IMG/VR virus record: IMGVR_UViG_3300031758_000022
Coordinates: 39,023 to 103,022 of that record
Source of the DNA: a virus
Length of the DNA stretch: 64,000 nucleotides
Strand: one strand, 5' to 3'
Shown: positions 1 through 64,000 of the stretch, one piece after another
Position numbering within the stretch: position 1 is the first letter of the stretch
Layout of the letters: the number at the start of each line of letters is the position of its first letter
Notes under the pieces: generated by a model
Database searches by the model: none
Seen by the model: only the letters and a program-made list of their open reading frames with translations
Told to the model about the DNA's origin: nothing
Translations under genes and position numbers: made by a program

Positions 1-449
1 TCTCTATTTAGTGAATTAGTAACAGCATCTACAAGTCTTATCAAATCCTTTCTTAAGTAAAGAGTATTGCTATAAGAAGTTGTAAATAATTTGCTAAAAT
101 TGTGTTTATTAACAACAACATGATCTGAATCATTTACATTTCTTACTATAGAAAAGTCATACTTCTCTTTTGCTTCTTTTAGTTTGTATCTAGGAATTAA
201 AGCACTACGATGGATATAAAGTTTTTTAATATCTTTTAAGTCATAGTCTTTGTTTTCTATCATACCGACTTCTTTTAAAATAGAATTTGATAGGTAAGCA
301 GTGCCACCAGAATACGGTAGTGTATCATTAATTGCAAGCCAATGACCTTCAACTGTTGATGACATATCATTATAAAAAAAGTCTTTAATATATACATACT
401 TTAAAAACTTAACACCAGGTGTATCAAGGATTTTTATTTGTGATTCCAT
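1..449 (-). CDS. Hypothetical protein (partial, runs off the left edge)
   Basis: ATG at 449, frame MESQIKILDTPGVKFL... open to position 1; not in the ORF track. Confidence 0.7.
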   Translation of the reverse strand, partial: MESQIKILDTPGVKFLKYVYIKDFFYNDMSSTVEGHWLAINDTLPYSGGTAYLSNSILKEVGMIENKDYDLKDIKKLYIHRSALIPRYKLKEAKEKYDFSIVRNVNDSDHVVVNKHNFSKLFTTSYSNTLYLRKDLIRLVDAVTNSLNR

Positions 450-469
450 AATTTTATTATTAGTAAATT

Positions 470-498
470 AAAAAGTGAGCCCTGAATGAGCTCACTTT
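470..498 (-). terminator. Intrinsic terminator
   Basis: AAAGTGAGC/GCTCACTTT stem with a T-run on the minus strand, after ORF 519-785. Confidence 0.7.
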
Positions 499-518
499 AT
501 TATGATCAGTGCAAGCAC

Positions 519-785
519 TTATTTTATTCTCCAAACACGAACCCCGGTACCATAAGCTTTAAAAGCATATTCTGCTTTAGTCTTACTCATCTTAGAGTAT
601 CTGCTTGCAGATGTTCTAATGCTATTGAGAAGAGCATGAGGACTTTTAGAAGTACCAGAAGATAAATCTACAAAAAAGCTGTTAGTAACTTTGAGTTTGT
701 CAAAAGGATACTTTCTGGATCTTCCTCTTCTTTTAAAGCAGCTTGCAGGAATTTTAACTCCTTCTTCAATTTGAATCATTGTCAT
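519..785 (-). CDS. Small basic protein, putative DNA-binding
   Basis: 88 aa, basic, KYPF..L.V..SFFV...VRVWRI pattern seen in phage proteins. Confidence 0.55.
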   Translation of the reverse strand: MTMIQIEEGVKIPASCFKRRGRSRKYPFDKLKVTNSFFVDLSSGTSKSPHALLNSIRTSASRYSKMSKTKAEYAFKAYGTGVRVWRIK

Positions 786-796
786 GTGGGTTTTAA

Positions 797-1996
797 TTAT
801 TGAACTGTTAATTTTACAATTTCTGGATCAAGAAGTAGTTTTTGGAACTTAGTCCTGTTACCTGAAATGATTGTTTTGATAATTACATAGTGTAAATCAA
901 GGGTGAATAGCTTCTCAGACTTCATGATATTTTTAATTCTATCTAGAATTTTATCATTGATGCTATTACCATTAGAATGAACAACTGCATAGTTACTAAA
1001 ACGGGTTGCCATTAAGCTAGCAATATCAGCTCTATAACCGGATGAGTCATTCATACTACTATGTAACTTTGTCTCAACACTATCCCAATTAGCATCCAAA
1101 AGTATATCATGAGGAGATATCAAAATATCTAACTTATTGGCAATGAATGTAGTAAACATTGAAGTAAACTCTTCACCTACACTACCTTCACCAATCATCT
1201 GAATAATTCTCAAATTATCCTCAAATGATTTAATGGAGCTTATAGAATTAAAGAAAGTAGTTATACTCCTAGGATTAATATCTCCACTTACTAGTTCAGG
1301 ATTCATTAGTAAGAAGTTAATACATCTGCTGTCAACCTTATTTTCTTCTGCCCATCTTGCCCAACACTTAATATCAAACTCAAGATGAGTGGTAATAAAT
1401 CTGGTTCTTTGAGCTTTGTCAATACTGTTTACTAGATACTCACCGTTATCAGGATTAGAGGTTAGTACTATGTGCCAGTCTTTAGGTAGTTTCCAAGAGA
1501 TGTACTCTTGTCTATCTATTACCTCCATTACTGCTTGAACAAAGCGTAGATCAGCTCTAGTCCAGTCATCCAAAATTAGAATACCACCCTCTTCTTTGCC
1601 TTGAATCCATTCTGGCGCAGCATGTGTCATTCTTTTCTCACCTGTAGGTTTGTACCCACTAGAAATATACATTGGCATAGTAGACTCGGTAACCCATTTA
1701 ACTAGTGTTTCTGAATCTTTTGTCTTAATCATCTCATGCTCTTTCATAGGATAACCTACAAGGTCACCTAGCTCCTCAATGTGGCTCAAATTGAGCTTTA
1801 TACATTGTAGATTGAGCTCTTCTGCAATTTGGAGAATAGTGCTAGTCTTGCCAAGACCTGCTTCTCCCTCAATATTTATAGCAACTGGTTTCTTACCTTG
1901 CCCTTGAATATGCCTATTATTTTCAATCATGTGCTTAATGAAATCCTTAAGCTCATCAGTGTTCAAATTTACATGTGCGTGTGTTTTCTTTGACAT
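797..1996 (-). CDS. MoxR-like AAA+ ATPase (partner of the DUF2201/VWA protein)
   Basis: Walker A GEAGLGKT, Walker B ILILDD, sensor-1 LTSN, R-finger region QRTRF. Confidence 0.85.
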   Translation of the reverse strand: MSKKTHAHVNLNTDELKDFIKHMIENNRHIQGQGKKPVAINIEGEAGLGKTSTILQIAEELNLQCIKLNLSHIEELGDLVGYPMKEHEMIKTKDSETLVKWVTESTMPMYISSGYKPTGEKRMTHAAPEWIQGKEEGGILILDDWTRADLRFVQAVMEVIDRQEYISWKLPKDWHIVLTSNPDNGEYLVNSIDKAQRTRFITTHLEFDIKCWARWAEENKVDSRCINFLLMNPELVSGDINPRSITTFFNSISSIKSFEDNLRIIQMIGEGSVGEEFTSMFTTFIANKLDILISPHDILLDANWDSVETKLHSSMNDSSGYRADIASLMATRFSNYAVVHSNGNSINDKILDRIKNIMKSEKLFTLDLHYVIIKTIISGNRTKFQKLLLDPEIVKLTVQ

Positions 1997-1997
1997 C

Positions 1998-3185
1998 TTA
2001 ATTTAGTTTGATTACTTGTCCTGGTAATTGTTCATTTAATTTAGATCTTTCACTTAGTACCCAAAGGATTCTTCCTTTTGGTTTTTCTGGTGCAGGAGCC
2101 TCACCATCTGTAAAATATATAAGACTAGTATATATTCTTTGATTTGCATTATAATACTCTATAACAGGTTCAAAGCTAGTACCGCCTCTACCATAGATTT
2201 TGATATCTACACCTGGTTTATATGAGCCTATATTAGAAATAGCGGCATCACATTGTACAAGGGTAATATCAACACCTGTTCTGTGTATATGATTAATTTC
2301 AGAAAAGAATTCCTGAAGCTCATCATTACTTACAGAACCGGATGTATCTATAGCTAGCAAAATATGCTGGCGCTTTTTGATTTTTAATCCGGGATTATCT
2401 TCAAATCTCTTGTTAAACTTTCTTCTAAGTTTCTTAGTATAAACCTTATTTGAATTTCCAACAAATCTTCTAAGATATCCTCTCCAATCAAACTTTGGCG
2501 GTTCTAGATTCTCAAAAGATTTTAGTATCTGTTCAATCTCTGATGGAACAGTACCTCTACCTTTCTTAATTTCTTCTGCTAGTTTCTCAATGTTATACTT
2601 AACTTGATTTTTAATCAACTTCTTTTCTGAGTCACTAAGGTCATTGTATTCTTCCCAAGTATCATGGTTTGGAACCAATGTGTCATCTACATATATCTCT
2701 ACTTTATCGCTTTTCATAGACTCAAGGAGTTTATTTAGCAAAGGAGAGGTATTATCTTTTTGTGCCTGAAGCAAGAGGTCATAATAAGCTCTTGTACCGG
2801 CTTTTATTGGAAGATTTAGTTCTGGAAATGTCTTTAAAGTAACACCACCTTCTGGTAGTTCATCCTCACTAATATATTGATTAATTTCAATATCTGCAGC
2901 AATGTTAAAAACATCTTTATCTGAAAAGAGATCTCCCATCATTGGATGAAAGAAGGCCAGGTGTAACATTTCGTGTTTTGTTAAACCTAGTTTGTGTTTT
3001 TCACTTAGACTCTCCCAAAAGTTTTCATTTATATAGAGCTTATAAGAAATTCCACTTCTTGCCACACCGGCTGTAGGAACTTTTTCTGTCCAGACTTTAT
3101 CAGTCATAATAAGAAAAAGCCCGTAATAGGGCTCTCTCAATAATAAATCTTTACAAATTTTGGATATACTTTTATTCTTATCCAT
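1998..3185 (-). CDS. DUF2201-type metallopeptidase plus VWA domain protein
   Basis: HEMLH (HExxH), MIDAS DTSGS, GRGGTSF and YFTDG motifs. Confidence 0.85.
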   Translation of the reverse strand: MDKNKSISKICKDLLLREPYYGLFLIMTDKVWTEKVPTAGVARSGISYKLYINENFWESLSEKHKLGLTKHEMLHLAFFHPMMGDLFSDKDVFNIAADIEINQYISEDELPEGGVTLKTFPELNLPIKAGTRAYYDLLLQAQKDNTSPLLNKLLESMKSDKVEIYVDDTLVPNHDTWEEYNDLSDSEKKLIKNQVKYNIEKLAEEIKKGRGTVPSEIEQILKSFENLEPPKFDWRGYLRRFVGNSNKVYTKKLRRKFNKRFEDNPGLKIKKRQHILLAIDTSGSVSNDELQEFFSEINHIHRTGVDITLVQCDAAISNIGSYKPGVDIKIYGRGGTSFEPVIEYYNANQRIYTSLIYFTDGEAPAPEKPKGRILWVLSERSKLNEQLPGQVIKLN

Positions 3186-3187
3186 TA

Positions 3188-3706
3188 CTAGTAGTTTTTT
3201 CTTTTAGCATATTGGGCCATTAATAAAGCATCAATTAAGCCATCATGAGGTTTTGTAGCTCTGGTGCCAAATGTAAGTTTCTGTCCTGGGAATATTCTAT
3301 TAACAGCAATTAATGCCATAGCCTTGGTATCATTATTAGTTCTACCAGGTTTTTTAATTACCTCTACTCCTTGAAACATCTCTTTTTGCCATTGCTTTGC
3401 CGGTACCTTAGTATAAGGAATCTTTAATGCAATAGCTATCATTTCTATAGCACCTGACTGATAACCCATACTAAAGGCTGTAGCTTTACTGGTGCCAAAT
3501 ATGACACCTAGTTTTTCAAAAACCATATGAATCTCTCCATTAGCTTTAGCAAGATCTGTTGATTGAATATATTCAATAAGATCAAACAAATCAGAATAAG
3601 AAATTTCATCTTTTATCAATGGAATAGGATATGTTGTCACCTCATCTGAAGAGATAACAGCTATGCCTCCTTTTTTTCCAATATCAATGCCTATGTATGT
3701 TTTCAT
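3188..3706 (-). CDS. RuvC-like Holliday junction resolvase
   Basis: YIGIDIGKKGGIAV, central E, C-terminal DGLIDALLMA. Confidence 0.8.
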   Translation of the reverse strand: MKTYIGIDIGKKGGIAVISSDEVTTYPIPLIKDEISYSDLFDLIEYIQSTDLAKANGEIHMVFEKLGVIFGTSKATAFSMGYQSGAIEMIAIALKIPYTKVPAKQWQKEMFQGVEVIKKPGRTNNDTKAMALIAVNRIFPGQKLTFGTRATKPHDGLIDALLMAQYAKRKNY

Positions 3707-4683
3707 GTTTTTAATGCTTGATTGATAAGTGGTGTTAATGTTTGTTTGACTTTTAGTTGGCCGTGCTTTTTAATAGAATCAGATATATCTTTTTCTAATG
3801 GTAGTACAACATAAGGAAGTTTAAAAGCTTCTTTATATCTTTCCATTGCAGTCATACCGGCTACATCATTGTCAAAAATACATACAATCTTTTTGTAATT
3901 AGCTTTTAGGTTCCTTACTATTTCTTCTCTAAGCATGCTACCTTCAGAATCAGGAGCTATAAATTCTATAGGATATCCTAATTTTACTAGAGACATGCCA
4001 TCCTTTAAAGAAGATACTATAACTAACAAAGGTTTTTTAAACTCAAGCTGTTCCATTCCCTGGACATAATCTTTAAGCTTCATAAACTTTTTATCTTTGT
4101 TATAAGGCTGATAAATCTTGTACAGAGTACCATCCTCACGGAAGAAACCATATACATAAGGCTTTTCACTTGTAAAGAAGCTATACACACCATTCTCTAC
4201 TTTGCTAAAAGTAAAAGAACATAAAGGTTCTATGTTATACTTTCCAAGAATATCAGAGTCTATACCGTAGCTTGTCCAATAGTCTGCATCATTCTTATTC
4301 CATTTCCTAGTATTATAAGTTTCAAGCTTATAATTAACTTTTGGAACAATCACTTTTGTTTTTGCAGATTCACCGGTGCGCTTTAAGTAATTAGTGTAAT
4401 CACTAACTATTTTGTTTACAGCATCTCCTAAACTCAGATTAAACATTTCCATGACTAAAGTAATGCCTGTACCACCTTTATCTGTTGAAAAGTCCTTGAA
4501 GTAATAATCTCCATTTTCTCTACAAAAAATAACCATTGATGGAACAGAATCTCTAGCATTAAAAATAGACTTGATTTTTACATCTTGTCCTACTAGTGTT
4601 TCTGGTAATGAACAATACTGCTCAAATATCCAGTTACTTGGTACATCATATGTACTGCTTACTATAATTTTAGTACTAATCAT
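3703..4683 (-). CDS. DNA primase (Toprim domain)
   Basis: FKDFS N-terminal region, SSLKD, Toprim FDND.AG, KDISD. Confidence 0.8.
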   Translation of the reverse strand: MISTKIIVSSTYDVPSNWIFEQYCSLPETLVGQDVKIKSIFNARDSVPSMVIFCRENGDYYFKDFSTDKGGTGITLVMEMFNLSLGDAVNKIVSDYTNYLKRTGESAKTKVIVPKVNYKLETYNTRKWNKNDADYWTSYGIDSDILGKYNIEPLCSFTFSKVENGVYSFFTSEKPYVYGFFREDGTLYKIYQPYNKDKKFMKLKDYVQGMEQLEFKKPLLVIVSSLKDGMSLVKLGYPIEFIAPDSEGSMLREEIVRNLKANYKKIVCIFDNDVAGMTAMERYKEAFKLPYVVLPLEKDISDSIKKHGQLKVKQTLTPLINQALKT

Positions 4684-4693
4684 GGTAGAAAAT

Positions 4694-4723
4694 AAAAAAA
4701 AGGGGCCGTGATGACCCCTTTTT
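4694..4723 (-). terminator. Intrinsic terminator (possibly bidirectional)
   Basis: A-run, GGGG...CCCC stem, T-run. Confidence 0.6.
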
Positions 4724-4735
4724 AATTGATAACCC

Positions 4736-5458
4736 TTAATCCAAATCTAAATTAAAGTCAGAAGCAATAATAGTTGTTGTTGGAACATCAACCATCATAC
4801 CCGCTGTTGGCTCACTTGTACCAAATGATGCAACAGTTGCGCCTCCATCAGTTTTAGCTTTTTTAATATGTTCTTCTTCATTGAAGATCATAACTTTACC
4901 ATCATTATCAGCACTTTTATAAGAAAAAGCACCTTTTACAGCTTTAGGCAAATACAGATCAAAGTTGATATAACCAGCTTTGTTCAAATATTCACGGCCT
5001 GCCACACACATGCTAAGCATTTTACCTTTGAAAGGTTTGTCACTATTGAACTGCTCTACTAGAGATTCAATAGTATCATGCTGATTATCTTGAGACTCAA
5101 GCCAAGCTGCAGAATTTGTTTCTACACAAAGGTTTCTTAGAGCTTTCAAAACTTCCATATCACGAGAAATAACAATACCACTCTTAGTAGTGCCATCAGC
5201 AAAAGGCCATTCAGTTAATCTAACTTTGCCTATTTGACCTGCATATCTTCCCAAATCCGGTTGGTCCTTATCAATATAAAAACCTTCAAATTCAGGGCCC
5301 ATATCAGGACCTTCTACTTGAAGCGCCATATGATAAGCACCTTCTTTATAAGGAACTTTTTCAAGTGTTACACTGTTGATTGAGCATTGAATATTACCAG
5401 GTTGTAATACTTTTGGAGTTGCTGAACCGCCTCCAGGAATTTTAGTTGTACTAATCAT
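4736..5458 (-). CDS. Putative ssDNA-binding / replication protein
   Basis: Lies between the Sak4-like ATPase and primase; acidic tail DFNLDLD; function inferred. Confidence 0.45.
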   Translation of the reverse strand: MISTTKIPGGGSATPKVLQPGNIQCSINSVTLEKVPYKEGAYHMALQVEGPDMGPEFEGFYIDKDQPDLGRYAGQIGKVRLTEWPFADGTTKSGIVISRDMEVLKALRNLCVETNSAAWLESQDNQHDTIESLVEQFNSDKPFKGKMLSMCVAGREYLNKAGYINFDLYLPKAVKGAFSYKSADNDGKVMIFNEEEHIKKAKTDGGATVASFGTSEPTAGMMVDVPTTTIIASDFNLDLD

Positions 5459-5479
5459 GTTACTTTTTTATAAAACTTA

Positions 5480-6229
5480 TTAATCAATGAATATTCTATC
5501 CCAGTGTGTTTTAAATGTACCATCTTCTAGGATTTCAGATAATACAATTTCCTGATTTCTAAGGTGTTCAGGACGTGCACCACAAGATATCTCATCAGTT
5601 GTTTTGAAACTTAAGATGTTCTTGTTTCCTTTTCTATACAGATAACCAATGGCATCTGATTTAGAACTGGCAATTCTTTTAAGTTTACCTGTCAAATCTA
5701 AGTCAAGAGAGCTAAACTCCGAACCATTTTTTTCTAACAAAGTGTCCTTAACGTGACATAATTGGATTGTTCTTGGAGCCCATGTGCTAATATAACCTAC
5801 AGTGTTAACGTAAGCTTCTCTTAACCAGGGATATCCAGCACCATTAGCCATATTTAAAATAGTGCCATATTTAGGCTTCCCTTCTGTAAACCAGTTTTTA
5901 CCCATAGGGGACTGTGAATACAAATGTTCAGCATAAGGAATACACATTTCTTCAAGTGCAGTTCCTGTATCAATTGTAACATACTTGTAAGGCATGTTAG
6001 CTCCTTTAATAGCTTTACCAATAGCATTGATTTCAGCTATTGATTTAGCTTTAAGCTTCATAGCTTCAACATAATCAGTACCGTCTTCTAGGTCTAGAAT
6101 AAGGTTGTCATCTAGTTGAGCTACTAAACTTGTCTTGCCTACTTTAGGCTTAGAAAAGATAATAAGATTCTTTGGACTTTTTACTTCTGCTGACTGTCTA
6201 GTCATTGGAAGAATAATGGTTTCACTCAT
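5480..6229 (-). CDS. AAA_24 / Sak4-like ATPase (recombinase)
   Basis: SKPKVGKT P-loop, LDLEDG, VTIDT, DAIGYL. Confidence 0.75.
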   Translation of the reverse strand: MSETIILPMTRQSAEVKSPKNLIIFSKPKVGKTSLVAQLDDNLILDLEDGTDYVEAMKLKAKSIAEINAIGKAIKGANMPYKYVTIDTGTALEEMCIPYAEHLYSQSPMGKNWFTEGKPKYGTILNMANGAGYPWLREAYVNTVGYISTWAPRTIQLCHVKDTLLEKNGSEFSSLDLDLTGKLKRIASSKSDAIGYLYRKGNKNILSFKTTDEISCGARPEHLRNQEIVLSEILEDGTFKTHWDRIFID

Positions 6230-6753
6230 TTTTTAATACTATTAATTAGTTCGTTTAACCATGCTTTCTCACTTACTGGTTTCCAGCTCATAATAGCAGC
6301 AAAGTCCTTGATAGTCATTTCAGAAAAAGGAAGATCCCCTAAACTTGACTCTAGGCTAGTAAATCTGTCTACAACAGCAGGAGTATCAGGAATTTTAATT
6401 AGCTCACTAACAGGAACTAAATACCTAACATGTCCTAAAGCGTTAGCTTCTGTTATTTCATACTCAGATTGCCAATGAGGATTGTACCTCCATAACCATA
6501 GTTCACGGTTATCACTTTCTGAAATGTAGTCCCTACTAACAGCTTCGGTGTATATATCTTCTGCTCTTTTTAGTTCACTCTCAAAAAAGCTTACATATAA
6601 CTCATCTTTTCCAGATGGTCTATATGCCATTTTTGGGAAGAACAAAGCATTAGGTACACCTAGTCTGTCAAATGAGGGCTGATGTTTCTCCCTAAGGAGA
6701 GAAATTTTTTCCTTTGTTGACAAAGGCTCACTTGTTTTTGTACTTATACTCAT
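6226..6753 (-). CDS. Hypothetical protein
   Basis: 175-aa ORF coupled to its neighbours. Confidence 0.6.
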   Translation of the reverse strand: MSISTKTSEPLSTKEKISLLREKHQPSFDRLGVPNALFFPKMAYRPSGKDELYVSFFESELKRAEDIYTEAVSRDYISESDNRELWLWRYNPHWQSEYEITEANALGHVRYLVPVSELIKIPDTPAVVDRFTSLESSLGDLPFSEMTIKDFAAIMSWKPVSEKAWLNELINSIKK

Positions 6754-6764
6754 TACTTATTTAT

Positions 6765-7757
6765 TTATATTGTACCAACTCTTTTCACAGCTTGTGGTGG
6801 AGTAGGCATTTCTGTTATTTGCATTCTTTCAAACTGAGCTTTAAAGAAGCTCATCCTTGTGTCACCATTTCTGCATTTTAGAAAGTGCATTACAAGAGTT
6901 TTATCATCTTCAATGATATATTTGTCTGGACCATAGAGCCTTATTTTTTGTTTGCCAGGTCTATTAAGTCCTATTAGTGTATCTGCATGCTGTAGCAATG
7001 CATCACCACCAAAGATATCTGACTCAAGTATGTAATTGCCGTATTTTCCATCTTCACTTCTTTCAGGAGAATCAACATTACGGTTCAATTGACTCAGAAC
7101 AATAAATGCTATAGGATACTTTCTCTTTAGTTCAGTTAGAGCTTCACCAAGATTATACAAAGTATCAAATTTTTCTTTTTCAAAAGATGATTTTTTGAGC
7201 AACAGACTGTGATCCAGAGTGACTATAGTATTAGTATACTGTACTCTACCATCTTCATCTCTTGTAGCATGAGTATTCATGTACATTTGAATCTGTTCTT
7301 TTAGCTCATTAACCGTGATAGGTGTTTCAACCACATCAATAGGCTCATCTTTTCTTTTTTTAGCATGAGCAAGACATTTTCTCAAATCTTCTTTGCTCAA
7401 AACACCATCAGCACTACATAGATATTTATAGGTCCTCCCTAAAATACTTGAATATTCCCTGATAGCAGTAGTTCTTGCTAGCATCTCGAATTGGAATTCT
7501 AATACTCTAAATGTTTCTCCAGGATTTAATGTGGAAGCTTCTCTGATTATTTGATCTTTAACCAAAGTCTTTCCAGCACCGGGTCTACCACCTATTACAG
7601 TAAGTGAATGCCATTCTATTCCGTCTGTAGTTGCATCATTAAATTTATCCCAAGGAGTTTTTATACTCTTTATACGACCTTCCATTCTCCCCTGCATGTA
7701 TTCTAAGGACTGCTGAAATCCTTCTTTGTGACTTTTCCATAAGGCAGGTGTTTCCAT
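6765..7757 (-). CDS. dnaB: DnaB-like replicative helicase
   Basis: GGRPGAGKT, FEM, LSQLNR, KCRNG. Confidence 0.85.
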   Translation of the reverse strand: METPALWKSHKEGFQQSLEYMQGRMEGRIKSIKTPWDKFNDATTDGIEWHSLTVIGGRPGAGKTLVKDQIIREASTLNPGETFRVLEFQFEMLARTTAIREYSSILGRTYKYLCSADGVLSKEDLRKCLAHAKKRKDEPIDVVETPITVNELKEQIQMYMNTHATRDEDGRVQYTNTIVTLDHSLLLKKSSFEKEKFDTLYNLGEALTELKRKYPIAFIVLSQLNRNVDSPERSEDGKYGNYILESDIFGGDALLQHADTLIGLNRPGKQKIRLYGPDKYIIEDDKTLVMHFLKCRNGDTRMSFFKAQFERMQITEMPTPPQAVKRVGTI

Positions 7758-7820
7758 ATTTTTTGAGATAAAAATACCGGCATAGCCGGCATGACTGTAA
7801 ATATAATAAAACTTTTAGGT

Positions 7821-8390
7821 CTATACAACCTTTTCAGAAAAATGATTTGGGTCTTCTGTGGTATCTCCTGTAACTATTAAAGAACAGTAATTTGCTAATT
7901 CAGATTCCCTGGTCCTATCAGGATTAGCTTTAGTAATAAAGTATTGAGAAGTTCTCATATACAAGTATCCCTTAAGCTCATACTCATTAACATACATTGC
8001 TGTAGCCTTAAGTACAGTTTCCCAATCATAGCCATAGGTTTTGAAAAACCATGTAAAACATTGCTTTAGATTTTTCTTATCTGCACGCGCTTGTTTGCCA
8101 CTTGGCAGTTTACCTTTTGGGAAAAGACTCAAATATTTTTCAATCATGTCATCTAGTAAAACTATAGTTTTTACAGCTTTACTGGATGGTTTAGGCAAAG
8201 AAGACACGGCCTCTAAACCTAATGGTGTAATCTTACCTTTAGCATCAAGATGAGTGCTATTTTTTAAAGCTCTTACCTCAGTATGAACATTGATATTCAA
8301 AGGAATCTCTTCATACTGTAAACACCACAGCAAGTAAAGCTGATTAGGTGTTAGTTTGCTATCCTTAATGCTTTGAATCAGACTTTGCAT
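7821..8390 (-). CDS. Hypothetical protein (possible replication initiator / helicase loader)
   Basis: Immediately upstream of DnaB; function inferred from position only. Confidence 0.5.
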   Translation of the reverse strand: MQSLIQSIKDSKLTPNQLYLLWCLQYEEIPLNINVHTEVRALKNSTHLDAKGKITPLGLEAVSSLPKPSSKAVKTIVLLDDMIEKYLSLFPKGKLPSGKQARADKKNLKQCFTWFFKTYGYDWETVLKATAMYVNEYELKGYLYMRTSQYFITKANPDRTRESELANYCSLIVTGDTTEDPNHFSEKVV

Positions 8391-8853
8391 TTTCTAGTTT
8401 TTTATCTAAATAATTAGAAAATTTCTTCATGAACTCTTGATACATAGTAACAAAATTGGGGTCATTCATATCTAAAAAATTCATACTTGCTTTACAGGCA
8501 TGAACCCAAGTAGCATGATGCTTACCAAAATATTCCTGTATCTCTCTATAAGTATATCCTCCAGAATATTTAGCAGTATATGCCATTATAAATCTTTTGT
8601 AAATATGAGGATGCCTTTGAGTTTTTGTAATAGATTCAGGATAAGTTTCTTTCATAAATTCATATATATCACTCATTGTGAATGATCTAAATAATCTAGA
8701 AACTTTTTTGTTTGCCTTAATCATTAGAGTTCTATCATCCTCAGGCATATAGACAGATATGTATCTTTTCTTACTATTAGCAACAAGCGCTGTGATAAAC
8801 TCTGTAAAATCAGAAAGCTCTAATACTAGATTGGATTTCTTATTCATCACCAA
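8365..8853 (-). CDS. Protein with DnaA C-terminal-like helix-turn-helix
   Basis: YTYREIQEYFGKHHATWVHAC resembles the DnaA domain IV signature (xxEIGxxFGxxHxTVxHA). Confidence 0.6.
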   Translation of the reverse strand: MVMNKKSNLVLELSDFTEFITALVANSKKRYISVYMPEDDRTLMIKANKKVSRLFRSFTMSDIYEFMKETYPESITKTQRHPHIYKRFIMAYTAKYSGGYTYREIQEYFGKHHATWVHACKASMNFLDMNDPNFVTMYQEFMKKFSNYLDKKLENAKSDSKH

Positions 8854-9557
8854 ATAATTTTAGGTTGATTTTGTAATTCTAAATAGGCGTTTACCCTATT
8901 GAACATATCTTCACAATTCCATGTCTGACCTGTATAAGCTGCAGATGCTGGATGATTAACAGCTATTTTATAGTTGTTATCCGGAATCAAGTCCATATAT
9001 TCTTGAGCTTTCTTGCCTAAAAACACATAGATTAATCCAGGTTTGTTCCAGATCAGTGCATCTAATAGAGTAACCATAAAAGGTCTCCATAGTAATTGAT
9101 GAGTACCTGGTTTTCCAATAGTAGTAGTAAATGCTGAATTAAGCATTAAAACACCTTGGTCAGACCATCTAGATAAATCATTAGTCTTTGGAGCTATAAG
9201 TTCTGGCGGTACTGTTTTATCAATAGCATCCATAATATACTTCAAAGAAACTTCTGTTTTATCTTTAATACTACAAGAAAAGGCAATGCCGTCTGCAGTA
9301 TTTACTTGAGGATAAGGGTCTTGACCAATAATAACAACTCTAGTGTTTTCAAAAGGACATGTTTCTAGGGCCCTAAAAAAGTACTTAACAGGAGGTGTAA
9401 ATCTTTTACCATCTTGAGATTCTGCTAACAAAACTTCAAGAAGAGTATCCATTTCAGTACCTAATAAGTAACTTCTAAGTTTTAAATCCCAATCAGATCC
9501 GGAAAGTTTAGAGTATAACTTTTCTTTTACATCTTGTAAATTGACAGAACTTATCAT
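8847..9557 (-). CDS. ung: Uracil-DNA glycosylase, family 1
   Basis: VVIIGQDPY, ADGIAFS, QGVLMLN, HPAS. Confidence 0.92.
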   Translation of the reverse strand: MISSVNLQDVKEKLYSKLSGSDWDLKLRSYLLGTEMDTLLEVLLAESQDGKRFTPPVKYFFRALETCPFENTRVVIIGQDPYPQVNTADGIAFSCSIKDKTEVSLKYIMDAIDKTVPPELIAPKTNDLSRWSDQGVLMLNSAFTTTIGKPGTHQLLWRPFMVTLLDALIWNKPGLIYVFLGKKAQEYMDLIPDNNYKIAVNHPASAAYTGQTWNCEDMFNRVNAYLELQNQPKIIW

Positions 9558-9580
9558 AAGTTTGTATAAATTAAATAGTT

Positions 9581-9904
9581 ATGAGTGAAAAAAAATCTGT
9601 GGAAGTAGAAATAATACCTACAGAAGCTATTATTGAAATAAAAGTTTCTGGGGAATTTGCGGCTAGACTTAAGTCTCTTATTACTGATTTCTTTCCTTAC
9701 AAAAGTAATGAGCATTACTCAGAAATAATTGGCCACATTAAAAATAATACTAACCAAGATGACCCATATGTCTACCACTTTAAGACTTTGTTGGCATTAC
9801 AAACTCATCTAGAATTAGAAGCGAGAGCCCAAAAAATGACTAAAATGGTACCATTAGAATCAGGTAATATTAAACAAGAGGAAAATCCACAGCCTCCCCA
9901 ATAG
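9581..9904 (+). CDS. Hypothetical protein (opposite strand to its neighbours)
   Basis: 107-aa ORF filling the gap; no minus-strand alternative. Confidence 0.65.
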   Translation: MSEKKSVEVEIIPTEAIIEIKVSGEFAARLKSLITDFFPYKSNEHYSEIIGHIKNNTNQDDPYVYHFKTLLALQTHLELEARAQKMTKMVPLESGNIKQEENPQPPQ

Positions 9905-10247
9905 TAATAACTGCCTCTATTGCTAAACTTAATTCTTCTTTAGAGCAATCCTTAAAAGACTTATATTCACCGTCATTGGTGTATAACTGTGCTTTGTGTT
10001 TAACAATTGCCTTTAATTCTTCTTTGTCATAGCCTAAAAATTTAGAGAGCTCTCCAATACAAGCATGAACTTTAGCTAATTGAGCTAGTGTTCCATCTGC
10101 TGTTTGTTCTTGATATGTCACTTCAATAACATCATCTTCTTTAAGATTTTTGACAAACAAGTCATATTTGAGCTTGTCTATTTCTCTCTTGAAGACGAGT
10201 TTTCCTTCCTCCATTTTATAGAGGATTGATAATGGTAATTGCTTCAT
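9870..10247 (-). CDS. Hypothetical protein (NinB-like?)
   Basis: TLAQL..VH...GY..EELK...KSF..CSKEEL pattern. Confidence 0.55.
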   Translation of the reverse strand: MKQLPLSILYKMEEGKLVFKREIDKLKYDLFVKNLKEDDVIEVTYQEQTADGTLAQLAKVHACIGELSKFLGYDKEELKAIVKHKAQLYTNDGEYKSFKDCSKEELSLAIEAVITIGEAVDFPLV

Positions 10248-10265
10248 AGTGGGAATCTTATTAAA

Positions 10266-10658
10266 TTATTGCCTTGAAAATCTCTCAAAGCTGATATAAA
10301 AGCCTATTCCATAAATAACTGGAAAGACTACAAAGCTTGCAACTAAAGCTAAATACCAAGGAACCATCTGAATAGACAGCGCAAGATAAAAAGCTCTAAG
10401 CATAAAAAACTGATATTTATGCCAAGCATCAGTAAGACATACAAGTATAGTGCTACTGTATGGAAATTTTTCTTCATAAAGAGGATAATGACCGAAGTAA
10501 TACCAGTCTTTTTGTTTATAATACTTAAGCCTACCATCTACAGTAAGCTTCCATTTGTTTTTCCATCCTATGTTTCTACCACGAAACATAATAGTATCCA
10601 TCTTGCCTTTTAAATAGGCAGCTACTATTATTAATATAAGACTACAAATGTCCAGCAT
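10266..10658 (-). CDS. Membrane protein
   Basis: Hydrophobic segments; WKNKWK and TDAWH motifs. Confidence 0.6.
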   Translation of the reverse strand: MLDICSLILIIVAAYLKGKMDTIMFRGRNIGWKNKWKLTVDGRLKYYKQKDWYYFGHYPLYEEKFPYSSTILVCLTDAWHKYQFFMLRAFYLALSIQMVPWYLALVASFVVFPVIYGIGFYISFERFSRQ

Positions 10659-10839
10659 CTTTTTTTTCTATATAATCTATGTACTTACCTATGAGCAATA
10701 TACAAAAAAATACAGACCATAAGTAAAGTCCTATGGTTTTATCTAATCCAGGAGACCAAAATAACATGATCAAATAGCCTATGGCAAACACAAGAACATG
10801 AAATAGAGATTCTTTTAATAACCATTTAATGTAATTCAT
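10642..10839 (-). CDS. Small two-TM membrane protein
   Basis: Likely start MNYIK at 10839; two hydrophobic helices. Confidence 0.55.
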   Translation of the reverse strand: MNYIKWLLKESLFHVLVFAIGYLIMLFWSPGLDKTIGLYLWSVFFCILLIGKYIDYIEKKDAGHL

Positions 10840-10898
10840 TGCATAAAGATATAAAAAAAGTGGGCCTAGACCCACTTCTTATTGTATTTTTTAACTAA

Positions 10899-11342
10899 TT
10901 ACTTGTCCAATTTCTTAGGACCTCCTGTTGATTTTTTCTTGTAAAATCTGCGCTTAGGCTTAGGATTTTCAGAAACAATCTTAGCATCATCTGCTGCTTT
11001 TACATTAATTGTAACGTCATCTGATGCTGCTGCAAGAAGTTTCTTGTTTTCATTATAAAGAACATCAATTTTAGACTGAAGAGATGCAATCTTAATGTCT
11101 TTTACTTGAATGTCCTTTGCAAGAGCAGCCTTCTCATCAGAAAGTTGAGCAATTTGCTTCTCTTGAGCACGCATCTTAGAAGATACTAAAGCACATGAAT
11201 TATTGGCATTTGCCAAATCATCCTGAGACTCAGCTATAATAGCTTTTAGGTCAGCTACTTTTGATGCAAAAACAATACTTACAATTATAGCCACTACAGC
11301 GACAACTGAAATTGAAAGAAGAAGTAAGTTATTATATTCCAT
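10899..11342 (-). CDS. Membrane-anchored coiled-coil protein
   Basis: N-terminal TM, heptad region, basic C-terminus; has its own promoter and terminator. Confidence 0.65.
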   Translation of the reverse strand: MEYNNLLLLSISVVAVVAIIVSIVFASKVADLKAIIAESQDDLANANNSCALVSSKMRAQEKQIAQLSDEKAALAKDIQVKDIKIASLQSKIDVLYNENKKLLAAASDDVTINVKAADDAKIVSENPKPKRRFYKKKSTGGPKKLDK

Positions 11343-11362
11343 TGGTTTTGAGATTTATGGTC

Positions 11363-11393
11363 CAAATATATACATATTTCTTATTCCCACAAA
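11363..11393 (-). promoter_or_regulatory. Bacteroidota housekeeping-type promoter
   Basis: Minus strand TTTG-19 nt-TATATTTG, 21 nt before the ATG at 11342. Confidence 0.7.
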
Positions 11394-11788
11394 CTTCTAA
11401 ACAAAGATTTTATATTTTTAACTCCTACAGGGTTCATACTATGTATGAGAATCTCAGGTACTTGCCAATTGTTTTCTTGGTAATATTCCAAAAACCACTT
11501 TGCACAATGATATCCTGTTTTATTGTAGTCATCTTCAAAACTCTTTCCGTCATAATCTAATATACCGTCCACCATGTTTTGATGATAGTGACCATCCACT
11601 AAATCATGATCAAAAGAAATAGTATCTATGCTATCTCCAGCTGCTTTTACAGCTTCAACAAACTCCGGGTAATTTCTTACTATTACCCAATCATCTTGAC
11701 CATAGATAGTAGAATAACCGTTTATTCTAGCGGCCATATAAGTTAAGCAATCAGCCGGCTTTCTAAAGTCATCAAGGAAAATTTTCAT
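11381..11788 (-). CDS. Cyclic-phosphate-processing receiver-like domain protein
   Basis: MKIFLDD.R, ISFDHDL, TGY, IHSMNPVG motifs. Confidence 0.75.
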   Translation of the reverse strand: MKIFLDDFRKPADCLTYMAARINGYSTIYGQDDWVIVRNYPEFVEAVKAAGDSIDTISFDHDLVDGHYHQNMVDGILDYDGKSFEDDYNKTGYHCAKWFLEYYQENNWQVPEILIHSMNPVGVKNIKSLFRSLWE

Positions 11789-11985
11789 ATTGGTAAGTTT
11801 TTTATTTTGTCAATTTCATTAAGCACTTCATACCAGTATTTCTGACCGGTAATGTCAATGAGTTTAGTTACAGCTACTTTAGCACATTCTTTTACCTTTC
11901 TTGTAGGTATAATGCTCTCTAATATAATCATGTAAGTTCTTACAAGATCTTTAGCTTGTTCTTCAGGTGTTTTGTTAGAATTCAT
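11785..11985 (-). CDS. Hypothetical protein
   Basis: TPEEQAKDL...KECA..AV...YW.EV..EI pattern; ATG at 11985. Confidence 0.55.
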   Translation of the reverse strand: MNSNKTPEEQAKDLVRTYMIILESIIPTRKVKECAKVAVTKLIDITGQKYWYEVLNEIDKIKNLPI

Positions 11986-12000
11986 AATTAACAAAATTAA

Positions 12001-12030
12001 AAAAAAGAGGGATGTTACTCCCTCTTTTTT
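12001..12030 (-). terminator. Intrinsic terminator (bidirectional)
   Basis: AAAAAAGAGGGA-TGTTAC-TCCCTCTTTTTT. Confidence 0.75.
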
Positions 12031-13381
12031 ATTGAAATTCGGATTTTACAACATTGTTAATAAGCATACTAATAGCCTCAGGAGCTTTAGACATTTCTGT
12101 AACAACAGTATTGTATTTGTACAACTCTTGAACTCCAGTATAGTTAAAACCTATACCGCAAGCTACAAAACCGTCCCTTTTGCATTTTTCAACAATTCTC
12201 TTTAAATCATCACGGTCTGAAGAGCTTCCATATCTGTAACCTGCAGGTTGACCATCAGAAATTACAATGAAAAGAATGTTCTTATCAGTATAAGATCTAA
12301 TTTTGTCATAGATATTGTCAATAACAGGACCATCATAATTCTCTAAAAAGTTTACTCTATTTTGACGAGCATAAGCTTTTTCAAAAATCTGGTTGTACTT
12401 GTCATTATATACATGAATTTCAGGAACATTACCACCTGTATGACCATATATATAAATGTCTTTAGGATCCATTACTTGAGAGAATGTCAAATAAAGCATT
12501 TTTGTAATACTGTGTTGGCTATCTCTATAACCAGAATAGTCCATACTACCACTCTCATCATTTAGAATGCAAACACTAAAAGGCTTAGTTCTATCATGAA
12601 GCTCTTTTCTAAAATTGATAAGATGATTTCCTGCTATTGCCTCAGCAATTTTAGGAATATCTATTTTACCAGTTCTTAGATTAGTAATTTTAGTCTCATC
12701 CTGATCAAAAGAAATATCAAGAAGATTTAACAGTTTTTCAGAGTTTTTTACTTCATTGGAATTATAATGATGTTCACTCTCCTGCTCAGACATAACCTTA
12801 AATGTAGTATTCTTTTTAAGATCTTCATAACAGCTAGAACTAGATTTATAGTCACCCCATATATTAGAACGAGTTTGCTTCTCAACAGAATTTATTTCAC
12901 TTCTTAAAAAATCCTTAGTTGATTTACCTATAGACAAATAGTCTTCAGTATCCTCATCTTTTAAGGAAAATTTATAAGTAATTGTTGAATTACTTATCAA
13001 ATTACTATAATTAGTAAATAATGAAGAAAGCTCCTTTTCATTCTTTATGATACCTCTTAAACAAGCTTTTACAGATTCTTTATTAAAAGTGTAAACAATA
13101 CTTGATCTATATACACCATATCCATAGAAATTGTCTACTTTTTCTGCTTTACAAGATTCTAAAAATGTATCTTGATAACCGTATTTGTTAACAGCATTGA
13201 TAAAAACAGCTAGTAGCTTCTTTTCAGAATAAGGACTAATATATTGAGATTTATCTCCCGCTGTAATGTTAAAACCATAAGGCATTTTCATTTCAGGAAG
13301 ATCCCATAAAAGCTGGGAAAACCCTCCAAAATCGGAGGATTCCCAGCCACTTTTACTAAAAAACTTTTTTACTTTACCCAT
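12029..13381 (-). CDS. VWA domain protein (CobT/NorD-like)
   Basis: RTGKIDI, MIDAS DESGSM, N.DG, VISDGQP. Confidence 0.8.
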   Translation of the reverse strand: MGKVKKFFSKSGWESSDFGGFSQLLWDLPEMKMPYGFNITAGDKSQYISPYSEKKLLAVFINAVNKYGYQDTFLESCKAEKVDNFYGYGVYRSSIVYTFNKESVKACLRGIIKNEKELSSLFTNYSNLISNSTITYKFSLKDEDTEDYLSIGKSTKDFLRSEINSVEKQTRSNIWGDYKSSSSCYEDLKKNTTFKVMSEQESEHHYNSNEVKNSEKLLNLLDISFDQDETKITNLRTGKIDIPKIAEAIAGNHLINFRKELHDRTKPFSVCILNDESGSMDYSGYRDSQHSITKMLYLTFSQVMDPKDIYIYGHTGGNVPEIHVYNDKYNQIFEKAYARQNRVNFLENYDGPVIDNIYDKIRSYTDKNILFIVISDGQPAGYRYGSSSDRDDLKRIVEKCKRDGFVACGIGFNYTGVQELYKYNTVVTEMSKAPEAISMLINNVVKSEFQ

Positions 13382-13408
13382 ATTATATGGTTTTTAGTAG
13401 TGTGATTA

Positions 13409-14479
13409 TTACTTTTTATAAGGGTTGATTATACTAGAGACAGCATCTATTCCTGCTTTTCCTCCAATACCCTTACACGTAGCATAATATGCATCATAGA
13501 TTGTGAAGCCATTAGCTACCATAGAAGTAATCATTTTCAAGTGTCTCATTGACAAATTGAAATTGATAACAAATTGCTCATGCTGAACATTAATAGCAAA
13601 GAATATATCTACAATACTAGAATAGTTTTCTTTACTAACTGTGTCTTTGAAGACATTTTCTAGTACGTATTTACAACCTTCAGCATTCAAAGGCTCAATC
13701 TCCAAGATCATAAATCTGTCAATCAAAGCTTTGTCAAGTTTGTGAGTACCTGTGTACTGACTACCTGTATTTGCTGTAGCTACAAACACACAATCAGGAT
13801 GAATCTTAATTGGTGAATAGTCCTCAAAAGAATACTCCATTGGAAGTTCTCTTCTAAAGTCAAGACAAGGGAACAACAAGTTGTTAGAACCTGCTGCAGC
13901 ACGAGACAACTCATCAAGAACTACAATCCCAGGTTTTTGAATTACCTCTGAGAATCTTGATTTCTTAAATTCACTACTTGTAACTCCATCTTTTACAGTG
14001 ATTGCGTGAGTACCAATCAAAGACATGATAGGGTCTGTCATAGTACCCATATCAAATACAGTATAATCCATTTTTAAAGATTGCGCTATTGCAGCAATCA
14101 TCTCAGTCTTACCTACACCGGTAGGACCCAATAACATAGTATTTACCTTGTTCTTGATATTATGAGAAAGCATCTTTGAGATACCTTTTTCAATCAAAAA
14201 CCCATTAACAGCTTGATAAATCTTAGGTGCTGCGGCTGTTGTTTTTAATGTAGCAGTTAGTGTTTCTGAATCTATCACAGATTCTATCACAGAGTCTTTA
14301 ATAGTAGGTGGTGTTTTTGCTGCTTCAGCTGCTTCTCTTGCTTCCATCATTTCTTTTTTTGTTCTACGTTTTCTTTTTACTTTTAATAATTCTGCTCTTA
14401 ATAATTCTTCAGTACTTTCTAGTCTACCTATTTCAATAGTTGCATCTTTGAAGAATTCTTCAATAGTTTCTGGTTCCAT
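13409..14479 (-). CDS. MoxR/CbbQ/NorQ-type AAA+ ATPase
   Basis: GPTGVGKT, VVLDELSR, ATAN, ALIDRF. Confidence 0.85.
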   Translation of the reverse strand: MEPETIEEFFKDATIEIGRLESTEELLRAELLKVKRKRRTKKEMMEAREAAEAAKTPPTIKDSVIESVIDSETLTATLKTTAAAPKIYQAVNGFLIEKGISKMLSHNIKNKVNTMLLGPTGVGKTEMIAAIAQSLKMDYTVFDMGTMTDPIMSLIGTHAITVKDGVTSSEFKKSRFSEVIQKPGIVVLDELSRAAAGSNNLLFPCLDFRRELPMEYSFEDYSPIKIHPDCVFVATANTGSQYTGTHKLDKALIDRFMILEIEPLNAEGCKYVLENVFKDTVSKENYSSIVDIFFAINVQHEQFVINFNLSMRHLKMITSMVANGFTIYDAYYATCKGIGGKAGIDAVSSIINPYKK

Positions 14480-14538
14480 TTTGTTAAATGTGAGTTGTTA
14501 AGCCTTGAGAATCAAGACTTTTATTTTTTTACAAGGGA

Positions 14539-15660
14539 CTAAACGTTTATGTATTTGATTTTACTTTGGTCAAATACTGCTAATGCAGATTTGGTCCAGT
14601 TCTCATCTACAGTACCTCTGTAACATAAAACGTGAATTACTGCCTTTTCTGTAGGATTTAATCTTAACATCCTACCAATTCTCTGACTAGATTTTCTTTC
14701 ATTGCCATATGCATGCATAATGATTCCTTGTTTTAAGTCAGGTATATTTACACCTTCACTTAATTGTAGTACTGCTGAGAGTTTAGGAATTATGCCGGCT
14801 TTAAACTTTAAAAGATTTTCTTCAGAATCTTTGTTACCACTATAGTAACTGTGTCTACATAGTCTATTAGCTTGGTTCTGAGTATTAGCAAACAAGATGC
14901 ATTTATCAGATATAGAATTAAAAAGTTTTTCAGCATATACTTCTTTTGAAGGATACTCCATCATAGCTTTCATTCTTTGAATTCTGAGCATCATAGTTTC
15001 TTTTATAAAACTAGAATTATCAATTCTATCACACCAATACACATAGGATTCTACCTCTGATGTAGGCCACTTCTTATACTTATTTCCTACCATTACATTC
15101 TTCATTTTTCCTAGAGGAAGTAAATGAACAATGATCTCATAGTCATTAAGAATACCATCTCCTACGGCATCATCTACTAAATACTCATATACCATAGGGC
15201 AATAAGTATTTACCATTTTACCTTTTTCAGATGTGACAAACTTAGGAGGAGTCCCTGTTAAGCCAATTATACCACCAGAAAATTTTGATAAACAAGGAGA
15301 ATGAGATTCAAGAAGATTGTGACACTCATCAAGATAGATTACATCATAGACACTTAAGTCCTTTTTACAAAGAGATAAGTAAGTAGTGTAATCTATATTG
15401 TCAGATAACCAAGACATATTATGCTTAGTAATCTCATCTTTCCAGGAATTCCAAATAGATTTTTTAGGCGCTACTACTAAGGCCTTTATACTAGAACCAT
15501 AGTATATATTAAGACTGTTCAAGTGTTTAAGACCTATTAAAGTCTTTCCTACTCCCATACTTACTGCAACACCTGCTCTATTTTTAATACCTAAAGCTGC
15601 TAATGCTTCAGCTTGTATTTCATCTTTAGTCTTCTTCATTCTCTTGAGTTCTTGTTTCAT
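14539..15660 (-). CDS. Superfamily 2 helicase
   Basis: MGVGKT, DECH, GLTGT, EGVNIP, QRIGR..R. Confidence 0.85.
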   Translation of the reverse strand: MKQELKRMKKTKDEIQAEALAALGIKNRAGVAVSMGVGKTLIGLKHLNSLNIYYGSSIKALVVAPKKSIWNSWKDEITKHNMSWLSDNIDYTTYLSLCKKDLSVYDVIYLDECHNLLESHSPCLSKFSGGIIGLTGTPPKFVTSEKGKMVNTYCPMVYEYLVDDAVGDGILNDYEIIVHLLPLGKMKNVMVGNKYKKWPTSEVESYVYWCDRIDNSSFIKETMMLRIQRMKAMMEYPSKEVYAEKLFNSISDKCILFANTQNQANRLCRHSYYSGNKDSEENLLKFKAGIIPKLSAVLQLSEGVNIPDLKQGIIMHAYGNERKSSQRIGRMLRLNPTEKAVIHVLCYRGTVDENWTKSALAVFDQSKIKYINV

Positions 15661-16060
15661 CTCTTGATACAGAGAATCCCATAGCCTTTGCCATTAAAGG
15701 ATTCTCTTCAATTTGATTGTGACACACCCTACAAACAGGCAGGAATAAGCTATCATCTAATAGATACCTACCCCTACCTGCCATATGGTGCACATCTGAA
15801 GCATTAAGTTGACATCCGGTTAATTTTGCTTTGCAAAAAGGATTATTTGTAAGGAAAGCTATGCGAAGAATCCCATACAATTTTTCCAACTTTTCTTGCT
15901 TAGAAGATTTGCTCTTGATAGGAGCTTTTGCTTTTAATGGTTTTAAAGACTTTTCTGGATGTTTTGCCCAACAGGCTTGGCAGAATCTTTCTTTGCCGTG
16001 TTTTTTCCATATTACTTTGTCTTCATGACAACCATCACATTTCTTTAGTTTCGCTTGCAT
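15626..16060 (-). CDS. HNH-type endonuclease with Zn ribbon
   Basis: CxxC pairs, DVHH..GR, C..CHN. Confidence 0.65.
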   Translation of the reverse strand: MQAKLKKCDGCHEDKVIWKKHGKERFCQACWAKHPEKSLKPLKAKAPIKSKSSKQEKLEKLYGILRIAFLTNNPFCKAKLTGCQLNASDVHHMAGRGRYLLDDSLFLPVCRVCHNQIEENPLMAKAMGFSVSRDETRTQENEED

Positions 16061-16235
16061 TTCCGGTAACTAGAATGGTCCCATCATTATAAAGTGCACC
16101 TAGAGATGCACTTTTAGATACTTCTTTAAAAGCGTTGTTTTGAACACTCAAAGATTTTAATAAGCTTTTTTCCAATTCATTTTCAGGAATCAAAGCTAAT
16201 CCTACAGTACCATTGACTGTAAATTGATATTTCAT
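16035..16235 (-). CDS. Hypothetical protein
   Basis: 66-aa coupled ORF. Confidence 0.5.
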   Translation of the reverse strand: MKYQFTVNGTVGLALIPENELEKSLLKSLSVQNNAFKEVSKSASLGALYNDGTILVTGNASETKEM

Positions 16236-16546
16236 TCTTCTTGTTTTTTAAAGGACTCTTCCACCTTCTCATAAAGCCCAGGGATAGACTCCCTGATAAG
16301 CTCTATGATAGGTGTAAGTTTTTCATCCACAATCTGACAATATTTATAGTGAGGTTCTTCTACTATATCTAAAAGATCTTGTTCAGAAAACTCTTTAAAA
16401 GTAGATATCAAAGTTGTTTCAGAAATATCTAAAACACTTTCAACACCGCCTAATTGAAAAAGCTTATCATAATTATCCAAGAACTTCTTGTTTGTGATAT
16501 AAATGAAGATTACTTCTTCATTGTCTAAGTTGTGAAAGTTGCCCAT
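16232..16546 (-). CDS. Hypothetical protein
   Basis: 104-aa coupled ORF. Confidence 0.55.
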   Translation of the reverse strand: MGNFHNLDNEEVIFIYITNKKFLDNYDKLFQLGGVESVLDISETTLISTFKEFSEQDLLDIVEEPHYKYCQIVDEKLTPIIELIRESIPGLYEKVEESFKKQEE

Positions 16547-16548
16547 AG

Positions 16549-17031
16549 TTATACTAATTCATAAAAATTAACAGGAAGTATTTTTTCTTGGATAAGTTTA
16601 GAAACAATTTGTTTCTTTTCTACACCAAGGCTTTTGAAATCAACATCGCTAATGTATGACTGATCAGTCTCAGTTCCAAATTTTTCTACTATTTCTTTAG
16701 CAAATGTGCTGTGATAGAAAAGATTATTAAAAATGGAGTTAACCATATTATTAACCATTTCCTGTTTCCAAAGATTCAATACTTTCTGTGTACGCCCATG
16801 CACTTTGACAATTCTTTTCTTTTTGTCTCCATGCATTATACCCAGTTCTTCAACTGAATATACAGATAATCCAAACAATGCCCTTTTATACAGAAAATTC
16901 TGATAGGCATTAAACTCATCCCTTTCATACTCAACATATCCAGATTGTCTGTTGCCAAACAACTGATAGTCACTTAATTTCCCATCATAAGATGATGGCT
17001 GTACTTGGGATCTTTTTTTAGGTGGTTGCAT
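16549..17031 (-). CDS. Hypothetical protein
   Basis: 160-aa ORF. Confidence 0.6.
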   Translation of the reverse strand: MQPPKKRSQVQPSSYDGKLSDYQLFGNRQSGYVEYERDEFNAYQNFLYKRALFGLSVYSVEELGIMHGDKKKRIVKVHGRTQKVLNLWKQEMVNNMVNSIFNNLFYHSTFAKEIVEKFGTETDQSYISDVDFKSLGVEKKQIVSKLIQEKILPVNFYELV

Positions 17032-17081
17032 ATATATTTGATTTACAATATTTTAGAAATAAAAAATGAGGCCTAGCCTCA

Positions 17082-17354
17082 TTACTCAATTTCAAACTCA
17101 AATGGTTCATCTGGTATATCATTATCATCAGGAAAATAGTCTTCAAAGTATGTTTCCACCTCATCTACTTCTTCTTCTTCCTCTTCCTTAATGTCCGGCT
17201 CTTCAGTTTTAGAGATAGAAGACCCTGACCAAGGATTTGATATATATTCCCCGGCATTTATACTCAGTAAATACTGAACATCCCTGTCTTTTAGATTGAG
17301 ATATTCCTCTACTGAAATATGAACCACTTTACCATTTGGAAGCTGATAATACAT
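17082..17354 (-). CDS. Small protein with acidic tail
   Basis: YQLPNGK N-terminus and E/D-rich C-terminal half; own promoter and terminator. Confidence 0.6.
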   Translation of the reverse strand: MYYQLPNGKVVHISVEEYLNLKDRDVQYLLSINAGEYISNPWSGSSISKTEEPDIKEEEEEEVDEVETYFEDYFPDDNDIPDEPFEFEIE

Positions 17355-17370
17355 TGTACATATAATCTAT

Positions 17371-17378
17371 CAAAGATA
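17371..17378 (-). promoter_or_regulatory. Bacteroidota -7 promoter element
   Basis: TATCTTTG (TAnnTTTG) 17 nt upstream of the ATG at 17354. Confidence 0.55.
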
Positions 17379-17443
17379 CGTGTACATAATAAAAAAACTT
17401 CTAACTACCACTACTATAAGCAATAATTAAAGCATTAATATAG

Positions 17444-17686
17444 CTAGGACCTCATAGCAAGTACCGCAGCTAAAACTGAGGCAATTGTAGAGGCAATGCA
17501 TAGCAAATAGCATATCTTTATGCCTTTATTAAAGGCACGCATATCTTGGGTAGCAGTAATACTAATTTTTGATGTATTTTTAACATCTTCCTTTAAATAT
17601 GATAGCTGATCTGTTATATGTTTGATCTGTTTACTATACGTCCCCATATAAACAGGACGTTGATCTTGAGTTCTTTTTTCATTCAT
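17444..17686 (-). CDS. Small protein with C-terminal TM
   Basis: 80 aa, hydrophobic C-terminus. Confidence 0.5.
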   Translation of the reverse strand: MNEKRTQDQRPVYMGTYSKQIKHITDQLSYLKEDVKNTSKISITATQDMRAFNKGIKICYLLCIASTIASVLAAVLAMRS

Positions 17687-17726
17687 AATAAAATTCTTTG
17701 TATTTTAAATAATAAATACTAGTCAC

Positions 17727-18719
17727 ATGGCAGGAAAAACACCAGCTCAGATCTGCAAAGATCATCTTAAAGAATATCCAAACACTCCAATACTTACTCT
17801 AGCTAAGAAAATCTATGGAAAGCACAATCTGCTTTTCAAAGATGTTGAAGCTGTTAGAACAATGCTTAGGCGTTATGCTGGATTATCAGGAAATAAATCC
17901 CGTAAAGTAAAAACAGAGCTTACAAGACCTGTTACTTACAATTACAATCCTTTTGATGATATTCCTGAATCTTTTATGGATGTTAGAGAACCTTATGTTC
18001 TTCCTACAACAGCTACTAATATTCTTATTCTTTCTGATATTCACTTTCCATACCATGATAAAGATGCTTTAAAAGCAGCTATTCAGTATGGAGTAGATAA
18101 AAACATTAATTGCATTGTATTAAACGGGGATATTCTTGACTTCTATCAGTTATCTGACTTTAGTAAAGACCCTAGTAAACCAAAAATGTCCAAAGAGTTG
18201 GAACTTGGTAGATGGTTTTTAGGTGCATTACGTAGTAAATTTCCAAATATTCCTATTTATTACAAGATTGGTAATCATGAAATGAGACTAGAGAGATGGC
18301 TTAAAGTCAAAGCTCCAGAATTTCTTGATACCGATGAATTTAGACTTGATGTGCTCCTAAGATTTGGAGAACATAAAATCCATTTGATAGATAAATATAC
18401 TGTAATCAAGGCAGGACATTTGAATATAATTCACGGCCATGAATACAAAGGTGCCGGAGGTGTATATCCAGCTAAGTATATTTATAGTAAAACTAAAGTA
18501 AACACCTTATGCGGGCACTATCACAGGGCCAGCACATTCCTTGACAAAAATATGGATGGTAATTATCACGGAGGATTCACAACAGGATGTCTGTGTGAAC
18601 TTAGTCCAGATTACCTACCATATAATGATTGGGTTCTAGGATTTTCAAGAGTAATTGTACATCCTGATAAATCCTTTGAGGTTGAAAACAAAATAATTGT
18701 TGACGGTAAAATAAGATAA
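17727..18719 (+). CDS. Calcineurin-like metallophosphoesterase
   Basis: SDIH, NGDILD, GNHE, HGHE, GHYH. Confidence 0.88.
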   Translation: MAGKTPAQICKDHLKEYPNTPILTLAKKIYGKHNLLFKDVEAVRTMLRRYAGLSGNKSRKVKTELTRPVTYNYNPFDDIPESFMDVREPYVLPTTATNILILSDIHFPYHDKDALKAAIQYGVDKNINCIVLNGDILDFYQLSDFSKDPSKPKMSKELELGRWFLGALRSKFPNIPIYYKIGNHEMRLERWLKVKAPEFLDTDEFRLDVLLRFGEHKIHLIDKYTVIKAGHLNIIHGHEYKGAGGVYPAKYIYSKTKVNTLCGHYHRASTFLDKNMDGNYHGGFTTGCLCELSPDYLPYNDWVLGFSRVIVHPDKSFEVENKIIVDGKIR

Positions 18720-18723
18720 TACA

Positions 18724-18948
18724 ATGGCTACATATGTAAATATGGGGTTGTACACTCCTGAAACTGAAGAAGAAGAAACTTATTCTCCCATTATCTACAT
18801 TGATGAAGAAATAGTACAGATCTTAAATACTGAACATGAATTTATAGCTCAATTTACCTACGAAGAACTCAGAGGTATAATGGCTATAATGGCTGCTGAA
18901 CAAGAAAAACAACACTTATTTATCAAAGCTCAGATAAAAAGCAATTAA
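18724..18948 (+). CDS. Hypothetical acidic protein
   Basis: 74-aa ORF co-oriented with the phosphoesterase. Confidence 0.55.
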   Translation: MATYVNMGLYTPETEEEETYSPIIYIDEEIVQILNTEHEFIAQFTYEELRGIMAIMAAEQEKQHLFIKAQIKSN

Positions 18949-19286
18949 GGCTTTTTCTTATTAGCTTCAATTTGTTCATCAAGGTATTTCTCTATTACTT
19001 GTTTTATCTCAGGTAACATATAAAATGGAATGTCACCAATCAGTTGAGAAAACTGAAGAACCTGTGCCATTATCATTTCCATATTGACACCTTCTTTTTC
19101 CCACAATCCGGAAATACCATCCTTATGCTCTTTCTGAATAGTATCATTTAACCTATTTAGAAGCATTTTAGTTTGGTTTCTATTAAACCATTTAATAGTA
19201 CTAGCCTCATCTGCAGCATATGTAGCTACCTGAAGCCAGACTAAAAGGTTTAAAATTCTTATTCTTTCCTCTTCTTTTAAAGTCAT
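18945..19286 (-). CDS. Hypothetical protein
   Basis: 113-aa ORF. Confidence 0.55.
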   Translation of the reverse strand: MTLKEEERIRILNLLVWLQVATYAADEASTIKWFNRNQTKMLLNRLNDTIQKEHKDGISGLWEKEGVNMEMIMAQVLQFSQLIGDIPFYMLPEIKQVIEKYLDEQIEANKKKP

Positions 19287-19498
19287 AGGAAACTAATGAT
19301 TTTTGCATAAATAATTTTACTTTTTTCTTTATGGCTTTCAACATAGCCATAGCCCACCTTAGTATCCTTACTAAGGCACATCATTGGATCTTCAACATCA
19401 TCAGGATGAAGAGGATATATACCTCTTTCCGTATGTATATGCCAAGATTTGTCATTTGGATCCAAAAATAAAAATCCTTGAGGAAATTTAACTTCCAT
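19283..19498 (-). CDS. Hypothetical protein
   Basis: 71 aa, YPLHPDD motif. Confidence 0.5.
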   Translation of the reverse strand: MEVKFPQGFLFLDPNDKSWHIHTERGIYPLHPDDVEDPMMCLSKDTKVGYGYVESHKEKSKIIYAKIISFL

Positions 19499-19559
19499 TT
19501 GTTTATTGTTTGCTTGTTTTAACCATCAAAAAAGCCCATAAAGGGCTTTAATGATAGAT

Positions 19560-19955
19560 TTAATATGCATTTATCTTAATTTTTACCTCTGTTTTAATGA
19601 TCTCATAAGATGACTTCATACTATCAAAACCATCTAAGAAACTCAGTAGAATAAACATCTGTGATGCCTCTGAGTAGTCCATTTTATTATTATTCATAGG
19701 AAGTTCTGTCCAAGTATAGACATCATCTACATAAATAACCTGTGCTGCAATCTTTCCAGCAACTGATGGATCCCAAGAAGCATTGTCTGCATAGTACATA
19801 GTAATTCTTTGGCCTGTAGACTTAGTAAATTCTGCAACTTCTATTACATATTCAATGTGATGCTCACCTTGAGTTTTATCCATTACATAATAAAACCTCT
19901 GTGTGCTTTTATCAATAGTAAAAGCATCTTTTGTTTTCTTTTTCTTTTTAGCCAT
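19560..19955 (-). CDS. Hypothetical protein
   Basis: Start moved to MAKKKKK (19955) because the upstream ATG lies inside a tRNA-like RNA. Confidence 0.6.
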   Translation of the reverse strand: MAKKKKKTKDAFTIDKSTQRFYYVMDKTQGEHHIEYVIEVAEFTKSTGQRITMYYADNASWDPSVAGKIAAQVIYVDDVYTWTELPMNNNKMDYSEASQMFILLSFLDGFDSMKSSYEIIKTEVKIKINAY

Positions 19956-19971
19956 AAAATTTAATAATTTG

Positions 19972-20060
19972 TTCCCTATACAAGATTTGAACTTGTATCC
20001 TACCATAAGGTAGATGTTACTCTCAATGCCAGTATTTATTCCTGGTTACACCAATAGGGA
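19972..20060 (-). ncRNA. tRNA-like RNA with expanded D-loop and 4-nt anticodon loop
   Basis: Acceptor TCCCTAT/ATAGGGA; T-arm ACAAG-TTCAAAT-CTTGT; D-stem GTGT/ACAT with inserted CCAG..CTGG hairpin; anticodon arm CTACC-TTAT-GGTAG. Confidence 0.65.
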
Positions 20061-20064
20061 TCTT

Positions 20065-20172
20065 AAGTCAAGACAGGATTTTACCTGTATGATATACACT
20101 TTGCAGGCAACCTAATCAATGATTCAAGGCTGTATATCTTACCACATTAGCGTCTAATTCCGCCACCTGACT
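20065..20172 (-). ncRNA. tRNA-Leu-like RNA lacking a canonical anticodon arm
   Basis: AGTCAGG/CTTGACT acceptor; TGGCGGAATTAGACGC D-arm; long GATATACA/TGTATATC arm; T-like arm ACAGG-TAAAAT-CCTGT. Confidence 0.55.
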
Positions 20173-20179
20173 ATTTACT

Positions 20180-20422
20180 TCAATACTTTAAAAGAGTAAT
20201 GCTATAATCTCCACAGATTTTCTTGAGAGAAGAATCTTGGGCGGTAAATGTGATACATACCGCTGATACTTGCTTGAAGTCATTGGTATAATACTTATTC
20301 CGGCCAGCATCTTCTACAAGATATAGATAGTCTGATGGATGTGAGTTTAGAAATACAACAGGATCAGGTGAGTATAGCTTACACCCAGTAAGCATCATCA
20401 CTAATACTATTAAATATTTCAT
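20180..20422 (-). CDS. Putative lipoprotein
   Basis: MKYLIVLVMMLTGC lipobox. Confidence 0.6.
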   Translation of the reverse strand: MKYLIVLVMMLTGCKLYSPDPVVFLNSHPSDYLYLVEDAGRNKYYTNDFKQVSAVCITFTAQDSSLKKICGDYSITLLKY

Positions 20423-20426
20423 TGTC

Positions 20427-20705
20427 TTACCAGATTATTGAAACAGCATGATCTGGTACTAGGAAAAAGAAATCTTCCTCAATCTGAATGACCTCTGAGT
20501 GTGCAATAGCTGCACCTACATATACTAGGTCACCTGGTTTGATGTCTGTTACATCATCACCTACAGCAAACACTTCAAGCTTACTGTATTTCATCATTAG
20601 ATCTTTTTCAAGACTAGCCTCCATCTCAGGAGTTAGTTCTATTAAAGATTCTTTTCTAACAATTGGCTTCTTAATAAGAATTCGTTTGCCTCTAACTTTT
20701 TGCAT
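20427..20705 (-). CDS. groES: GroES / Cpn10-like co-chaperonin
   Basis: RG.RILI..., EVFAVGDDV.DIKPGDLVY. Confidence 0.75.
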   Translation of the reverse strand: MQKVRGKRILIKKPIVRKESLIELTPEMEASLEKDLMMKYSKLEVFAVGDDVTDIKPGDLVYVGAAIAHSEVIQIEEDFFFLVPDHAVSIIW

Positions 20706-20740
20706 AATTTGATGGTTTTAGACCGTAAATGTACAATAAT

Positions 20741-21124
20741 TTATATTGATACAATATAATAAAAGAATGCTAAATCAGCATACATAACCATCAGATAAGC
20801 TCTATCACCTTCTTTATTAAGTCCAACATCAACATGACATCTTATCCCTTCATCATCCTTACCATAGAAGGTAGTAGACTTAGAGTTTTGATTGTATGTA
20901 CCCTCAATATTGATGATGTATAGGTGCTCAGCATAAATGATTACCCTTGACTTCTCTATACCAATCCTAATTGTAGGATAGGTAGCAGGACTCCAATTGT
21001 ATTCAGTTTCATACTCTTTTTTAACACCAATGTTGGCCTGTGTAGTTTCAAACCACACAGTCTCCTGGCAAAAAGCGCTAGTTGTTATGACAACAAATAG
21101 TAATATCAGTATAAGTTTTTTCAT
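20741..21124 (-). CDS. Secreted/periplasmic protein
   Basis: Signal peptide MKKLILILLFVVITTSAFC followed by Gln (Bacteroidota Q-rule style). Confidence 0.6.
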   Translation of the reverse strand: MKKLILILLFVVITTSAFCQETVWFETTQANIGVKKEYETEYNWSPATYPTIRIGIEKSRVIIYAEHLYIINIEGTYNQNSKSTTFYGKDDEGIRCHVDVGLNKEGDRAYLMVMYADLAFFYYIVSI

Positions 21125-21384
21125 TATTTCTTTGTTTTATAAACTAAATCACAGACTTCTATATACTCTAAATGTTTCATTTGAAGATATCTGTTAAGAA
21201 TCCGGGCCTTTGCCTCTAAATCCTCAACACTGTCTTTTAATGACTGAACATAAGAATAATCTGTTTTATGCTTAATCAATTTAGTGGGCTCTTTAGCACT
21301 CAAACTAAATTGAACTCCTATAATAGCAAGTATTATGATAATAATTACTATTATTGTTACATACTTAAAATTTGTTATTTTCAT
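21124..21384 (-). CDS. Membrane-anchored protein
   Basis: Ile-rich N-terminal TM. Confidence 0.55.
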   Translation of the reverse strand: MKITNFKYVTIIVIIIIILAIIGVQFSLSAKEPTKLIKHKTDYSYVQSLKDSVEDLEAKARILNRYLQMKHLEYIEVCDLVYKTKK

Positions 21385-21399
21385 AGCTTTTAGAATTGA

Positions 21400-21570
21400 T
21401 TAATTATCTACCGGCCAATAATAATCACAGGTAACTTTACCTTCATTATCTTCATCCCATTGAAAATCTCCATAGGATTGTCTAAATGGATTTGGTTCTG
21501 CAACAAATCTGTAACAAGTTAATCTCAAAGGACAAGTCTTGTTATCACACATTGCGGTATCTGGACTCAT
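21400..21570 (-). CDS. Small Cys-rich protein (56 aa, not in the ORF track)
   Basis: MSPDTAMCDNKTCPLRLTCYRF...CDYYW. Confidence 0.6.
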   Translation of the reverse strand: MSPDTAMCDNKTCPLRLTCYRFVAEPNPFRQSYGDFQWDEDNEGKVTCDYYWPVDN

Positions 21571-21585
21571 TTTGTTGTTTAATTT

Positions 21586-21885
21586 TTATTCTAGACACTT
21601 AGGATAGATGCAGTTGTCATTCAATGTACAACTCTCACCTTCTTTCTTTATTCCATTCTTAGAGCATTTGTCATCTCCTTTGAATATAGGATGGATTGGT
21701 AGATAGTCTTCGTGGTGTATTGTCCGCACACCTTCTAGGTATGCCTCCACAATCTGCTCACGCTCCATTACCTTAGCCTTTTTAATAAATTCATCAAATG
21801 TTGACCAGTCTAAACTTAGATGTGAGGATGAGCCATATTCTTCAAGCTCTTTCTTTAACCAGTCAATTGCCGTTTGTTTACTCAT
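21586..21885 (-). CDS. KQTA(V/I)xWL-family protein, copy 2
   Basis: Start MSKQTAIDWL at 21885; AK.ME.EQI..A motif shared with the neighbouring gene. Confidence 0.65.
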   Translation of the reverse strand: MSKQTAIDWLKKELEEYGSSSHLSLDWSTFDEFIKKAKVMEREQIVEAYLEGVRTIHHEDYLPIHPIFKGDDKCSKNGIKKEGESCTLNDNCIYPKCLE

Positions 21886-22099
21886 TTTCACCTCCGTATG
21901 TTTCGTTGTAGTATTGTTCTGCTTGGTCATTAGTCCATTGAGTATGTGGGTGTTTATCAAACACTCTTTGTCCTTCGATATGGGCATCAATCATCTGCTC
22001 CTTCTCCATTTGCTTGGCTTGTTTAAATATATTCGTCCAAAATGGATGTTGCTCTTTTATTTGCTCTACAAGCCATTCAACTGCAGTCTGTTTACTCAT
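21878..22099 (-). CDS. KQTA(V/I)xWL-family protein, copy 1
   Basis: MSKQTAVEWL...QAKQMEKEQMIDAH...AEQYYNETY. Confidence 0.65.
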   Translation of the reverse strand: MSKQTAVEWLVEQIKEQHPFWTNIFKQAKQMEKEQMIDAHIEGQRVFDKHPHTQWTNDQAEQYYNETYGGENE

Positions 22100-22254
22100 T
22101 GTTTCTCCTTTAGATATTTAACAAAAGTTTGATTACTAAGATCCCAATGTTTACCATTGAAGTAAGCATTAACTCTATTAGTATTACCCATCATAGTTTT
22201 TGTTTCTACAATATACTTTCCTGGGTTTTCAGGAAGAGATTCTAACCATTCCAT
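22096..22254 (-). CDS. Small hypothetical protein (52 aa, not in the ORF track)
   Basis: MEWLESLPENPGKYIV..., ATGA overlap with the next gene. Confidence 0.55.
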   Translation of the reverse strand: MEWLESLPENPGKYIVETKTMMGNTNRVNAYFNGKHWDLSNQTFVKYLKEKQ

Positions 22255-22256
22255 GT

Positions 22257-22559
22257 TTAGTCTGTCTTAGGGTGTTTACCATTCCACCATTCATATTCTG
22301 AGTTTTCAGTCATGAATCTGATGTAATGATTGTCTTCATCTTTGATTTCTTCTAGTATTTCTACTATTGGAGTAGTCAACCAATAATCTTGATTGGCATA
22401 TGTCCTAGCAGTTACACTGCCTACAAGTATAGAACAACCAACTGTTGGTATATGGCTTACTACTTTATCATAAGTACCATCTTCTTTCCAAGCAATTGCT
22501 TCAGATCTACCGCCATGTTCTTCTACATTGTCTCTTAATCTACGTAAGTGGAATGCCAT
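22257..22559 (-). CDS. Hypothetical protein
   Basis: W.TT.IVEI...F.T.NS.Y pattern. Confidence 0.6.
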   Translation of the reverse strand: MAFHLRRLRDNVEEHGGRSEAIAWKEDGTYDKVVSHIPTVGCSILVGSVTARTYANQDYWLTTPIVEILEEIKDEDNHYIRFMTENSEYEWWNGKHPKTD

Positions 22560-22595
22560 AATAATATATGTGGTTTGATTTTAATGCAATAATAG

Positions 22596-22775
22596 TAATA
22601 AGTATGTAGAGAGAAGGGGAAACGTTATCCCCCTTCTGCTCACTAATTAAACTGAAAAACTAAAAACTTAATGTTTGAGTCCTAGACTGACTCATCATTA
22701 TGAGAGCACAACACTCTCTACATACTTATTAGCAAACTGTAGAATCCAAGATATTACTACCAAGGATTCTACAGT
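22596..22775 (-). ncRNA. Candidate structured intergenic RNA
   Basis: 18-bp perfect inverted repeat (22596-22613 / 22714-22731) enclosing two hairpins, plus a 12-bp hairpin at 22736-22775. Confidence 0.45.
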
Positions 22776-22795
22776 CTATTTTATAAAGACTATGC

Positions 22796-23524
22796 TCAAT
22801 AGTCTTTATAAGTTTTGTGTAGCAGATTCAAAAGATATCCCGTATCATGAGGAATTCTTTCAAAATCACTACTGCTCTTGAGAGCATTAATCATTCTGTT
22901 GTGATCATACTTGCTACCAAGAGATCTATAAACAGAACAAAAAGCTGTATGAAATTTATTACTATTGGTTTTAACAACAGAACTTGCTTCAATCAGATTT
23001 TTTGTAAGTACTTCAGAATCAGGCATATTTACTGTGAAATTACCATTTCTAATAGAAGTTAGACCTCTACCTGATGTAGCAGATCCTCCAAGAATGCTAG
23101 CAGAAATTGCTACAGAAAGACCATTTTTGATAAAATGTTCCTTAAGTCTAAAGTAATTCTCATTACCAAGACCACAATATGCATTAACATAATCTGTCAA
23201 TGTCCATTTTTGTTGAACATTATTCAGAGTAGCCATCATATCCACAATTGTTGATACAGAATCTGTTTCAACAACAATACAGTGTACTTTTTTAATACGC
23301 AATCTCTTAAGAGATTCAACCAAGTGCTGACCATCAACATTGTAATACTCAGCCTTACCAGTAATTGCTGTAGTATATGCAAGAACAGGAGTTCTTAATA
23401 TACCTACACGGGCAATTGATTTTACTAGTGCTTGGACATGTTTTTCATTTTTTGCTCTATTGAAAGTAAGCTCCTTGATTTTATCAACAGCTATTTCAAC
23501 AAATTTGTGCTTAGAAAATTCCAT
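22796..23524 (-). CDS. ParB/Srx-like N-terminal domain protein
   Basis: NR....HV..L..SI...G...P, VDGQH, LN..QQKW...DY. Confidence 0.65.
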   Translation of the reverse strand: MEFSKHKFVEIAVDKIKELTFNRAKNEKHVQALVKSIARVGILRTPVLAYTTAITGKAEYYNVDGQHLVESLKRLRIKKVHCIVVETDSVSTIVDMMATLNNVQQKWTLTDYVNAYCGLGNENYFRLKEHFIKNGLSVAISASILGGSATSGRGLTSIRNGNFTVNMPDSEVLTKNLIEASSVVKTNSNKFHTAFCSVYRSLGSKYDHNRMINALKSSSDFERIPHDTGYLLNLLHKTYKDY

Positions 23525-23565
23525 TTGTGTTTTACTTTTTGTGTTTTCTTAATTTAAATAGTAAT

Positions 23566-23602
23566 AAAAATAAGGGGACCGGATGTTTCACCGGTCCCTT
23601 AT
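23566..23602 (-). terminator. Intrinsic terminator closing the large ncRNA
   Basis: GGGACCGG/CCGGTCCC stem followed by a T-rich tail on the minus strand. Confidence 0.75.
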
Positions 23603-23615
23603 GGCATCACGTAGA

Positions 23616-24116
23616 GCTTGAGAGAAAGTATTAGAACACCCTAACATTATACATGTTAGGACATAAACAGTGCAATATTCTATACGAGTGTTAGGCATCT
23701 CAGCCAATTCCCTCCAATACTACAGTATACTTGTTCTCTACTGGTCACAAAGAGACCGTCCAATACCTCCATATAAAAATAGGAAAGGGTACACCTTCTT
23801 ACCGACACTTCATTTTTCCAGGAAAACCTGTCCAAAAACTTATTAATTAATACTTTAGAACATTACAGGATAAAACATCCCTTTACTGTTGTTAAACATT
23901 AATCAACATTACATACTTCCTATGTATTGTTCTTGCATAAAAAATCCACATCAAACTGCTACCTTTTCATTATGTTCTTCACGCCAGAGGTTTAGCAGCC
24001 TCAGCCCTAAACGTACAGAATAATATAATAACTACTAGGATATTAGCTGGCTTTTCTTATACTTTGCGTAGTAGGCATTTATGAGTGTAAGTCTTTCAAT
24101 ACACTGCCTCTCAAGC
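23616..24116 (-). ncRNA. Large (~500 nt) ornate structured ncRNA candidate
   Basis: No ORF of 60 aa or more; 9-bp terminal stem GCTTGAGAG/CTCTCAAGC; nested long-range stems, more than 10 local hairpins and a loop-loop complementarity. Confidence 0.65.
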
Positions 24117-24121
24117 AATTA

Positions 24122-24958
24122 TTATAACTCCAGAGTTTTTAACTTCTCTGGTATGTCAATGTTATAATGCATTTTAACATGTTTACAGCTTTCATGATAA
24201 TGAATAGTACTACAACCGCAGTTATGACCTTTTTCAAAATGTGTAGCAAAGTGTAAATCATAGTCTTTAGGGATATCACCCCATGCACCACCACATCCTT
24301 GACTTAAAACAAGAACCTTTTTTCCCTTAGGTACTAATTTTTTAATATGGCCTAAGTAGTAATTCAGATCATCTCCTGAAGGTAAACCTTTAGAACTGAT
24401 ACATAATCTACTGCCATAATAAATCTTAACACCTTTGATCTTTTTAGCTTCTTCAATCAATGTTCTATGAAACCCTTTATCAAGGCTATTGTAACCAACT
24501 GATTCATCTACAAATAGATAAAGCTCTTGTTTGGTTTCAACAGTCATCTTCTTTTCATATAAAGCAAGATGAGGTTCTGATAGTAATTTCTTGAACACAC
24601 GCGGATAATTAAGCTTATCTTCAATAAGAAATTCAACCTTTGATAGTCTGATTAATTCTCTTTTGATTAAAGCTCTTTTATTCTCTGCATCTACTTTGGT
24701 AGAATCCATTCCTTTACCTCTTGATTTGCTAGGATTTTCTTTACTCTTAGCAGGTTGAGGTTTTTTAACAGATTTTTTCTGAGAAGGATTCTCTTTTCTT
24801 AACCTAGTAGCTACGCTTTGTAGCACCTCCGGACTGAGATCATTAACAGAATCAGGAGACACATTATACTCTTTACCTTTATAAGTATGAGTAAAACTTT
24901 TACTTTCTGATTTCATATAATAATCATCAAAAAGTTGTTGTTGTCTAAAATGTGGCAT
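24122..24958 (-). CDS. Degenerate VWA-like protein
   Basis: KLNYPRV, LYLFVDESVG (DxSxG), VLVLSQG; adjacent to a MoxR ATPase. Confidence 0.5.
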   Translation of the reverse strand: MPHFRQQQLFDDYYMKSESKSFTHTYKGKEYNVSPDSVNDLSPEVLQSVATRLRKENPSQKKSVKKPQPAKSKENPSKSRGKGMDSTKVDAENKRALIKRELIRLSKVEFLIEDKLNYPRVFKKLLSEPHLALYEKKMTVETKQELYLFVDESVGYNSLDKGFHRTLIEEAKKIKGVKIYYGSRLCISSKGLPSGDDLNYYLGHIKKLVPKGKKVLVLSQGCGGAWGDIPKDYDLHFATHFEKGHNCGCSTIHYHESCKHVKMHYNIDIPEKLKTLEL

Positions 24959-25024
24959 ATAATAAAGTAAAAAAGGGGTGAGACCTGCATCCCACCCCTT
25001 GATTAATTAAAAAACAAATGCTTA

Positions 25025-25888
25025 TTAAAGCATTGAACCAACATACGCTTCAGTATTCATTTGATAAGTAGACCTTAAATAATGAATAAACTTTTTCTGG
25101 TCCTCTTCTTCTTGAGAAAACTTCCATAGTAAAGCTCTATACTTCAATTCTTGAGAAGCTTTTCTACTAATAGGACAAGATCCTATAAAGTACAACTCTT
25201 GAATTAAGTCAGCCACCTGATTTTGACTCGGTTTCTTTTCCACCTCAAGCTTTCTATAAGCCATAACTAGATCAATTAAGAAATTGAATTTGCTAGTATT
25301 ATATGGTACAGTAAGCATAAGCCTAACTTGTTCAATAAGTTCAGCTCTTTCTGGAAAATGGAATTCGCGAATCAAGGATATACGCCTGTCAAGAGCATCC
25401 TCTAGTTCTCTTCTCTTATTAGATGTAAGTACAATGAACAAATTGTTTTTGTTACCATGTATAACACCTGTAAGAGGATCATTTAGAAGACATTCTTGCA
25501 TATAAGACAAAAGAAAAGTATCCACAGAAGGTTTAGCCTTATCAATTTCATCAATCAATAATACAACCTTGTGTGTTTGAGACTTCTTTAATGCCTGTAG
25601 TAAGTAGCCATCTTTCATTGCATCACGGCCAGATGTGTTTACATCTGTCATTGCATCAACCAAAGTGCCTAAGTCCCAGTTGAATACAAGCTGCTCTGAT
25701 GATACACCGTCATAACACGGTGCAAAAATCAGCTCAGCCTGTAATTCAGAAGCTAGAAACTTAGCAAAGCTAGTTTTACCAGCACCTGGTTCACCAAACA
25801 AAAGCATACTAGGTACGCATACAGTAGGATTGTTCATCAAATACTTGATATAACTAATATCCTGCAGTTTACTTTGGCTAAGTATCAT
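25025..25888 (-). CDS. MoxR-family AAA+ ATPase (AAA_5)
   Basis: GEPGAGKT, LLIDEIDKA, LTSN..REL.DAL.RR. Confidence 0.85.
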   Translation of the reverse strand: MILSQSKLQDISYIKYLMNNPTVCVPSMLLFGEPGAGKTSFAKFLASELQAELIFAPCYDGVSSEQLVFNWDLGTLVDAMTDVNTSGRDAMKDGYLLQALKKSQTHKVVLLIDEIDKAKPSVDTFLLSYMQECLLNDPLTGVIHGNKNNLFIVLTSNKRRELEDALDRRISLIREFHFPERAELIEQVRLMLTVPYNTSKFNFLIDLVMAYRKLEVEKKPSQNQVADLIQELYFIGSCPISRKASQELKYRALLWKFSQEEEDQKKFIHYLRSTYQMNTEAYVGSML

Positions 25889-26511
25889 TACTTATCACCT
25901 CCTAATCTTTTCTTAAGACTAATTAAGGCTCTAAGTAACTCTTTAAGTTCTTCAGGAGCATCTTCAGGAATATCATCTTCAGATGATAATTCAGAAACAG
26001 ATTCTTTAGAAGTTCCGGCTTTGATTTTAATTTCATCTCCTCTTCCAAGAGAATCAAGATGCTTTTTCAATTCATCAAGATCTGAACTAATCTTAGAAGA
26101 AGCCATTCTTGTATGAACTCCTTCATACACAGAAACAAAACCAGCTACCATTAGAAAGAAATGAATCTCTGGATCATCCATATTAATAAGATGTTCAAGT
26201 ACCTTAGATCTAGCATAACTGCCTTCTTCAGGATTCTCTTCAGATTCTTTCTTGGCAAAATCATGAAAAATCTTTACTAATTTTTCCTCGGCCATTTCTT
26301 TAGCCCATTGTTTGGAATAGCCTATAGCCTTCCAAAAGTCTATCTCAGGAGTGTGGTCAAATGGCTTTCTCCCTTTAGAGAACTTTCCATTACCACCCTC
26401 ATCTGGCAGATTAGTTGCTGCCCACATAAACGCTTTGTTACTAATAAGATTAGTAGGAGCATTGCTCAAAGCCTCCATAACTTGATTTTTGTAGTTACTT
26501 CCTTGACTCAT
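25888..26511 (-). CDS. Hypothetical protein
   Basis: 207-aa ORF coupled to the ATPase gene. Confidence 0.6.
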   Translation of the reverse strand: MSQGSNYKNQVMEALSNAPTNLISNKAFMWAATNLPDEGGNGKFSKGRKPFDHTPEIDFWKAIGYSKQWAKEMAEEKLVKIFHDFAKKESEENPEEGSYARSKVLEHLINMDDPEIHFFLMVAGFVSVYEGVHTRMASSKISSDLDELKKHLDSLGRGDEIKIKAGTSKESVSELSSEDDIPEDAPEELKELLRALISLKKRLGGDK

Positions 26512-26521
26512 GTCTTTTTTA

Positions 26522-26704
26522 TTAAAGGATTAGTTTTTTGGACAAATTTTCAATTTCTTTTTCAATTCTCTGTCTGTCCTTGTCAGAGAGTTGAGTAGTT
26601 CCTGGAACTGTTTTTCCATCTACTTTTAAGGGTTTAGTCCCTTTTTGAAGTTGTGCTTGTAGTCTTGAAACTACATTTTTTCTGCGATTTGATATATCTG
26701 CCAT
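26522..26704 (-). CDS. Small basic protein
   Basis: RL.AQL.KGTK...LSDKD..RIEKEI..L. Confidence 0.55.
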   Translation of the reverse strand: MADISNRRKNVVSRLQAQLQKGTKPLKVDGKTVPGTTQLSDKDRQRIEKEIENLSKKLIL

Positions 26705-26769
26705 ATAGGTTATAAAGATTTCAAAACAAAAACAGGGTTGGCTCTATTTATAGAAACCAACCCTGCATT

Positions 26770-26925
26770 TTAACTAATCCACCCCTTTACATAAAAATGT
26801 CCTGAAATCAAGCCTGATCTTCTCTCATTCATTGAGACTTTAACTGATTTGTAACGGGTCAATAGTCTAGCATAAGCAGTTTGAATACTGCTATACTCAC
26901 GATTAGTAAATTGTATTTGCTTCAT
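26770..26925 (-). CDS. Small hypothetical protein (51 aa, not in the ORF track)
   Basis: MKQIQFTNREYSSIQTAYARLL..., followed by a hairpin. Confidence 0.45.
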   Translation of the reverse strand: MKQIQFTNREYSSIQTAYARLLTRYKSVKVSMNERRSGLISGHFYVKGWIS

Positions 26926-26949
26926 GGTTAAGGGATTAAACGTTAAATG

Positions 26950-27021
26950 CCCCTTTAGCAGGATTCGAACCTACACACTCTGTTTAAAAACAGTGCTCTA
27001 ACCAGTTGGAGCTATAAAGGG
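26950..27021 (-). tRNA. tRNA-like gene with a 3-nt-short anticodon arm (Lys-like, undetermined)
   Basis: Acceptor CCCTTTA/TAAAGGG; D-arm GCTC-CAACTGGTTA-GAGC; T-arm GTAGG-TTCGAAT-CCTGC; anticodon arm only 14 nt, CTGTT-TTTA-AACAG. Confidence 0.75.
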
Positions 27022-27047
27022 TGCCTATTTAGGTCAGGCTTCTACAC

Positions 27048-27299
27048 TTAATTCTGAGACAAACTAGAATAGAATTCTCTTCTCTCATTTTCTTCTTTCA
27101 TATTCTTCTGTACAGTTTGTATACAGGCAAGAGTATCTTCTGAACTGATTCTATATCCAATAACTCTTACACTATTATACTGAGTATCCTTTTCAGGAAC
27201 AAGCATAATATGAATAAATGAGTTTCTGGATGTCATCACTTTCCAACAAAGACCTAGCTTAAGGAAGAAATACTGTACTGAGATTTTAAAATATTGCAT
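27048..27299 (-). CDS. Hypothetical protein
   Basis: 83-aa ORF. Confidence 0.5.
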   Translation of the reverse strand: MQYFKISVQYFFLKLGLCWKVMTSRNSFIHIMLVPEKDTQYNSVRVIGYRISSEDTLACIQTVQKNMKEENERREFYSSLSQN

Positions 27300-27335
27300 A
27301 TACTTAAATTATTAGATTTGCATTACATAGCTAAA

Positions 27336-27473
27336 TTAAACATTTTCAGTAATATCCAATGAATAAACCTCATTTGTACCATAAAAAGCTGCACGAGCAA
27401 ATGCTAATTCACGGTTTGGTGTGCACATCTCAATATTATGTGCATTGAAGTAAAAGTAAATAGATCTTGTCAT
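27336..27473 (-). CDS. Small hypothetical protein (45 aa, not in the ORF track)
   Basis: MTRSIYFYF...TPNRELAFARA; A/C-rich leader. Confidence 0.45.
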   Translation of the reverse strand: MTRSIYFYFNAHNIEMCTPNRELAFARAAFYGTNEVYSLDITENV

Positions 27474-27506
27474 TTGACTAAGTATTTGGTTTTTAATTAA
27501 TTAACA

Positions 27507-27890
27507 TTATTTAAAGTATTGGCTGTATACTAAATTAGTATTTTCTTCAGCCCATGTAACTATTTCTTCTTCCTTGTTGGTCACATCCCAATCATAGATG
27601 AGCAAGGACATATGAGCCATTTCGTGATTAATCAGGGTAATATCTCTATAGTCACCTTTAAGAGCAGACTTATTGATAAATATAAAAGGCAGCGGTGTTT
27701 TAGAAAGGGTACTATCTCTAGGATCATAGTTGCAAAAGCCATCTATGTATGTACCACCTTCAGCAATGCGGCAGATACACTTGTCTTTACTGACACCGTG
27801 CATCTCCTGGACATTGTAATAATCAAACAAATCTACAGCATTGTTACCAATGAGTAGTACAAACTGAGCATAATAGATAATCTGCATCAT
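27507..27890 (-). CDS. HExxH zinc-metallopeptidase-like protein
   Basis: FIFIN...LINHEMAH...EEE. Confidence 0.6.
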   Translation of the reverse strand: MMQIIYYAQFVLLIGNNAVDLFDYYNVQEMHGVSKDKCICRIAEGGTYIDGFCNYDPRDSTLSKTPLPFIFINKSALKGDYRDITLINHEMAHMSLLIYDWDVTNKEEEIVTWAEENTNLVYSQYFK

Positions 27891-27913
27891 GTAAGTTTTA
27901 AGTTAATTACGGT

Positions 27914-28053
27914 TTATCCCTCTGCACTCAGTTGTAATAGCATTCAAACTGTATTTCTACAGAACTCAAGCGTATATCAGGATTAGAGTTTTTATTTCTT
28001 CCTATCTATTACAACTGCTATCCCTTGGGAAGATAGTTATGGTGCATTAATAA
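27914..28053 (-). ncRNA. Twister self-cleaving ribozyme (P1 type, enlarged P5)
   Basis: TTAT-TAA-TGCA-CC-ATAA-CTATC-TTCCCAAGG-GATAG-[12-bp P5 plus insert]-AG-TGCA-GA-GGG-ATAA: P1, UAA, P2, P4 and both pseudoknots present. Confidence 0.8.
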
Positions 28054-28197
28054 TGAGGGTTATCTGAACACCCACAAACGCCAGCATCTTACTGGATAGT
28101 TATTTACAATATTTAATGTGCAGTGTAATAACAAAAGGCACAAGTATTCTCTATACTCACAGATATCCCGCCTGTGTATATTATTAACCCCCTACTA

Positions 28198-28310
28198 TAT
28201 AAGAGAGAGAGAGAGGATAAGAATAATACAAAGAGAGGATAAGAAGAAACGTAGTAGCTATGTAGTTAAAAGAGAGGAATAGAGAAAAAAGTAAGTTGAG
28301 GTAGAGTATA
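28198..28310. repeat. Purine-rich tract with AGAGAGGATAAGAA direct repeats
   Basis: Repeat copies at 28210 and 28232, (GA)n run, extreme strand skew. Confidence 0.5.
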
Positions 28311-28345
28311 AAAAAAGAGAGAGTGGATTACCCACCCTCTCTCTT
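28311..28345 (-). terminator. Intrinsic terminator
   Basis: AAGAGAGAG.GTGG../..CCAC.CTCTCTCTT stem plus a T-run on the minus strand. Confidence 0.65.
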
Positions 28346-28386
28346 CAACATAATACACTAACACTCAACAACTTAGAGACACTTGG

Positions 28387-28917
28387 TTAGTCTCCAAGTG
28401 TCTCATTTTCTTCCTCTTCCTCTGTGAAGACCTCACTACCGCCAACTTCATCCTCACTGCTTGCCAGAATGAGTCTACCTCCTTGATTTTCAAGGGATTG
28501 CATCTGCATTTGTATAGCACTTGCCAATGCAGGATACTTAATTGCTTGTGCTTTAAGCTCAAGCAGTTCAGTGTTATCAGCTGCGAAGCCAATTCTACCG
28601 TCTTCCTTCACATAGTAAGAGAGTTGTTTCTCTTTACCCATATGTGTGGAAGTGTGATAGAGTGGCACTTCCTTACCTGCAATAAGCTGTGGCTTACCTT
28701 CAGGTGTGGTTAGTACTTTGTAGTAGTCAGTGCCATCTTGGCGCTTAAACTGCTTGTACATAGCGAGTTCCTTAGGACTGGCATCCATAATGCCATAGCG
28801 CCACATAGTCACTACTTCAGTAAGTGGCTTGTTAGTCACTTCATTGAGAACAGGTAAACCGTTTACATCCTTGATGATGCGGGCTTTCTCGTAGCCATTG
28901 ATTAGTTTTAACTTCAT
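28387..28917 (-). CDS. Early protein (paralog of 29305-29706)
   Basis: KLK...RY....S.KELA.Y motif, acidic tail. Confidence 0.7.
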   Translation of the reverse strand: MKLKLINGYEKARIIKDVNGLPVLNEVTNKPLTEVVTMWRYGIMDASPKELAMYKQFKRQDGTDYYKVLTTPEGKPQLIAGKEVPLYHTSTHMGKEKQLSYYVKEDGRIGFAADNTELLELKAQAIKYPALASAIQMQMQSLENQGGRLILASSEDEVGGSEVFTEEEEENETLGD

Positions 28918-29045
28918 AACTGTTTGTTATTTACTTGATTTATAATTGTTTACTTAGTCTCTTGTACCTTTTAGATTTATCTAAAGGTACCTTGTATAAT
29001 AGGTTATAGAAAATAATAATGAATATTAAAACGTTAGTTTTAATA

Positions 29046-29240
29046 AATGCACCCAAGAATGTGGTGAGACTTAACTCACTGATTCTCAGTACCAAAGTGC
29101 TCCTGCTCCACAGGGCAGAGACAACTTAGTCTCTATTCTCACTCATCACTTGAGTGTAAATAGAGGATAAGGTGAACACAGAGGATAATCCACAAGTTAG
29201 AAATAACTTGGTCCCTTACAGATTGCTAACACAATCTGTA
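29046..29240 (-). ncRNA. Candidate ~195-nt structured early ncRNA
   Basis: Starts directly after the motif copy at 29241, has no substantial ORF, is a run of hairpins and ends at the hairpin 29024-29045. Confidence 0.5.
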
Positions 29241-29304
29241 TAATAGGTTATAAAGAATAATAATGAAAAAAAAAAATAACAGGGTGTTAACCCTGTTATT
29301 ATCA

Positions 29305-29706
29305 TTACTCCTTCTCATCCAACTTCTCCTCAGGAGATTCCTCAGGAGCGTTAGCTCCAAAGATCCTGTCCAGCATTTGATCACCAAGAATCCGTAAGGC
29401 TTCAGGTGATTTCTGAGCCATATATTCTAAGTTCCCGAAGGACTGATCATCAATGTGCCAAGTACCCTTGGTATCATTGCGCTCAATGCTCTTGCCTGCC
29501 ATAGGCGGAAGCCAAGAGAAGTAGAGCATCTCCTTAGTGACCTTATCAAAGGCGCCGCAGGTGCCCTTGACAATATCCTTACGGAACAAGGCAAGCTCTG
29601 CTTTGCTACCGTGGACGGTATAAGCATAGCGCGTCTGTTTTCTGTTAGACACTTTGTTCATCATAGTGAACTGTGTCTTAAGCTTGATTGTGAGTGTGTT
29701 TCTCAT
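29305..29706 (-). CDS. Early protein (paralog of 28387-28917)
   Basis: IKLK...RYAY...GSKAELALF, acidic tail. Confidence 0.7.
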   Translation of the reverse strand: MRNTLTIKLKTQFTMMNKVSNRKQTRYAYTVHGSKAELALFRKDIVKGTCGAFDKVTKEMLYFSWLPPMAGKSIERNDTKGTWHIDDQSFGNLEYMAQKSPEALRILGDQMLDRIFGANAPEESPEEKLDEKE

Positions 29707-29791
29707 TGTATTATGTATTTATGTAAACTTAGTAATAGGTTATAAAAAAGAGGAGTAAGGCGTTAGCCTTACCCTCACCCCACAAAAGAGC

Positions 29792-29932
29792 CTAAGCTCT
29801 TTTCTTCTCTGTGCCTAACAACAGAGCAGATGCTACAATGCAGAGCATAGAGATGCCGGTTAACAGGGCATCACCTATAAACATAGATGCAAACAAGCAG
29901 ATAATGGATGTAGATAACAAAACGGTATTCAT
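29792..29932 (-). CDS. Small two-TM membrane protein (46 aa, not in the ORF track)
   Basis: MNTVLLSTSIICLFASMFIGDALLTGISMLCIVASALLLGTEKKRA; 25 nt downstream of a motif copy. Confidence 0.6.
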   Translation of the reverse strand: MNTVLLSTSIICLFASMFIGDALLTGISMLCIVASALLLGTEKKRA

Positions 29933-30010
29933 AGCATTGGATTTAGTACAAACAAGTAATAGGTTATAACAAAAAAAAAGGGGATGTTAGTCCCCTTTTT
30001 CTGTGAATCC

Positions 30011-30313
30011 TTAAAGGCTTGGCTCTTCAGAGTCAGCATCTGCCAACGCATAGCAATTCCTCGCAAGGTTTGCTGCCTCCATAAGTTGAATCTGTAAGAA
30101 CTCACGGTTAATAATTGATTTGAACTCTTTAAGAGATTCATCCCCATACTCCCCATTGGAAATAGCATCAAAGGCTGTAGATAATTCACGAGCCTTCTGT
30201 CTGATACCAATGAGTTGAGGTGTGTAACTCAATAAGAGTTCATTTAATAATTCAGCATCTATTGATGTTGATGTGCGTCCCGCGCAGGACAAGATTACTT
30301 TTCCTTTTTTCAT
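30011..30313 (-). CDS. Early hypothetical protein
   Basis: 100 aa; ATG 27 nt downstream of a motif copy. Confidence 0.65.
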   Translation of the reverse strand: MKKGKVILSCAGRTSTSIDAELLNELLLSYTPQLIGIRQKARELSTAFDAISNGEYGDESLKEFKSIINREFLQIQLMEAANLARNCYALADADSEEPSL

Positions 30314-30383
30314 AATGATTGTGTATTAATGTAATACAGTAATAGGTTATAAAAATATATAGGACATTAGTCCTATATATATA

Positions 30384-30521
30384 CTAGTTGCAACCAACCC
30401 AAGGTACATAGATGTAGCCTGGGTGCAGCCACAGCTCCACAGGATGCATGTTCAAGGTGTGCAAGGCATCGTCAAAGGTGAGCAACTTGCCTGTGTCAAC
30501 AAGGTAAATGAATTCATTCAT
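30384..30521 (-). CDS. Small early protein (45 aa, not in the ORF track)
   Basis: MNEFIYLVDTGKLLTFDDALHTLNMHPVELWLHPGYIYVPWVGCN; ATG 27 nt downstream of a motif copy. Confidence 0.6.
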   Translation of the reverse strand: MNEFIYLVDTGKLLTFDDALHTLNMHPVELWLHPGYIYVPWVGCN

Positions 30522-30720
30522 GGTAGAAAAATTTAATTTTTCTAGCCTAATAGGTTATTCCTCTTAGTTGCTTGATAGGGGGTACCACCACTCTCAGACT
30601 GGGCCGGGGCCTGTTTTATTATAACCCACCATCCTCTACTCTTCAGACAAAATTTTTTTTACCATAAAATTTTTATACTGTCCCGAATATCAATATCTTA
30701 GCAATCTAATAATTACAATC

Positions 30721-31761
30721 ATGGAGAATATTGCTAAGGCACTACGAGTGCTTAAACTACCGGATACCCTGGCACCTTATAACGGGGCCTTTTATTATAA
30801 GGAGGCCAGCTTTCTTGTTGAGAAGCGGATTACTGATTTTACTAAGCGGGTTAACGGGAAGCCTACTGTCACATCTACCTTTGAGGTGAGGAAGGTTGTT
30901 TCTAATACTACTGGTTATGGGTTTAATCTGTTATCTGATTTTATTCATGAGTTTGGATATACCCTAATTTCTGATACTCTTCTTGATAAGAGGCAGGAGT
31001 ATGTTGTTACTTCTTCTGGTCCCTTTGCTGGGCAGACTTACTGGTATCCTGAGGGAAGACTTACAATGACTGCTACAGAGGCCGGTGCTGTTTTTAAACA
31101 TGTGTATAATCCTTTTAAGAATACTACTCTTACTGGCTGGCCTGAGATCACTAAGGGTGAAAATCCTAGTATTAGTATCTTACGTGAGGATTATGTAAAA
31201 ACATCTTCGGGGTTGTCTACTAAACCTAGTAAGTCTTATCCTTCATATAGGAGAGATGAGCTTATTAAGTTATCTGGTATGAGCTACACTGATATTAAGG
31301 AGGCTTATGCTGATAAGTTTTCAATACTTAATGGTGATTCTAGTACTAACGTGAAGTCTGTTGGGGTGGCTGTTGAGGTTGCTGAGACTAGTACAGCTGA
31401 TAATGAGATTACTTCGCATTATACAGGAAGTGTGTATTATAATGGTATTGATACTAGGGACTTCAAGCCATCTGGTTTGCTTACTTCTTATAATAAGGTA
31501 TATCCTGGTCATGTCACACGTTGGATCTTGTATAACGGGGCTATTAACTATTCAGCATACGGTGCTACATGGGTTATTCAGGAACCTAGCTCTACTATTA
31601 ATACTATTAATGTTGTTGCTGGTACAGAATTTTCTTGGAATTTACAGACAAGAACATTAACTTATAATAGTAATATACCTGCACAGTTACACTTCCAATA
31701 TGAGGAGTTACCTGCTCAGGGTAAGAATCAGAGTGCTCTTGAAATTATACAACTCAGCTAA
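30721..31761 (+). CDS. Hypothetical protein (possibly virion-associated)
   Basis: 346-aa Thr/Ser/Tyr-rich ORF; first gene of the plus arm. Confidence 0.65.
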   Translation: MENIAKALRVLKLPDTLAPYNGAFYYKEASFLVEKRITDFTKRVNGKPTVTSTFEVRKVVSNTTGYGFNLLSDFIHEFGYTLISDTLLDKRQEYVVTSSGPFAGQTYWYPEGRLTMTATEAGAVFKHVYNPFKNTTLTGWPEITKGENPSISILREDYVKTSSGLSTKPSKSYPSYRRDELIKLSGMSYTDIKEAYADKFSILNGDSSTNVKSVGVAVEVAETSTADNEITSHYTGSVYYNGIDTRDFKPSGLLTSYNKVYPGHVTRWILYNGAINYSAYGATWVIQEPSSTINTINVVAGTEFSWNLQTRTLTYNSNIPAQLHFQYEELPAQGKNQSALEIIQLS

Positions 31762-31763
31762 AC

Positions 31764-32102
31764 ATGGCTCTACCAGCAATTTTTCCTGTACAAATAGATA
31801 CGCAATCGGTATTAGCTGCGGGAACAACCGTATTATATACGTGTCCTGCTAGGACAAATGCTTCTATTAGTACTATTAGATTGACAAATGCTGGCGTTAA
31901 TACGGTAACCCTTACTATTAATAGAGTTAATCCTGCATCTAGTGTCAATGCTTATACATTTACATTGGCTGCTGGTGATGTTTTAGTGGATTCTGCTGTA
32001 TATAACTTTCTTGCCGGTGATAGTATATCGGTTACAACAAGTGCTGCAAGCACTAATTGTTTTGTAAGAGGTGTTCAAACGGCTAATGCTGCTAGATATT
32101 GA
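31764..32102 (+). CDS. Small beta-rich virion protein (paralog of 32451-32780)
   Basis: T.LYT.PA.T.A..S.I...N motif. Confidence 0.6.
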   Translation: MALPAIFPVQIDTQSVLAAGTTVLYTCPARTNASISTIRLTNAGVNTVTLTINRVNPASSVNAYTFTLAAGDVLVDSAVYNFLAGDSISVTTSAASTNCFVRGVQTANAARY

Positions 32103-32449
32103 TTAATAATTATCCATATGGAGTCAATGATAGCACCGGGGCCTTATCGGGGTCTACCGGTGTTATCATATATGGTTCAGATGGAAGGGTAAAGTTTATA
32201 GGTACAGGAGGAGGAGGTGGGGTTGCTAGCGTTACTGCTGTTTCTCCCATCACTTCTACGGGTGGTGCCAACCCAGTTATATCTACCTTGATGAATACCA
32301 ATAAGTTAATTGGTAGATCAACGGCAGGTACTGGTGTTATGGAGGAAATCACAATCGGTTCCGGACTAAGTTTATCAGCCGGGACTTTATCAGCTACAGG
32401 TACAACTGCATCAGATAGTTTGTCACCACTATTACTAATGGGAGGATAA
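32099..32449 (+). CDS. Short Gly-rich fibre-like protein
   Basis: TTG start; shares a ~55-aa segment with 34040-35404; C-terminal SPLLLMGG. Confidence 0.6.
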   Translation: MINNYPYGVNDSTGALSGSTGVIIYGSDGRVKFIGTGGGGGVASVTAVSPITSTGGANPVISTLMNTNKLIGRSTAGTGVMEEITIGSGLSLSAGTLSATGTTASDSLSPLLLMGG

Positions 32450-32450
32450 T

Positions 32451-32780
32451 ATGCCGACAGTATATAAAACATTGGGACAATCAAGTCCAGCAGCAACAAC
32501 AGAAACGGACCTGTATACGGTACCTGCAGCTACTGCAGCTGTGGCAAGTTCTGTTATTGTGTGTAATAGATCAGCTGTTCTATCTACATTTAGAATATCA
32601 ATAGCTGTTGGTGGTGGTGCTACTACTAATAAGGACTACATTTACTATGACTTACCCATTGGTGCCAATGATACATTCATTGCTACCATTGGTGTGACAT
32701 TAGCAACCACAGATAAGGTAAAGGTGTATGCCTCAAATACTAATCTGTCATTCTCACTTTATGGATCTGAAATAAGCTAA
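32451..32780 (+). CDS. Small beta-rich virion protein
   Basis: YKTLGQSSPAATTETDLYTVPA...SFSLYGSEI. Confidence 0.65.
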   Translation: MPTVYKTLGQSSPAATTETDLYTVPAATAAVASSVIVCNRSAVLSTFRISIAVGGGATTNKDYIYYDLPIGANDTFIATIGVTLATTDKVKVYASNTNLSFSLYGSEIS

Positions 32781-32781
32781 C

Positions 32782-34038
32782 ATGGCACAAGGATACGCTT
32801 CATATAATATTATTAGCAGTGAGATTTCATTTGCAAATACTCCTAACATAGATGCCTTTGGAAGACTGAGGGTAAGCAATCCGTTTACCCTATTTGATTC
32901 AAGCCACAGGTTTGATGATAATGAGTTGTGGTCTACAGCTACCGCTACAGGCGGTACTGCTACATATGATGCTAATGAAGGTCTGATTAATTTAGGTGTA
33001 ACAGCAGCTTCAGGCTCTGAGGTTGTTAGAGAGACTACTAAAGTCTTCTCATATCAGCCAGGTAAGAGTCTTCTTGTACTATCTACATTTGTAATGAACT
33101 CTGCAAAGACAGGTCTTAGACAAAGGATTGGTTACTATGGAGCAGCAAATGGTTATTACCTAGAGCTTAATGATAGCACTGTAAGTTTTGTTGAGAGAAG
33201 TTCTGTCTCAGGAGCATTGGTAAATACACCTGTTGCTCAAGCAAGTTGGAATGTTGATCCTATGAATGGATCAGGTCCTAGTGGTATAACCCTTGATCTA
33301 ACAAAGGCTCAGATTCTCTTTATGGACTTGGAGTGGTTAGGGGTAGGTACCGTGAGAATAGGTTTTGTAATAGATGGAAACTTCTATGTATGTCATAAGT
33401 TTCATCATGCTAATTTGATTGCTACTACATATATCACAACTGCTTCATTACCACTAAAATATGAGATAACTAACACAGCTGCTACAAGTGGGGCAAGTAC
33501 ATTAAAGCAGATATGCTCTACTGTAATGTCTGAGGGTGGATACCAACTTAATGGATTACAACAAGCAATTGGTATTCCTGTAACAACCCCAAGAAACTTA
33601 GCAGTTGCTGGAACATTTTATCCTATAATAAGCATACGTCTTAAAACATCCCCTAATAGATTAGATGCTATAGTAATATGTACTGCAATTTCTGTAGTAG
33701 CAACTAGTGCAGGTCATTATAACTGGCAAATTATAGCATCAGGAACTACTACAGGAGGTGCTTGGGTTGCTGCTCCTGGTGGTTCTTCCGTAGATTATAA
33801 TATAACAGGAACTTCATTTACAGGAGGTAGGATACTTGCAAGTGGTTTTTTTAGTGCGGCAGCTACAGGAGCATCAACTCAAGTTGATATCCTTAAGGAT
33901 GCACTATTTAAAACACAGCTTGAAAGAAATGCATTAACCTCAACACCATATGAACTAACTGTTGTAGTTGCTTCTGATGTTGGAGGTGGTGGAGGTAATG
34001 TTCTTGCATCAATGGACTGGGAAGAAATAAGCAGATAA
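32782..34038 (+). CDS. DAFGRLRVS-family structural protein
   Basis: DAFGRLRVSNP.TLFDS, YQPGKS, EWLGVG.VR.GF. Confidence 0.7.
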   Translation: MAQGYASYNIISSEISFANTPNIDAFGRLRVSNPFTLFDSSHRFDDNELWSTATATGGTATYDANEGLINLGVTAASGSEVVRETTKVFSYQPGKSLLVLSTFVMNSAKTGLRQRIGYYGAANGYYLELNDSTVSFVERSSVSGALVNTPVAQASWNVDPMNGSGPSGITLDLTKAQILFMDLEWLGVGTVRIGFVIDGNFYVCHKFHHANLIATTYITTASLPLKYEITNTAATSGASTLKQICSTVMSEGGYQLNGLQQAIGIPVTTPRNLAVAGTFYPIISIRLKTSPNRLDAIVICTAISVVATSAGHYNWQIIASGTTTGGAWVAAPGGSSVDYNITGTSFTGGRILASGFFSAAATGASTQVDILKDALFKTQLERNALTSTPYELTVVVASDVGGGGGNVLASMDWEEISR

Positions 34039-34039
34039 T

Positions 34040-35404
34040 ATGAGCCAAGGATTTACAAAAGGTACACCTATAGATACTGATGGAACATTATCACTAAATA
34101 GTGACATTGTTGTTCCATCTCAAGCAGCAGTTGTTACATATGTTGCATCACAAATTGGTACACCTGTAACTAATGTGACTGCTACTGCTCCATTAACTTC
34201 TTCTGGAGGTACAACTCCTGATATATCTACATCAATGAGTACAGACAAACTCATAGGTAGAGGGACAGCAGGTACAGGAGTAATGGAAGAGATAACACTT
34301 GGTACAGGTCTAGACTTAGCTGCCACAACTCTGAATGTTGGTAATATTGATTTAGCTGTTTTAGCAGTTACAGAGACAGCTGCAAGGTTAGATAACTGGA
34401 CACCAGCTGGTTGGCCAGGTTCTACTGCTGATGTAGTTAAAGTGATTCAACTTACTGCTAACTATGTAGATAAAGTTCAGATTATATCAGGACTTACTAA
34501 TGGTACAGCTGGTAAAATTATTACATTAAGTAATACATCAACAGATAACTTAGTCATTATAGAATTAAATAGTACAAACTCTTTAGCTGCCAACAGATTT
34601 AGAGGTTTTGGAAGAGATGCTTATTTTTTGTTTCCTAAGGATGATGTTACATTTCTTTATAATGGAACTCAATGGACACAATTTAGTGGTAATATGAAAA
34701 ATGGCCACACATTATTTGATGATATGGGAGGACCAAACCATGTGGGTACTGGTATTTTTACATCATATTTTGGAGAGACTGGATATGGATTAGCTAACGG
34801 AACAGGTGCTCTTGTAAGAAATGAAACAGGTATGACTAACTCAATAGGTACTATTGGTTTTACAACGGGTACTACTGCTACGGGGTTTGCTAAAATAGTA
34901 ATGAACGGTAGAGGTAGCACGGGGTTTAACACGGGGTCAACTCAATACAATCAATTTGCAGTTGTTACAAGATTAAGACTGGAGGCTCTTCCTACAGCTC
35001 TCCAAGATTTTAGATTTCAAACAGGATTGGTTGCAAATTCAAATACGCTTTCCCCATCAATAACTGGACTGATGGGTTGGTACTGCACATCAGCAAATGC
35101 AAATTGGAAATGTTATGCTGCTAATACAGCAAGCACAATAGTTAATGATGTTACAAGTGGTTTGGCAGTAACATTAAATGCTGATATTGTATTAGTAACA
35201 TACCACCCAAATCCACAAGGCGATACGGTATTTGTATATTCCTCTGATGGAGGAATAACTTATACTGTAGATAGCAGATTTGTAAGAGTATCAAATAACT
35301 ATGGTGGGGCACCAGTAATAGCACTTCTAAAAACAGTAGGGACTACCTCTGTTACTGCTGATGTTGACTATATTGGTTTAACAATTAAAGGACCAAGAAT
35401 ATGA
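34040..35404 (+). CDS. Tail fibre / receptor-binding protein
   Basis: IDTDGTL..NSD..VPSQ.AV.TYV fibre motif; Thr/Gly-rich; beta-rich C-terminus. Confidence 0.65.
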   Translation: MSQGFTKGTPIDTDGTLSLNSDIVVPSQAAVVTYVASQIGTPVTNVTATAPLTSSGGTTPDISTSMSTDKLIGRGTAGTGVMEEITLGTGLDLAATTLNVGNIDLAVLAVTETAARLDNWTPAGWPGSTADVVKVIQLTANYVDKVQIISGLTNGTAGKIITLSNTSTDNLVIIELNSTNSLAANRFRGFGRDAYFLFPKDDVTFLYNGTQWTQFSGNMKNGHTLFDDMGGPNHVGTGIFTSYFGETGYGLANGTGALVRNETGMTNSIGTIGFTTGTTATGFAKIVMNGRGSTGFNTGSTQYNQFAVVTRLRLEALPTALQDFRFQTGLVANSNTLSPSITGLMGWYCTSANANWKCYAANTASTIVNDVTSGLAVTLNADIVLVTYHPNPQGDTVFVYSSDGGITYTVDSRFVRVSNNYGGAPVIALLKTVGTTSVTADVDYIGLTIKGPRI

Positions 35405-35700
35405 TATATTTTAAACTTACATCAATATTTAATCTTCCTAATGGAAATGAAACCAATTTAGGTATAACTTTGCAGTGTCAAGATGCTGATTATCAAGCAA
35501 CTTTAGATGAAGCAATTATTGTGGCAAGAGTTACTGCTAAAAGAATGTGTGGTGATGTTGAGCCAGTTATTAATAACAATGTGGTACAACTAACTCTAGC
35601 TCAGTACAATGCAATTGTAGCAGTACCAGAAGCTTTGGATGCAGATATAGCTGCCCTAGAAGAAGAATTAAACCAAACAATAAATGAAGAACCTATTTAA
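35401..35700 (+). CDS. Putative fibre chaperone
   Basis: Small acidic ORF right after the fibre gene. Confidence 0.4.
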   Translation: MIYFKLTSIFNLPNGNETNLGITLQCQDADYQATLDEAIIVARVTAKRMCGDVEPVINNNVVQLTLAQYNAIVAVPEALDADIAALEEELNQTINEEPI

Positions 35701-36070
35701 CAAAGTAACCAGATGGTTACAAGAGTGGGAAGGCACATGGCTACTACCACTAACTTTTATCCTTATGCTATGGATAAGTGCAATACTATTTAACCTATGG
35801 GGGCCTACAGTAGGAATCTTTCCACCGGGGCTAATCAATGGGGTAATCATTGCCTCATTTGCATTCTTTACAGGATTCTCTGTAGTTAATCTTATGATTA
35901 ATCTCTACCACAGAGGCTGGTATAAGTACTACTACAAGGGTAATCCAAACAGACTATCAGCAAAAAACGATTTTTTTGATCTTCCAATATGGCTAAGAGT
36001 AATGTTTATTCCAATACTGCAGCTATTGTTGCTTTGTCTATTCTTCTGGTTAGTTGTAAACCTGATCTAA
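35684..36070 (+). CDS. Holin-like membrane protein (3 TM)
   Basis: Three hydrophobic helices; directly upstream of and overlapping the endolysin. Confidence 0.55.
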   Translation: MKNLFNKVTRWLQEWEGTWLLPLTFILMLWISAILFNLWGPTVGIFPPGLINGVIIASFAFFTGFSVVNLMINLYHRGWYKYYYKGNPNRLSAKNDFFDLPIWLRVMFIPILQLLLLCLFFWLVVNLI

Positions 36071-36624
36071 GTCCTAGTTCTAGGGTTTATATTCCTGGTG
36101 AGATAGACACACTATCTTATGGGGAACTAGAAATAGTAACAGAAATAGAAGAAACCAGCTTAGTAGATACTAGAGCTGAGGTTGCTGCTATCTATAAGTC
36201 TCAGTTAGGAGTAAGAGAAAGGACTGGAAATAATGATGGTAAAGATGTAGAGAAATACCTTAAGTCAGTAGGTTTAGGTAAAGGATTTGCCTGGTGTGCT
36301 GCCTTTGTACATTGGTGTTTAGCAGAGGCTGGAGTAAAGAACTCCATTACAGCCTGGTCTCCAACAGCTCATAATAAAAAGAACATAGTATACTTTAACA
36401 ATAAATTTAAAAAGGATCCTCAGCAAGCTGATGTAATTACCTTATATTATAGTAGTAAAGGAAGAATTGGACACACCGGTTTCTTTGATCATATGCAGTC
36501 AGAAAACATGACTGTTAATTATGAGGGGAATACAAACAGGGGAAATTCAAATGAGGGTGACGGAGTTTACCTTACCTTTAGGCCGTTAAAAACATTATAC
36601 TCAATAACATCATGGATAGACTAA
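35989..36624 (+). CDS. CHAP-domain endolysin with lipoprotein signal
   Basis: WCAAFV...GHTG...EGNT; N-terminal AAIVALSILLVSC lipobox. Confidence 0.8.
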   Translation: MAKSNVYSNTAAIVALSILLVSCKPDLSPSSRVYIPGEIDTLSYGELEIVTEIEETSLVDTRAEVAAIYKSQLGVRERTGNNDGKDVEKYLKSVGLGKGFAWCAAFVHWCLAEAGVKNSITAWSPTAHNKKNIVYFNNKFKKDPQQADVITLYYSSKGRIGHTGFFDHMQSENMTVNYEGNTNRGNSNEGDGVYLTFRPLKTLYSITSWID

Positions 36625-36974
36625 TTAAAAATCTACACTGGGTGATAATCCTAATACTAGGGATTATAGCTGTAGTATTTTATGAGATAGCTGCCAATAA
36701 TAAGAAGGCATTACAAGAACAAATAGAGTTTAATAATGCAAAAGCTATTAGGGATAGCATTCTTGTAAGGCAAGTTATCCGGGCAAAAGATGATGCTGCT
36801 TTTAGATACAGAGACAGTTTAAGACAACAAAAGATTAACTACATAAAGCTCCAAAATGAAAAACAAAGAGTTAAGATTATTAGGGATATTAAGTATCTTC
36901 CTGCTGCTGATGACAGCACCAAAGATGACATTTGGCTCAACTCCTGGACAGCCGAAGACAGTCTTCTTTACTGA
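36612..36974 (+). CDS. Spanin-like inner-membrane protein
   Basis: N-terminal TM plus coiled coil, after the endolysin. Confidence 0.5.
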   Translation: MDRLIKNLHWVIILILGIIAVVFYEIAANNKKALQEQIEFNNAKAIRDSILVRQVIRAKDDAAFRYRDSLRQQKINYIKLQNEKQRVKIIRDIKYLPAADDSTKDDIWLNSWTAEDSLLY

Positions 36975-37419
36975 TACCATTGGTAATGGTTTTAGAGATA
37001 CTCTAGATATCCTACGCAGACCTCCTAAAAGATTGATTTATCAAAAAGAAAAGGGGGTGTTTCTTAATGAGCTTCAAGAGCAGATAACTCTGGAGAAACT
37101 CTTGTGGAAAGAAGTATACCGTCAGGATGCTGTGGCTATGTATTGGATTAACATTGCTCTTGAGGAAAGAATCAATGAGATAATTGCCCGTAATAAAAAG
37201 ATTGAGCAGGATTTAGCTAAAGCTGAAACTGAGGCTCTAAGGGCAACAGCAAACATGGAACATTACCGTGATCTCTACAAGAGCAATGAATCACAGAATG
37301 TAACTCTTAGACAAGACAATGCCAAACTCAAGATAAAACTCTGGGTATGGAAAGGTATAGGTATTACAGCTACGGGTGGCTTTGTTTATTTAGGTGTAAA
37401 ACAGTTGTTTTTCAAATAA
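36856..37419 (+). CDS. Spanin-like partner
   Basis: Overlaps the previous gene; signal peptide, coiled coil, C-terminal hydrophobic segment. Confidence 0.45.
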   Translation: MKNKELRLLGILSIFLLLMTAPKMTFGSTPGQPKTVFFTDTIGNGFRDTLDILRRPPKRLIYQKEKGVFLNELQEQITLEKLLWKEVYRQDAVAMYWINIALEERINEIIARNKKIEQDLAKAETEALRATANMEHYRDLYKSNESQNVTLRQDNAKLKIKLWVWKGIGITATGGFVYLGVKQLFFK

Positions 37420-37438
37420 ATTTTCTTATCTTATACAC

Positions 37439-37549
37439 ATGGGACTCGGCAATAATAACTATCAATCAGGATCTAAAAAGTCTAACTTTGCTTTTCAGTT
37501 AAAGGTACTACAGGCTTTACAAAGAATTCTTAATGCATTAGGAGGCTAA
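37439..37549 (+). CDS. 36-aa peptide duplicating the N-terminus of the next gene
   Basis: MGLGNNNYQSGSKKSNFAFQLKVLQALQRILNALGG versus MGLGNGNPNEGNKGSNFNFELKMLQGLEAIANALDGG. Confidence 0.7.
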   Translation: MGLGNNNYQSGSKKSNFAFQLKVLQALQRILNALGG

Positions 37550-37550
37550 T

Positions 37551-38117
37551 ATGGGACTAGGAAATGGTAACCCTAATGAAGGGAATAAAGGTTCAAATTT
37601 TAATTTTGAACTAAAGATGCTTCAAGGTCTTGAAGCAATTGCTAATGCCTTAGATGGAGGTAGTGGTGGAGGATCAGGTGATCCTGCACTTAATCCTGGA
37701 CCTGCTTTTTCAAGTGGAGTCTTTAGTGCAGATGATATCATCACTTTTTCTGATGTAGATATTAATCTTAATACTTCCTGGGGTACATATCAGAAGATTG
37801 GTAATATAGTTTCAACAGACATTAATATAGATGTTACTGGAATAACTGATACTACTGGTAGCATATATATAGCTCTTCCAGTTACTGTTGTAGGAGATAT
37901 TACATCTGGTTCAAAATATGTTACTGGTACAATGAATGTATCCACTAAAATTGGACAGTTATTAAATACCTATGACTTTGAAGCCATTTCTGAGACAGCT
38001 GTAGCATTTAATTATGCATTTAGTGTTGTCACATCAGCAACAGTTATTAGGTTGTGCATAACCTACGTCTATAATACTAATATTGCAAATCTTGTGGATG
38101 CACCAATTGCTTTATAA
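37551..38117 (+). CDS. Fibre-like protein with beta-sandwich head
   Basis: N-terminal helix, Gly linker, G.Y.KIGNIV...I.LP head motif. Confidence 0.6.
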   Translation: MGLGNGNPNEGNKGSNFNFELKMLQGLEAIANALDGGSGGGSGDPALNPGPAFSSGVFSADDIITFSDVDINLNTSWGTYQKIGNIVSTDINIDVTGITDTTGSIYIALPVTVVGDITSGSKYVTGTMNVSTKIGQLLNTYDFEAISETAVAFNYAFSVVTSATVIRLCITYVYNTNIANLVDAPIAL

Positions 38118-38123
38118 TGCTCT

Positions 38124-38492
38124 ATGGAAATAACCTCTCTAACTTTCAATATAAAAGATGTGATAACTATAGTTGTGGGTATTGCTTCTTTCCTTGGTTT
38201 CTATTATGCTCTAAAACGAGAGCTGGAAAAAGTCAGCACAAAAGCTGATATGATAGAAGAAAAACATAAAGAAGATCACCAAATTGTAATGCAAGCCATG
38301 AAAGATCACAAAGAAGAAACTGATAAGAAGGAAGACATGGTTTATAAACGTATCAGTGAGATACGTGAAGAGGTTAAAGATGCACATGGCAAACTAGAAG
38401 TAAAAATTGATGCTATAGTAGGTAGTCTCTCTACAATGAGTGCTAATCTATCTGAGCTTACAGGATATATAAAAGCTAAGAAAGAAAATTAA
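38124..38492 (+). CDS. Membrane protein with coiled coil (holin-like?)
   Basis: One TM plus long heptad region. Confidence 0.55.
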   Translation: MEITSLTFNIKDVITIVVGIASFLGFYYALKRELEKVSTKADMIEEKHKEDHQIVMQAMKDHKEETDKKEDMVYKRISEIREEVKDAHGKLEVKIDAIVGSLSTMSANLSELTGYIKAKKEN

Positions 38493-38539
38493 TACAGCTG
38501 TTTCTCTGCTGTTTTGTTGATTGTTGATTTGTTAGTAGG

Positions 38540-38569
38540 AAACCTGAGAGAAATCTCAGGTTTTCTTTT
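38540..38569 (+). terminator. Intrinsic terminator
   Basis: AAACCTGAGA-GAAA-TCTCAGGTTT plus T-rich tail. Confidence 0.75.
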
Positions 38570-38588
38570 GAATAAAATAAAGTTAACT

Positions 38589-38619
38589 TTTGGAAGTTTA
38601 AACTTTTGTAGTATATTTG
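38589..38619 (+). promoter_or_regulatory. Bacteroidota housekeeping-type promoter
   Basis: TTTG-19 nt-TATATTTG upstream of the ATG at 38643. Confidence 0.7.
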
Positions 38620-38642
38620 AACATAATTTAAAAATCAACAGA

Positions 38643-38906
38643 ATGGAAAATGCACAAGATCCTGGTTTTTCTCAGGAAGAAATGAATGCAAGAAAACAAG
38701 AAATGCTTGAATTTTACAAAGAGCAGATTGATTTTCTTGAAGTTCAAGTAAAATTTGAAACTCTTACTGCTGAGATTGAGGAGCAAAGACTCAAGCGTAT
38801 AGTAGCAATGGTAAGACAAGCTCAGATTCAAAGTCCTCCTGAAGAACATGAACCTGGTGAAAAACCTGAAGAAGGTAAAAAAAGAACTCTACGTAAAGAG
38901 GCCTAA
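38643..38906 (+). CDS. Hypothetical coiled-coil protein
   Basis: Start MENAQD (the upstream extension crosses a terminator and promoter). Confidence 0.65.
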   Translation: MENAQDPGFSQEEMNARKQEMLEFYKEQIDFLEVQVKFETLTAEIEEQRLKRIVAMVRQAQIQSPPEEHEPGEKPEEGKKRTLRKEA

Positions 38907-38930
38907 CTCTTAATTGCTAAACCAACACAC

Positions 38931-39302
38931 ATGGCAATTGTAAATCAAGTACAGAAAAAAATAAGAATGGAAGTCTGGGATATTACTAAGTTCCAGCTGG
39001 CTATTCATTGTCATCTACATGACATATCTATTTCTAGCCTTGATCTTAATTGTTTAACTTTATTAGCCCTTTACGGAGAGAAAGAACTTACAGAGTTTTG
39101 TGAGGCTGCTGTTGAAAAGAAAATTTTCGGCAGCAGCCAATCTGTAAGGAATGCTCTAGCTAAAGCAGAAAAAAGAAAGCTTATTGTAAAACAGGGAAGG
39201 AGTAAGAAGAAGATCCAGATTAATCCTGAGATAAGGATTCAAACCAATGGTAACATACTCCTTGACTATAAAATTGTAAGAATTGAATCCAAAAAAGATT
39301 AA
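38931..39302 (+). CDS. Putative winged-helix DNA-binding protein
   Basis: S.QSVRNAL.KAEKR.LIVK pattern. Confidence 0.55.
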   Translation: MAIVNQVQKKIRMEVWDITKFQLAIHCHLHDISISSLDLNCLTLLALYGEKELTEFCEAAVEKKIFGSSQSVRNALAKAEKRKLIVKQGRSKKKIQINPEIRIQTNGNILLDYKIVRIESKKD

Positions 39303-39684
39303 ACCTTTTCTTAAATCTGTAAGTGAAGATTTAGATGTGGATCAAAGTCTTGTTATAGATATCTATGAGTTTTACTGGAGTAATGTCCGTAAAAGTTTAA
39401 CTACAGTACCTTATCCTAGAATAAACATTGAAAATTTAGGAGTGTTTGAAGTTAAACTTAAAACTTTAGATCTTACAATACAAAAGTACAAAGCTTATTT
39501 AAACAAACTGGATGCTGCTAATTTCTCTAAATATCCTAAGTATGAAAATGCTAAAAAAAGATTGGATGTTTTAGAGGCTACAAAAGAGATACTGCTAGAA
39601 GAAAGAGAAAGAAAAAAACAAATTAAAATATCAAGACATGGGAACACTACTGGAGATATGGAAGAAAAAGGGGGAGATTCTTGA
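39283..39684 (+). CDS. HU/IHF-like DNA-binding protein
   Basis: Helical N-terminus then RINIENLGVFEVK (HU-like GxF). Confidence 0.55.
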   Translation: MNPKKIKPFLKSVSEDLDVDQSLVIDIYEFYWSNVRKSLTTVPYPRINIENLGVFEVKLKTLDLTIQKYKAYLNKLDAANFSKYPKYENAKKRLDVLEATKEILLEERERKKQIKISRHGNTTGDMEEKGGDS

Positions 39685-39955
39685 GGGAATCAAGAACTCT
39701 GTCTTTAAAACAGAACATGTTGAGGAGGTAGCTGCAGCAAGAAATGCTATTTGTCAATCATGTGACCTTATAGATAGAACTGGTGATGAATGTGTAATGC
39801 CCGGTACACAGCCATGCTGTGGTGTATGCGGGTGTTCTTTACAGTTTTTACAAAGATCTCTGTCCTCAAAATGTGAGGAAGGTAAATGGGATGCTATACT
39901 TACTGATGAAGAGGCTGATGCATTAGATAACCATTTAAATCCAAATGAAGAATGA
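39638..39955 (+). CDS. Zn-binding Cys-rich protein
   Basis: R..IC..C...CGVCGC.L......C..GKW. Confidence 0.6.
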   Translation: MGTLLEIWKKKGEILEGIKNSVFKTEHVEEVAAARNAICQSCDLIDRTGDECVMPGTQPCCGVCGCSLQFLQRSLSSKCEEGKWDAILTDEEADALDNHLNPNEE

Positions 39956-40161
39956 GCTGGCAAGTATGTCCCCTATGTAAGGGTGAAGGTTTTATCCATA
40001 ATGAATTAAGCGATCATGACATGGGATTTTTTGTTCCAGGTGGTGGAGTAAGATTTACTAAGGATTTTGACTGCACAGTGTGCAATGGTAAAAAAATAAT
40101 TTCAGAAGTTACAGGGCTTCCTCCTCATTCTAATAGTAATGTTGATGCCCTAGAACTTTAA
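39952..40161 (+). CDS. DnaJ-type zinc-finger protein
   Basis: CPLCKGEG and CTVCNGKK. Confidence 0.6.
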   Translation: MSWQVCPLCKGEGFIHNELSDHDMGFFVPGGGVRFTKDFDCTVCNGKKIISEVTGLPPHSNSNVDALEL

Positions 40162-40178
40162 TAAAACAAATACAACAA

Positions 40179-41000
40179 ATGTCAGTACTATTTTTACCTC
40201 AAGAACATAAATACATAAGTATTGATCCAAATGAAAAGATAGAGTGGACTAGTGTTACTACTGTTATTTCTAAGTTCAAAGAGCCTTTTGATGCTGATAG
40301 AATTGCTATAAGCTCTTCTAAAAATAAGAAAGGTAAATGGTATGGTATGTCACCAGAAGATATTAAAAATGCTTGGAAAGCAGAAGCTGATAGAGCTATT
40401 ACTTTAGGTACATGGTATCATAATCAAAGAGAAGCAGATGTCCTAGAATGTGATACAATTACACGGGATGAGTGTAAACTTAAAGTAGTTAAACCTGTAG
40501 AAGTTAATGGTGTTAAACAAGCACCTATACAAAAGCTAGAGAATGGTGTTTATCCTGAGCACTTTGTTTATCTTAAATCTGCAGGCATCTGCGGGCAATC
40601 AGATAGAGTAGAAGTAGTTAATGGTAGGGTAGACATCTATGACTATAAGACTAATAAAGAAATTAAAAAAGAGTCTTATGTAAACTGGGAAGGTGTTTCT
40701 AAAAAGATGCTGGCCCCTGTTAGTCACCTAGATGATTGTAACTACTGGCACTATACTCTTCAACTTAGCTTGTATATGTATATGATTATCAAGCATAATC
40801 CCAAGCTTAAGCCTGGCAAACTTGTTTTAGATCATGTAATATTTGAAGATGATGGTCTAGATAAATCAGGTAAAAAAATTCATAGGTTAGATATAGATGG
40901 TCATCCTATTATAAAAGAAATAGTAAGATATGACTTACCTTATCTAAAAGCAGAAGTAATTGCTATTATTAATCATTTAAAAGAAAATGTTACAGCTTAA
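40179..41000 (+). CDS. PD-(D/E)xK exonuclease
   Basis: SVTT, GT..H, E, GQSD, DYKT, Y.LQLSLY. Confidence 0.8.
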   Translation: MSVLFLPQEHKYISIDPNEKIEWTSVTTVISKFKEPFDADRIAISSSKNKKGKWYGMSPEDIKNAWKAEADRAITLGTWYHNQREADVLECDTITRDECKLKVVKPVEVNGVKQAPIQKLENGVYPEHFVYLKSAGICGQSDRVEVVNGRVDIYDYKTNKEIKKESYVNWEGVSKKMLAPVSHLDDCNYWHYTLQLSLYMYMIIKHNPKLKPGKLVLDHVIFEDDGLDKSGKKIHRLDIDGHPIIKEIVRYDLPYLKAEVIAIINHLKENVTA

Positions 41001-41178
41001 TCCTATGATCCCTATAAAAAGGGTTTCTGATGGTCTTGAGGGCTATGCTTTTCTTGTAATTGATTATTCTCAAGAACATGATTTGTTATTTACATGTGCT
41101 ATGGATGATGGAGAAATATGGACGCTAAATAACAAAGAGATAAGATTTTGTAAAAATATTAGCCTTGAAAGAAAATGA
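40987..41178 (+). CDS. Hypothetical protein
   Basis: MLQLNP.IP...G.A.LVIDYSQEHDL...GEIW pattern seen in phage proteins. Confidence 0.6.
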   Translation: MLQLNPMIPIKRVSDGLEGYAFLVIDYSQEHDLLFTCAMDDGEIWTLNNKEIRFCKNISLERK

Positions 41179-41693
41179 TTGTAAAACTGTTTGATATAGC
41201 CAATGGTGTAGTGATTCCTACGGAACATTGCTACACTCTTGTGTCACTAAAAAACATAATGGATGAGTATCCTGATGATTATTTAAAGATTTATCAGTAC
41301 TTGTTCTATATGACCTGTCCTAATCCGGATATTAATCCTTTCTTTAATACCTCTGAGATAGACAAAGAAGAGATTATTCTAAATGAGATTCAAGCTGAGT
41401 TTTCAACTGAAGATCCTCCTATACAAGTGGCCCTAGAATTTTGTGCAAGAATGTATGAAACTCCTACATTTAGAGCTTATAAAGGTATAAAGCAAATGCT
41501 AGATAAGCTTGCTACGTACATGGAAACAACAACAATAACACATGGTAGAGATGGAAACATTAACTCACTTGTTGCAGCAGCAGCAAAATTCCAGCAGATC
41601 AGGGACTCTTACAAAGGCGCGTACAAAGATCTCCAAGAAGAGCAAAAAAGTCAAGTCAGAGGTGGAGCAGGACTTGCCTATGACCAAACTTAA
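41175..41693 (+). CDS. Conserved protein near terminase (possible small subunit)
   Basis: Helical, C-terminal VRGG...AYD; position. Confidence 0.5.
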   Translation: MIVKLFDIANGVVIPTEHCYTLVSLKNIMDEYPDDYLKIYQYLFYMTCPNPDINPFFNTSEIDKEEIILNEIQAEFSTEDPPIQVALEFCARMYETPTFRAYKGIKQMLDKLATYMETTTITHGRDGNINSLVAAAAKFQQIRDSYKGAYKDLQEEQKSQVRGGAGLAYDQT

Positions 41694-41778
41694 TTATGAA
41701 TAGAGTGTTTCATGAAATGTGAAACAAATGGTTTTATTTCACTAAATGTGATATATCTTTATGATATAACTTTCTCAT

Positions 41779-42441
41779 ATGGCAAAATCTAACGTTGAAA
41801 AAACACCACCCAAAGGAGACATTAAGTTTTCTATTACTCTTTCTGAAGAACAGAAGCTTGCTAAAGAACTTATTATTGTTAAACCCTATAACTTTATTTT
41901 TGGTTCTGCTGGTAGTGGTAAGACATTACTAGCTGTTCAGATAGCTCTGGACTTTTATTTTAAAAGAAAAACCAATAAAATTGTTATTACAAGACCTACA
42001 GTATCTACTGAAGATAATGGGTTTTTACCAGGAACAGAAAAAGAAAAGATGGAACCTTGGCTTGTTCCAATCAAATCTAACATGAGAAAAGTCTATGATA
42101 AGCCAGAGATATTAACTAAGATGGAAGAAAATGAAAACATAGAGCTTGTTTCATTAAGCCATTTTAGAGGAAGAACCTTTGATGACTGTGTTTGTATTGT
42201 GGATGAATTTCAGAACCTTACAAAGTCTCAGTTACAGATGTGTATAGGAAGACTTGGAAAAGGTTCTATGATGATTTTTACAGGTGATCCAAATCAAATA
42301 GATTTGAAATACAAGGATCAATCTGCAATACATGATGTAGCTAAGCTAGAAAAATCACAATGGGTTAATAAAATAGTACTTCTTGAAAATCATAGACATG
42401 AAGCTTTGAATGATGTATTAAAACTATTGAATGACTACTGA
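41779..42441 (+). CDS. phoH: PhoH family ATPase
   Basis: GSAGSGKT, GFLPG...EK, RGRTF, DEFQN, GDP.QID. Confidence 0.9.
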   Translation: MAKSNVEKTPPKGDIKFSITLSEEQKLAKELIIVKPYNFIFGSAGSGKTLLAVQIALDFYFKRKTNKIVITRPTVSTEDNGFLPGTEKEKMEPWLVPIKSNMRKVYDKPEILTKMEENENIELVSLSHFRGRTFDDCVCIVDEFQNLTKSQLQMCIGRLGKGSMMIFTGDPNQIDLKYKDQSAIHDVAKLEKSQWVNKIVLLENHRHEALNDVLKLLNDY

Positions 42442-44650
42442 ACTATACCAACATATTCCTACATATAAAAATGGTGAGTGGAGTTATACTGACTTTGAGA
42501 GTCGGGAAGACTTTGCAACCTTTATAAAATCTATTTTTAAAGAGCCTGGAAAGTATAACTTTAATGAAACTTCCCGTTTATTTAATGAACAAGCTAGGCT
42601 TTTTAATGTCAATAACTTCTATTGTTTAGCACCTCAAGGCACTAAAGACTACATAAAGTATTGGGATACAGAAAAAGAAAAGTGTAGAAAGGGAGTACTT
42701 TATCATGATGGTAATGAGACCTGGTATCTTACTAGAGACTATTATATGTGGCTGAATTTCCTACCAATCTTTAACAAGGAGATTCAGAAGTTTGGTTTTG
42801 CAGATGTAAGGGATGCTCAGTACCACATGGCTCTTTATGAGATTTTAGCAGAGCTTAACTATAGACATGCTGCTATTCTTAAAAAACGTCAGATTGCTAG
42901 TTCATATTTCCATTGTGGTAAACTTATAAATCAGATATGGTTTGAAGAGGGTATTACCTTGAAGATGGGAGCTAGTCTAAAAGACTTTGTTAATGAAAAA
43001 GGTAGTTGGAAGTTTCTTGCAGAATATGAAGCTTTCTTAAATAAACATACAGCTTGGTACCGTCCTATGAATCCAAACAAAGCAATGTTCTGGCAACAGA
43101 AGATTGAGATTGTTAATTATATAGGCGGCCAGAAAAGAAAGTCAGAAGTAGGTCTTAAGGGTGTACTTCAAGCTATTTCCTTTGATAAGAGTCCTACAAA
43201 TGCTGTCGGTGGTCCTACCAAGTACTTCTTCTATGAAGAGGCTGGTATTGCCCCTACTATGAATCAGACCTATGAGTATCTAAGACCTGCCATGAGATCA
43301 GGTATGATTACTACTGGTACTTTTATAGCAGCTGGTTCTGTGGGTGATCTTAGTCAATGTGAGCCATTAAAAAGACTAATCCTTAGTCCTGATGCTAATG
43401 GTATATATTCTGTAGAGACTAACCTGATAGATAAAAATAACACTATAGGAATGAGTGGTCTATTCATTCCTGAGCAGTGGTCTATGCCACCATATGTAGA
43501 TAAGTATGGTAATTCTAAAGTTGAGGAAGCTTTAGCAGCATTAGATGAACAATTTGCCCAATGGAAAAAAGATCTTAATCCTCAAGAGTATCAGCTCCGT
43601 ATTTCTCAGCACCCTAGAAACATTGAAGAAGCTTTTGCTTTTAGATCTGTATCATTGTTTCCTCCACATCTTGTTTCTGCCCAGAACCAAAGGATTGAAG
43701 AAAAAGCCTATCCTTATGAGTTTCTAAGTATTGGTAGAGATGCTAGAGGAGAGGTGGTTGTAGAGCCTACAAACAAACTTCCTATAATGGAATTTCCAGT
43801 AACTAAGAATACTGAAGATAAAACAGGCACCTTGGTAGTATGGGAGAGACCAGAAAAAGATCCAGAATTTGGAACCTACTATGCATCTATTGACCCTGTG
43901 TCAGAAGGAAAGACTACTACTTCTGACTCTTTATGTTCTATATATGTCTATAAAACAGCAGTAGAAGTTACTAAAAATAATGGTTCTGAGATAACTACTT
44001 ATATAGAACAGGATAAAATTGTAGCTGCTTGGTGTGGCCGCTTTGATGATATCAATAAAACACATGAGAGATTGTCTCTAATAATAGAGTGGTATAATGC
44101 ATGGACTATTGTAGAAAATAACGTTTCTTTGTTTATCCAATACATGATAGCTCAGCGCAAGCAAAAGTATCTTGTACCAAGAACTCAGATAATGTTCTTA
44201 AAAGACATTGGTGCTAATGCTAGTGTATACCAAGAGTATGGATGGAGAAACACCGGCACATTGTTTAAAGCTCACATGCTTAGTTATGCTATTGCCTTTT
44301 TAGAAGAAGAACTAGATCATGAAGTTACTGATGATGGTAAGATTGTAAGAACAAAGTATGGTGTAGAAAGAATCCCGGACCCTATGCTTTTAAAAGAAAT
44401 GCTTGAGTATAGAGATGGAGTCAACGTGGATAGACTTGTATCCTTTGCCGCTTTAATTGCTTTTGCTAAAGTTCAACAGGCAAATAGAGGTTATAAAAAG
44501 AAGTATGAAGAAACAGATCAAGCTAAAAACTTGAATAGTAACAAAAAATTTAGTAAATTGACTATAAGTCCTTTCCGACACATGGGAGGAGGAAATAGTA
44601 GTACCTTAGGTAAAAATTTGAAGAGAAATCCTTTTAAAAATTTGAGATAA
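42431..44650 (+). CDS. terL: Terminase large subunit
   Basis: LKKRQIASS Walker A region, EEAG Walker B, nuclease IDP, ENN, DR. Confidence 0.85.
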   Translation: MTTELYQHIPTYKNGEWSYTDFESREDFATFIKSIFKEPGKYNFNETSRLFNEQARLFNVNNFYCLAPQGTKDYIKYWDTEKEKCRKGVLYHDGNETWYLTRDYYMWLNFLPIFNKEIQKFGFADVRDAQYHMALYEILAELNYRHAAILKKRQIASSYFHCGKLINQIWFEEGITLKMGASLKDFVNEKGSWKFLAEYEAFLNKHTAWYRPMNPNKAMFWQQKIEIVNYIGGQKRKSEVGLKGVLQAISFDKSPTNAVGGPTKYFFYEEAGIAPTMNQTYEYLRPAMRSGMITTGTFIAAGSVGDLSQCEPLKRLILSPDANGIYSVETNLIDKNNTIGMSGLFIPEQWSMPPYVDKYGNSKVEEALAALDEQFAQWKKDLNPQEYQLRISQHPRNIEEAFAFRSVSLFPPHLVSAQNQRIEEKAYPYEFLSIGRDARGEVVVEPTNKLPIMEFPVTKNTEDKTGTLVVWERPEKDPEFGTYYASIDPVSEGKTTTSDSLCSIYVYKTAVEVTKNNGSEITTYIEQDKIVAAWCGRFDDINKTHERLSLIIEWYNAWTIVENNVSLFIQYMIAQRKQKYLVPRTQIMFLKDIGANASVYQEYGWRNTGTLFKAHMLSYAIAFLEEELDHEVTDDGKIVRTKYGVERIPDPMLLKEMLEYRDGVNVDRLVSFAALIAFAKVQQANRGYKKKYEETDQAKNLNSNKKFSKLTISPFRHMGGGNSSTLGKNLKRNPFKNLR

Positions 44651-44651
44651 A

Positions 44652-47414
44652 ATGGAAATATATAATGCCTTACAGATGAAGAATGGGGCTAAGGTTGAGT
44701 ACAATAAAATGGGCAGCCTTAACCAACCTCTTCAATTTTTACCTAGATCTGAAAAGGATAAAGACTGGGCGGCATGGTGTCTAGACTGGATGGAGTGGCA
44801 AGGTCTTAAACAAGTAAGACGTAATGCTAGAAGACTTCTAAAGAACTATAAACTTGCTAAAGGTATTATTGACAAGTCTGACTACATTGTTGAAGAAGAC
44901 AATGAGTATGCAGACTTGATTGATACATTGACAAAGGAAGACACTTCTGCTCTTGAGCTTAAGTTCTATCCTATTATTCCTAATGTTATAAACACTCTTA
45001 CAGCAGAATTTGCTAAGAGATCAACTAGAGTTGTTTACTCTGCTGTAGATGAGCGCTCATATAATGAAATGCTTGAGTTAAAAAGATCTCAAGTAGAGCA
45101 AGCTCTTGTATTTGATGCTCAACAAAAAATGGCAATGAACCTTATTGAACAAGGTTATGAGCCTGAGTCTGAGGAGTTTCAACAAGGCATGTCTCCAGAA
45201 AGTATTAAATCTTTACCTGAAATAGAAGCCTATTTTCAGAAGGATTATAGAAGTATGGTTGAGCAATGGGCTGAGCATCAGCACAGAGTTGATGTTGAGA
45301 GATATCATATGGAAGAACTTGAAGAAAGAGGTTTCCGTGATATGCTTATTACTGACCGTGAATTCTGGCACTTCCGCATGATGGAAGATGATTATGATGT
45401 AGAACTATGGAATCCGGTATTGACATTCTATCAAAAATCACCAGACCAAAGATATATTTCTGAAGGTCACTGGGTAGGTAAGTTTGATATGATGACAGTA
45501 GCGGATGTAATTGATAAGTATGGTTGGGCAATGACTGAAGAACAAATGGTCACCCTAGAACTTATTTATCCTGTAAGATCTGCCGGTTATCCTATTCAAG
45601 GTTATCAGAATGATGGTAGCTACTATGATGGCACTAAGTCCCATGCTTGGAATACTAATATGCCTTCTCTTGGTTACAGACAGTTTACTTCTATGTGGGA
45701 TAATGCTCAATATGGAGGTGACGTTGTTAACTGGATTATGATGGAAGGTGAAGATTACCTTGATATGGGTATGTCTAACTTATTGAGAGTCACTACTGTA
45801 TATTGGAAATCTCAACGTAAGGTTGGTCACTTGACAAAGATTACTGAATCTGGTGATATTATTACAGAAATAGTAGATGAGACTTATAAAGTAACTGAGA
45901 AGCCTGTTTATAATAAAGGTCTTATAGAAAATAAAACTAAACACACTCTTGTATTTGGAGAACATATTGACTGGATCTGGATTAACCAAGTATGGGGTGG
46001 TGTGAAGATTGGTCCAAATAGACCTGCATTCTGGGGCTCTAATAACCCTGGTGGTATTACACCTATTTACTTAGGAGTTAATCAAAACAACATTGGTCCT
46101 ATGAAGTTCCAGTTCAAGGGAGATGATTCCTTGTATGGATGTAAATTGCCAGTAGAAGGTTCTGTATTCTCAGACCGTAATACAAGATCTACATCATTAG
46201 TAGATTTGATGAAGCCTTTCCAGATTGCTTATAACATTGTAAACAATCAGATTGCAGACATCCTTGTGGATGAATTGGGTACTGTCATAGCACTTGACCA
46301 GAACTCACTACCACGTCACTCATTAGGAGAAGATTGGGGAAAAGGTAACTATGCTAAAGCATATGTTGCAATGAAGAATTTCCAAATGCTTCCTCTTGAT
46401 ACTACTATTACTAACACAGAAAATGCTTTGAACTTTAATCATTTCCAAAAACTGGACTTGAGTCAAACAGAGCGTCTTCTATCAAGGATTCAGTTGGCCC
46501 AATACTTTAAGCAACAAGCCTTTGAAGTTATTGGTATTACTCCACAACGCTTGGGTCAAGAGATCTCTAGACAAACAGCAACCGGTATTGAGCAATCAAT
46601 TAATGCTAGTTATGCTCAAACAGAGATGTACTTCATCCACCACTGTGACTATTTGATGCCTAGAGTACACCAAATGAGAACAGACCTGGCTCAGTACTAC
46701 CATTCAAATAATCCTTCAACAAGACTTTCTTACATCACAACTCTTGATGAAAGAAAGAATTTTGAGATAAATGGTACTGACTTCTTGATGCGTGAGCTTA
46801 ACATCTTTGCTAATACTAGAGCAAACCAGCGTGCTATTCTAGAACAACTCAAGCAGTTGGCTCTAAATAATAATACAAGTGGTGCGAGTATTTATGACTT
46901 AGGTAATATTCTTAAATCTGATTCTATTGTAGAGGTATCTCATATTCTTAAAGCTACAGAAGCTAAAGCTGAGCAAGTCCGTAAAGAAGAAATGCAACAG
47001 CAACAAGCAATGCAAGAGCAAGCTCTTCAAGCTAGAGCTGAAGAAGAGCGCATGAAAATGGAATTTGAGTCTTCTGAAAATGAAAAAGACCGTCAGGCTA
47101 GAATCCTTGAAGCAGAAATTAAAGCTTCAGGCTATGGATCCATGCAAGACATTAATGAAAACAAACTATCTGACTTCCAAGACTCTCTTCAAAATATCCA
47201 AAAGAGTGAGCAGTATGCACAAACAATGGATATGAATAGACAAAAGGAAACTGCCAAGGCTACTCAAACAAGAGAGAAGCTAATGGTAGAAAGAGAAAAG
47301 ATAGCGGCTCAAAAAGAGATTGCTGCAAAGCAACTTGAGATAGCAAAAGAGAATAAAAACAAGTATGATTTAGCTAGAGGTGCTAAAGACAGAGAGGCAA
47401 AAAAGAAGAAGTAG
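44652..47414 (+). CDS. Portal protein
   Basis: 920 aa after TerL; YPII, GIT.QRLG, Q/E-rich coiled C-terminus typical of crAss-like portals. Confidence 0.8.
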   Translation: MEIYNALQMKNGAKVEYNKMGSLNQPLQFLPRSEKDKDWAAWCLDWMEWQGLKQVRRNARRLLKNYKLAKGIIDKSDYIVEEDNEYADLIDTLTKEDTSALELKFYPIIPNVINTLTAEFAKRSTRVVYSAVDERSYNEMLELKRSQVEQALVFDAQQKMAMNLIEQGYEPESEEFQQGMSPESIKSLPEIEAYFQKDYRSMVEQWAEHQHRVDVERYHMEELEERGFRDMLITDREFWHFRMMEDDYDVELWNPVLTFYQKSPDQRYISEGHWVGKFDMMTVADVIDKYGWAMTEEQMVTLELIYPVRSAGYPIQGYQNDGSYYDGTKSHAWNTNMPSLGYRQFTSMWDNAQYGGDVVNWIMMEGEDYLDMGMSNLLRVTTVYWKSQRKVGHLTKITESGDIITEIVDETYKVTEKPVYNKGLIENKTKHTLVFGEHIDWIWINQVWGGVKIGPNRPAFWGSNNPGGITPIYLGVNQNNIGPMKFQFKGDDSLYGCKLPVEGSVFSDRNTRSTSLVDLMKPFQIAYNIVNNQIADILVDELGTVIALDQNSLPRHSLGEDWGKGNYAKAYVAMKNFQMLPLDTTITNTENALNFNHFQKLDLSQTERLLSRIQLAQYFKQQAFEVIGITPQRLGQEISRQTATGIEQSINASYAQTEMYFIHHCDYLMPRVHQMRTDLAQYYHSNNPSTRLSYITTLDERKNFEINGTDFLMRELNIFANTRANQRAILEQLKQLALNNNTSGASIYDLGNILKSDSIVEVSHILKATEAKAEQVRKEEMQQQQAMQEQALQARAEEERMKMEFESSENEKDRQARILEAEIKASGYGSMQDINENKLSDFQDSLQNIQKSEQYAQTMDMNRQKETAKATQTREKLMVEREKIAAQKEIAAKQLEIAKENKNKYDLARGAKDREAKKKK

Positions 47415-47525
47415 CTATAAGATGCGCTTTATTTAGTTAGAGCAAAAAATTTTTAAAGTTTATTATTCTACTTTTGTCTATATTATTAGTGTAGATATTT
47501 TATAAACCAACAATATTTTACAAAC

Positions 47526-48758
47526 ATGAGCGGGCAAACCCAAGAAACAACTACGGTTGAACAAGTTGATATAGATCTAGATACATTGCTAGGAACACCA
47601 GGAGCTGATAACATCATGCTCCCAGAAGAAAAAAAGCCTTCGGTGTTTACTACAAGTAAAGTAGATACAGCGTTCCTTGACACTCCATCATCTGGTGATG
47701 ATGATGATGATGATTCTAAAAAGCAAACACCTCAGTTTGCAGAGGTACTAAAGGATATTAATCCTGATGATGCATCACTAGGATCAGATGCTATCATTGA
47801 ACCAGATGATCAAAAGAAAACACCTGGCAGATCTAAAATTGCTAAAGATGGTACAGTAGAGCTAGTTAAGAAATTAATTGACTCTGGTAAAATTGTACCA
47901 TTTGATGATGATAAAGCAATTGAAGATTATAGTCTAGCTGACTTTGAAGAACTTATTGAAGCAAACTTTGCTGAAAGAGAGAATCAAGTTAGAGAGTCTA
48001 CGCCACAAGAATTTTTCCAAGCACTTCCTGAAGAGCTTCAAGTAGCTGCTAAGTATGTAGCTGATGGTGGACAAGACCTGAAAGGATTATTTAAGGTTCT
48101 AGCACAAGTTGAAGAAACTATGCAGCTAGACCCTGAAGTATCTTCAGATCAAGAAAGAATTGTCCGTGAATACCTATTGGCAACAAACTTTGGTACTCCT
48201 GATGAAATTGATGAAGAAATTGATAGCTGGAAAGATAGAGATGAACTAGAAGCTAAAGCTAATAAGTTCAAACCAAAATTGGATGCTATGCAAGCAAGAG
48301 TTGTACAACAAAAGCTAGCACAGCAAGAAGATATGAAACGTAAACAAGCTGCTCAAGCTCAAAAGTATATGAGCAATGTTTATGAAACTCTTAAGCCAGG
48401 TGAAATCAATGGTGTGAAACTTGACCGCAGAACACAAGAAATGTTGTATGCAGGACTAGTTCAACCAAACTACCCTAGTATTAGTGGTAGACCTACAAAT
48501 ATGCTTGGTCACTTATTGGAGAAATACCAATATGTACAACCAAGACATGACTTAATTGCTGAAGCTCTTTGGTTACTTGCTGATCCAGATTCTTATAAAA
48601 CAAAGATCCGTGAGCAAGGAAGCAAGACAAGCACAGAGAAAACAGTTAAGATGTTGAAGACAGAAGAGACAAGAAAAACAACTGCTTCTCCTATCATAGA
48701 GAAAGAAGAAGTAAGACAAAGAACAATACCTAGAAATAGTAATTTTTTCAAACGATAA
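47526..48758 (+). CDS. Putative scaffolding protein
   Basis: Acidic N-terminus, helical, between portal and capsid genes. Confidence 0.6.
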   Translation: MSGQTQETTTVEQVDIDLDTLLGTPGADNIMLPEEKKPSVFTTSKVDTAFLDTPSSGDDDDDDSKKQTPQFAEVLKDINPDDASLGSDAIIEPDDQKKTPGRSKIAKDGTVELVKKLIDSGKIVPFDDDKAIEDYSLADFEELIEANFAERENQVRESTPQEFFQALPEELQVAAKYVADGGQDLKGLFKVLAQVEETMQLDPEVSSDQERIVREYLLATNFGTPDEIDEEIDSWKDRDELEAKANKFKPKLDAMQARVVQQKLAQQEDMKRKQAAQAQKYMSNVYETLKPGEINGVKLDRRTQEMLYAGLVQPNYPSISGRPTNMLGHLLEKYQYVQPRHDLIAEALWLLADPDSYKTKIREQGSKTSTEKTVKMLKTEETRKTTASPIIEKEEVRQRTIPRNSNFFKR

Positions 48759-48786
48759 CCTTTTAATCATAATTCAAAATTAAATT

Positions 48787-50415
48787 ATGTCAACTCCAGT
48801 TTTAAATAATGGTATATTTCTACGAGATACCAACTACGCAGCTAGTTCACACGTAGACTCTTACCACTTAGTTAACATGTTGAAAACTGCAGAACCAATG
48901 GACATGGGTCCAGTGGATTTGTGGGCAATGGCTCAAAAAGTAGAGATGCCTTTGTATCAAATGTCTAGCTTTGGTGGCAAGAATGTAATCATGGTAGACA
49001 ACCCTCGCGGTGAGTACAAATGGCAAACTCCTGTTGTGCAAGATCTTCCTTATATTGTTGAAGACATTGAGTCTATAAACGAGACTAAGGGTATTGATGG
49101 TACTACTTTCAAGATTAAACTCTCTCGTCGTGAGTTTGGTCATGGAGATATCATCACATATGATAAGTACAACGGTGTGGAGATGTACATTGTACCTGAC
49201 CAGGATATCCTTCCTCTAGGTGACGGGTTTGTATATACTGTGCAGCTTGTAAACAACGACAGTTCTAAATTCTTGGAAAACAAGTTTTTAGCTTCTGGAA
49301 CCAAAGTTTTCCGTAAGGGTTCTGCCCGTGGAGAATATGGTGAGCGCTTCTCTGATATTCAAATCCAGTCTGGATACCGCGAGTTCTACAACTTTGTTGG
49401 TGGTGCTGAAGCACACGTACACTATTCTATTTCTAGCCGTGCTGATCTTATGATCAAAGGTGGTTTGAATGCAGATGGTACAGTTCCAGTAACTGAAATT
49501 TGGCGCAACTTTGACCAAAACATGGATCCTGCTGTAGCTAACCTTGAAAACATGGTAAGCCGTATGGGTAAGGATTATGTTAAACGTGCTATGTCTAATG
49601 GTACACTTAGCCGCACATTCTTAACTACAATGGAAGCAGCTCACTTGAGTAAAGTAGCTACTGACATTGAGACTTACTTGATGTGGGGACAAGGTGGTAA
49701 AGTACGTCAAGATGGTCCAGATGATATCCGCTTGTCTGTGGGTCTTTGGAAGCAGCTTGATAACTCATTTAAGCGTGTATACAACAAATCAGGTTTCAAT
49801 CTTGACATGTTCCGTTCTGAGATCTACAACTTCTACGCAGGTAAGGTTGAGTTCAAAGGTCCAGATCCTAAGCGTCAGTTGATTGTTCAAACTGGTATGG
49901 GTGGTATGCGTATGGTTAATGAGGCTATCAAACGTGAAGCTGTTAACTCAGGTCTTGTTATTCAGGCAGCTGAAAACAATGGTGTTGGTGCTATCTCTGG
50001 TAAAGGTATGGACTTGAACTTTGGATTTGCATTCACTTCATATGTTATCCCATTCTTGGCTAACGTGAAGTTTGTGTTGAACCCAGCTTTTGACAACGTA
50101 CACACCAATGACATTGAAAACCCAATCATTGATGGTTTCCCATTGTCATCTTATAACTTCATCATTTTTGATATCACTGATAACACTAATGATAACATCT
50201 TCTTGTTGAAATTGTCTTGGGATAACCAATTGAAATGGTGGTACCAAAATGGTACAATGGACTACATGGGACGTACACAAGGATTCCAGTCTTCTGGTCA
50301 ATTCAATGGATACCGTGTCATGATGACCCAAACAATGCCATCTATCTGGGTAAAAGACCCAACCAAAGTATTGAAAATTGTAATGAGAAACCCAATCACT
50401 GGTGGCTCATTCTAA
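48787..50415 (+). CDS. Major capsid protein
   Basis: 542 aa, strong codon bias, G...Q and V.TG.GG motifs, followed by a terminator; canonical position. Confidence 0.8.
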   Translation: MSTPVLNNGIFLRDTNYAASSHVDSYHLVNMLKTAEPMDMGPVDLWAMAQKVEMPLYQMSSFGGKNVIMVDNPRGEYKWQTPVVQDLPYIVEDIESINETKGIDGTTFKIKLSRREFGHGDIITYDKYNGVEMYIVPDQDILPLGDGFVYTVQLVNNDSSKFLENKFLASGTKVFRKGSARGEYGERFSDIQIQSGYREFYNFVGGAEAHVHYSISSRADLMIKGGLNADGTVPVTEIWRNFDQNMDPAVANLENMVSRMGKDYVKRAMSNGTLSRTFLTTMEAAHLSKVATDIETYLMWGQGGKVRQDGPDDIRLSVGLWKQLDNSFKRVYNKSGFNLDMFRSEIYNFYAGKVEFKGPDPKRQLIVQTGMGGMRMVNEAIKREAVNSGLVIQAAENNGVGAISGKGMDLNFGFAFTSYVIPFLANVKFVLNPAFDNVHTNDIENPIIDGFPLSSYNFIIFDITDNTNDNIFLLKLSWDNQLKWWYQNGTMDYMGRTQGFQSSGQFNGYRVMMTQTMPSIWVKDPTKVLKIVMRNPITGGSF

Positions 50416-50429
50416 AGAATCATAAAAAT

Positions 50430-50460
50430 GGGGAGGAGCTACAACTCCTCCCTTTTTTTT
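50430..50460 (+). terminator. Intrinsic terminator after the capsid gene
   Basis: GGGAGGAG/CTCCTCCC stem plus T8. Confidence 0.85.
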
Positions 50461-50484
50461 ATTAATTTTTAAAACTAAAAAAAC

Positions 50485-50913
50485 ATGAATGAATTTAATA
50501 CACCTTTAGAAAATAACTATCAGCTTGCTAATCAAAAGATTGAGAAAACAATTTTTTATGAGCATGATCTAGATAATGGATTTCAAATACAAGTAAGAGC
50601 GCTAAAAGGAATTATAGAGCTTACTAATCTTGATTTAAACGTTGGCCCTGCTCCAGAGCCAGGTTGTGCAAGTTCAGTAACACTTGATATCCTTAATCCA
50701 AGACTTAATTATGCAAACCCAGATAGAGTTTATATACAAACTACTGTTTACTATAGCCCTGGAGTTGATGATCTTTTTGTTCCTTATTTAGTACCTACAG
50801 GTGCTTCACCTCAAGGAGCAGGGTTCAGTTTATTTAATGTAAGCAATGAAGCTGCCGGAGCTGGACAATTTACAGGAAAATTGTATATTAACTATGAGAT
50901 TTATAGTTTCTAA
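50485..50913 (+). CDS. Hypothetical (possible capsid decoration) protein
   Basis: 142-aa beta-rich ORF after the capsid gene. Confidence 0.55.
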   Translation: MNEFNTPLENNYQLANQKIEKTIFYEHDLDNGFQIQVRALKGIIELTNLDLNVGPAPEPGCASSVTLDILNPRLNYANPDRVYIQTTVYYSPGVDDLFVPYLVPTGASPQGAGFSLFNVSNEAAGAGQFTGKLYINYEIYSF

Positions 50914-50949
50914 ATTTTAGTTATATTTGACTTTTAAAACCAACACAAA

Positions 50950-51966
50950 ATGAGTACATTAACAATTGTAGAAGCAGCGGGTCCTAAAAGTGGACCAATT
51001 GCAATTAAACCTTTTTTTGATCCTAAGCAATCTAATATGGGTCTTGAGCAATATGGTCTTTCATTATATGAAAACGTATTTCATGAAGAACAATTAGCTT
51101 GCATTGAGGCTAATGGAATCAAAAGATATATTACAGGACTAAATGAATTTGCTCCTGAAGTTAAAATGATTCCTGATCCAGAATACAGAGCAGCTAAAAT
51201 TAAAGACATACGCAATGCAGTTTCAGATCTTGAAAAAGAACTAGCTGCTAATGTTATTGATCCAGCTGACCCTGAGTTTTGGAATAAAGTTAAAATGCTT
51301 CGTCCTGATAATGATGAGTTCTGGAATAAAATTACACTGCGTTGTGGTAACACACCTTTGTATTTTGATCCTGTAAAAGATCCTTATGACCGCATTAAAC
51401 TTTATGCTATTGAGGCTGGTGGATTCTCTATTGTAGCTAAGAGCTATGAAGATGCTAGATCACGCCCAACACCTGTAAAATTCTTTCTTGATAAGTTTGA
51501 GAAAACTGCTACAACCCGTACAGAATCTAAGAAACTTAGAAACAAAGCTCTTGCAGAACTTCAAAAAATGTTTGATAAAGCAACTACTAAGTTAATGTAT
51601 GTAGCAAAGGTTGTAGAAATCAACAGTGCTCAGTATAAGAAATCAACACCTAATGATGTGCTCTATGATAACATGGACGTATTTATTAATGGTGAGGGTT
51701 CAGAGAAAAATGGCCAACGTGCAGCTCAGGCTTTCTTGGATGCAGCAGCCTTGGATATGGAAACTCTAAAAATCAGAGCTATTGTTAAAGATTCTACATA
51801 CTATAAATTTGTTGCTCTAAAAAGTGATGGTTTTATTTATCATATGAATTCAAGTACAATGCTAGGTAGAAATCCTGCAGACGTGGTTGAGTTCTTGAAG
51901 AATCCTCTTAATGATGAGATTCTAAAAGATTTAATGACTCGTGTTGAAAAATACTGGAATGAATAA
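50950..51966 (+). CDS. Conserved crAss-like head-module protein
   Basis: Y.TGL..., FW, LGRN....VEFLKNP.N motifs; TATATTTG at 50922 upstream. Confidence 0.65.
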   Translation: MSTLTIVEAAGPKSGPIAIKPFFDPKQSNMGLEQYGLSLYENVFHEEQLACIEANGIKRYITGLNEFAPEVKMIPDPEYRAAKIKDIRNAVSDLEKELAANVIDPADPEFWNKVKMLRPDNDEFWNKITLRCGNTPLYFDPVKDPYDRIKLYAIEAGGFSIVAKSYEDARSRPTPVKFFLDKFEKTATTRTESKKLRNKALAELQKMFDKATTKLMYVAKVVEINSAQYKKSTPNDVLYDNMDVFINGEGSEKNGQRAAQAFLDAAALDMETLKIRAIVKDSTYYKFVALKSDGFIYHMNSSTMLGRNPADVVEFLKNPLNDEILKDLMTRVEKYWNE

Positions 51967-52118
51967 ACTAGTAAATCCTGAAGAGGAAAATAATATGCGC
52001 GGAAACAAGGCATCCACTAAAACTGTTAGTGGATCCTTGTCTTCTGTTGCTGATGCTACCCAATCTAATACTGGGAAAAATGGCGACAAAGGGCAGTGGA
52101 AACAGTAAAAATAATGCT

Positions 52119-52433
52119 ATGAAAAAGACAAATAAGAAATATGCTATGGGAGGGGTTCCCTGTCCTGATTGTAAACTTACGCAGGATGCTACAGGAAAAT
52201 ATAAGTATGGTTCTGACAGTACTGGTTATACTACTAGTATAGACAGAAACATTGCTAAAGCAAAACATAAACAAACTTATCCTAAGGCTTATGCTACGCC
52301 TACTCCTCTTACGCCTACGCCAGTTTCTAAACCAGACTCTATTCCGGCACCAGCCCCACCTAAAATGAAAAAAGGTGGAATGATATCTAAACCAAAATCT
52401 TCAATGAAGATTATGTCAAGGAGGGCTAAATAG
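52119..52433 (+). CDS. Small basic protein with AMGG and MKKGG motifs
   Basis: Likely start MKKTNKKYAMGG. Confidence 0.6.
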   Translation: MKKTNKKYAMGGVPCPDCKLTQDATGKYKYGSDSTGYTTSIDRNIAKAKHKQTYPKAYATPTPLTPTPVSKPDSIPAPAPPKMKKGGMISKPKSSMKIMSRRAK

Positions 52434-52435
52434 TT

Positions 52436-52585
52436 ATGGCAAAGCAAATGATAAAAAGAAAGGATGGATCCTACAGCCAAAGAGGGCTGTGGGATAACAT
52501 CCGTGAGAACAAGGGCTCTGGAAAGAAGCCTACTGCTGAAATGTTAAAGCAAGAAAAAAAGATTAAAGCTAAAACTAAAAAGTAA
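52436..52585 (+). CDS. Small basic protein (49 aa, not in the ORF track)
   Basis: MAKQMIKRKDGSYSQRGLWDNIRENKGSGKKPTAEMLKQEKKIKAKTKK. Confidence 0.65.
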   Translation: MAKQMIKRKDGSYSQRGLWDNIRENKGSGKKPTAEMLKQEKKIKAKTKK

Positions 52586-52830
52586 TGGCTAAGAAAGTTA
52601 GAGTATCAGCAGGTGGAGAGAAACACGTAGTCTATAAAAAGACAACTAAACGTGGTAAGGGAGAACCCGGTGATATTATGGTAAACCATCCTACTAAAGA
52701 TAAAGGACAATGGGATACTATAAATCTAACTAAGATAGGTAGAGCTAATACTGTTAAAGAAGGTGTGGCATCTACTAAGAAGTGGCATAAAGATAATCCT
52801 GATTATAAATATAAAAAGAAAAAGAAATAA
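52585..52830 (+). CDS. Small basic protein
   Basis: 81 aa, Lys-rich. Confidence 0.65.
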   Translation: MAKKVRVSAGGEKHVVYKKTTKRGKGEPGDIMVNHPTKDKGQWDTINLTKIGRANTVKEGVASTKKWHKDNPDYKYKKKKK

Positions 52831-52929
52831 TGGCAAAACTAAATTATGTTTGGAATTATCTAAGTTCCACTTTGGCTAACTTTAAATCAGCTGTACTAGT
52901 TTAGAAATCCGTGTATATAATAAATAACT

Positions 52930-53262
52930 ATGGCAAAGAAACTGATTAAAAAACAAGATGGTGGTGCAACTACTCCATCTAATAGACAAAAAAGAATATC
53001 TAATAGAGCTGATAAAGCTTTTACTAGAGCAAGTGCTACGCAAAAAGAATTAAACAAAACTTATGTTAGGAGAGAAGATTTAGGGCCAGCTGATCCTAAA
53101 AAACCTTGGGGACTACGTATGGCAACAGACATAGAAGAAAAGGTGTATGATCAACCAGGTTATGGTAGAAAAAAAGGTCAGTTAGAAAAAAATCTTAAAA
53201 AAGATATAAACAAAGTTAATAGACTTTCTCAAAAAGCTGCTTCTCTAAAAAAGAAAAAATAA
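52930..53262 (+). CDS. Small basic protein (KQDGG motif)
   Basis: 110 aa, ends KKKK. Confidence 0.65.
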   Translation: MAKKLIKKQDGGATTPSNRQKRISNRADKAFTRASATQKELNKTYVRREDLGPADPKKPWGLRMATDIEEKVYDQPGYGRKKGQLEKNLKKDINKVNRLSQKAASLKKKK

Positions 53263-53513
53263 TGGCAAAGACACCTGCTTGGCAAAAGAAATCAGGTAAG
53301 TCTCCTAGTGGGGGACTTAATGAAAAAGGGCGTAAGTCTTATGAAAGACAAAACCCTGGTTCAGATCTAAAAGCTCCACAACCTGAAGGTGGTTCTAGGA
53401 AAAAATCATTTTGTGCTAGAATGTCTGGCATGAAGAAGAAACTTACTTCTAGCAAAACTGCTAATGATCCTAATAGTAGGATAAATAAATCCTTGCGTAA
53501 ATGGAAATGTTAA
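53262..53513 (+). CDS. DUF6321-like basic protein
   Basis: GGLNEKGRKSY...RKKSFCARMSG...SRINKSLRKWKC. Confidence 0.7.
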   Translation: MAKTPAWQKKSGKSPSGGLNEKGRKSYERQNPGSDLKAPQPEGGSRKKSFCARMSGMKKKLTSSKTANDPNSRINKSLRKWKC

Positions 53514-53530
53514 CGTAAATTAGTAATACT

Positions 53531-53722
53531 ATGGCAAAGAAATGTATGAAATGTGGCGGATCCATGAAGTATAAATCTGGTGGATCTACAAGTTTTGGAA
53601 TGCTTTCAGTAAAAGCGGGTGTGGATAATAATCCTAAACCTACTGCTGCTGATAGAATTGTTGGTGCTAAAAAGAGTGCTGGCAAAATGAAACAAGGTGG
53701 AACTATTAAAAAGAAAAAATAA
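53531..53722 (+). CDS. Small basic protein (MKCGG/KSGG/MKQGG)
   Basis: 63 aa. Confidence 0.65.
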   Translation: MAKKCMKCGGSMKYKSGGSTSFGMLSVKAGVDNNPKPTAADRIVGAKKSAGKMKQGGTIKKKK

Positions 53723-53964
53723 TGGCAAAGAAAGAAAGGTTAAATGCTCGCGCTGAAAGAGTAATGGGCAGAGCACAAAAGAACTATAATAAAGCTCAAG
53801 CTGCTATTGCTGCTGACAAAGCTAATCCTGATAAAACAAGCAATACAACTGCATACGTTGATAAAAAGTTTAGCAAGGCTTATAATCAGGGTGAAAGAGC
53901 AAAAGCTCTTAAAGCAAAAGCAGACTCTATGAAGAAAGGGGGCGCTGTTAAAAAGAAAAAGTAA
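53722..53964 (+). CDS. Small basic protein (MKKGG)
   Basis: 80 aa. Confidence 0.65.
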   Translation: MAKKERLNARAERVMGRAQKNYNKAQAAIAADKANPDKTSNTTAYVDKKFSKAYNQGERAKALKAKADSMKKGGAVKKKK

Positions 53965-53965
53965 C

Positions 53966-54226
53966 ATGGCAAAGAAGTTACAGAAAGCTCAGTATGGTAA
54001 GACAATGTCTAAATCAAATACTAAGTCTAAAACTTTTTGGAAAGAAATCCAAGATGCATGGAATGCAGCAGAAAAAAAAGCAACAACAAATTCTAAAAAT
54101 AGGAAAAGTTTAGAGCAGATACAAAAAGAATGGATTGATACTGAAAAAAGAGTTACTAATCCTAAAAACAAATCTGCTAATAAAATTGAACTTTTTAAAA
54201 AAGGGGGATCTTCTAAAAAGAAGTAA
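53966..54226 (+). CDS. Small basic protein (KAQYG/FKKGG)
   Basis: 86 aa. Confidence 0.65.
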   Translation: MAKKLQKAQYGKTMSKSNTKSKTFWKEIQDAWNAAEKKATTNSKNRKSLEQIQKEWIDTEKRVTNPKNKSANKIELFKKGGSSKKK

Positions 54227-54227
54227 C

Positions 54228-54374
54228 ATGGCTGAGAAAAAAGACAAGAAATGGATTCAGAAGGCGGTTAATCCTAAACATAAGGGTTACTGCACTCCCA
54301 TGACTAAAGCCACCTGTACTCCTAAAAGAAAAGCATTGGCTATGACCTTTAAAAAAATGGCTAAGAATAAATAA
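54228..54374 (+). CDS. Small basic protein
   Basis: Start MAEKKDKKWIQKA at 54228. Confidence 0.65.
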   Translation: MAEKKDKKWIQKAVNPKHKGYCTPMTKATCTPKRKALAMTFKKMAKNK

Positions 54375-54392
54375 CTTTTAATATTATATATA

Positions 54393-54599
54393 ATGAAAAA
54401 TTCAGGCGGTGTCTATGTAAGACTTAATGGTAACCAACCAGTACAGAAAGTTGCTGGTTCAAACGGTGTAGGTCACACTAAAAGTGCTAAAGCTTCTGTT
54501 CAGAAAAAAGCTGGAAGCAATGGCGTTGGAACAACTAAAAGCCAAAAAGCTACAGTAAGTCCTTCTGGTAAAACAGGCTCTACTAAAAAAGGTAAATAA
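54393..54599 (+). CDS. Small basic protein with internal repeat
   Basis: VQK.AGSNGVG.TKS.KA twice. Confidence 0.6.
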   Translation: MKNSGGVYVRLNGNQPVQKVAGSNGVGHTKSAKASVQKKAGSNGVGTTKSQKATVSPSGKTGSTKKGK

Positions 54600-54826
54600 T
54601 GGCAACCACAAAAAAATTAACTCCTATGGAAATGGGAGGATTGTATTCTGGCATGATGTCATCTGATGTGTCTACCTCTATGCCTGAACCAGTTTCAGGT
54701 TATGGTACTATGGATACCTCAGCAGATAAACCTAAAAAACCAAAAGGTTATAACTATAAAGCTCATCAGGCTAGAGGTCAGAAAGCATTTAAAAACCGTG
54801 GTAAATGTGGTAGAAAAGGTTGTTAA
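54599..54826 (+). CDS. Small protein (MEMGG motif)
   Basis: 75 aa. Confidence 0.6.
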   Translation: MATTKKLTPMEMGGLYSGMMSSDVSTSMPEPVSGYGTMDTSADKPKKPKGYNYKAHQARGQKAFKNRGKCGRKGC

Positions 54827-54836
54827 TTAATCTTAT

Positions 54837-55544
54837 ATGTTAAACAGCACACTACAGCTTAAAGTTAAGCAAAGACTTAATAAACTTGACAGCCAGGATT
54901 ATGAAAATCTTGAGTGCTGGCAAATTATTGAGGCTTTTAATAAAGCTCAAATTGAGTGGGTCCGTAGACAAATTATGGGCCGTAATATGTCTCAAGAGGG
55001 TGCTGAACAAACAGTAAGGAAAGTAGATGACCTACAGAATCTTTTAACACCGGTTCCTCTTACATCTATTAGTGCAGGTGCCTATTATGAAACTGAACCA
55101 TTACCTAGTAATTACCTTGAGTTTCATAAAATAGATATTGAAGCAACTAAAGACAATTGCTGCACAGAGCCTAAAAAAATGATTGTTTATCTTGTTGAAG
55201 AAGCTAATAGTAGTATTCTTCAAAGGGATGAACTACGCCAACCTAACTTTGAGTGGGGAGAAACTTTCTGCACAATAGTAAATAATAGAATAAGAGTCTA
55301 TACAAATTCTGACTTTACCGTTAGTTCTATAACTCTTCTTTATTATAGAAAGCCTATAAACATTCAAATTATTGGTTGCGGAGATCCTTATACAGGACTA
55401 ATATCAGCAACAGATATTTCATGTGAATTTAGAGATGATATTACTGAAATACTAATTGACTCTGCAGCTTCCATTATGGCGGGTGACATTGAATCCTTTA
55501 GTCAACAATCAAGAACATCTCAATCTTCAGAAACTAACACATAA
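54837..55544 (+). CDS. Head-tail adaptor / tail ring protein
   Basis: NKAQ..W, DDL..L, LP.NY, Y.RKP, EILID.AA pattern of crAss-like ring proteins. Confidence 0.65.
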   Translation: MLNSTLQLKVKQRLNKLDSQDYENLECWQIIEAFNKAQIEWVRRQIMGRNMSQEGAEQTVRKVDDLQNLLTPVPLTSISAGAYYETEPLPSNYLEFHKIDIEATKDNCCTEPKKMIVYLVEEANSSILQRDELRQPNFEWGETFCTIVNNRIRVYTNSDFTVSSITLLYYRKPINIQIIGCGDPYTGLISATDISCEFRDDITEILIDSAASIMAGDIESFSQQSRTSQSSETNT

Positions 55545-55546
55545 TA

Positions 55547-56089
55547 ATGGATACTATAAAAAGACCCCTAAAATCTAATTCTGTTGCTGGAAAGAACATC
55601 CTTCTTTCTAATGAATGTCTTAGTTACCTTAACTACCGTATTCAGCAAGAAGAGTTTTCTTCTAGAATGTATTTGGCAATGTCTATGTGGCTTGATAATA
55701 ACGGTTATGTAAATGCAGCTAAACTTTGGAAGAACTATTCTAATGAAGAGCTTGCACATGCAGATTGGTCTAGAACCTATATATTGTCAATGGGTGTTCA
55801 GCCAAGTACTCCAAAGCTAGATCAGCCCGGAGAAACTTTCTCTGGATTACCACAGATTATCAAAGACTCATATGAGCATGAGATTGATATTACTAAACAG
55901 ATTAAAGACTTGGCAGATGATTCCTTTAAGAAAGGAGATCATATGCTATATGAACTAGCTCTTAAGTTCTTAAAAGAACAAGTAGAAGAGCACAACAAGA
56001 TGCAAAACTGGATTGACCAGCTTAATGCATTTGGTGAAGATAAAATTGCAATGCGTCTTTTGGACCATGAGATGAAAGATTATTTATAA
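55547..56089 (+). CDS. ftnA: Ferritin (FtnA-like)
   Basis: E..SS..YLAMS.W, EELAHA, YEHE..IT, FLKEQVEE ferroxidase ligands. Confidence 0.88.
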   Translation: MDTIKRPLKSNSVAGKNILLSNECLSYLNYRIQQEEFSSRMYLAMSMWLDNNGYVNAAKLWKNYSNEELAHADWSRTYILSMGVQPSTPKLDQPGETFSGLPQIIKDSYEHEIDITKQIKDLADDSFKKGDHMLYELALKFLKEQVEEHNKMQNWIDQLNAFGEDKIAMRLLDHEMKDYL

Positions 56090-56159
56090 AAATTTGGAAG
56101 CTATAGAAAGTTTTCATATATTGAAGTATAATTGTTTGTAACCTTTAAATTTTAAAAAA

Positions 56160-57452
56160 ATGGCATATTTTAATCACGCCTTTAATAAGGTGTTTGTTGG
56201 AACCAGTGGTTTTTACACTGGTGTAGGTGCTAAGACCACCGATTTGGCAAAAGGAGATTTTACTTTTGTTAATCCTGAGACATGGACTGTAGTTGATGTA
56301 GACGGTCCTACTGATGTTAAATGTCCACTAGTTCTTGTAGCAGGTTCAATTTATCAAAATGATAAAATTGGACCTTTTCACGGTGGATATAAGGAGACTG
56401 ATAAATCTAAAATTATCAACCCTAAGTACATCAGTCGTTTTTATCGTGTAGATCCATGTACACCACAAAATCAGACTATCTCTATTGGTACAACTCCTTG
56501 GACTATACAAGAAGGTGTTGAACTAGAGTGTGTAATTCCTGGAGTTACTCAAAAAGATTTCCTTTGTGGAGAAACTTACTACCTACGTGTAGATTTGAAA
56601 GGTTCTCCAGTATTGCGTTTCCTTAGCCGTAACTCATATTTTACTGCTGATGCTTATACTGGCTGTTGTGATGCAGGCGCACTTGCACCTACTCCAGTAG
56701 ACCCAACTACAGTATATATCCTATGGGCTAAGCAATTGCTTAACAGCCCTTTGATCAATGCGTTTATCAACATTACTATATTTGATACAACTAACGCAGA
56801 TCTTGTTGATGGTACTTATACTATAATGACTAAGGATAATGTTAATGATCCTTTAGCTCCTTGGAATACTTACACTCCTGTGGCTGGTGCTACTGGTCTT
56901 GAGGCAGGTATGTATATCACTGGTGCTTATGTAGATACTCGTTTTGGAGATTGCACTTTCTACCCAAATGATTCAGTTCTTGCTCACGTTGAGCCTGTTA
57001 AAATCTATGCTTCAGAAGTAGATTATACTGGTGATCCATGTGAGTTTGCAAATCTTTGTGTATCTAATGTGTGTCTTCCAATTCAAGGAGCAGGTTATGG
57101 TGAAAATGTAATACGTGAGCTTATTCTTTCTCAAGGATATTCTCAGTCTCCATTCTACACTGGAACTGATCTACGTGTACGTGAGATTACTCAAGGTTAT
57201 GATGTGACTGACACAATTGACCGTGATGCTCAATACTACAGATATTTCATTCAGCACAGTGTTCCTCGCTTTAATAACCCAACTGGTACTTTTGATAATG
57301 ATCAGTACTTGCTTGAAATTATTGCTGTAGCACAACTTAATGACTTTGAAAACTTTATGGCTCTGTGGTTGGCTAATTCTGGTTCAAACTGTACTGAACT
57401 TGATACATTTACATGCCCTGAAGCTTGTGTAGTTCCATACACAGTAGGATAA
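56160..57452 (+). CDS. Abundant structural protein (crAss-like auxiliary capsid/tail family)
   Basis: High-expression codon usage, own promoter-like leader and terminator; Y.LR.D and Y..Y.I.H motifs. Confidence 0.6.
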   Translation: MAYFNHAFNKVFVGTSGFYTGVGAKTTDLAKGDFTFVNPETWTVVDVDGPTDVKCPLVLVAGSIYQNDKIGPFHGGYKETDKSKIINPKYISRFYRVDPCTPQNQTISIGTTPWTIQEGVELECVIPGVTQKDFLCGETYYLRVDLKGSPVLRFLSRNSYFTADAYTGCCDAGALAPTPVDPTTVYILWAKQLLNSPLINAFINITIFDTTNADLVDGTYTIMTKDNVNDPLAPWNTYTPVAGATGLEAGMYITGAYVDTRFGDCTFYPNDSVLAHVEPVKIYASEVDYTGDPCEFANLCVSNVCLPIQGAGYGENVIRELILSQGYSQSPFYTGTDLRVREITQGYDVTDTIDRDAQYYRYFIQHSVPRFNNPTGTFDNDQYLLEIIAVAQLNDFENFMALWLANSGSNCTELDTFTCPEACVVPYTVG

Positions 57453-57470
57453 TAAATAAGTAATAATCAT

Positions 57471-57516
57471 AAAAGGGAGAGGGAGCCACAAAACTCTCCT
57501 CTCCCTTTTTATTTTT
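57471..57516 (+). terminator. Intrinsic terminator
   Basis: GGGAGAGG/CCTCTCCC stem plus T-run. Confidence 0.8.
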
Positions 57517-57522
57517 GCACAC

Positions 57523-58083
57523 ATGGAAAAACATCAGTTAGCTTTAGATATTCCGGATACACTAAGTAAGTGTATTTTTCGCATTGTAGATGCTAGTATC
57601 TACAGTGATGTAGCACCAGTTGAATGTGCTAAACTGCATATAACACCTCCAGGATTTACAACAACTTATGACATTACAGATCTTCAACCAGCATTTTTTG
57701 AAAACATTAGTGCTTGTGATCTAGGACTACAGACTGCAAATTGTGGAAATACCTACAATGATTTTGCAGATGGTGTCTATGTTGTACGTTATAGTGTAAG
57801 TCCAAATGATATTGTTTATGTAGAATACAATCATTTACGTGTAACAGTAGCATTGAATAAAATAAATGATTTACTTTGCTGTATGGATGTTCAAGGATGT
57901 GAGCCGCAAGGTCCTCTTAAAGAAAAACTTAGAGAGGTACAATTGCTTCAGACCCTTTTAAAAGCAGCCAAAGCAAAAGTAGAATATTGCCATACTCCAG
58001 GACAAGGAATGGACATTTACAATTATGTTATGAAAAGACTAAACAAACTGTCCTGTGGATGCGGTTGCAGCTCTTGCCAATGA
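57523..58083 (+). CDS. Structural protein
   Basis: DAS.Y, ITPPGF, DGVY.VRYSV.P. Confidence 0.55.
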   Translation: MEKHQLALDIPDTLSKCIFRIVDASIYSDVAPVECAKLHITPPGFTTTYDITDLQPAFFENISACDLGLQTANCGNTYNDFADGVYVVRYSVSPNDIVYVEYNHLRVTVALNKINDLLCCMDVQGCEPQGPLKEKLREVQLLQTLLKAAKAKVEYCHTPGQGMDIYNYVMKRLNKLSCGCGCSSCQ

Positions 58084-58105
58084 TAATTTTTAAAACCAAC
58101 ATATC

Positions 58106-58288
58106 ATGAGTAAATGCCCAAACTGTGGTGCTACATTAACATGTGGCTGCCAAAAAAGAAAATTAGCAGATGGTAAAACTGGATGTAACAAGTGTGCAGC
58201 CGGAATAACAACTGCTAAAGAAGCACCAAAACCGACACCTAGTCAAAGCACAAAACCGACTGTTAATTCAGTCAAAATAAACCCATAA
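58106..58288 (+). CDS. Small Cys-rich (metallothionein-like) protein
   Basis: CPNCG...CGCQ....G..GC.KC. Confidence 0.55.
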   Translation: MSKCPNCGATLTCGCQKRKLADGKTGCNKCAAGITTAKEAPKPTPSQSTKPTVNSVKINP

Positions 58289-58292
58289 AGAA

Positions 58293-60407
58293 ATGATTGT
58301 AAGGTCATACTCATTATTCTTGCCATCTAGTACTGATGATCCACTTTTCATTTCAGATGATTTTGGACAGACATGGACTAATATTAGTCCTAATGGGCTA
58401 GTATTTGCCGGCTACAGCAATACAGCAAGTATTTCAGTTGATCCTTACAATAGTTATAATTCTGTAATAACAATTGGTCCCCAGGTATTTAAGTCAATAG
58501 ATGGTGGATATAACTATTCTATTTCAACCGGTGCTGGAAGTGCTAATGGATTTCATAGATCTTTTCATAAAGATTCAACACATGTAATTCTTGTTGGTGA
58601 TACCATAGGTTTATCAACAGATGGTGGTAGTACATTTACTAACTATGGTTATGATCCTGTAGTAGAATATGGGCCAACAATGGTTTCTCCATCACTTCTA
58701 TTTATAAGAAGTGTTTATTTTGAAAATGTTGCAGTTGGTTATATGAATATATATGACAAACTCTACAGATCAGGAGATGGTGGTATTACATGGACAGTAA
58801 TATATGGGGATAATCCTATTGAAACAGGTTTTCCAATTACAGGTATATCTTCTCTAGGAGATTATATTACTGTAATTAATGGTAATGGTATTTATCATAG
58901 TTCTGATTCTGGTGTAACATTTAATTTAGTTGAGGGACCTTTTGCTGCGGGCACACCCAGTGATGACAACGCTTTAAATAATCCTTGGCGTGTTTCTTCT
59001 ACTCTATATGCTACAGAGAATTCTGGTTCTGGCACCAATGTTTATAAGAGTATAGATTATGGTGCTACTTGGACATTAGTTGGAACTACTCCTAGTATTA
59101 CATATATTGATTCTGTTCATGCTTATTCTACTACAAATTTATATGTAGTTAATGGTGTAGGACCAGCAGATATATATACATCTACGGATAGTTTCTCTAC
59201 TAGTACTATAACACTATCTACACTAAACAGAACAGTTGCTAATGATTCTGGTTATGCCTATGATTGTGGTGAGTGCCCAAATGTAAAATTTACATATAAT
59301 CCAGTTACAGAGCAATGTGAACTAGTAGAAGAAATTACTATCTGTAATATGGGTTATCTATATGATCCTATTACAAAAACATGTATAAGCTCTACTGATC
59401 CTGAAGATGTTTATACACCTTCACTGTGTCCTCCTGACTGTACAACTACTTTAGGAGATGACCAGAGAGGCCGTTGTGAGTGTATTGAAATAGCTTCTTT
59501 TATACCATGCTGTTACAGACTTGATGATTGTGCTGAAGTATTACCATCAATAATTACACAAACAGATCTGTCTGATTATGCATTGGCAGCAAATGTTTTA
59601 AATATTGAAGGTTCTGATGCATGTTGGACTGTTACTAAAATTGAAGATTCTCTTTGTTCTGAGAATGTAGATGTAATAGTTACAGAAGTATTTGAATCAT
59701 GCTTAACATGTAATCCTTCATATACTTTGTATAATTGTAGGGATAACAGTGTGACTATTGATACTGCAGTAGATTTTTCTGAAAGTCTTACTAAAACTGT
59801 TAAGCTTGTTGAGTATCCTGGTGAATGCTGGCAAGTAGGCCCAAATACTAAAGCTGAGTTTGAGCCAGTTATTGTTACATTGGCAACAGAATTTCAATCT
59901 TGTGCTGTTTGTAATCCTCCATTGTATCAGTTAAATAACTGTTTCAATGATGATAGTTTTATTATTACTGATTCAGATCTTTTGAATCTTATAGGAAAGA
60001 CTATTAGTATTCAGGGTTATCCTGGTCTATGTTTTACAGTTACTGAACCAACATGTCAATGCTTGTCTATTACTCTTGTAATTGATGGGGATACTGAAAT
60101 ATTTATTGTAAATGCTTCTACTGCTTTAGTCAATGGAAGATATCAGTATGTTTTTAGTTTTTCAGGAACCAATTATTTTATTGCATGGGATATCACTCTG
60201 ACTAGATGGGAATTATACAATAGTGATACAGCTACACTATTAGCATATTCACCTGTTGATTTAAAATGTATATACTCATCTTACTGGATTATTGTAACAG
60301 GTGTTGATTCAGTTGTAACAGCTAGTTGTTCAGATATTCTGTATGATATTGTTGTTGATGAAGTATTTTCTAACTGTGAATGCTGCACTACTAAAAATTG
60401 TAAATAA
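58293..60407 (+). CDS. BNR/Asp-box beta-propeller plus Cys-rich repeat tail protein
   Basis: Multiple S.DGG.T(W/F) boxes; three ~65-aa Cys repeats. Confidence 0.75.
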   Translation: MIVRSYSLFLPSSTDDPLFISDDFGQTWTNISPNGLVFAGYSNTASISVDPYNSYNSVITIGPQVFKSIDGGYNYSISTGAGSANGFHRSFHKDSTHVILVGDTIGLSTDGGSTFTNYGYDPVVEYGPTMVSPSLLFIRSVYFENVAVGYMNIYDKLYRSGDGGITWTVIYGDNPIETGFPITGISSLGDYITVINGNGIYHSSDSGVTFNLVEGPFAAGTPSDDNALNNPWRVSSTLYATENSGSGTNVYKSIDYGATWTLVGTTPSITYIDSVHAYSTTNLYVVNGVGPADIYTSTDSFSTSTITLSTLNRTVANDSGYAYDCGECPNVKFTYNPVTEQCELVEEITICNMGYLYDPITKTCISSTDPEDVYTPSLCPPDCTTTLGDDQRGRCECIEIASFIPCCYRLDDCAEVLPSIITQTDLSDYALAANVLNIEGSDACWTVTKIEDSLCSENVDVIVTEVFESCLTCNPSYTLYNCRDNSVTIDTAVDFSESLTKTVKLVEYPGECWQVGPNTKAEFEPVIVTLATEFQSCAVCNPPLYQLNNCFNDDSFIITDSDLLNLIGKTISIQGYPGLCFTVTEPTCQCLSITLVIDGDTEIFIVNASTALVNGRYQYVFSFSGTNYFIAWDITLTRWELYNSDTATLLAYSPVDLKCIYSSYWIIVTGVDSVVTASCSDILYDIVVDEVFSNCECCTTKNCK

Positions 60408-61282
60408 TGAATTCATTTACCTGCATAACACTTACTAGTTGTCAAACAGATAATTCTGTTTACATAACTACCATTACTGGCTCTGATGTAGATCTTTATT
60501 TTCAAGATGAGTTAGGTAATGTTGTTCAAGTAACTGATCCAGAGAACTTTCCTGATATCTACTATACAGTAGATTCACTATGTGCTAGTTTTCAAGTGAT
60601 TCCTGGATCAGCATGCGAAACTTGTTTTTTAAATGCAGTTAATATAGATCTTAACTATGTTACATCAACAGGTTCTGATAGTTGTCCTATAAATACAGCA
60701 TACGTTCTTGTTAATTGTAAAGCTGGTAATATTGTAATAGATGCTCCAGCAGATTTAATACAAAGTGCATCAACAGTACTTGTTACATCATCAGATCTTG
60801 CATTATATGTAGGATCTGTTGTAAACATTGCTGAGTATCCTAATAACTGCTATACTGTTTTTGGACCGTATACAGAAGATACGGGATGCCCTTGTGATTA
60901 TTATACAGTTACAGATGCTTATAAAGATTGTGAATGTTGTCTTCCTGCAGCACCTGTTGTATTTACAAGAACAACTCAGCAACCTGTAAAGAAGTTCTAT
61001 CATATAACTGATACAGAGTGTGAGATTAGAGTTAATACAAGATTTGCTGATAACTACTACAGATTGTTTCAGGGTCTTAAATATGGCCTTAAAAACTGTT
61101 GTGGTGATGTGAACTTTGATAAACTATGGATTACTAAAGAACTTTCAGATTATTCTTTGATTAATCCACCAGACGCATGTGTACCTGTAGTAACTACTGT
61201 TGTAGTTGATACTTGTCCTACAGCTACTATTGTAACATGTGATATTCCTACTGATGTTTCAGGAACAGGTGATTTCACATAA
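60407..61282 (+). CDS. Cys-rich tail protein
   Basis: Contains the same Cys repeat; KYG..NCC. Confidence 0.6.
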   Translation: MNSFTCITLTSCQTDNSVYITTITGSDVDLYFQDELGNVVQVTDPENFPDIYYTVDSLCASFQVIPGSACETCFLNAVNIDLNYVTSTGSDSCPINTAYVLVNCKAGNIVIDAPADLIQSASTVLVTSSDLALYVGSVVNIAEYPNNCYTVFGPYTEDTGCPCDYYTVTDAYKDCECCLPAAPVVFTRTTQQPVKKFYHITDTECEIRVNTRFADNYYRLFQGLKYGLKNCCGDVNFDKLWITKELSDYSLINPPDACVPVVTTVVVDTCPTATIVTCDIPTDVSGTGDFT

Positions 61283-61320
61283 TACTTTGATATTGATTAA
61301 AATTTAAGTAAATTAAAGAT

Positions 61321-62850
61321 ATGGCACTACCTATTCAATCTAATAGCACCCAAGAAGGATGCAATCCAATTTCTTCAAACTGTGTCATCTGGCAGGGTCC
61401 AGATATTCCTTGCATTAACTTATGCAATGGTGATACTGTTAGTGATGTTGTTGCAAAGCTTGCAGAAAAGCTTTGTACACTTTTGGATCAGACTACAATT
61501 TCAGCATATGACTTGTCATGCTTTAATCCACTATGTCCTAATCCTACTGATTTTCAGGCTCTTATACAAGTAATTCTTGATAAGATATGTGCTCTTGAAA
61601 ATGTTCCTCCCGCTTCTGTTGTAGGAGCAGGATGTCCTGATGACTGTATAGTTACTGTTGCAACTTGCCTTCAAGGTAAAGATTTTCTAGGAGATACCAT
61701 TACTACTCTACCACTTAAAGATTATGTGATTAGAATTGGTAATGAAATCTGTTCTATTCTTACTGCAATCACAACTATCAACGCTGACATTACAGACTTA
61801 CAAGATAGAGTAACTTATATTGAAGATAACTGCTGTAATACTCCAACACAACCTACAGTACCCTCTACAAGTTGTATTAGCGGTGCTACAGGAATGCCTA
61901 TTGTATCTTTTGCTGTTCAACTTGAAACAGCATTCTGTGCATTACAAACAGAACTAGGTGATATGGGAAATGCAATAGCTGCTCAGTGTATAGCAAATGC
62001 AGATCCTCAACTTGGAGTATATCCTGCAACTACAGCTATGTCTGCTCTTGCTCCCAATTGGATTCTGTCACCAGCTTCTTTATCAGAAGCTGTTCAAAAT
62101 CTTTGGGTAGCTCTTTGTGATACTAGAGATGCTGTATCAACTCTTCAAGGGTTGGTTACAACTTTACAAGCAGATCTTGCAGCATGTTGTTCTCCAACTT
62201 GTGCTGATATTGTCTGGAGCTATGTAGCAACCGGTATTCAAGCTTCTAAAAATATTAAGGTATATCTATCAGGAGCAGTTCCTGCTGGATTTACTTATTG
62301 CGGTGGTGGTTCCACAGGAGATGTTATTGTAACAGATGCTTTTGGTAATAGTTTTACTTTTACTGAAGATGTTCTTGATAGTATTAATACAGGAGCGGTT
62401 ATCACTCTTGATGCTAGTTCTGCAGGAGCTCTATCTGAAAACTCTGTGCACTATGATGTACAAATAGACATGTGTCTAACAGATGGTACTTTAACATGTA
62501 ACTCTTCAAGATACTATTCTTTCTATAACTCAGCATGGTGTACTGACAGAAACCCACAAGCCACAAGCACAAGTGATGGTCAAGTTGATATTACATGGAA
62601 CAGTGCTACTACAGCTCCTGAAACAACTGATTATTTAGTTACATTGTATACTACTCCGTTTACGACAGGTGGTGGTGTATTTGTAGGATCAGATCTTCAA
62701 AGCTACAGTGCTTCTGGATTAAGGACTTCTAGTTTTACAGGCCTTACTGGAGGAAATCTTTATAGAGCAGTAGTTAGATCTACACAGAATGGTAAATACA
62801 TTGATTGTGAAACTAGTACAGTTGTTTGTGTAACAGCACCATTACCATAA
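61321..62850 (+). CDS. Cys-rich tail fibre-like protein with coiled coils and C-terminal FN3-like domain
   Basis: C...SSNCVIWQGPDI; coiled segments; ITW...Y.V...FTGL.....Y...VR. Confidence 0.65.
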   Translation: MALPIQSNSTQEGCNPISSNCVIWQGPDIPCINLCNGDTVSDVVAKLAEKLCTLLDQTTISAYDLSCFNPLCPNPTDFQALIQVILDKICALENVPPASVVGAGCPDDCIVTVATCLQGKDFLGDTITTLPLKDYVIRIGNEICSILTAITTINADITDLQDRVTYIEDNCCNTPTQPTVPSTSCISGATGMPIVSFAVQLETAFCALQTELGDMGNAIAAQCIANADPQLGVYPATTAMSALAPNWILSPASLSEAVQNLWVALCDTRDAVSTLQGLVTTLQADLAACCSPTCADIVWSYVATGIQASKNIKVYLSGAVPAGFTYCGGGSTGDVIVTDAFGNSFTFTEDVLDSINTGAVITLDASSAGALSENSVHYDVQIDMCLTDGTLTCNSSRYYSFYNSAWCTDRNPQATSTSDGQVDITWNSATTAPETTDYLVTLYTTPFTTGGGVFVGSDLQSYSASGLRTSSFTGLTGGNLYRAVVRSTQNGKYIDCETSTVVCVTAPLP

Positions 62851-62869
62851 ATAAATAAAAAAAAATAAA

Positions 62870-63421
62870 ATGAGTTGTACTTCATGTGGTTCTACAAATA
62901 CTAGCTGTGGGTGTAAGGATGCTCCTTACACTACAGTTAAAACATATACTTGCCCTGCTGACTCTGCATGCCCTGTACCTAGTCCTTGTTCTGAATATGT
63001 AGATACAAGATGTACCTACTATAATGGAGCAGGTATCTGGGAAATGGGAATTGAGGATGGTAGATCTCTTCAAAGTATTATTCAGCAAATGATTATACGT
63101 ACAGGAGCTGATCCAGAATGTGCTGATCCTTGTTCTACTTGTCAAGCAACATGGAATGTATTTCTAGCTTCTGCTACAAGCACTACACTGACTATTGCTT
63201 GGGAAGCTTCTGCTACTGCTAATACTTATCAAATAGAGTATCAAGCATTACCAGTTGATCCTTGTACTTTAAGTACTTGGACACTTGTTACTGCACAAAC
63301 AACTCTTACTAATACTATTGGTAGTCTTACTGCTAATACATATTATCTTGTAAGAATCAATGCTATCTGTGATACAGGCAACTGTTATTCAGTAACAATT
63401 AAAGTAAAAACTGAAGCTTAA
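62870..63421 (+). CDS. Cys-rich protein with FN3 domain
   Basis: C.EY..T.CT.Y.G; TIAW...YQIEY...L.ANT.Y.VRI.A.C. Confidence 0.7.
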   Translation: MSCTSCGSTNTSCGCKDAPYTTVKTYTCPADSACPVPSPCSEYVDTRCTYYNGAGIWEMGIEDGRSLQSIIQQMIIRTGADPECADPCSTCQATWNVFLASATSTTLTIAWEASATANTYQIEYQALPVDPCTLSTWTLVTAQTTLTNTIGSLTANTYYLVRINAICDTGNCYSVTIKVKTEA

Positions 63422-64000
63422 TGGCATCATTATCAATAACATATGTACCTCAGTATGAAGGTTGTCATAGAATCTATTTTAGATTAGATGGTAATGAAAC
63501 ATATTGTTTGTACACTGATACTTCTTTGTCTGAAATCAATGTAGAAAAAGAAGTTACAATTCCAATTACTGGTGATATAGAAACATGTCTTGGTATTCCA
63601 GATTTATCTTGTGTAACACAAACTGTAGAAGGATATATTCAACCGTGCTGTGCTGGCGAAAATGATGAAATATTACGTGCACCATTTAACTTTAATCCTA
63701 CACAAGTGGTATGCACAGCTTATACCGCAAGTTGTTCTGGTGCAGGTATTTCCAGAATCATTGTAACAAATCCGGGGAGTGGATATACATCTACACCAAG
63801 TGTTTCAATATTTAACTCAACTGGAGGATCTGGATTTACCTATACACTTGTAATGGACGGAGATACTGTACAAGAAGTTATTGTAAACAATTCAGGTGAT
63901 GGTTATCCATCAACATCAACAGTTTTCTTTTTACCTTCTCCTACAGGTGATAATCCTACAGCATATATTGAATTCTGTAATTGTGGACCGGATTGTGGAA
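63421..64000 (+). CDS. Tail protein with GSGY repeats (partial, runs off the right edge)
   Basis: ATG at 63421 open to the end; IIVTNPGSGYTSTPSV and VIVNNSGDGY. Confidence 0.7.
   Translation, partial: MASLSITYVPQYEGCHRIYFRLDGNETYCLYTDTSLSEINVEKEVTIPITGDIETCLGIPDLSCVTQTVEGYIQPCCAGENDEILRAPFNFNPTQVVCTAYTASCSGAGISRIIVTNPGSGYTSTPSVSIFNSTGGSGFTYTLVMDGDTVQEVIVNNSGDGYPSTSTVFFLPSPTGDNPTAYIEFCNCGPDCG

Follow-up and report, generated by a model that had tools for sequence, protein, structure and literature searches.

The question that this locus raises is whether the non-coding RNA elements crowded into about 9 kb of a phage genome work as one system or as separate modules. An earlier note had listed seven structured RNAs there (three tRNA-like RNAs, a twister, a ~500-nt "ornate RNA" and two further gaps) and proposed that they may form a single RNA-based system, its ribozyme and tRNA-like elements being cut sites that set stable RNAs free or else decoys against host RNA-targeting defence. 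In the window (the whole 64,000-nt stretch of DNA that was analysed), five of the seven hold up, while the other two are unsupported as RNAs. All elements and genes of the 9-kb stretch lie on the minus strand, and feature coordinates are given on this gene strand (Table 1). The source can be assigned, on sequence grounds, to an uncultured crAss-like phage: its portal protein ties it to this group by sequence relation, and its major capsid protein is common to more than 600 relatives at 83–94% identity. Our preferred explanation, which taken as a whole we regard as moderately probable, is that the stretch is a mosaic early/middle accessory region, with independent non-coding RNA modules placed among small genes: a mosaic, not a machine.

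Table 1. Features of the 9-kb stretch, with positions in the window
Feature	Position	Strand	Basis or remark
tRNA-like RNA 1	19972–20060	−	Rfam tRNA model, 30.1 bits
tRNA-like RNA 2, divergent tRNA-Leu-type shell	20065–20172	−	resembles AGTCAGG shells of relatives
Structured element of ~128 nt	22600–22727	−	folding z, predicted fold
Non-coding gap claimed as "ornate RNA"	23525–24121	−	unsupported as structured RNA
tRNA-like RNA 3	26950–27021	−	Rfam tRNA model, 47.8 bits
Candidate twister-type self-cleaving ribozyme, type P1, with a ~90-nt P5 arm	27910–28057	−	hand parse and family
Pyrimidine-rich spacer between terminator and twister	28054–28300	−	unstructured
Hairpin-rich non-coding stretch	29046–29240	−	z −5.2
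Promoter-like motif TATAACCTATTA, two of six copies	28997–29008 and 29241–29252	−	bracket the hairpin-rich stretch

Structure was expressed as a folding z relative to shuffles, and coding controls spanned −2.2 to −4.5. By this measure, the claimed structure of the gap at 22566–22795 was confirmed, with a z of −7.7, far beyond shuffles. The predicted fold of the ~128-nt element within it is closed by a 14-bp helix (22727–22714 with 22613–22600) containing four hairpins, and a separate 11-bp hairpin lies upstream, at 22737–22774. In the relative L301 the element is 94% identical, its closing helix carries a compensatory change (GTAT/ATAC to ACAT/ATGT) and its counterpart is preceded by a tRNA-Leu-type shell; beyond L301, no homologues were found.

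The "ornate RNA" (23616–24116) did not survive the same analysis, since its z of −2.6 falls within the range of the coding controls, and the values for the whole gap (−2.6 to −3.0) resemble these controls as well. A search of 3.4 Mb of relatives and IMG/VR revealed no homologues of this gap except in the 91%-identical L301. Here the divergence is 5.9%; third codon positions diverge by 8.5% and the first two by 4.6%, and the rate in the gap is near neutral. At the syntenic place in the relative G006 there is no gap. The sequence ends in an intrinsic terminator (23598–23575); it is a long untranslated tail with a terminal terminator, and the 500-nt RNA can be removed as a false lead. The spacer upstream of the twister is likewise unsupported as a structured RNA (z −1.0), and four close relatives conserve its final ~50 nt (BLAST, 28054–28102, 91–95%).

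The hairpin-rich stretch is more structured than shuffles, as had been claimed. It lies downstream of a copy of the promoter-like motif, which has six matches against 1.2 expected and copies of which are preceded by terminator-like hairpins. Within the stretch we observed a conserved ~60-nt motif (~29072–29135), including a TGA(T/G)AATCA palindrome, that is present in at least 22 relatives on the same strand, 0.4–2.9 kb upstream of a twister, with no ORF after it. The first hairpin is lost in many of the copies; therefore it is the sequence and not the pairing that is conserved, and a regulatory signal in the sequence is a likelier reading of the motif than a folded RNA.

The twister claim is supported by family relatives numbering about 200, in which the stems covary, though Rfam models miss the element. 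In the candidate, P2 is formed by 28046–28042 with 27930–27926 and P4 by 28036–28032 with 28022–28018. The L4 loop reads TTCCCAAGG and contains CCCAAG, GAGGG lies at 27925–27921, and the order and positions of UAA (U^AA), L4 CCCAAG and GAGGG are as in twister. It is the sole twister copy in the window (110 bits with model R1). None of the Rfam twister models (RF03160, RF02684 and relatives) gave a match at E ≤ 10 in the window, the genome or six relatives, nor even when a short member of the family was searched as a 161-nt slice.

Like twister type P1 (RF03160; PMC6154101, PMC6765202), the candidate ends in P1, possesses P1, P2 and P4, has its U-A(A) site just 5′ of P2, carries CCCAAG in L4, the CCC of which could pair with GGG in the GAGGG strand between P2′ and P1′ (T2), bears an arm at the optional P5 position and is found in a phage-associated context. 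It differs in that every Rfam twister model misses it, its P2 has a fifth pair using the first C of the T1 strand, its L4 ends in GG rather than GC, and P3 is absent. While P5 occurs in about 1% of annotated twisters (PMC6154101), in our family it is always present, hypervariable and 40–170 nt long.

The family sets comprised at least 116 distinct instances and 98 model matches in 80 loci. P4 is paired in 96–99% of cases, with double changes at all five pairs; the 5-bp P2 has three covarying pairs; P1 (59–63% paired, with double changes) and the base of P5 covary too. None of 500 shuffles reached the observed covariation. UAA, the L4 sequence and GAGGG are unchanged in all 48 aligned copies, which is partly forced by the collecting pattern; among copies collected by the 5′ half alone, GAGGG variants are only rare. 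The T2 pseudoknot (L4 CCC with the GGG of GAGGG) can form, and its pairing is uninformative because both strands are invariant in the family. Besides the lack of Rfam matches, further features count against the twister reading. Within "CC", the first C makes the fifth P2 pair, in covariation with the P2′ strand, so that the T1 pseudoknot is reduced to at most one clear pair, a departure from the canonical form; and around half of the family copies have a weak P1 or none. From its sequence and covariation, we class the element as a divergent twister-type ribozyme, belonging to a branch of hundreds of copies that Rfam does not detect.

The genomic context of this branch is that of gene borders. 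The candidate ends 24 nt upstream of the ATG of a 127-aa ORF (27507–27890), and the next ATG-initiated ORF lies within 100 nt of 69 of 127 family copies. The downstream proteins are diverse (113 proteins in 84 clusters). At the L301 locus the flanks are 91–97% identical, but P4, the P5 arm and the downstream gene have been replaced. A terminator lies ~260 nt upstream of the candidate, and no promoter was identified between the two. Bacterial twisters are known to occur near phage genes and have been proposed to process polycistronic RNA, and the biological role of genomic twisters is still open (PMC6765202). We infer that the candidate most likely cuts its own transcript, with the predicted site between U28049 and A28048. 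The cut would release the RNA upstream of it, and the mRNA downstream would begin with a 5′-OH end capped by the folded ribozyme. In this way the ribozyme would be a natural insulator standing at the 5′ edge of a gene cassette that can be exchanged. Copies of this twister branch, which the standard catalogue misses, mark the 5′ borders of phage genes that are diverse and exchangeable, a position from which the ribozyme may insulate and process gene cassettes.

All three of the claimed tRNA-like RNAs are present, and ARAGORN found no canonical tRNA anywhere in the 103-kb record. They keep acceptor, D and T arms and lack a 7-nt anticodon loop; a 5-bp anticodon stem with such a loop occurs in none of the three. 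As judged from these folds, they cannot decode. The Rfam tRNA model used for scoring was RF00005 (gathering score 29).

tRNA-like RNA 1, placed 16 nt upstream of the ATG at 19955, has a 7-bp acceptor stem, a T arm with the loop TTCAAAT, and a 37-nt D region into which a CCAG/CTGG hairpin is inserted; its anticodon arm is replaced by a 5-bp hairpin whose loop is TTAT. In L301 and L304 its acceptor stem is changed from TAT/ATA to TGT/ACA, its T stem is wholly replaced (ACAAG/CTTGT to GTGGG/CCCAC) and its hairpin stem is altered as well, all in a compensatory manner, and the TTAT loop and D-region insert stay the same. It stands in tandem with tRNA-like RNA 2, which neither Rfam nor ARAGORN reported. 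This second RNA has an AGTCAGG acceptor, the D arm GGCGGAATT..GACGC, an 8-bp stem with a 32-nt loop instead of anticodon and variable arms, and an atypical T loop (TAAAATC). Both the tandem and the atypical T loop recur in L304. In tRNA-like RNA 3 the acceptor, D and T arms are normal, and a 14-nt arm, CTGTT-TTTA-AACAG (5-bp stem, 4-nt loop), replaces the 17-nt anticodon arm. ARAGORN labels it "tRNA-??? (tt)", with a 2-nt "anticodon", and gives another of the three a poorly paired Leu(gag) arm.

Such shapes could be those of decaying tRNA pseudogenes, with the twister an inactive relic and all of these elements functionless. Relatives indeed bear ordinary tRNAs (Arg-TCT, Leu-TAA, Met, Lys) at comparable sites downstream of their twisters, tRNA-like RNA 3 is only 2–3 nt from a near-canonical shape, and the T loop of tRNA-like RNA 2 is atypical. 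Decay is, however, hard to reconcile with the full compensatory replacement of the T and hairpin stems of tRNA-like RNA 1 around an intact loop and D insert, with the recurrence of the atypical T loop in L304, or with differences from L301 at only 2 of 73 positions of tRNA-like RNA 3, compared with 8.5% at third codon positions. In the twister, single-stranded core nucleotides are invariant over ~90 distinct copies while the stems covary. We consider general decay very improbable.

One of the two differences in tRNA-like RNA 3 is an extra A in the L301 loop, and ARAGORN calls the L301 copy tRNA-Stop(tta). This allows the reading that the element is a suppressor tRNA with the anticodon UUA, disabled by a one-base deletion or a homopolymer assembly error; crAss-like phages are known to use suppressor tRNAs (PMC10879173). 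Against it, the standard genetic code gives a compact gene map in which TAA is the main stop codon (79 of 110 ORFs). By hand parse, the L301 call requires that nucleotide 26 be missing and that a C-A mismatch be accepted, and even so the arm is 1–2 nt short. Moreover, related elements in L203 and L210 carry hairpins of 24–34 nt at the place of the anticodon arm. A disabled suppressor is thus an unlikely identity for this RNA.

tRNA-like RNA 2 fits a wider family of shells by its acceptor and D arm, though its T loop is atypical. The shells consist of a tRNA-Leu D arm, a T arm and a covarying acceptor stem around a variable insert. Among 40 candidates, collected by the D arm and T loop alone, 34 form at least six of the seven acceptor pairs, and the stem occurs in 19 versions. 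The inserts, of 30–112 nt, vary extremely and are exchanged from phage to phage. No AGTCAGG shell has an anticodon arm, which the true tRNA-Leu(UAA) genes of the same phages do possess.

Bacterial LeuRS is not known to require the anticodon, and the shells retain the tRNA-Leu D arm and the A discriminator. Together with the exchange of hypervariable inserts and the location in the early region, this is circumstantial evidence for a view in which the tRNA look-alikes, and perhaps the variable arms, lure or soak up host RNA-targeting defences or enzymes that bind tRNA, LeuRS among them. The idea of decoys against host RNA-targeting defence finds no support in the form proposed earlier, as the look-alikes lack the loop recognised by anticodon nucleases and so do not mimic their substrate. 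Furthermore, no defence or counter-defence gene was recognised near the elements, and the phage genome has no match to the inserts. We regard a decoy role as improbable.

Whether the elements belong together was judged by their distribution. Independent distribution among relatives had been named beforehand as an outcome that would refute a single RNA system, and this is what we observed. Among near-complete relatives, G001 and G002 have none of these elements; G006 has none by pattern scan, with one twister found later by the model; G004 carries two twisters and lacks tRNA-like RNAs, and G005 is the reverse, with tRNA-like RNAs and without a twister; in G003 a single twister occurs together with one ordinary tRNA. 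Of the 31 twisters whose flanks extend 3 kb to either side, 8 have a tRNA-shaped element within that distance and 23 have none. The closest relative, L301, is without tRNA-like RNA 2 and the HExxH gene, has a different twister P5 arm and carries a Leu-shell at another place. No sequence is common to P5 arms and shell inserts (0 cross matches between 108 and 48).

A coordinated system, in which ribozyme and tRNA-like cut sites release a defined set of stable RNAs, would nevertheless agree with the placement of all elements within 9 kb on the gene strand, the regular presence of the ~60-nt motif upstream of twisters and the tandem kept in L304. In some relatives, too, a twister is separated from a shell by 3–7 nt or is surrounded by clustered tRNAs. 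Because presence and absence vary independently, single elements are lost or swapped in L301 and two of the seven are unsupported as RNAs, we find this coordinated reading improbable. Since twisters and tRNA-shaped elements, where both occur, are always on the same strand and occasionally abut, they may be loosely linked in function.

Returning to independent modules, it is plausible that a long transcript of the same strand could be cut at each element singly, since this is consistent with known twisters and RNase P/Z substrates and with the short twister-to-shell distances. Host RNase P and RNase Z most likely excise the three tRNA-shaped RNAs, which would persist as stable RNAs, and punctuation of the polycistronic RNA would be a side effect. 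The ~128-nt element would be a further structured RNA beside these modules.

It is also conceivable, if rather unlikely, that in freshwater crAss-like phages P5-bearing twisters and tRNA-Leu shells are self-processing scaffolds expressing exchangeable, hypervariable, trans-acting RNA inserts. If so, host defence or the expression of host genes, to name examples, would be the target of the inserts, and the early region would be a hotspot for RNA accessory cassettes.

Phage T4 species 1 and 2 are stable tRNA-like RNAs. In phage T5 (NC_005859), RNA1 (30501–30644) is annotated as a "tRNA-like stable RNA with unknown functions" and lies beside tRNAs. By shape, location and the lack of decoding, these small tRNA-shaped phage RNAs resemble those of the window. 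They are found among or beside tRNA genes, whereas the window's genome has no ordinary tRNA; our elements come from environmental crAss-like phages, and one belongs to the shell family with exchangeable inserts. The anticodon-less look-alikes extend the long-unexplained T4/T5 RNAs to abundant environmental phages.

A second parallel is offered by Theta (HDV-like) ribozymes, which sit next to phage tRNAs and are thought to help process tRNA-containing transcripts (PMC10879173). Like the twister family, they are a small self-cleaving class in phage tRNA regions. They represent a different ribozyme class and lie directly 3′ of suppressor tRNAs, whereas the twisters mostly precede protein genes and only a minority abut tRNA-shaped RNAs.

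When the Rfam twister models were applied to the window, to the genome, to its relatives and to a 161-nt segment taken from a short relative, they gave no match. Despite this silence, parsing by hand showed that nucleotides 28053-27914 fit the twister layout (see the table). An 18-mer from the 3′ half of this element and a pattern from its 5′ half each matched at least 120 IMG/VR loci. When 48 copies are aligned, 99% of P4 is paired and each of its five pairs shows double changes; the base of P5 covaries too, and so does P1. The set recovered with the 5′ half contains six paired versions of P2 (TGCAC/GTGCA, TGTAC/GTACA, TGCGT/ACGCA, TGTGT/ACACA, TGTAT/ATACA and TGCAT/ATGCA), and we therefore take P2 to be 5 bp long, including the C with which the canonical T1 strand begins. 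The twister named in the earlier note is borne out as a twister-like element by its layout and covarying stems, although not by the Rfam models.

The 48 aligned copies served to build a covariance model (R1), which found 98 copies in 80 loci and a single copy in the window. Of 28 pairs, 22 were changed on both sides, and the observed score was reached by none of 500 shuffles; both results are biased toward structure, as the alignment of the 98 copies was fitted to the model. Known twisters cut at U-A, require the L4-L1 and L4-L2 pseudoknots and tolerate the loss of P1, and P5 is present in only about 1% of them (PMC6154101). In the family described here, by contrast, P5 is obligatory and hypervariable. 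Judging from sequence, we read the family as a divergent twister branch distinguished by this arm, and its members as putative ribozymes.

A second twister-like class, which lacks TAATGCACC and has lower R1 scores, was seen in L108, L114, L140, L168, L202, L206 and other relative loci. Here GAAACCAC comes first, next a variable hairpin enclosed by a helix, CTGATTAA/TTAATCAG, that covaries and lies in the 5′ half, and then TCCCAAGG.

As for genomic context, the next ATG-initiated ORF lies within 100 nt in 69 of 127 twister copies, and the 113 proteins encoded downstream of twisters fall into 84 clusters. In the window, a terminator about 260 nt upstream of the twister is followed by an unstructured spacer. 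The sharpest comparison is provided by L301, a metagenome contig that is about 91% identical to the island and collinear with it. Its twister differs in P4 (CTCAG/CTGAG), the P5 arm is unrelated, and the HExxH gene is missing. Bacterial twisters are known to occur near phage genes; processing of polycistronic RNA has been put forward as their role, which is still an open question (PMC6765202). The HDV-like theta ribozymes sit beside phage tRNAs (PMC10879173). In four loci (L206, L225, L186 and L261) twisters stand in tandem, with one copy's 3′ end passing directly into the TAATGCACC of the next. If these copies self-cleave as predicted, whole ribozyme units would be freed together with their P5 arms.

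Features of the island, with the hand parse of the twister (^, predicted cut) and folding z-scores of the gaps
Feature	Position	Strand	Description
tRNA-like 1	19972-20060		30.1 bits; D-region insert; TTAT tetraloop hairpin
tRNA-like 2	20065-20172		acceptor stem and D arm as in the relatives' shell family
Gap	22566-22795		z -7.7
Whole "ornate" gap	23525-24121		z -3.0
Core of "ornate" gap	23616-24116		z -2.6
tRNA-like 3	26950-27021		perfect outer arms; 14-nt arm at anticodon-arm position
Twister, 5′ part		-	P1 TTAT, U^AA, P2 TGCAC, C, ATAA
Twister, P4 part		-	P4 CTATC, L4 TTCCCAAGG, P4′ GATAG
Twister, P5		-	12 bp, interior about 70 nt
Twister, 3′ part		-	A, P2′ GTGCA, GAGGG, P1′ ATAA
Gap	28054-28300		z -1.0
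TATAACCTATTA (6 copies)	28997-30559	-	6 found versus 1.2 expected
Gap	29046-29240		z -5.2

The earlier statement that no canonical tRNA is present among the island elements holds for the whole 103-kb record, in which ARAGORN finds none. The tRNA-Leu-type shells of the relatives have the form AGTCAGG-TGGCGGAATTGGTAGACGC, insert, ACAGGTTCGAATCCTGT-CCTGACT-AC. With D arm and T loop as the sole search features, 40 candidates were gathered; 34 of them form at least six of the seven acceptor pairs, in 19 acceptor versions. Insert length is 30-112 nt. The anticodon arm is absent in every AGTCAGG member, whereas genuine tRNA-Leu(UAA) genes in these phages have it. In the relative L193, at least six or seven such shells with differing inserts lie within about 2 kb. 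Next to the tRNAs in its record, phage T5 has an annotated "tRNA-like stable RNA with unknown functions".

In the L301 copy of tRNA-like 1, the acceptor stem is changed compensatorily, the T stem is wholly replaced with its pairing kept and the hairpin stem is replaced as well, while the TTAT loop is identical and the 37-nt D region unaltered; a third copy, in the relative L304, agrees with this pattern. There it stands in tandem with tRNA-like 2, which is not found in L301 and whose T loop is atypical in L304 too. For tRNA-like 3, the window and L301 differ at 2 of 73 positions, one being an additional A in the loop. ARAGORN labels this L301 homologue (2676-2749) as tRNA-Stop(tta). It is unlikely that tRNA-like 3 acts as a suppressor tRNA, since this phage uses TAA as its main stop codon and the standard code fits. 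Stop-codon recoding as a cause of the gaps or of tRNA-like 3 was rejected, as the standard code fits.

The folding of the gaps was compared with dinucleotide shuffles and calibrated on seven coding segments (z from -2.2 to -4.5). Two of the gaps, 22566-22795 and 29046-29240, stand out, but 28054-28300 does not. The core of the first (22600-22727) is closed by a 14-bp helix and matches L301 at 94% identity, the helix there having changed in a compensatory way; in L301 a Leu-type shell lies immediately upstream. No homologue of this element was found in IMG/VR.

Within 29046-29240 we found a 60-nt motif that at least 22 relatives carry, on the same strand as the twister and always 0.4-2.9 kb upstream of it. 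It contains a palindrome. A gene start was rejected, since any ORF after the motif has at most 29 aa, and a folded sRNA is doubtful, as the first hairpin is not maintained. We read the motif, from its sequence conservation, as a probable sequence signal and not a folded RNA. Between motif and twister, L217, L101 and L103 share the short blocks TATAGCTAA, AGTAACATA and CTTCCGGAA; this AT-rich, non-coding stretch may have a regulatory or origin-like role.

The proposed ornate RNA of about 500 nt was not upheld: its core folds within the range of the coding controls, and the only homologue of the gap is in L301. Searches of 3.4 Mb of relatives (blastn, and tblastn of open fragments) gave no homologue, and the 18-mer scan of IMG/VR yielded nothing beyond a chance match in an unrelated GC-rich gene. 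The gap diverges from L301 by 5.9%, against 4.6% at codon positions 1+2 and 8.5% at third positions (gap versus third positions, p = 0.07). It ends in a terminator and is absent at the syntenic place in relative G006.

The earlier note had joined seven elements into one RNA-based system. Among the relatives, these elements are distributed independently, an outcome that the note itself had named as counting against such a system: in six near-complete genomes they occur singly, together or not at all. Of the 31 twisters whose flanks are complete, only 8 have a tRNA-shaped element within 3 kb, and in no case does it lie on the opposite strand. No sequence is common to P5 arms and shell inserts, and neither has antisense matches to the phage genome. 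Because abutting pairs of twister and tRNA-shaped element exist (e.g., L148, L192 and L124), it is plausible that individual elements share a role as processing marks on one transcript. Overall, the earlier observation is partly confirmed and its interpretation partly supported.

The window is taken from a 103-kb IMG/VR virus record, of which it spans bases 39023-103022. Its portal protein shows a distant kinship to crAss-like phages (best match 33%, Leptolyngbya phage Lbo-JY46; further matches csAssE-Sib and Cellulophaga phages), and a major capsid protein at 83-94% identity is encoded on more than 600 IMG/VR contigs. The island had no BLAST match among GenBank phages, and the 278-aa gene has no homologue in IMG/VR. 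The island genes lie on the minus strand, downstream of the TATAACCTATTA array, which looks like a phage-specific early promoter array. Most copies are preceded by a terminator-like hairpin and followed by a small ORF. Among the island products we recognised a ParB-like protein, an AAA ATPase and a GroES-like protein, and no enzyme of RNA processing. A Y-RNA/Ro reading was dropped, as a YrlA search gave no match and the vWA protein (12029-13381) is CobT-like in appearance. Two adjacent small ORFs at 21586-22099 (minus strand) begin with the same MSKQTA..W motif. The relatives G006 and G008 contain several short DNA matches to this start, suggestive of a multi-copy family of small genes.

Follow-up and report, generated by a model that had tools for sequence, protein, structure and literature searches.

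A candidate family of large structured noncoding RNAs encoded beside an AAA+ ATPase module in freshwater relatives of crAss-like phages

We conclude, with a probability that we place at about 0.8, that an ORF-poor gap in the window (the whole 64,000-nucleotide stretch of phage DNA analyzed here) encodes an autonomously folding noncoding RNA of about 500 nt, the representative of a family that is apparently undescribed and is carried by freshwater relatives of crAss-like phages. This inference draws on covariation across 21 homologs, synteny in 31 of 31 related loci, the presence of the RNA in one far more divergent phage, the lack of any Rfam match, and an RNA-library contig that bridges the RNA and the gene upstream of it.

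Position and conservation of the RNA locus

Terminase, portal, and head genes identify the record from which the window was taken as that of a phage; the kinship of its terminase points to a probable host among freshwater Bacteroidota. Sequencing runs that contain DNA of the phage belong to 16 studies. The ORF-poor gap spans 597 nt (positions 23525 to 24121), and its longest ORFs encode 58 and 51 aa, in agreement with the original prediction of a roughly 600-nt interval devoid of a sizeable ORF. The structured RNA proper lies on the minus strand from 24116 to 23616 and measures 501 nt from the 5′ strand to the 3′ strand of its terminal helix, P1. As the original prediction had stated, the RNA starts 5 nt beyond the TAA stop codon (24124 to 24122) of the VWA-like gene and is followed by a terminator of its own. 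This intrinsic terminator (23563 to 23598, minus strand) consists of a stem at 23598 to 23575 and a subsequent U-run; the hairpin is retained in homologs, with variable stem sequence. About 17 nt separate the 3′ end of the RNA from the terminator (spacer, 23599 to 23615), including a conserved GUGAUG (23610 to 23605). The RNA is placed in the early/middle gene block of the phage, with a ParB-like gene after it and replication-type genes around it. Two tRNA-like genes are located 2.8 and 3.5 kb from the RNA in the window, and a canonical tRNA lies approximately 0.55 to 2.2 kb downstream of the RNA in homologous loci.

To the 5′ side, the RNA is preceded by four genes in conserved order: a 60-aa gene (26522 to 26704), a 207-aa gene (25888 to 26511), a 287-aa AAA_5-type AAA+ ATPase (25025 to 25888; 59 to 77% identical across the family), and a 278-aa VWA-like protein (24122 to 24958), all on the minus strand. 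When the gap alone was used as an nhmmer query, a homologous stretch was recovered right after the homolog of the 278-aa gene (E values from 1.6e-147 to about 1e-5), in loci where the 278-aa protein itself is only about 50% identical. A profile search detected the RNA directly after this gene in 31 of 31 related loci from freshwater metagenomes and IMG/VR, one of which (L030) had been left out of profile building and was matched nevertheless. Most loci with sufficient downstream sequence contain a 540- to 740-nt stretch without an ORF of at least 70 aa at this place, and the ORFs listed in the stretch in the remaining loci lack conservation. In homologs, the distance from P1 strand to P1 strand is about 460 to 590 nt.

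The homolog search in phage metagenomes that had been proposed as a check thus returned the RNA in every one of these loci. A 32nd carrier, L198, is a far more divergent phage, whose ATPase and 278-aa protein are 65% and 38% identical, respectively, to those of the window. Its RNA was missed both by nhmmer and by R1, a model of the 3′ 80 nt of the RNA. The L198 sequence keeps all three invariant blocks described below, and its unconstrained minimum-energy fold recovers P1, P2, P3, Hb, P5, P6 (with a UGAAAU loop), P7, and the terminator. A core of about 250 nt, including three nearly invariant unpaired blocks located between helices, is conserved among phages that share only 38 to 50% identity in the flanking protein. 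At the other end of the range, L007 is a 95%-identical relative of the phage studied here; its module and RNA are 93 to 96% identical to the window at the DNA level, whereas the gene past the terminator is only 58% identical. Of the 15 differences between the two at predicted paired sites, 13 preserve the pair. The gene downstream of the RNA differs between phages, and the RNA keeps to its upstream module, with which it behaves as one unit.

Searches further afield were negative. In 50,697 phage records, blastn with the gap as query found no match, and tblastn with the ATPase found remote P-loop matches only. Two pattern scans of IMG/VR returned already known contigs only; a pattern scan of a genome collection hit at least 120 places, and the matches listed were all chance as judged by nhmmer. 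A pattern scan of viral contigs for P0029, the most distant Logan/ENA homolog (31% identity), yielded nothing. Model R1 found a single copy in the phage's own record and none in 151 genomes from the class of a Flavobacteriaceae metagenome-assembled genome, the latter search being run without a positive control. Because R1 and nhmmer both miss the true copy in L198, these negative searches say little about the real range of the family. A 430-nt spacer in L205 and L206 is a candidate for a further homolog. As sampled, the family is phylogenetically narrow, with every member coming from related phages, and the constant adjacency to the AAA+/VWA-like module may therefore reflect inherited synteny rather than functional coupling.

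Covariation and helical architecture

An RNAalifold consensus computed from 21 distinct sequences comprises 71 pairs. Across these sequences, 93.9% of the consensus cells are paired, compared with 36 to 46% when partners are slid, and double changes occur in 45 of the 71 pairs, compared with 16 to 20 with slid partners. The covariation score was 0.423 versus 0.07 to 0.11, and none of 500 shuffles reached it. In a blind scan of all column pairs, helices P2, P1, P5, and P3 ranked at the top. Covariation among homologs, which had been named as a check on the original prediction, was thus borne out. Several pairs are invariant or near-invariant G-U pairs (e.g., in 20/21, 21/21, and 19/21 sequences); these fix the RNA to the minus strand, since the opposite strand would present C-A mismatches at the same sites. 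The orientation of the terminator also points to the minus strand. Folding energy, a further check that had been proposed, came out better than shuffles by a modest amount: with the terminator included, the z score was −3.1, and from P1 to P1, seven homologs gave values between −1.7 and −6.5, most members lying near −2 to −3, with the antisense strand likewise giving negative z scores.

The overall fold is a three-way junction in which the 9-bp terminal helix P1 bears two domains. In domain I, helices P2, P3, and P4 form a long, irregular stack that is capped by lineage-specific arms; for the RNA of this phage, the arms are predicted solely from one close relative and from folding energy. P5 closes domain II, which contains a hairpin whose loop is of the U-GNRA-U type, about 25 nt of nearly invariant strand that the consensus leaves unpaired, and a conserved 3′ hairpin. 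In P1, the 5′ strand GCUUGAGAG (24108 to 24116) forms 9 perfect pairs with the 3′ strand CUCUCAAGC (23616 to 23624) in the window. The pairing of the two ends of the element, a feature of the original prediction, recurs with different sequences in other clades: UUUACAAG/CUUGUAAA, UUUGUAAG/CUUACAAA, CUAAUGA/UUAUUAG, UUCAAAG/CUUUGAA, and GGUUUGGAUC/GGUCCAAACU.

P2, which closes domain I, pairs its 5′ strand (24098 to 24107) with 23722 to 23731 and was the top helix of the blind scan; in alignment A2 (columns 21 to 31/481 to 491), it is 93% paired, with double changes in 8 of 11 pairs. The 5′ strand of P3 (CAUAAA, GCC; A2 columns 45 to 56/455 to 467) lies at 24062 to 24083 together with the nearly invariant block AAUGCCUACUACGCAAAG, which is conserved in all clades, including L198. 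P4 pairs its 5′ strand GUAUAAGAAAAG (24051 to 24062) with 23771 to 23782. In an anchored comparison, in which the rows of L002 and L009 were mis-anchored, nearly all homologs formed 10 to 12 pairs in P4 from quite different sequences, with L005 forming 8 of 12. The 3′ strand of P4, the invariant block GGUAUUGGACGGUCUCUUU, and the 3′ strand of P3 follow one another within 23746 to 23782. Hairpin Hb (23990 to 24012) pairs GUUUAG (24012 to 24007) with CUAAAC (23995 to 23990) and covaries to GUUGUG/CACAAC in clade B, CUAUGU/ACAUAG in L005, and GUUUACU/GGUAAAC in L198.

In P5, which closes domain II, the 5′ strand GUAUUGGA (23713 to 23720) pairs with the 3′ strand UCUAAUAC (23628 to 23635); the helix is 100% paired, with double changes in 6 of 8 pairs (A2 columns 493 to 500/761 to 768). 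Inside it, the P6 hairpin GGC-UGAGAU-GCC (23694 to 23705) carries the conserved U-GNRA-U loop, which reads UGAAAU in other clades. The nearly invariant strand UAGAAUAUUGCACU (23669 to 23682) is unpaired in the all-clade consensus. P7, the conserved 3′ hairpin (23636 to 23664), is formed by CCUAACAU and AUGUUAGG plus an outer stem; it corresponds to a hairpin, CCTAACAT/ATGTTAGG (23660 to 23653/23647 to 23640), that had been picked out from the window beforehand and proved to be conserved and covarying.

Three other elements of the original prediction did not hold for the family. A domain-closing helix between 23625-23633 and 23848-23856 is possible in this phage and in L007 but is not a family structure, because its 3′ strand pairs family-wide with 23720 to 23713. 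The strands of a proposed GGTC/GACC hairpin belong to the conserved P3. A hairpin GAGG-CTGCTAAA-CCTC, whose loop was to form a pseudoknot with a downstream TAGCAG, conflicts with the covarying Hb, and the TAGCAG segment is absent in clade B.

Transcript evidence and the upstream module

Metatranscriptome contigs from four runs in three studies match the RNA at 23655 to 23848, 23746 to 23954, 23754 to 23945, and 23942 to 24093, and a further contig (24037 to 24263) extends from the 3′ end of the upstream gene into the RNA. Matches carried 0 to 4 mismatches (with an additional 3 gaps in that of X20); these RNA-library contigs are assembled, have 2 to 4× depth, and bear no strand information, and carry-over of DNA is possible. 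In these four runs, no contig of high identity fell on the flanking genes, and the uncovered part proves nothing about relative abundance. The earlier proposal that the RNA is cotranscribed with a MoxR/VWA pair gains support from the bridging contig and from synteny as far as cotranscription is concerned, whereas its VWA label is weak.

The two proteins of this pair differ in how firmly they can be classified. The 287-aa ATPase is solidly assigned to AAA_5 (MoxR/dynein-related) by sequence comparison (PF07728, E = 1e-13, 51.9 bits against a cut-off of 22), and its sequence matches in the PDB include Midasin AAA modules. For the 278-aa protein, the AlphaFold2 model has a pLDDT of 83. The best fold matches of residues 90 to 278 are all VWA domains (NorD, Z = 7.3; TFIIH p44, 6.9; vWF A1, 6.5; Ro60, 6.5), and all of these values lie below Z = 8, a level that the tool calls common. 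Foldseek gave an E value of 7e-3, and the ESM Atlas gave a lead to DUF2201 at 0.88. No match was found in Pfam, PHROG, or NCBIfam, and the protein does not carry the MIDAS motif DxSxS, the family consensus at the expected place being D-E-S-V-G. The label "VWA," confined to the C-terminal half of the protein, is accordingly used here as a weak, model-derived designation. In PADLOC and NCBIfam searches, the ATPase matched generic P-loop entries alone (IetA, and MadB far under its cut-off) and the remaining module genes matched nothing; for the 207-aa protein, no useful lead came from the ESM Atlas.

Relation to known RNAs and possible functions

None of the 4,227 covariance models of Rfam 15 matched region 23400 to 24300 at the gathering threshold. 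The only matches were at chance level (E = 0.1 to 10, far under gathering), to unrelated eukaryotic snoRNA and lncRNA models, and nine homologous loci searched at E values up to 0.5 gave nothing. Rfam matches to RNase P RNA, tmRNA, group I/II introns, OLE, HEARO, raiA, 6S RNA, and riboswitches were absent, and ARAGORN found no tmRNA, consistent with the earlier statement that tmRNA, RNase P, and intron core motifs are lacking. The ROOL model (RF03087, gathering threshold 99.1 bits) found nothing in the region at E values up to 10 or in the nine homologous loci, and nothing in the whole 103-kb record, where control genomes were equally blank and the search was thus without a positive control. 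The GOLLD model (RF02032, gathering threshold 150 bits) gave no match in the region; its sole match in the genome, at 7.7 bits, lies elsewhere and is due to chance. The strong Rfam match that would have ended the novelty of the RNA was therefore not found, ROOL and GOLLD included. The element is not mentioned in the 2026 Minerva preprint, and a survey of IMG/VR by Fremin et al. put forward 10,006 candidate structured RNAs of viruses (2023; PMC10690425).

In kind, the RNA is ROOL/GOLLD-like: it exceeds 400 nt, is noncoding, has many covarying helices, and is encoded by a phage near tRNAs. ROOL RNAs are phage-encoded, noncoding RNAs of approximately 500 to 650 nt with multiway junctions, covariation, and no known function, often located near tRNA genes (PMC12286853). 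The RNA described here resembles them in size, phage origin, nearby tRNAs, number of covarying helices, and lack of coding capacity. It differs in its conserved sequences and helix layout (with no model match), in its strict tie to one protein module, and in its known carriers, all of which are freshwater relatives of crAss-like phages. ROOL forms an octameric cage; a cage for the present RNA is conjecture by analogy. GOLLD, a large ornate RNA that was discovered in metagenomes from lakes and is carried by phages and prophages, is likewise often near tRNAs and of no known function (PMC12286853), but it is longer than 800 nt, compared with about 460 to 590 nt from P1 to P1 here, and has another architecture. 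The original prediction of a ROOL/GOLLD-type member or a new class is therefore upheld with respect to a new large ornate RNA and not with respect to membership in ROOL or GOLLD.

Proteins encoded beside structured RNAs offer further comparisons. OLE, a highly conserved structured RNA of about 600 nt, works as a ribonucleoprotein (PMC9723947). It is a cellular RNA of extremophilic Bacillota, its partner proteins are unrelated to those considered here, and there is no match in sequence or model. Genes for OLE partner proteins (Oap) adjoin the OLE gene and provide a model for the putative link to the AAA+/VWA-like pair. Ro60 (Rsr) and Y RNA present a similar arrangement of a VWA-domain protein encoded beside a structured noncoding RNA, and the VWA domains of Ro60 from Thermus phage phiLo (Z = 6.5) and of Deinococcus Rsr (Z = 6.4) are among those that the 278-aa protein weakly matches in fold. 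However, Y RNAs measure about 100 to 200 nt and contain a tRNA-like module, with no Y RNA match in Rfam for the present RNA; moreover, Ro60 binds RNA through its TROVE ring, whereas the 278-aa protein has no TROVE match (none in Pfam, and its fold matches span residues 96 to 278). The phi29 pRNA, a structured phage RNA that multimerizes and works with an ATPase, is a functional analogy only; it is about 170 nt long and serves a packaging motor, while the ATPase here is of the MoxR/AAA_5 type and not a terminase.

With regard to function, we tentatively favor a structural or scaffolding role in which the AAA+/VWA-like pair would be the likeliest partner. The RNA would be made as the 3′ end of the module transcript, and P1 and the terminator would shield its ends, which would allow it to accumulate as a stable species. 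During infection, it might then serve either as an assembly of RNA alone or as a ribonucleoprotein, with the coencoded pair as the most probable partner or remodeler and the invariant unpaired blocks as contact or active sites. A more specific version is speculative and, in our estimate, rather doubtful: by analogy, the RNA could be a subunit of a new phage ribonucleoprotein that is loaded, remodeled, or used by the MoxR-type AAA+ and VWA/MIDAS-like proteins, or else a ROOL/GOLLD-like cage with dedicated protein partners. Midasin-type AAA/MIDAS machines remodel RNA-protein particles and are the proposed cellular counterpart of the phage module.

It is unlikely, in our judgment, that the element acts solely in cis as a 3′ untranslated region that shields the module mRNA from 3′-to-5′ decay or directs its processing. 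Such a role would fit the 5-nt distance to the last stop codon, the contig that bridges gene and RNA, the constant company of the same module, and the lack of a convincing promoter ahead of the RNA, where promoter-like matches number 6 against 4.5 expected by chance. A terminator hairpin would nevertheless suffice by itself as a decay block, and the approximately 250-nt core with its three invariant unpaired blocks exceeds the needs of such a role. Those blocks, set as conserved single-stranded nucleotides amid covarying helices in a large RNA, are also typical of catalytic RNAs and riboswitch cores and could form an active site or pocket, and a GNRA-type loop is kept in P6. We consider a ribozyme or another catalytic or ligand-binding RNA improbable, however, given the absence of Rfam ribozyme, intron, or riboswitch matches and of any cleavage or ligation product in the present data; the terminator shows no alternative pairing to P1, and the variation in downstream genes between phages argues against a riboswitch.

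A DNA-level element with incidental structure, such as a replication origin, a ParB partition site, or a packaging signal, would be in keeping with the ParB-like and replication-type genes nearby, but it is very improbable: compensatory changes, together with G-U pairs that are specific to one strand, point to selection acting on a single-stranded RNA, no tandem repeats were found in the element, a terminator is retained at the RNA end, and the downstream gene varies while the upstream module always accompanies the element. Although stop-codon recoding is known in crAss-like phages, a decayed or unrecognized protein gene, perhaps with a recoded stop, is hardly credible, since the 21 homologs share no conserved ORF (the finding that would have spoken against a noncoding RNA), no long frame appears with TGA read as W (code 4) or TAG as Q, translation table 11 leaves the window's late genes intact, and conservation tracks helices rather than codons.

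The reading of the stretch as a noncoding RNA places it in sparse company. To our knowledge, only a few RNAs of bacteria and phages exceed 400 nt and covary extensively (OLE, GOLLD, ROOL, HEARO, raiA, and a handful of others), and the present family has no detectable relation to these five. Several such large RNAs adopt unprecedented three-dimensional or quaternary structures (PMC12286853). Unlike ROOL and GOLLD, the RNA described here is always tied to one conserved protein module, which offers a direct experimental route to its function, and its members, which range from 95% identical to barely alignable with one fold, are suited to structure determination and covariation-guided modeling. 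If the ribonucleoprotein or cage reading is true, the family would be a new class of ornate RNA whose fold is also new and whose function can be approached through its protein partners.

Genomic setting and conservation of the module

The source record is a 103-kb IMG/VR virus that codes for a portal, a head protein, and a large terminase. The last shares ~25% identity with its counterparts in crAss-like, Flavobacterium, and Cellulophaga phages, and we therefore regard the phage as a distant, uncultured relative of the crAss-like phages. Near-identical DNA was present in freshwater metagenomes, lakes included, from 16 studies. The genes surrounding the RNA (24116-23616) are carried, like the RNA itself, on the minus strand. 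The RNA occupies a gap of 597 nt, free of any sizeable ORF, with a 278-aa gene (24958-24122) on its upstream side and a ParB-like gene (23524-22796) downstream. The RNA begins 5 nt past the TAA stop (24124-24122) of the 278-aa gene; a terminator follows on the same strand, made up of a hairpin at 23598-23575 and then a U-run. The pairing of its two ends in the original prediction was confirmed, with 9 perfect pairs joining 24116-24108 to 23624-23616. G+C content matched that of the flanks. The folding energy of the whole gap differed from shuffles on the minus strand (z = −3.1) and on the plus strand (z = −2.8), so that energy by itself tells little. Searches of Rfam at the gathering threshold returned one tRNA outside the region and nothing else, and at E values up to 10 returned only chance-level matches in the region. 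Two tRNA-like genes lie in the window, one at 26949-27021 (47.8 bits with the Rfam tRNA model; anticodon unnamed by ARAGORN, “tRNA-???”) and the other a 90-nt tRNA-Leu(gag) at 19971-20060. Rfam returned no twister ribozyme match at 27800-28200, at the gathering threshold or at E up to 1.

Relatives of the 278-aa protein (29 in a large protein collection, 89% to 31% identity) were aligned, and IMG/VR and a metagenome collection were then scanned, yielding 5 and 26 loci, respectively, the latter chiefly from lake metagenomes. With the window's gap as the sole query, nhmmer detected a homologous stretch directly 3′ of the 278-aa gene in the relatives (E = 1.6e-147 for L007, a 95%-identical relative; ~1e-25 in a second clade; no stronger than 1e-5 in all others). 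Most loci with sufficient downstream sequence had a 540- to 740-nt stretch without an ORF of at least 70 aa after the gene; the remaining loci had a few ORFs listed there, none of them conserved. By profile search, the RNA was present in 31/31 loci, including L030, a locus outside the alignment. The upstream order was constant (60-aa gene, 207-aa gene, ATPase [75 to 77% identical], and 278-aa gene [~50%]), and the gene downstream of the RNA differed between loci. Between the window and L007, the DNA of the 207-aa gene, ATPase, 278-aa gene, and RNA was 93 to 96% identical, whereas the ParB-like gene behind the terminator was 58% identical; this drop places a recombination (mosaic) boundary just past the terminator, at 23560.

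The ATPase is an AAA_5 (MoxR/dynein-related) AAA+ protein whose best PDB sequence matches were Midasin and Clp-type modules. No profile matched the 278-aa protein. Its AlphaFold2 model (pLDDT 83) has a C-terminal alpha/beta domain with best fold matches to VWA domains (NorD of the NorQ-NorD complex [Z 7.3], TFIIH p44, vWF A1, and Ro60), all scoring below the tool's distinctive level; the ESM Atlas lead was DUF2201 (VWA-like; 0.88). A MoxR/VWA-like pair is therefore plausible, with only its AAA_5 half firmly shown. A second VWA-type protein is encoded at 12029-13381, its C terminus matching the PHROG cobaltochelatase CobT (E = 9e-7); together with an adjoining 356-aa gene, it suggests that the phage may have two ATPase/VWA-like pairs.

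Covariation and architecture of the RNA

MAFFT alignments revealed three nearly invariant blocks (AAAUGCCUACUACGCGAAG, GGUAUUGGACGGUCUCUUUAC, and UUAGAAUAUUGCACUAUGUGCUUGG), between which the sequence varies and complementarity is kept. The RNAalifold consensus of 21 distinct sequences comprises 71 pairs in 13 helices. Scoring it against slid partners gave 93.9% versus 36 to 46% of cells paired, 45 versus 16 to 20 pairs with double changes, and covariation scores of 0.423 versus 0.07 to 0.11, with 0/500 shuffles attaining the observed covariation values, although these statistics are biased in favor of the structure, which was derived from the same alignment. In the RNA alignment, the window and L007 are offset by two columns in P1, and the counts therefore understate P1 pairing. 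Three checks are independent of the bias. First, a blind scan over all column pairs placed P2, P1, P5, and P3 on top. Second, P4, anchored on the invariant blocks without use of the alignment, formed 10 to 12 pairs in nearly all homologs (8/12 in L005), with strands unrelated in sequence between homologs (e.g., GUAUGUUGAUUA/UAAUUGAUAUAC, AGUUCUGCCU/GGGUAGAAUU, and GUAUAAGAAAAG/CUAUUUUUAUAU). The third check, the divergent locus L198, is described below. Where the window and L007 differ at predicted paired sites, the pair was kept in 13/15 cases. Several G-U pairs are invariant or nearly so, which fixes the strand of the RNA because they would become C-A mismatches on the opposite strand. We conclude that a conserved phage module ends, on its 3′ side, in a strand-specific, multi-domain RNA structure that is itself conserved and has its own terminator.

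On the minus strand, P1 (24116-24108/23624-23616), P2 (24107-24098/23731-23722), and P5 (23720-23713/23635-23628) form a three-way junction whose linkers measure 1, 1, and 3 nt. Domain I, closed by P2, contains P3 (24083-24074/23757-23746), P4 (24062-24051/23782-23771), and the covarying hairpin Hb (24012-24007/23995-23990). Domain II, closed by P5, contains the P6 hairpin (23705-23694; loop UGAGAU, elsewhere UGAAAU), a conserved strand that is unpaired in the consensus (around 23682-23669), and the P7 hairpin (23664-23636); a spacer with GUGAUG lies between P7 and the terminator. The position of extra arms is lineage dependent, with domain I enlarged in this phage's clade and a ~170-nt insert in domain II of the largest clade. 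The insert (L012:3700-3930, L014, L025, and L031, in the largest clades) contains repeated GAG-rich units, e.g., GAGUGAUCAGUGCGAGUGGUCAGUGCGGAGG, and is absent from this phage's RNA. Alternative pairings can also be drawn. In the window and L007, the P5 3′ strand can instead pair with AAAGUAUUA, 130 nt upstream, through 9 to 10 pairs (23856-23848 with 23633-23625); family-wide, UCUCUUU of the invariant block has a possible partner in AGAGGGA, where domain II begins (alignment columns 457-463 with 498-504; 95% paired). A conformational switch is possible.

Divergent family members

Scanning with the better-conserved ATPase identified L198, on a 127-kb IMG/VR contig (ATPase 65% and 278-aa protein 38% identical to those of the window). 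Its RNA was matched neither by nhmmer nor by R1, a covariance model of the 3′ 80 nt. In the 542-nt gap after the gene, each of the three invariant blocks is nonetheless present, as are GUGAU and a terminator, and an unconstrained minimum-energy fold of the RNA (L198:5261-5835) recovered P1 (GGUUUGGAUC/GGUCCAAACU), P2, P3, Hb (GUUUACU/GGUAAAC), P5, P6 (loop UGAAAU), and P7. L198 is a very divergent family member and an out-of-sample confirmation, revealed only by the blocks and the fold. L205 and L206 are still further removed (ATPase ~60%, 278-aa protein ~34% identical); both have ~430 ORF-free nt after the gene, ending in a terminator-like hairpin and followed by a long-arm tRNA (L205:4590-5100 and L206:4611-5140). 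No family blocks were recognizable in these ~430-nt stretches, which may have replaced the RNA or may represent one diverged past recognition. Since nhmmer and R1 both overlooked L198, sequence searches may greatly understate how wide the family is.

Expression, known families, and possible function

Four metatranscriptome runs from three studies contained small parts of the 3.1-kb stretch. Closely matching contigs (0 to 4 mismatches) covered 23655-23848, 23746-23954, 23754-23945, 23942-24093, and 24037-24263, the last of which runs from the 3′ end of the 278-aa gene across into the RNA. This pattern is consistent with cotranscription, although the contigs are low in depth and strandless and may include DNA carry-over. 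Less likely, the element acts purely as a 3′-UTR stabilizer, or as a ribozyme or ligand sensor. An element acting at the DNA level is effectively excluded: the G-U pairs fix the strand, and no tandem repeats were found in the region. A hidden gene is likewise effectively excluded, with no reading frame conserved among homologs and none opened by reading TGA as W or TAG as Q.

Nearest in kind are ROOL and GOLLD, large, ornate phage RNAs of unknown function often found near tRNA genes (PMC12286853). Neither covariance model matched the RNA and their conserved sequences differ from its own; the RNA represents a separate family. No description of this family was found in the literature searched, a comparison that excludes the unnamed candidates of PMC10690425. 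The case is weakest for function, which we infer. The conserved multi-domain RNA would accumulate as a stable species and may have a structural role or work within a ribonucleoprotein, for which the AAA+/VWA-like pair is a possible partner. Contacts would then be made by the invariant unpaired blocks.

Follow-up and report, generated by a model that had tools for sequence, protein, structure and literature searches.

A predicted type-P1 twister ribozyme from an uncultured phage represents an almost exclusively phage-borne subfamily with a rewired pseudoknot and a hypervariable P5 domain

Twister is one of the few natural classes of self-cleaving ribozymes. Its type-P1 form, exemplified by Osa-1-4 of Oryza sativa (PDB 4OJI; PMC6154101), is represented in Rfam by RF03160, a member of clan CL00120. 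About 1% of twisters are reported to have an additional P5 helix (PMC6154101). Hammerhead and twister ribozymes that lie between genes have been proposed to process polycistronic mRNA, with cleavage giving the products different stabilities, and the role of twister in cells and phages is still open (PMC6765202).

Here we describe an element in a 64-kb stretch of DNA (the window) that forms part of a 103-kb IMG/VR virus record of a crAss-like phage, whose major capsid gene is of the crAss type (PF23898, E = 1e-31). Below approximately position 30300 of the window, genes run along the minus strand, and on this strand the 140 bases from 28053 to 27914 contain a complete and ordered set of twister elements. 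The locus has the architecture, the helix covariation and the conserved catalytic bases of this class. Judged by sequence comparison, we consider it, with a probability of about 75%, to be a self-cleaving ribozyme of the type-P1 twister class with a predicted cleavage site, belonging to a distinct and almost exclusively phage-borne subfamily.

Read 5′ to 3′ on the minus strand, the elements follow one another as UUAU, U^AA, UGCAC, C-AUAA, CUAUC, UUCCCAAGG, GAUAG, an 89-nt P5 domain, A, GUGCA, GAGGG and AUAA. The outermost strands, UUAU (28053-28050) and AUAA (27917-27914), form P1, which in this copy consists of four A-U pairs. The adjoining U^AA (28049-28047) occupies the position of the UAA in the Rfam twister-P1 consensus line; it comprises U-1 (28049) and AA (28048-28047), and the bond predicted to be cut joins U28049 to A28048. 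P2 is a 5-bp helix of UGCAC (28046-28042) with GUGCA (27927-27923), in which a core of UGCA (28046-28043) with UGCA (27926-27923) is extended by a fifth pair, C28042:G27927. The 5′ side of L2, C-AUAA (28041-28037), begins with C28041, the proposed T2 partner of G28024. The P4 hairpin (28036-28018) follows, its arms CUAUC (28036-28032) and GAUAG (28022-28018) enclosing L4, UUCCCAAGG (28031-28023), whose CCC (28029-28027) enters T1 and whose G28024 enters T2. On the 3′ side, the linker A27928 and the P2 3′ strand (together 27928-27923) lead into GAGGG (27922-27918), where G27922 corresponds to the catalytic guanine, an assignment that follows the review PMC6154101, and where GGG (27920-27918) is the T1 partner of the CCC in L4.

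The P5 domain (28017-27929) is based, in MFE folds, on a perfect 12-bp helix, CAGUUGUAAUAG/CUAUUACAACUG (28017-28006 with 27940-27929). Its 65-nt interior holds two sub-hairpins in the MFE fold, one of which, CUGUA-GAAA-UACAG (27962-27949), is capped by a GAAA tetraloop. Unconstrained MFE folding of the whole element recovers P1, P2, P4 and the 12-bp P5 base (-32.4 kcal/mol, z = -2.6). The phage genome has a single copy of the ribozyme, scoring 101 bits with the family model R1. The predicted cut lies 158 nt 5′ of the ATG at 27890, and the 3′ end of the ribozyme lies 23 nt before the same ATG.

The element is invisible to the Rfam catalogue. Cmscan with Rfam 15 gave no twister match, either for the window at the gathering thresholds or for positions 27700-28300 (601 nt) at E ≤ 10, a range in which no ribozyme family at all appeared; the sole match in the whole-window scan at gathering was a tRNA-like RNA at 26950-27021. 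RF03160 was not detected anywhere in the whole 103-kb record, its gathering threshold of 67.2 bits not being reached by the window's element. A cmsearch with Rfam twister-P1, suggested as a check on the original prediction, was run and returned no match, and natural relatives with a short P5 were missed as well: Rfam scans of nine related loci left the P5-variant twister unscored at E ≤ 10, even where P5 measured only 16-44 nt. P5 length is therefore not the sole cause, and we attribute the failure to differences in the core (the rewired T2 and the single-A linker) together with P5. A blastn search with a 3-kb query around the ribozyme found no match among GenBank phages.

For comparison with described twisters, the canonical consensus was taken from the Rfam alignment line and from reviews, and the family model R1 was built from alignment A2 (86 copies). 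R1 aligned end to end with a canonical twister at L078:2777-2843 (Rfam 52.1 bits), with a weak score of 18.2 bits (E = 0.02). This sequence, at L078:2781-2839(-), is a conventional type-P1 twister with T1 = CAC/GUG; its Rfam score (E = 4e-9) falls below the gathering threshold. The same phage contig also carries a P5-variant copy, so that two kinds of twister occur in one phage. Near the conventional twister, at 2026-2116, lies a tRNA whose anticodon region carries a 26-nt insert.

Three scans of IMG/VR with exact patterns, combined with parsing of the fetched loci, yielded at least 125 distinct complete copies of the variant; per-copy statistics refer to 124 copies among the matches listed. 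Two loci reached through the downstream protein, L001 and L003, have this element with other helices, P4 being CUCAC/GUGAG and P1 also differing, and L001 has an extra hairpin at the canonical site of the optional P3. Because a 5′-half pattern leaves the downstream 3′ half free and a 3′-half pattern leaves the upstream sequence free, recovery of the missing half in such searches is not circular. The 5′-half pattern gave at least 122 unique matches, with a complementary P4 strand (4 bp or more) at the exact register in 104 of 122; when the register was slid, no more than two of the same 122 matches had at least 4 bp in any register. The 3′ motif TGCAGAGGG lay within 340 nt downstream in 102 of the 122 matches, as against 0.9% of background windows, and GAGGG was found in 102 of the 105 complete elements from the search with the 5′ half only. 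In the reverse direction, UAAUGCACC was present at the right distance upstream in 60 of the 63 3′-half matches with the usual L4, and UAA in 60 of the 63 copies anchored by the 3′ half alone. Changes of the catalytic G are rare (3 in approximately 105 copies).

A scan of 596 Gb of prokaryote genomes served as a chance control for the 5′-half pattern. It gave 106 matches, only 8 of them complete elements, and the family is therefore essentially phage-borne. The eight complete prokaryote copies reside in MAGs of Sediminibacterium, Bacteroidia, Phycisphaerales and Allosphingosinicella.

Alignment A2 provides the covariation evidence. The parser accepted only copies with the 4-bp P2 and three or more pairs of P4, and the search patterns themselves prescribed the bases of L4 and GAGGG. 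In A2, 93.1% of cells are paired, compared with 30-45% when partners are slid, and both-sided changes occur in 22 of 28 pairs. The covariation score is 0.378 versus 0.144 after shuffling, and none of 500 shuffles reached the observed value on any measure. Covariation extends over P1, P2, P4 and the P5 base. P4 exists in 24 versions across the family, with double changes at all five pairs, and P2 appears as UGCAC/GUGCA, UGCAU/AUGCA, UGUAC/GUACA and UGUGU/ACACA. P1 is genuine, though weak. Its positions are 70% paired, each with several types of pair, and the mean is 2.6 contiguous pairs versus 1.19 ± 0.10 with shuffled partners; it is absent or reduced to 1 bp in 44 of 105 copies. This weakness is no obstacle to the twister assignment, since P1 is reportedly dispensable for twister cleavage (PMC6154101). 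G-U pairs, such as the 26 U-G pairs at the innermost P1 position, fit an RNA on the ribozyme strand only. Sequence, MFE fold and family-wide covariation together uphold the twister identity, the helices, the predicted cut position and the P5 anatomy of the original prediction.

The two pseudoknots fared differently. T1 is invariant in A2, where the search patterns had fixed its bases. Extra copies in the fetched loci, unselected by patterns fixing the T1 bases, include three (L131, L190 and L267) in which the middle pair has undergone a compensatory change from CCC/GGG to CAC/GUG, with L4 reading UUCACAAGG and the 3′ strand GAGUG; between these three copies, P4 and the fifth P2 pair vary. The predicted CCC/GGG pseudoknot is thereby supported. 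T2, in contrast, had been proposed as a CC/GG pair of dinucleotides in compensatory exchange for the usual GC/GC, and here position 28042 covaries with G27927 instead. The two positions are C:G in 70, U:A in 13 and U:G in 3 copies of A2, so that 28042 tracks the base before the P2 3′ strand (27927) and forms a fifth P2 pair. C28041-G28024 may then be the only clear T2 pair left. This pair is invariant in A2, where the search patterns had prescribed the final G of L4; the C at 28041 is invariant in all 86 copies, and the remainder of L2 is AUU, AUAA or ACAA across the family. A U-G or C-G pairing of 28042 with the last G of L4 may also form, the observed variation not requiring it.

P5 combines a conserved frame with highly variable contents. 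Across the family, its base, CAGUUGUAAU.../...AUUACAACUG, is conserved in sequence and also covaries, and the interiors range from 16 to 314 nt (median P5 length 85 nt). The 124 interiors fall into 102 unrelated BLAST clusters, the window's interior being a singleton, and sister phages share a near-identical core and upstream element with unalignable P5 interiors. As a group, the interiors fold better than shuffled sequences (mean z = -1.1, n = 110); the window's interior has z = -0.63. These patterns suggest a tolerated insertion slot whose interior must fold. A conserved base coupled with a hypervariable interior makes a conserved sensor unlikely, and in this respect the regulatory role that had been suggested for P5 is not borne out.

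Some interior types do recur in otherwise different ribozymes: one set comprises L029, L133, L191, L220 and L268, another L001, L003, L149 and L265, and another L155, L179 and L233. One example is a common GUAUGUGAUUAU..GGAACGUAUGCCAUACACACGGA block, a recurrence that suggests exchange of interiors as modules.

The family also includes unusual arrangements. In L161 and L222 (TGCAAAGGG) and in L188 (TGCAGAAGGG), the catalytic G is changed to A or GAGGG is disturbed, making them candidate inactive members. Tandem copies occur in L155 (9204 and 9430), L176 (4770 and 4934), L203, L206, L133, L286 and L280, some of them back to back (...GAGGGA followed directly by UAAUGCACC...); double cleavage of such tandems would free a unit-length ribozyme RNA with 5′-OH and cyclic phosphate ends. 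In L176, a GOLLD-like RNA at 4367-4761(+) (RF02032, 100.8 bits, below the gathering threshold of 150; E = 1.6e-25) stops 9 nt 5′ of a twister-variant copy that runs from 4771 onward, and the ribozyme would trim the 3′ end of this RNA.

A giant form, which we term class 2, is found at L254:~6945-7171(+) and L292:2648-2835(+), as well as in L159, L238, L241, L243, L245, L248, L249, L252, L253, L256, L259, L261, L273, L280, L283, L286, L290 and L294. In this form the P4 5′ strand is separated from L4, which reads CUCCCAAGG, by an additional domain of 65-150 nt. The domain contains conserved GUGGAUAUAAAGACUUCUUA ... UAAGAUGUGAAACCAC, then an 8-bp stem, CUGAUUAA/UUAAUCAG, plus two more variable inserts, bringing the variable slots to three in all when P5 is counted. 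A third group (L240:11806-11937 and 12497-12647, L246, L247, L255 and L280; R1 scores of 27-43 bits) still has the P5 module, as well as a 3′ strand that reads GUGCAGAGGG or GAGAG, and its P4 loop is devoid of CCCAAG. On the 5′ side, CCCUU or CUCUC is followed by AA and UGCAC; this strand simply pairs with the 3′ one, and by sequence the group looks like a twister relative without pseudoknots.

The flanks of the ribozyme have a consistent organization. Directly upstream lies a conserved two-hairpin element (28096-28054), composed of CCAG-UAAGAUG-CUGG and of a GGGU/ACCC hairpin with loop GUUCAGAUA. This element and the twister are invariant together in five related phage loci whose flanks are unalignable, and its stems show compensatory changes in L249, as judged by eye. 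The 45 nt upstream in the window (28097-28053, overlapping the two-hairpin element) fold at -12.0 kcal/mol. Family-wide, structure is evident in the 45 nt upstream (mean MFE -8.6, z = -1.85) and weak in the 45 nt downstream (mean MFE -4.8, z = -0.47). Downstream in the window, an A/U-rich leader of 23 nt (27913-27891) has UUAACUUAAAACUUAC directly before the ATG. An AACTTA/TTAAC motif occurs within 30 nt downstream in 40 of 124 copies, compared with 4.7% of background windows, and leaders of the AACUUA type often continue straight into AAACUUAUG. The local coding strand carries 101 of the 124 copies.

The neighbouring downstream gene, which lies outside the ribozyme, is a minus-strand ORF of 127 aa with an HEMAH motif (27890-27507). 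It matches no Pfam family and has a hit to PHROG 36425 (unknown function; E = 1.5e-4). A link between the ribozyme and this HExxH gene, implied by the original prediction, proved incidental: a twister lies within 1.2 kb upstream in just 6 of 19 homologues, all of them in fetched loci, and the ORF is common in the phage group of the window.

Approximately 260 nt upstream of the cut, a minus-strand hairpin with a 15-bp stem and a U run (28346-28310; -22.2 kcal/mol, z = -4.6) resembles a terminator and would bound the transcripts able to reach the ribozyme. This hairpin follows an ORF (28387-28917), as does a strong 11-bp minus-strand stem at 28404-28376 with the stop codon in its loop; a pyrimidine-rich UCCUCUCU repeat region occupies ~28200-28300. 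A promoter scan of the minus strand found no recognisable sigma-70-like promoter between the hairpin and the ribozyme. Farther upstream, the 11-mer ATAACCTATTA has six exact minus-strand copies between 28997 and 30558 and occurs nowhere else in the 64 kb; this array may mark early promoters. A promoter-like motif, TAAGCATG..AAACTGC, was rejected as a general feature, being upstream of just 5 of 124 copies and absent from the window. The related arrangement TAAGCATG-N5-AAACTGCTTAT lies upstream of copies in L212, L270, L077, L179, L144, L253 and L283, in some cases abutting UAA, and could be a phage promoter.

A tRNA-like RNA on the same strand (27021-26949; Rfam tRNA 47.8 bits) lies 896 nt downstream of the ribozyme. 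Its acceptor, D and T arms are normal, and its anticodon arm, CUGUU-UUUA-AACAG, has a 4-nt loop for which ARAGORN gives a 2-base "anticodon". A terminator scan flagged nothing between the ribozyme and the tRNA-like RNA, and the two may possibly share a transcript with a 5′-OH leader. An association with tRNA genes was rejected as a family feature, ARAGORN finding a same-strand tRNA within 150 nt downstream in none of 124 copies. By the Rfam tRNA model, L004 has a tRNA with an insert a few nucleotides after its copy, and in L273 a tRNA-like start follows 8 nt after the copy.

The observations can be set against three other explanations. A conserved structured RNA might adopt the twister fold without cleaving and act as a folded 5′-UTR, a stability element or a protein-binding element. 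The absence of any Rfam model that scores the element, the rewired T2 with loss of the canonical GC/GC pairing and UAAA linker, and the weak P1 would all accord with such an RNA. The sequence-conserved P5 base helix could mark a protein site, and L240, L246, L247, L255 and L280 keep P5 and the 3′ strand but have a plain helix where the catalytic loop would be. A non-cleaving RNA would nevertheless have to account for UAA, L4 CCCAAG and GAGGG being almost invariant in more than 100 diverged copies, for T1 being maintained through compensatory change and for the rarity of catalytic-G changes, and we regard it as improbable. Chance resemblance, or an element acting at the DNA level such as a repeat, an att site or an origin, has in its favour the AT-rich window, the trivial P1 and the want of a match to any database RNA model. 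It is refuted by the half-pattern tests, in which either half recovers the other at about 100 times the background rate, and by the A2 covariation; compensatory changes and strand-specific G-U pairs speak for RNA, and a single genomic copy is not a repeat. We assign this explanation a negligible probability.

The remaining alternative accepts the ribozyme and makes it allosteric, with P5 sensing a ligand, a protein or an RNA and thereby switching cleavage. P5 meets the core at the P2/P4 junction with only 0-1 linker bases, so that its folding could affect the core, and its interiors out-fold shuffled sequence. However, the wide length range and the many unrelated clusters of these interiors, together with their failure to align between near-identical ribozymes of sister phages, are hard to reconcile with a sensor; the Rfam scans of the window and of related loci gave no aptamer match, and the interior in the window folds weakly. 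An allosteric switch thus appears very unlikely, more so than the non-cleaving RNA.

Under the preferred reading as a type-P1 twister-class self-cleaving ribozyme, minus-strand transcription would allow P1, P2 and P4 to fold. L4 would then dock through T1 (CCC 28029-28027 with GGG 27920-27918) and at least one T2 pair (C28041-G28024), bringing G27922 and A28048 to the U28049-A28048 linkage, and this bond would be broken by internal transesterification. The upstream product would end in a 2′,3′-cyclic phosphate just after the conserved two-hairpin element, and the downstream product would begin with a 5′-OH and the folded ribozyme, followed by the unstructured A/U-rich leader and the 127-aa ORF. 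P5 would serve as an insertion slot, its base helix conserved and its interior needing only to fold. We infer both cleavage itself and its purpose, namely the uncoupling of upstream and downstream RNAs with a protected end for each. The layout of upstream hairpins, cut, ribozyme and open leader fits the processing role proposed for intergenic ribozymes (PMC6765202).

A more speculative extension, which we consider unlikely, is that the twister core forms the fixed cutter and scaffold of a modular RNA-processing cassette whose slots carry lineage-specific functional RNAs. The slots may be P5 in all copies and, in class 2, also the 65-150-nt domain before L4; decoys, guides or protein-binding domains may be their cargo, each released with a defined 5′-OH end; and other copies may trim the 3′ ends of large non-coding RNAs, such as the GOLLD-like RNA of L176. 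If this were true, the hypervariable P5 interior in the window would be functional cargo and not filler.

On its own, the window's element is one further member of the phage subfamily. The subfamily as a whole, with at least 125 distinct copies in uncultured phages that Rfam does not see, implies that catalogue-based surveys undercount phage ribozymes. It further indicates that a rewired T2 and very large inserts are compatible with the twister fold, which is useful for ribozyme engineering and for better models, and its common layout offers a concrete hypothesis on the role of intergenic phage ribozymes.

Compared with the intergenic hammerhead and twister ribozymes of phages and bacteria (PMC6765202), the subfamily shares the intergenic position, the coding strand, the vicinity of phage genes and a proposed part in transcript processing; it adds a consistent layout, function being a proposal in both cases. 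Twister-sister (RF02681) resembles it in the wording of the P4-loop sequence and in phage association, but lacks the double pseudoknot, whereas T1 is present and covaries here, and Rfam gives no match to that family. Type-P5 twisters (RF02684) have the same catalytic core and use a P5 helix; there the two ends of the RNA lie in P5 and P1 is closed, whereas here P5 is closed and the ends lie in P1, again with no Rfam match.

The closest relative is the type-P1 twister. Both share the order P1 - UAA - P2 - (P3) - P4 - (P5) - P2′ - GAGGG - P1′, the L4 core UCCCAAG, T1 as CCC/GGG, a catalytic G directly 3′ of P2 and an N^A cleavage site, with optional P3 and P5 at the canonical places and a P1 that may be weak in either. 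The phage subfamily differs in that T2 is not GC/GC, position 13 being a C or U that forms the fifth P2 pair, in that L4 ends in GG and has an extra 5′ U, and in having a single A as the 3′ linker in place of UAAA. Every copy has a P5, with a sequence-conserved base and an interior of 16-314 nt, and the members, to which the Rfam model is blind, reside almost only in phage contigs. On these comparisons the element, very probably a functional twister-class ribozyme, extends a known class rather than founding a new one, and adds to type-P1 twister an uncatalogued phage subfamily in which T2 is rewired and a hypervariable P5 is obligatory.
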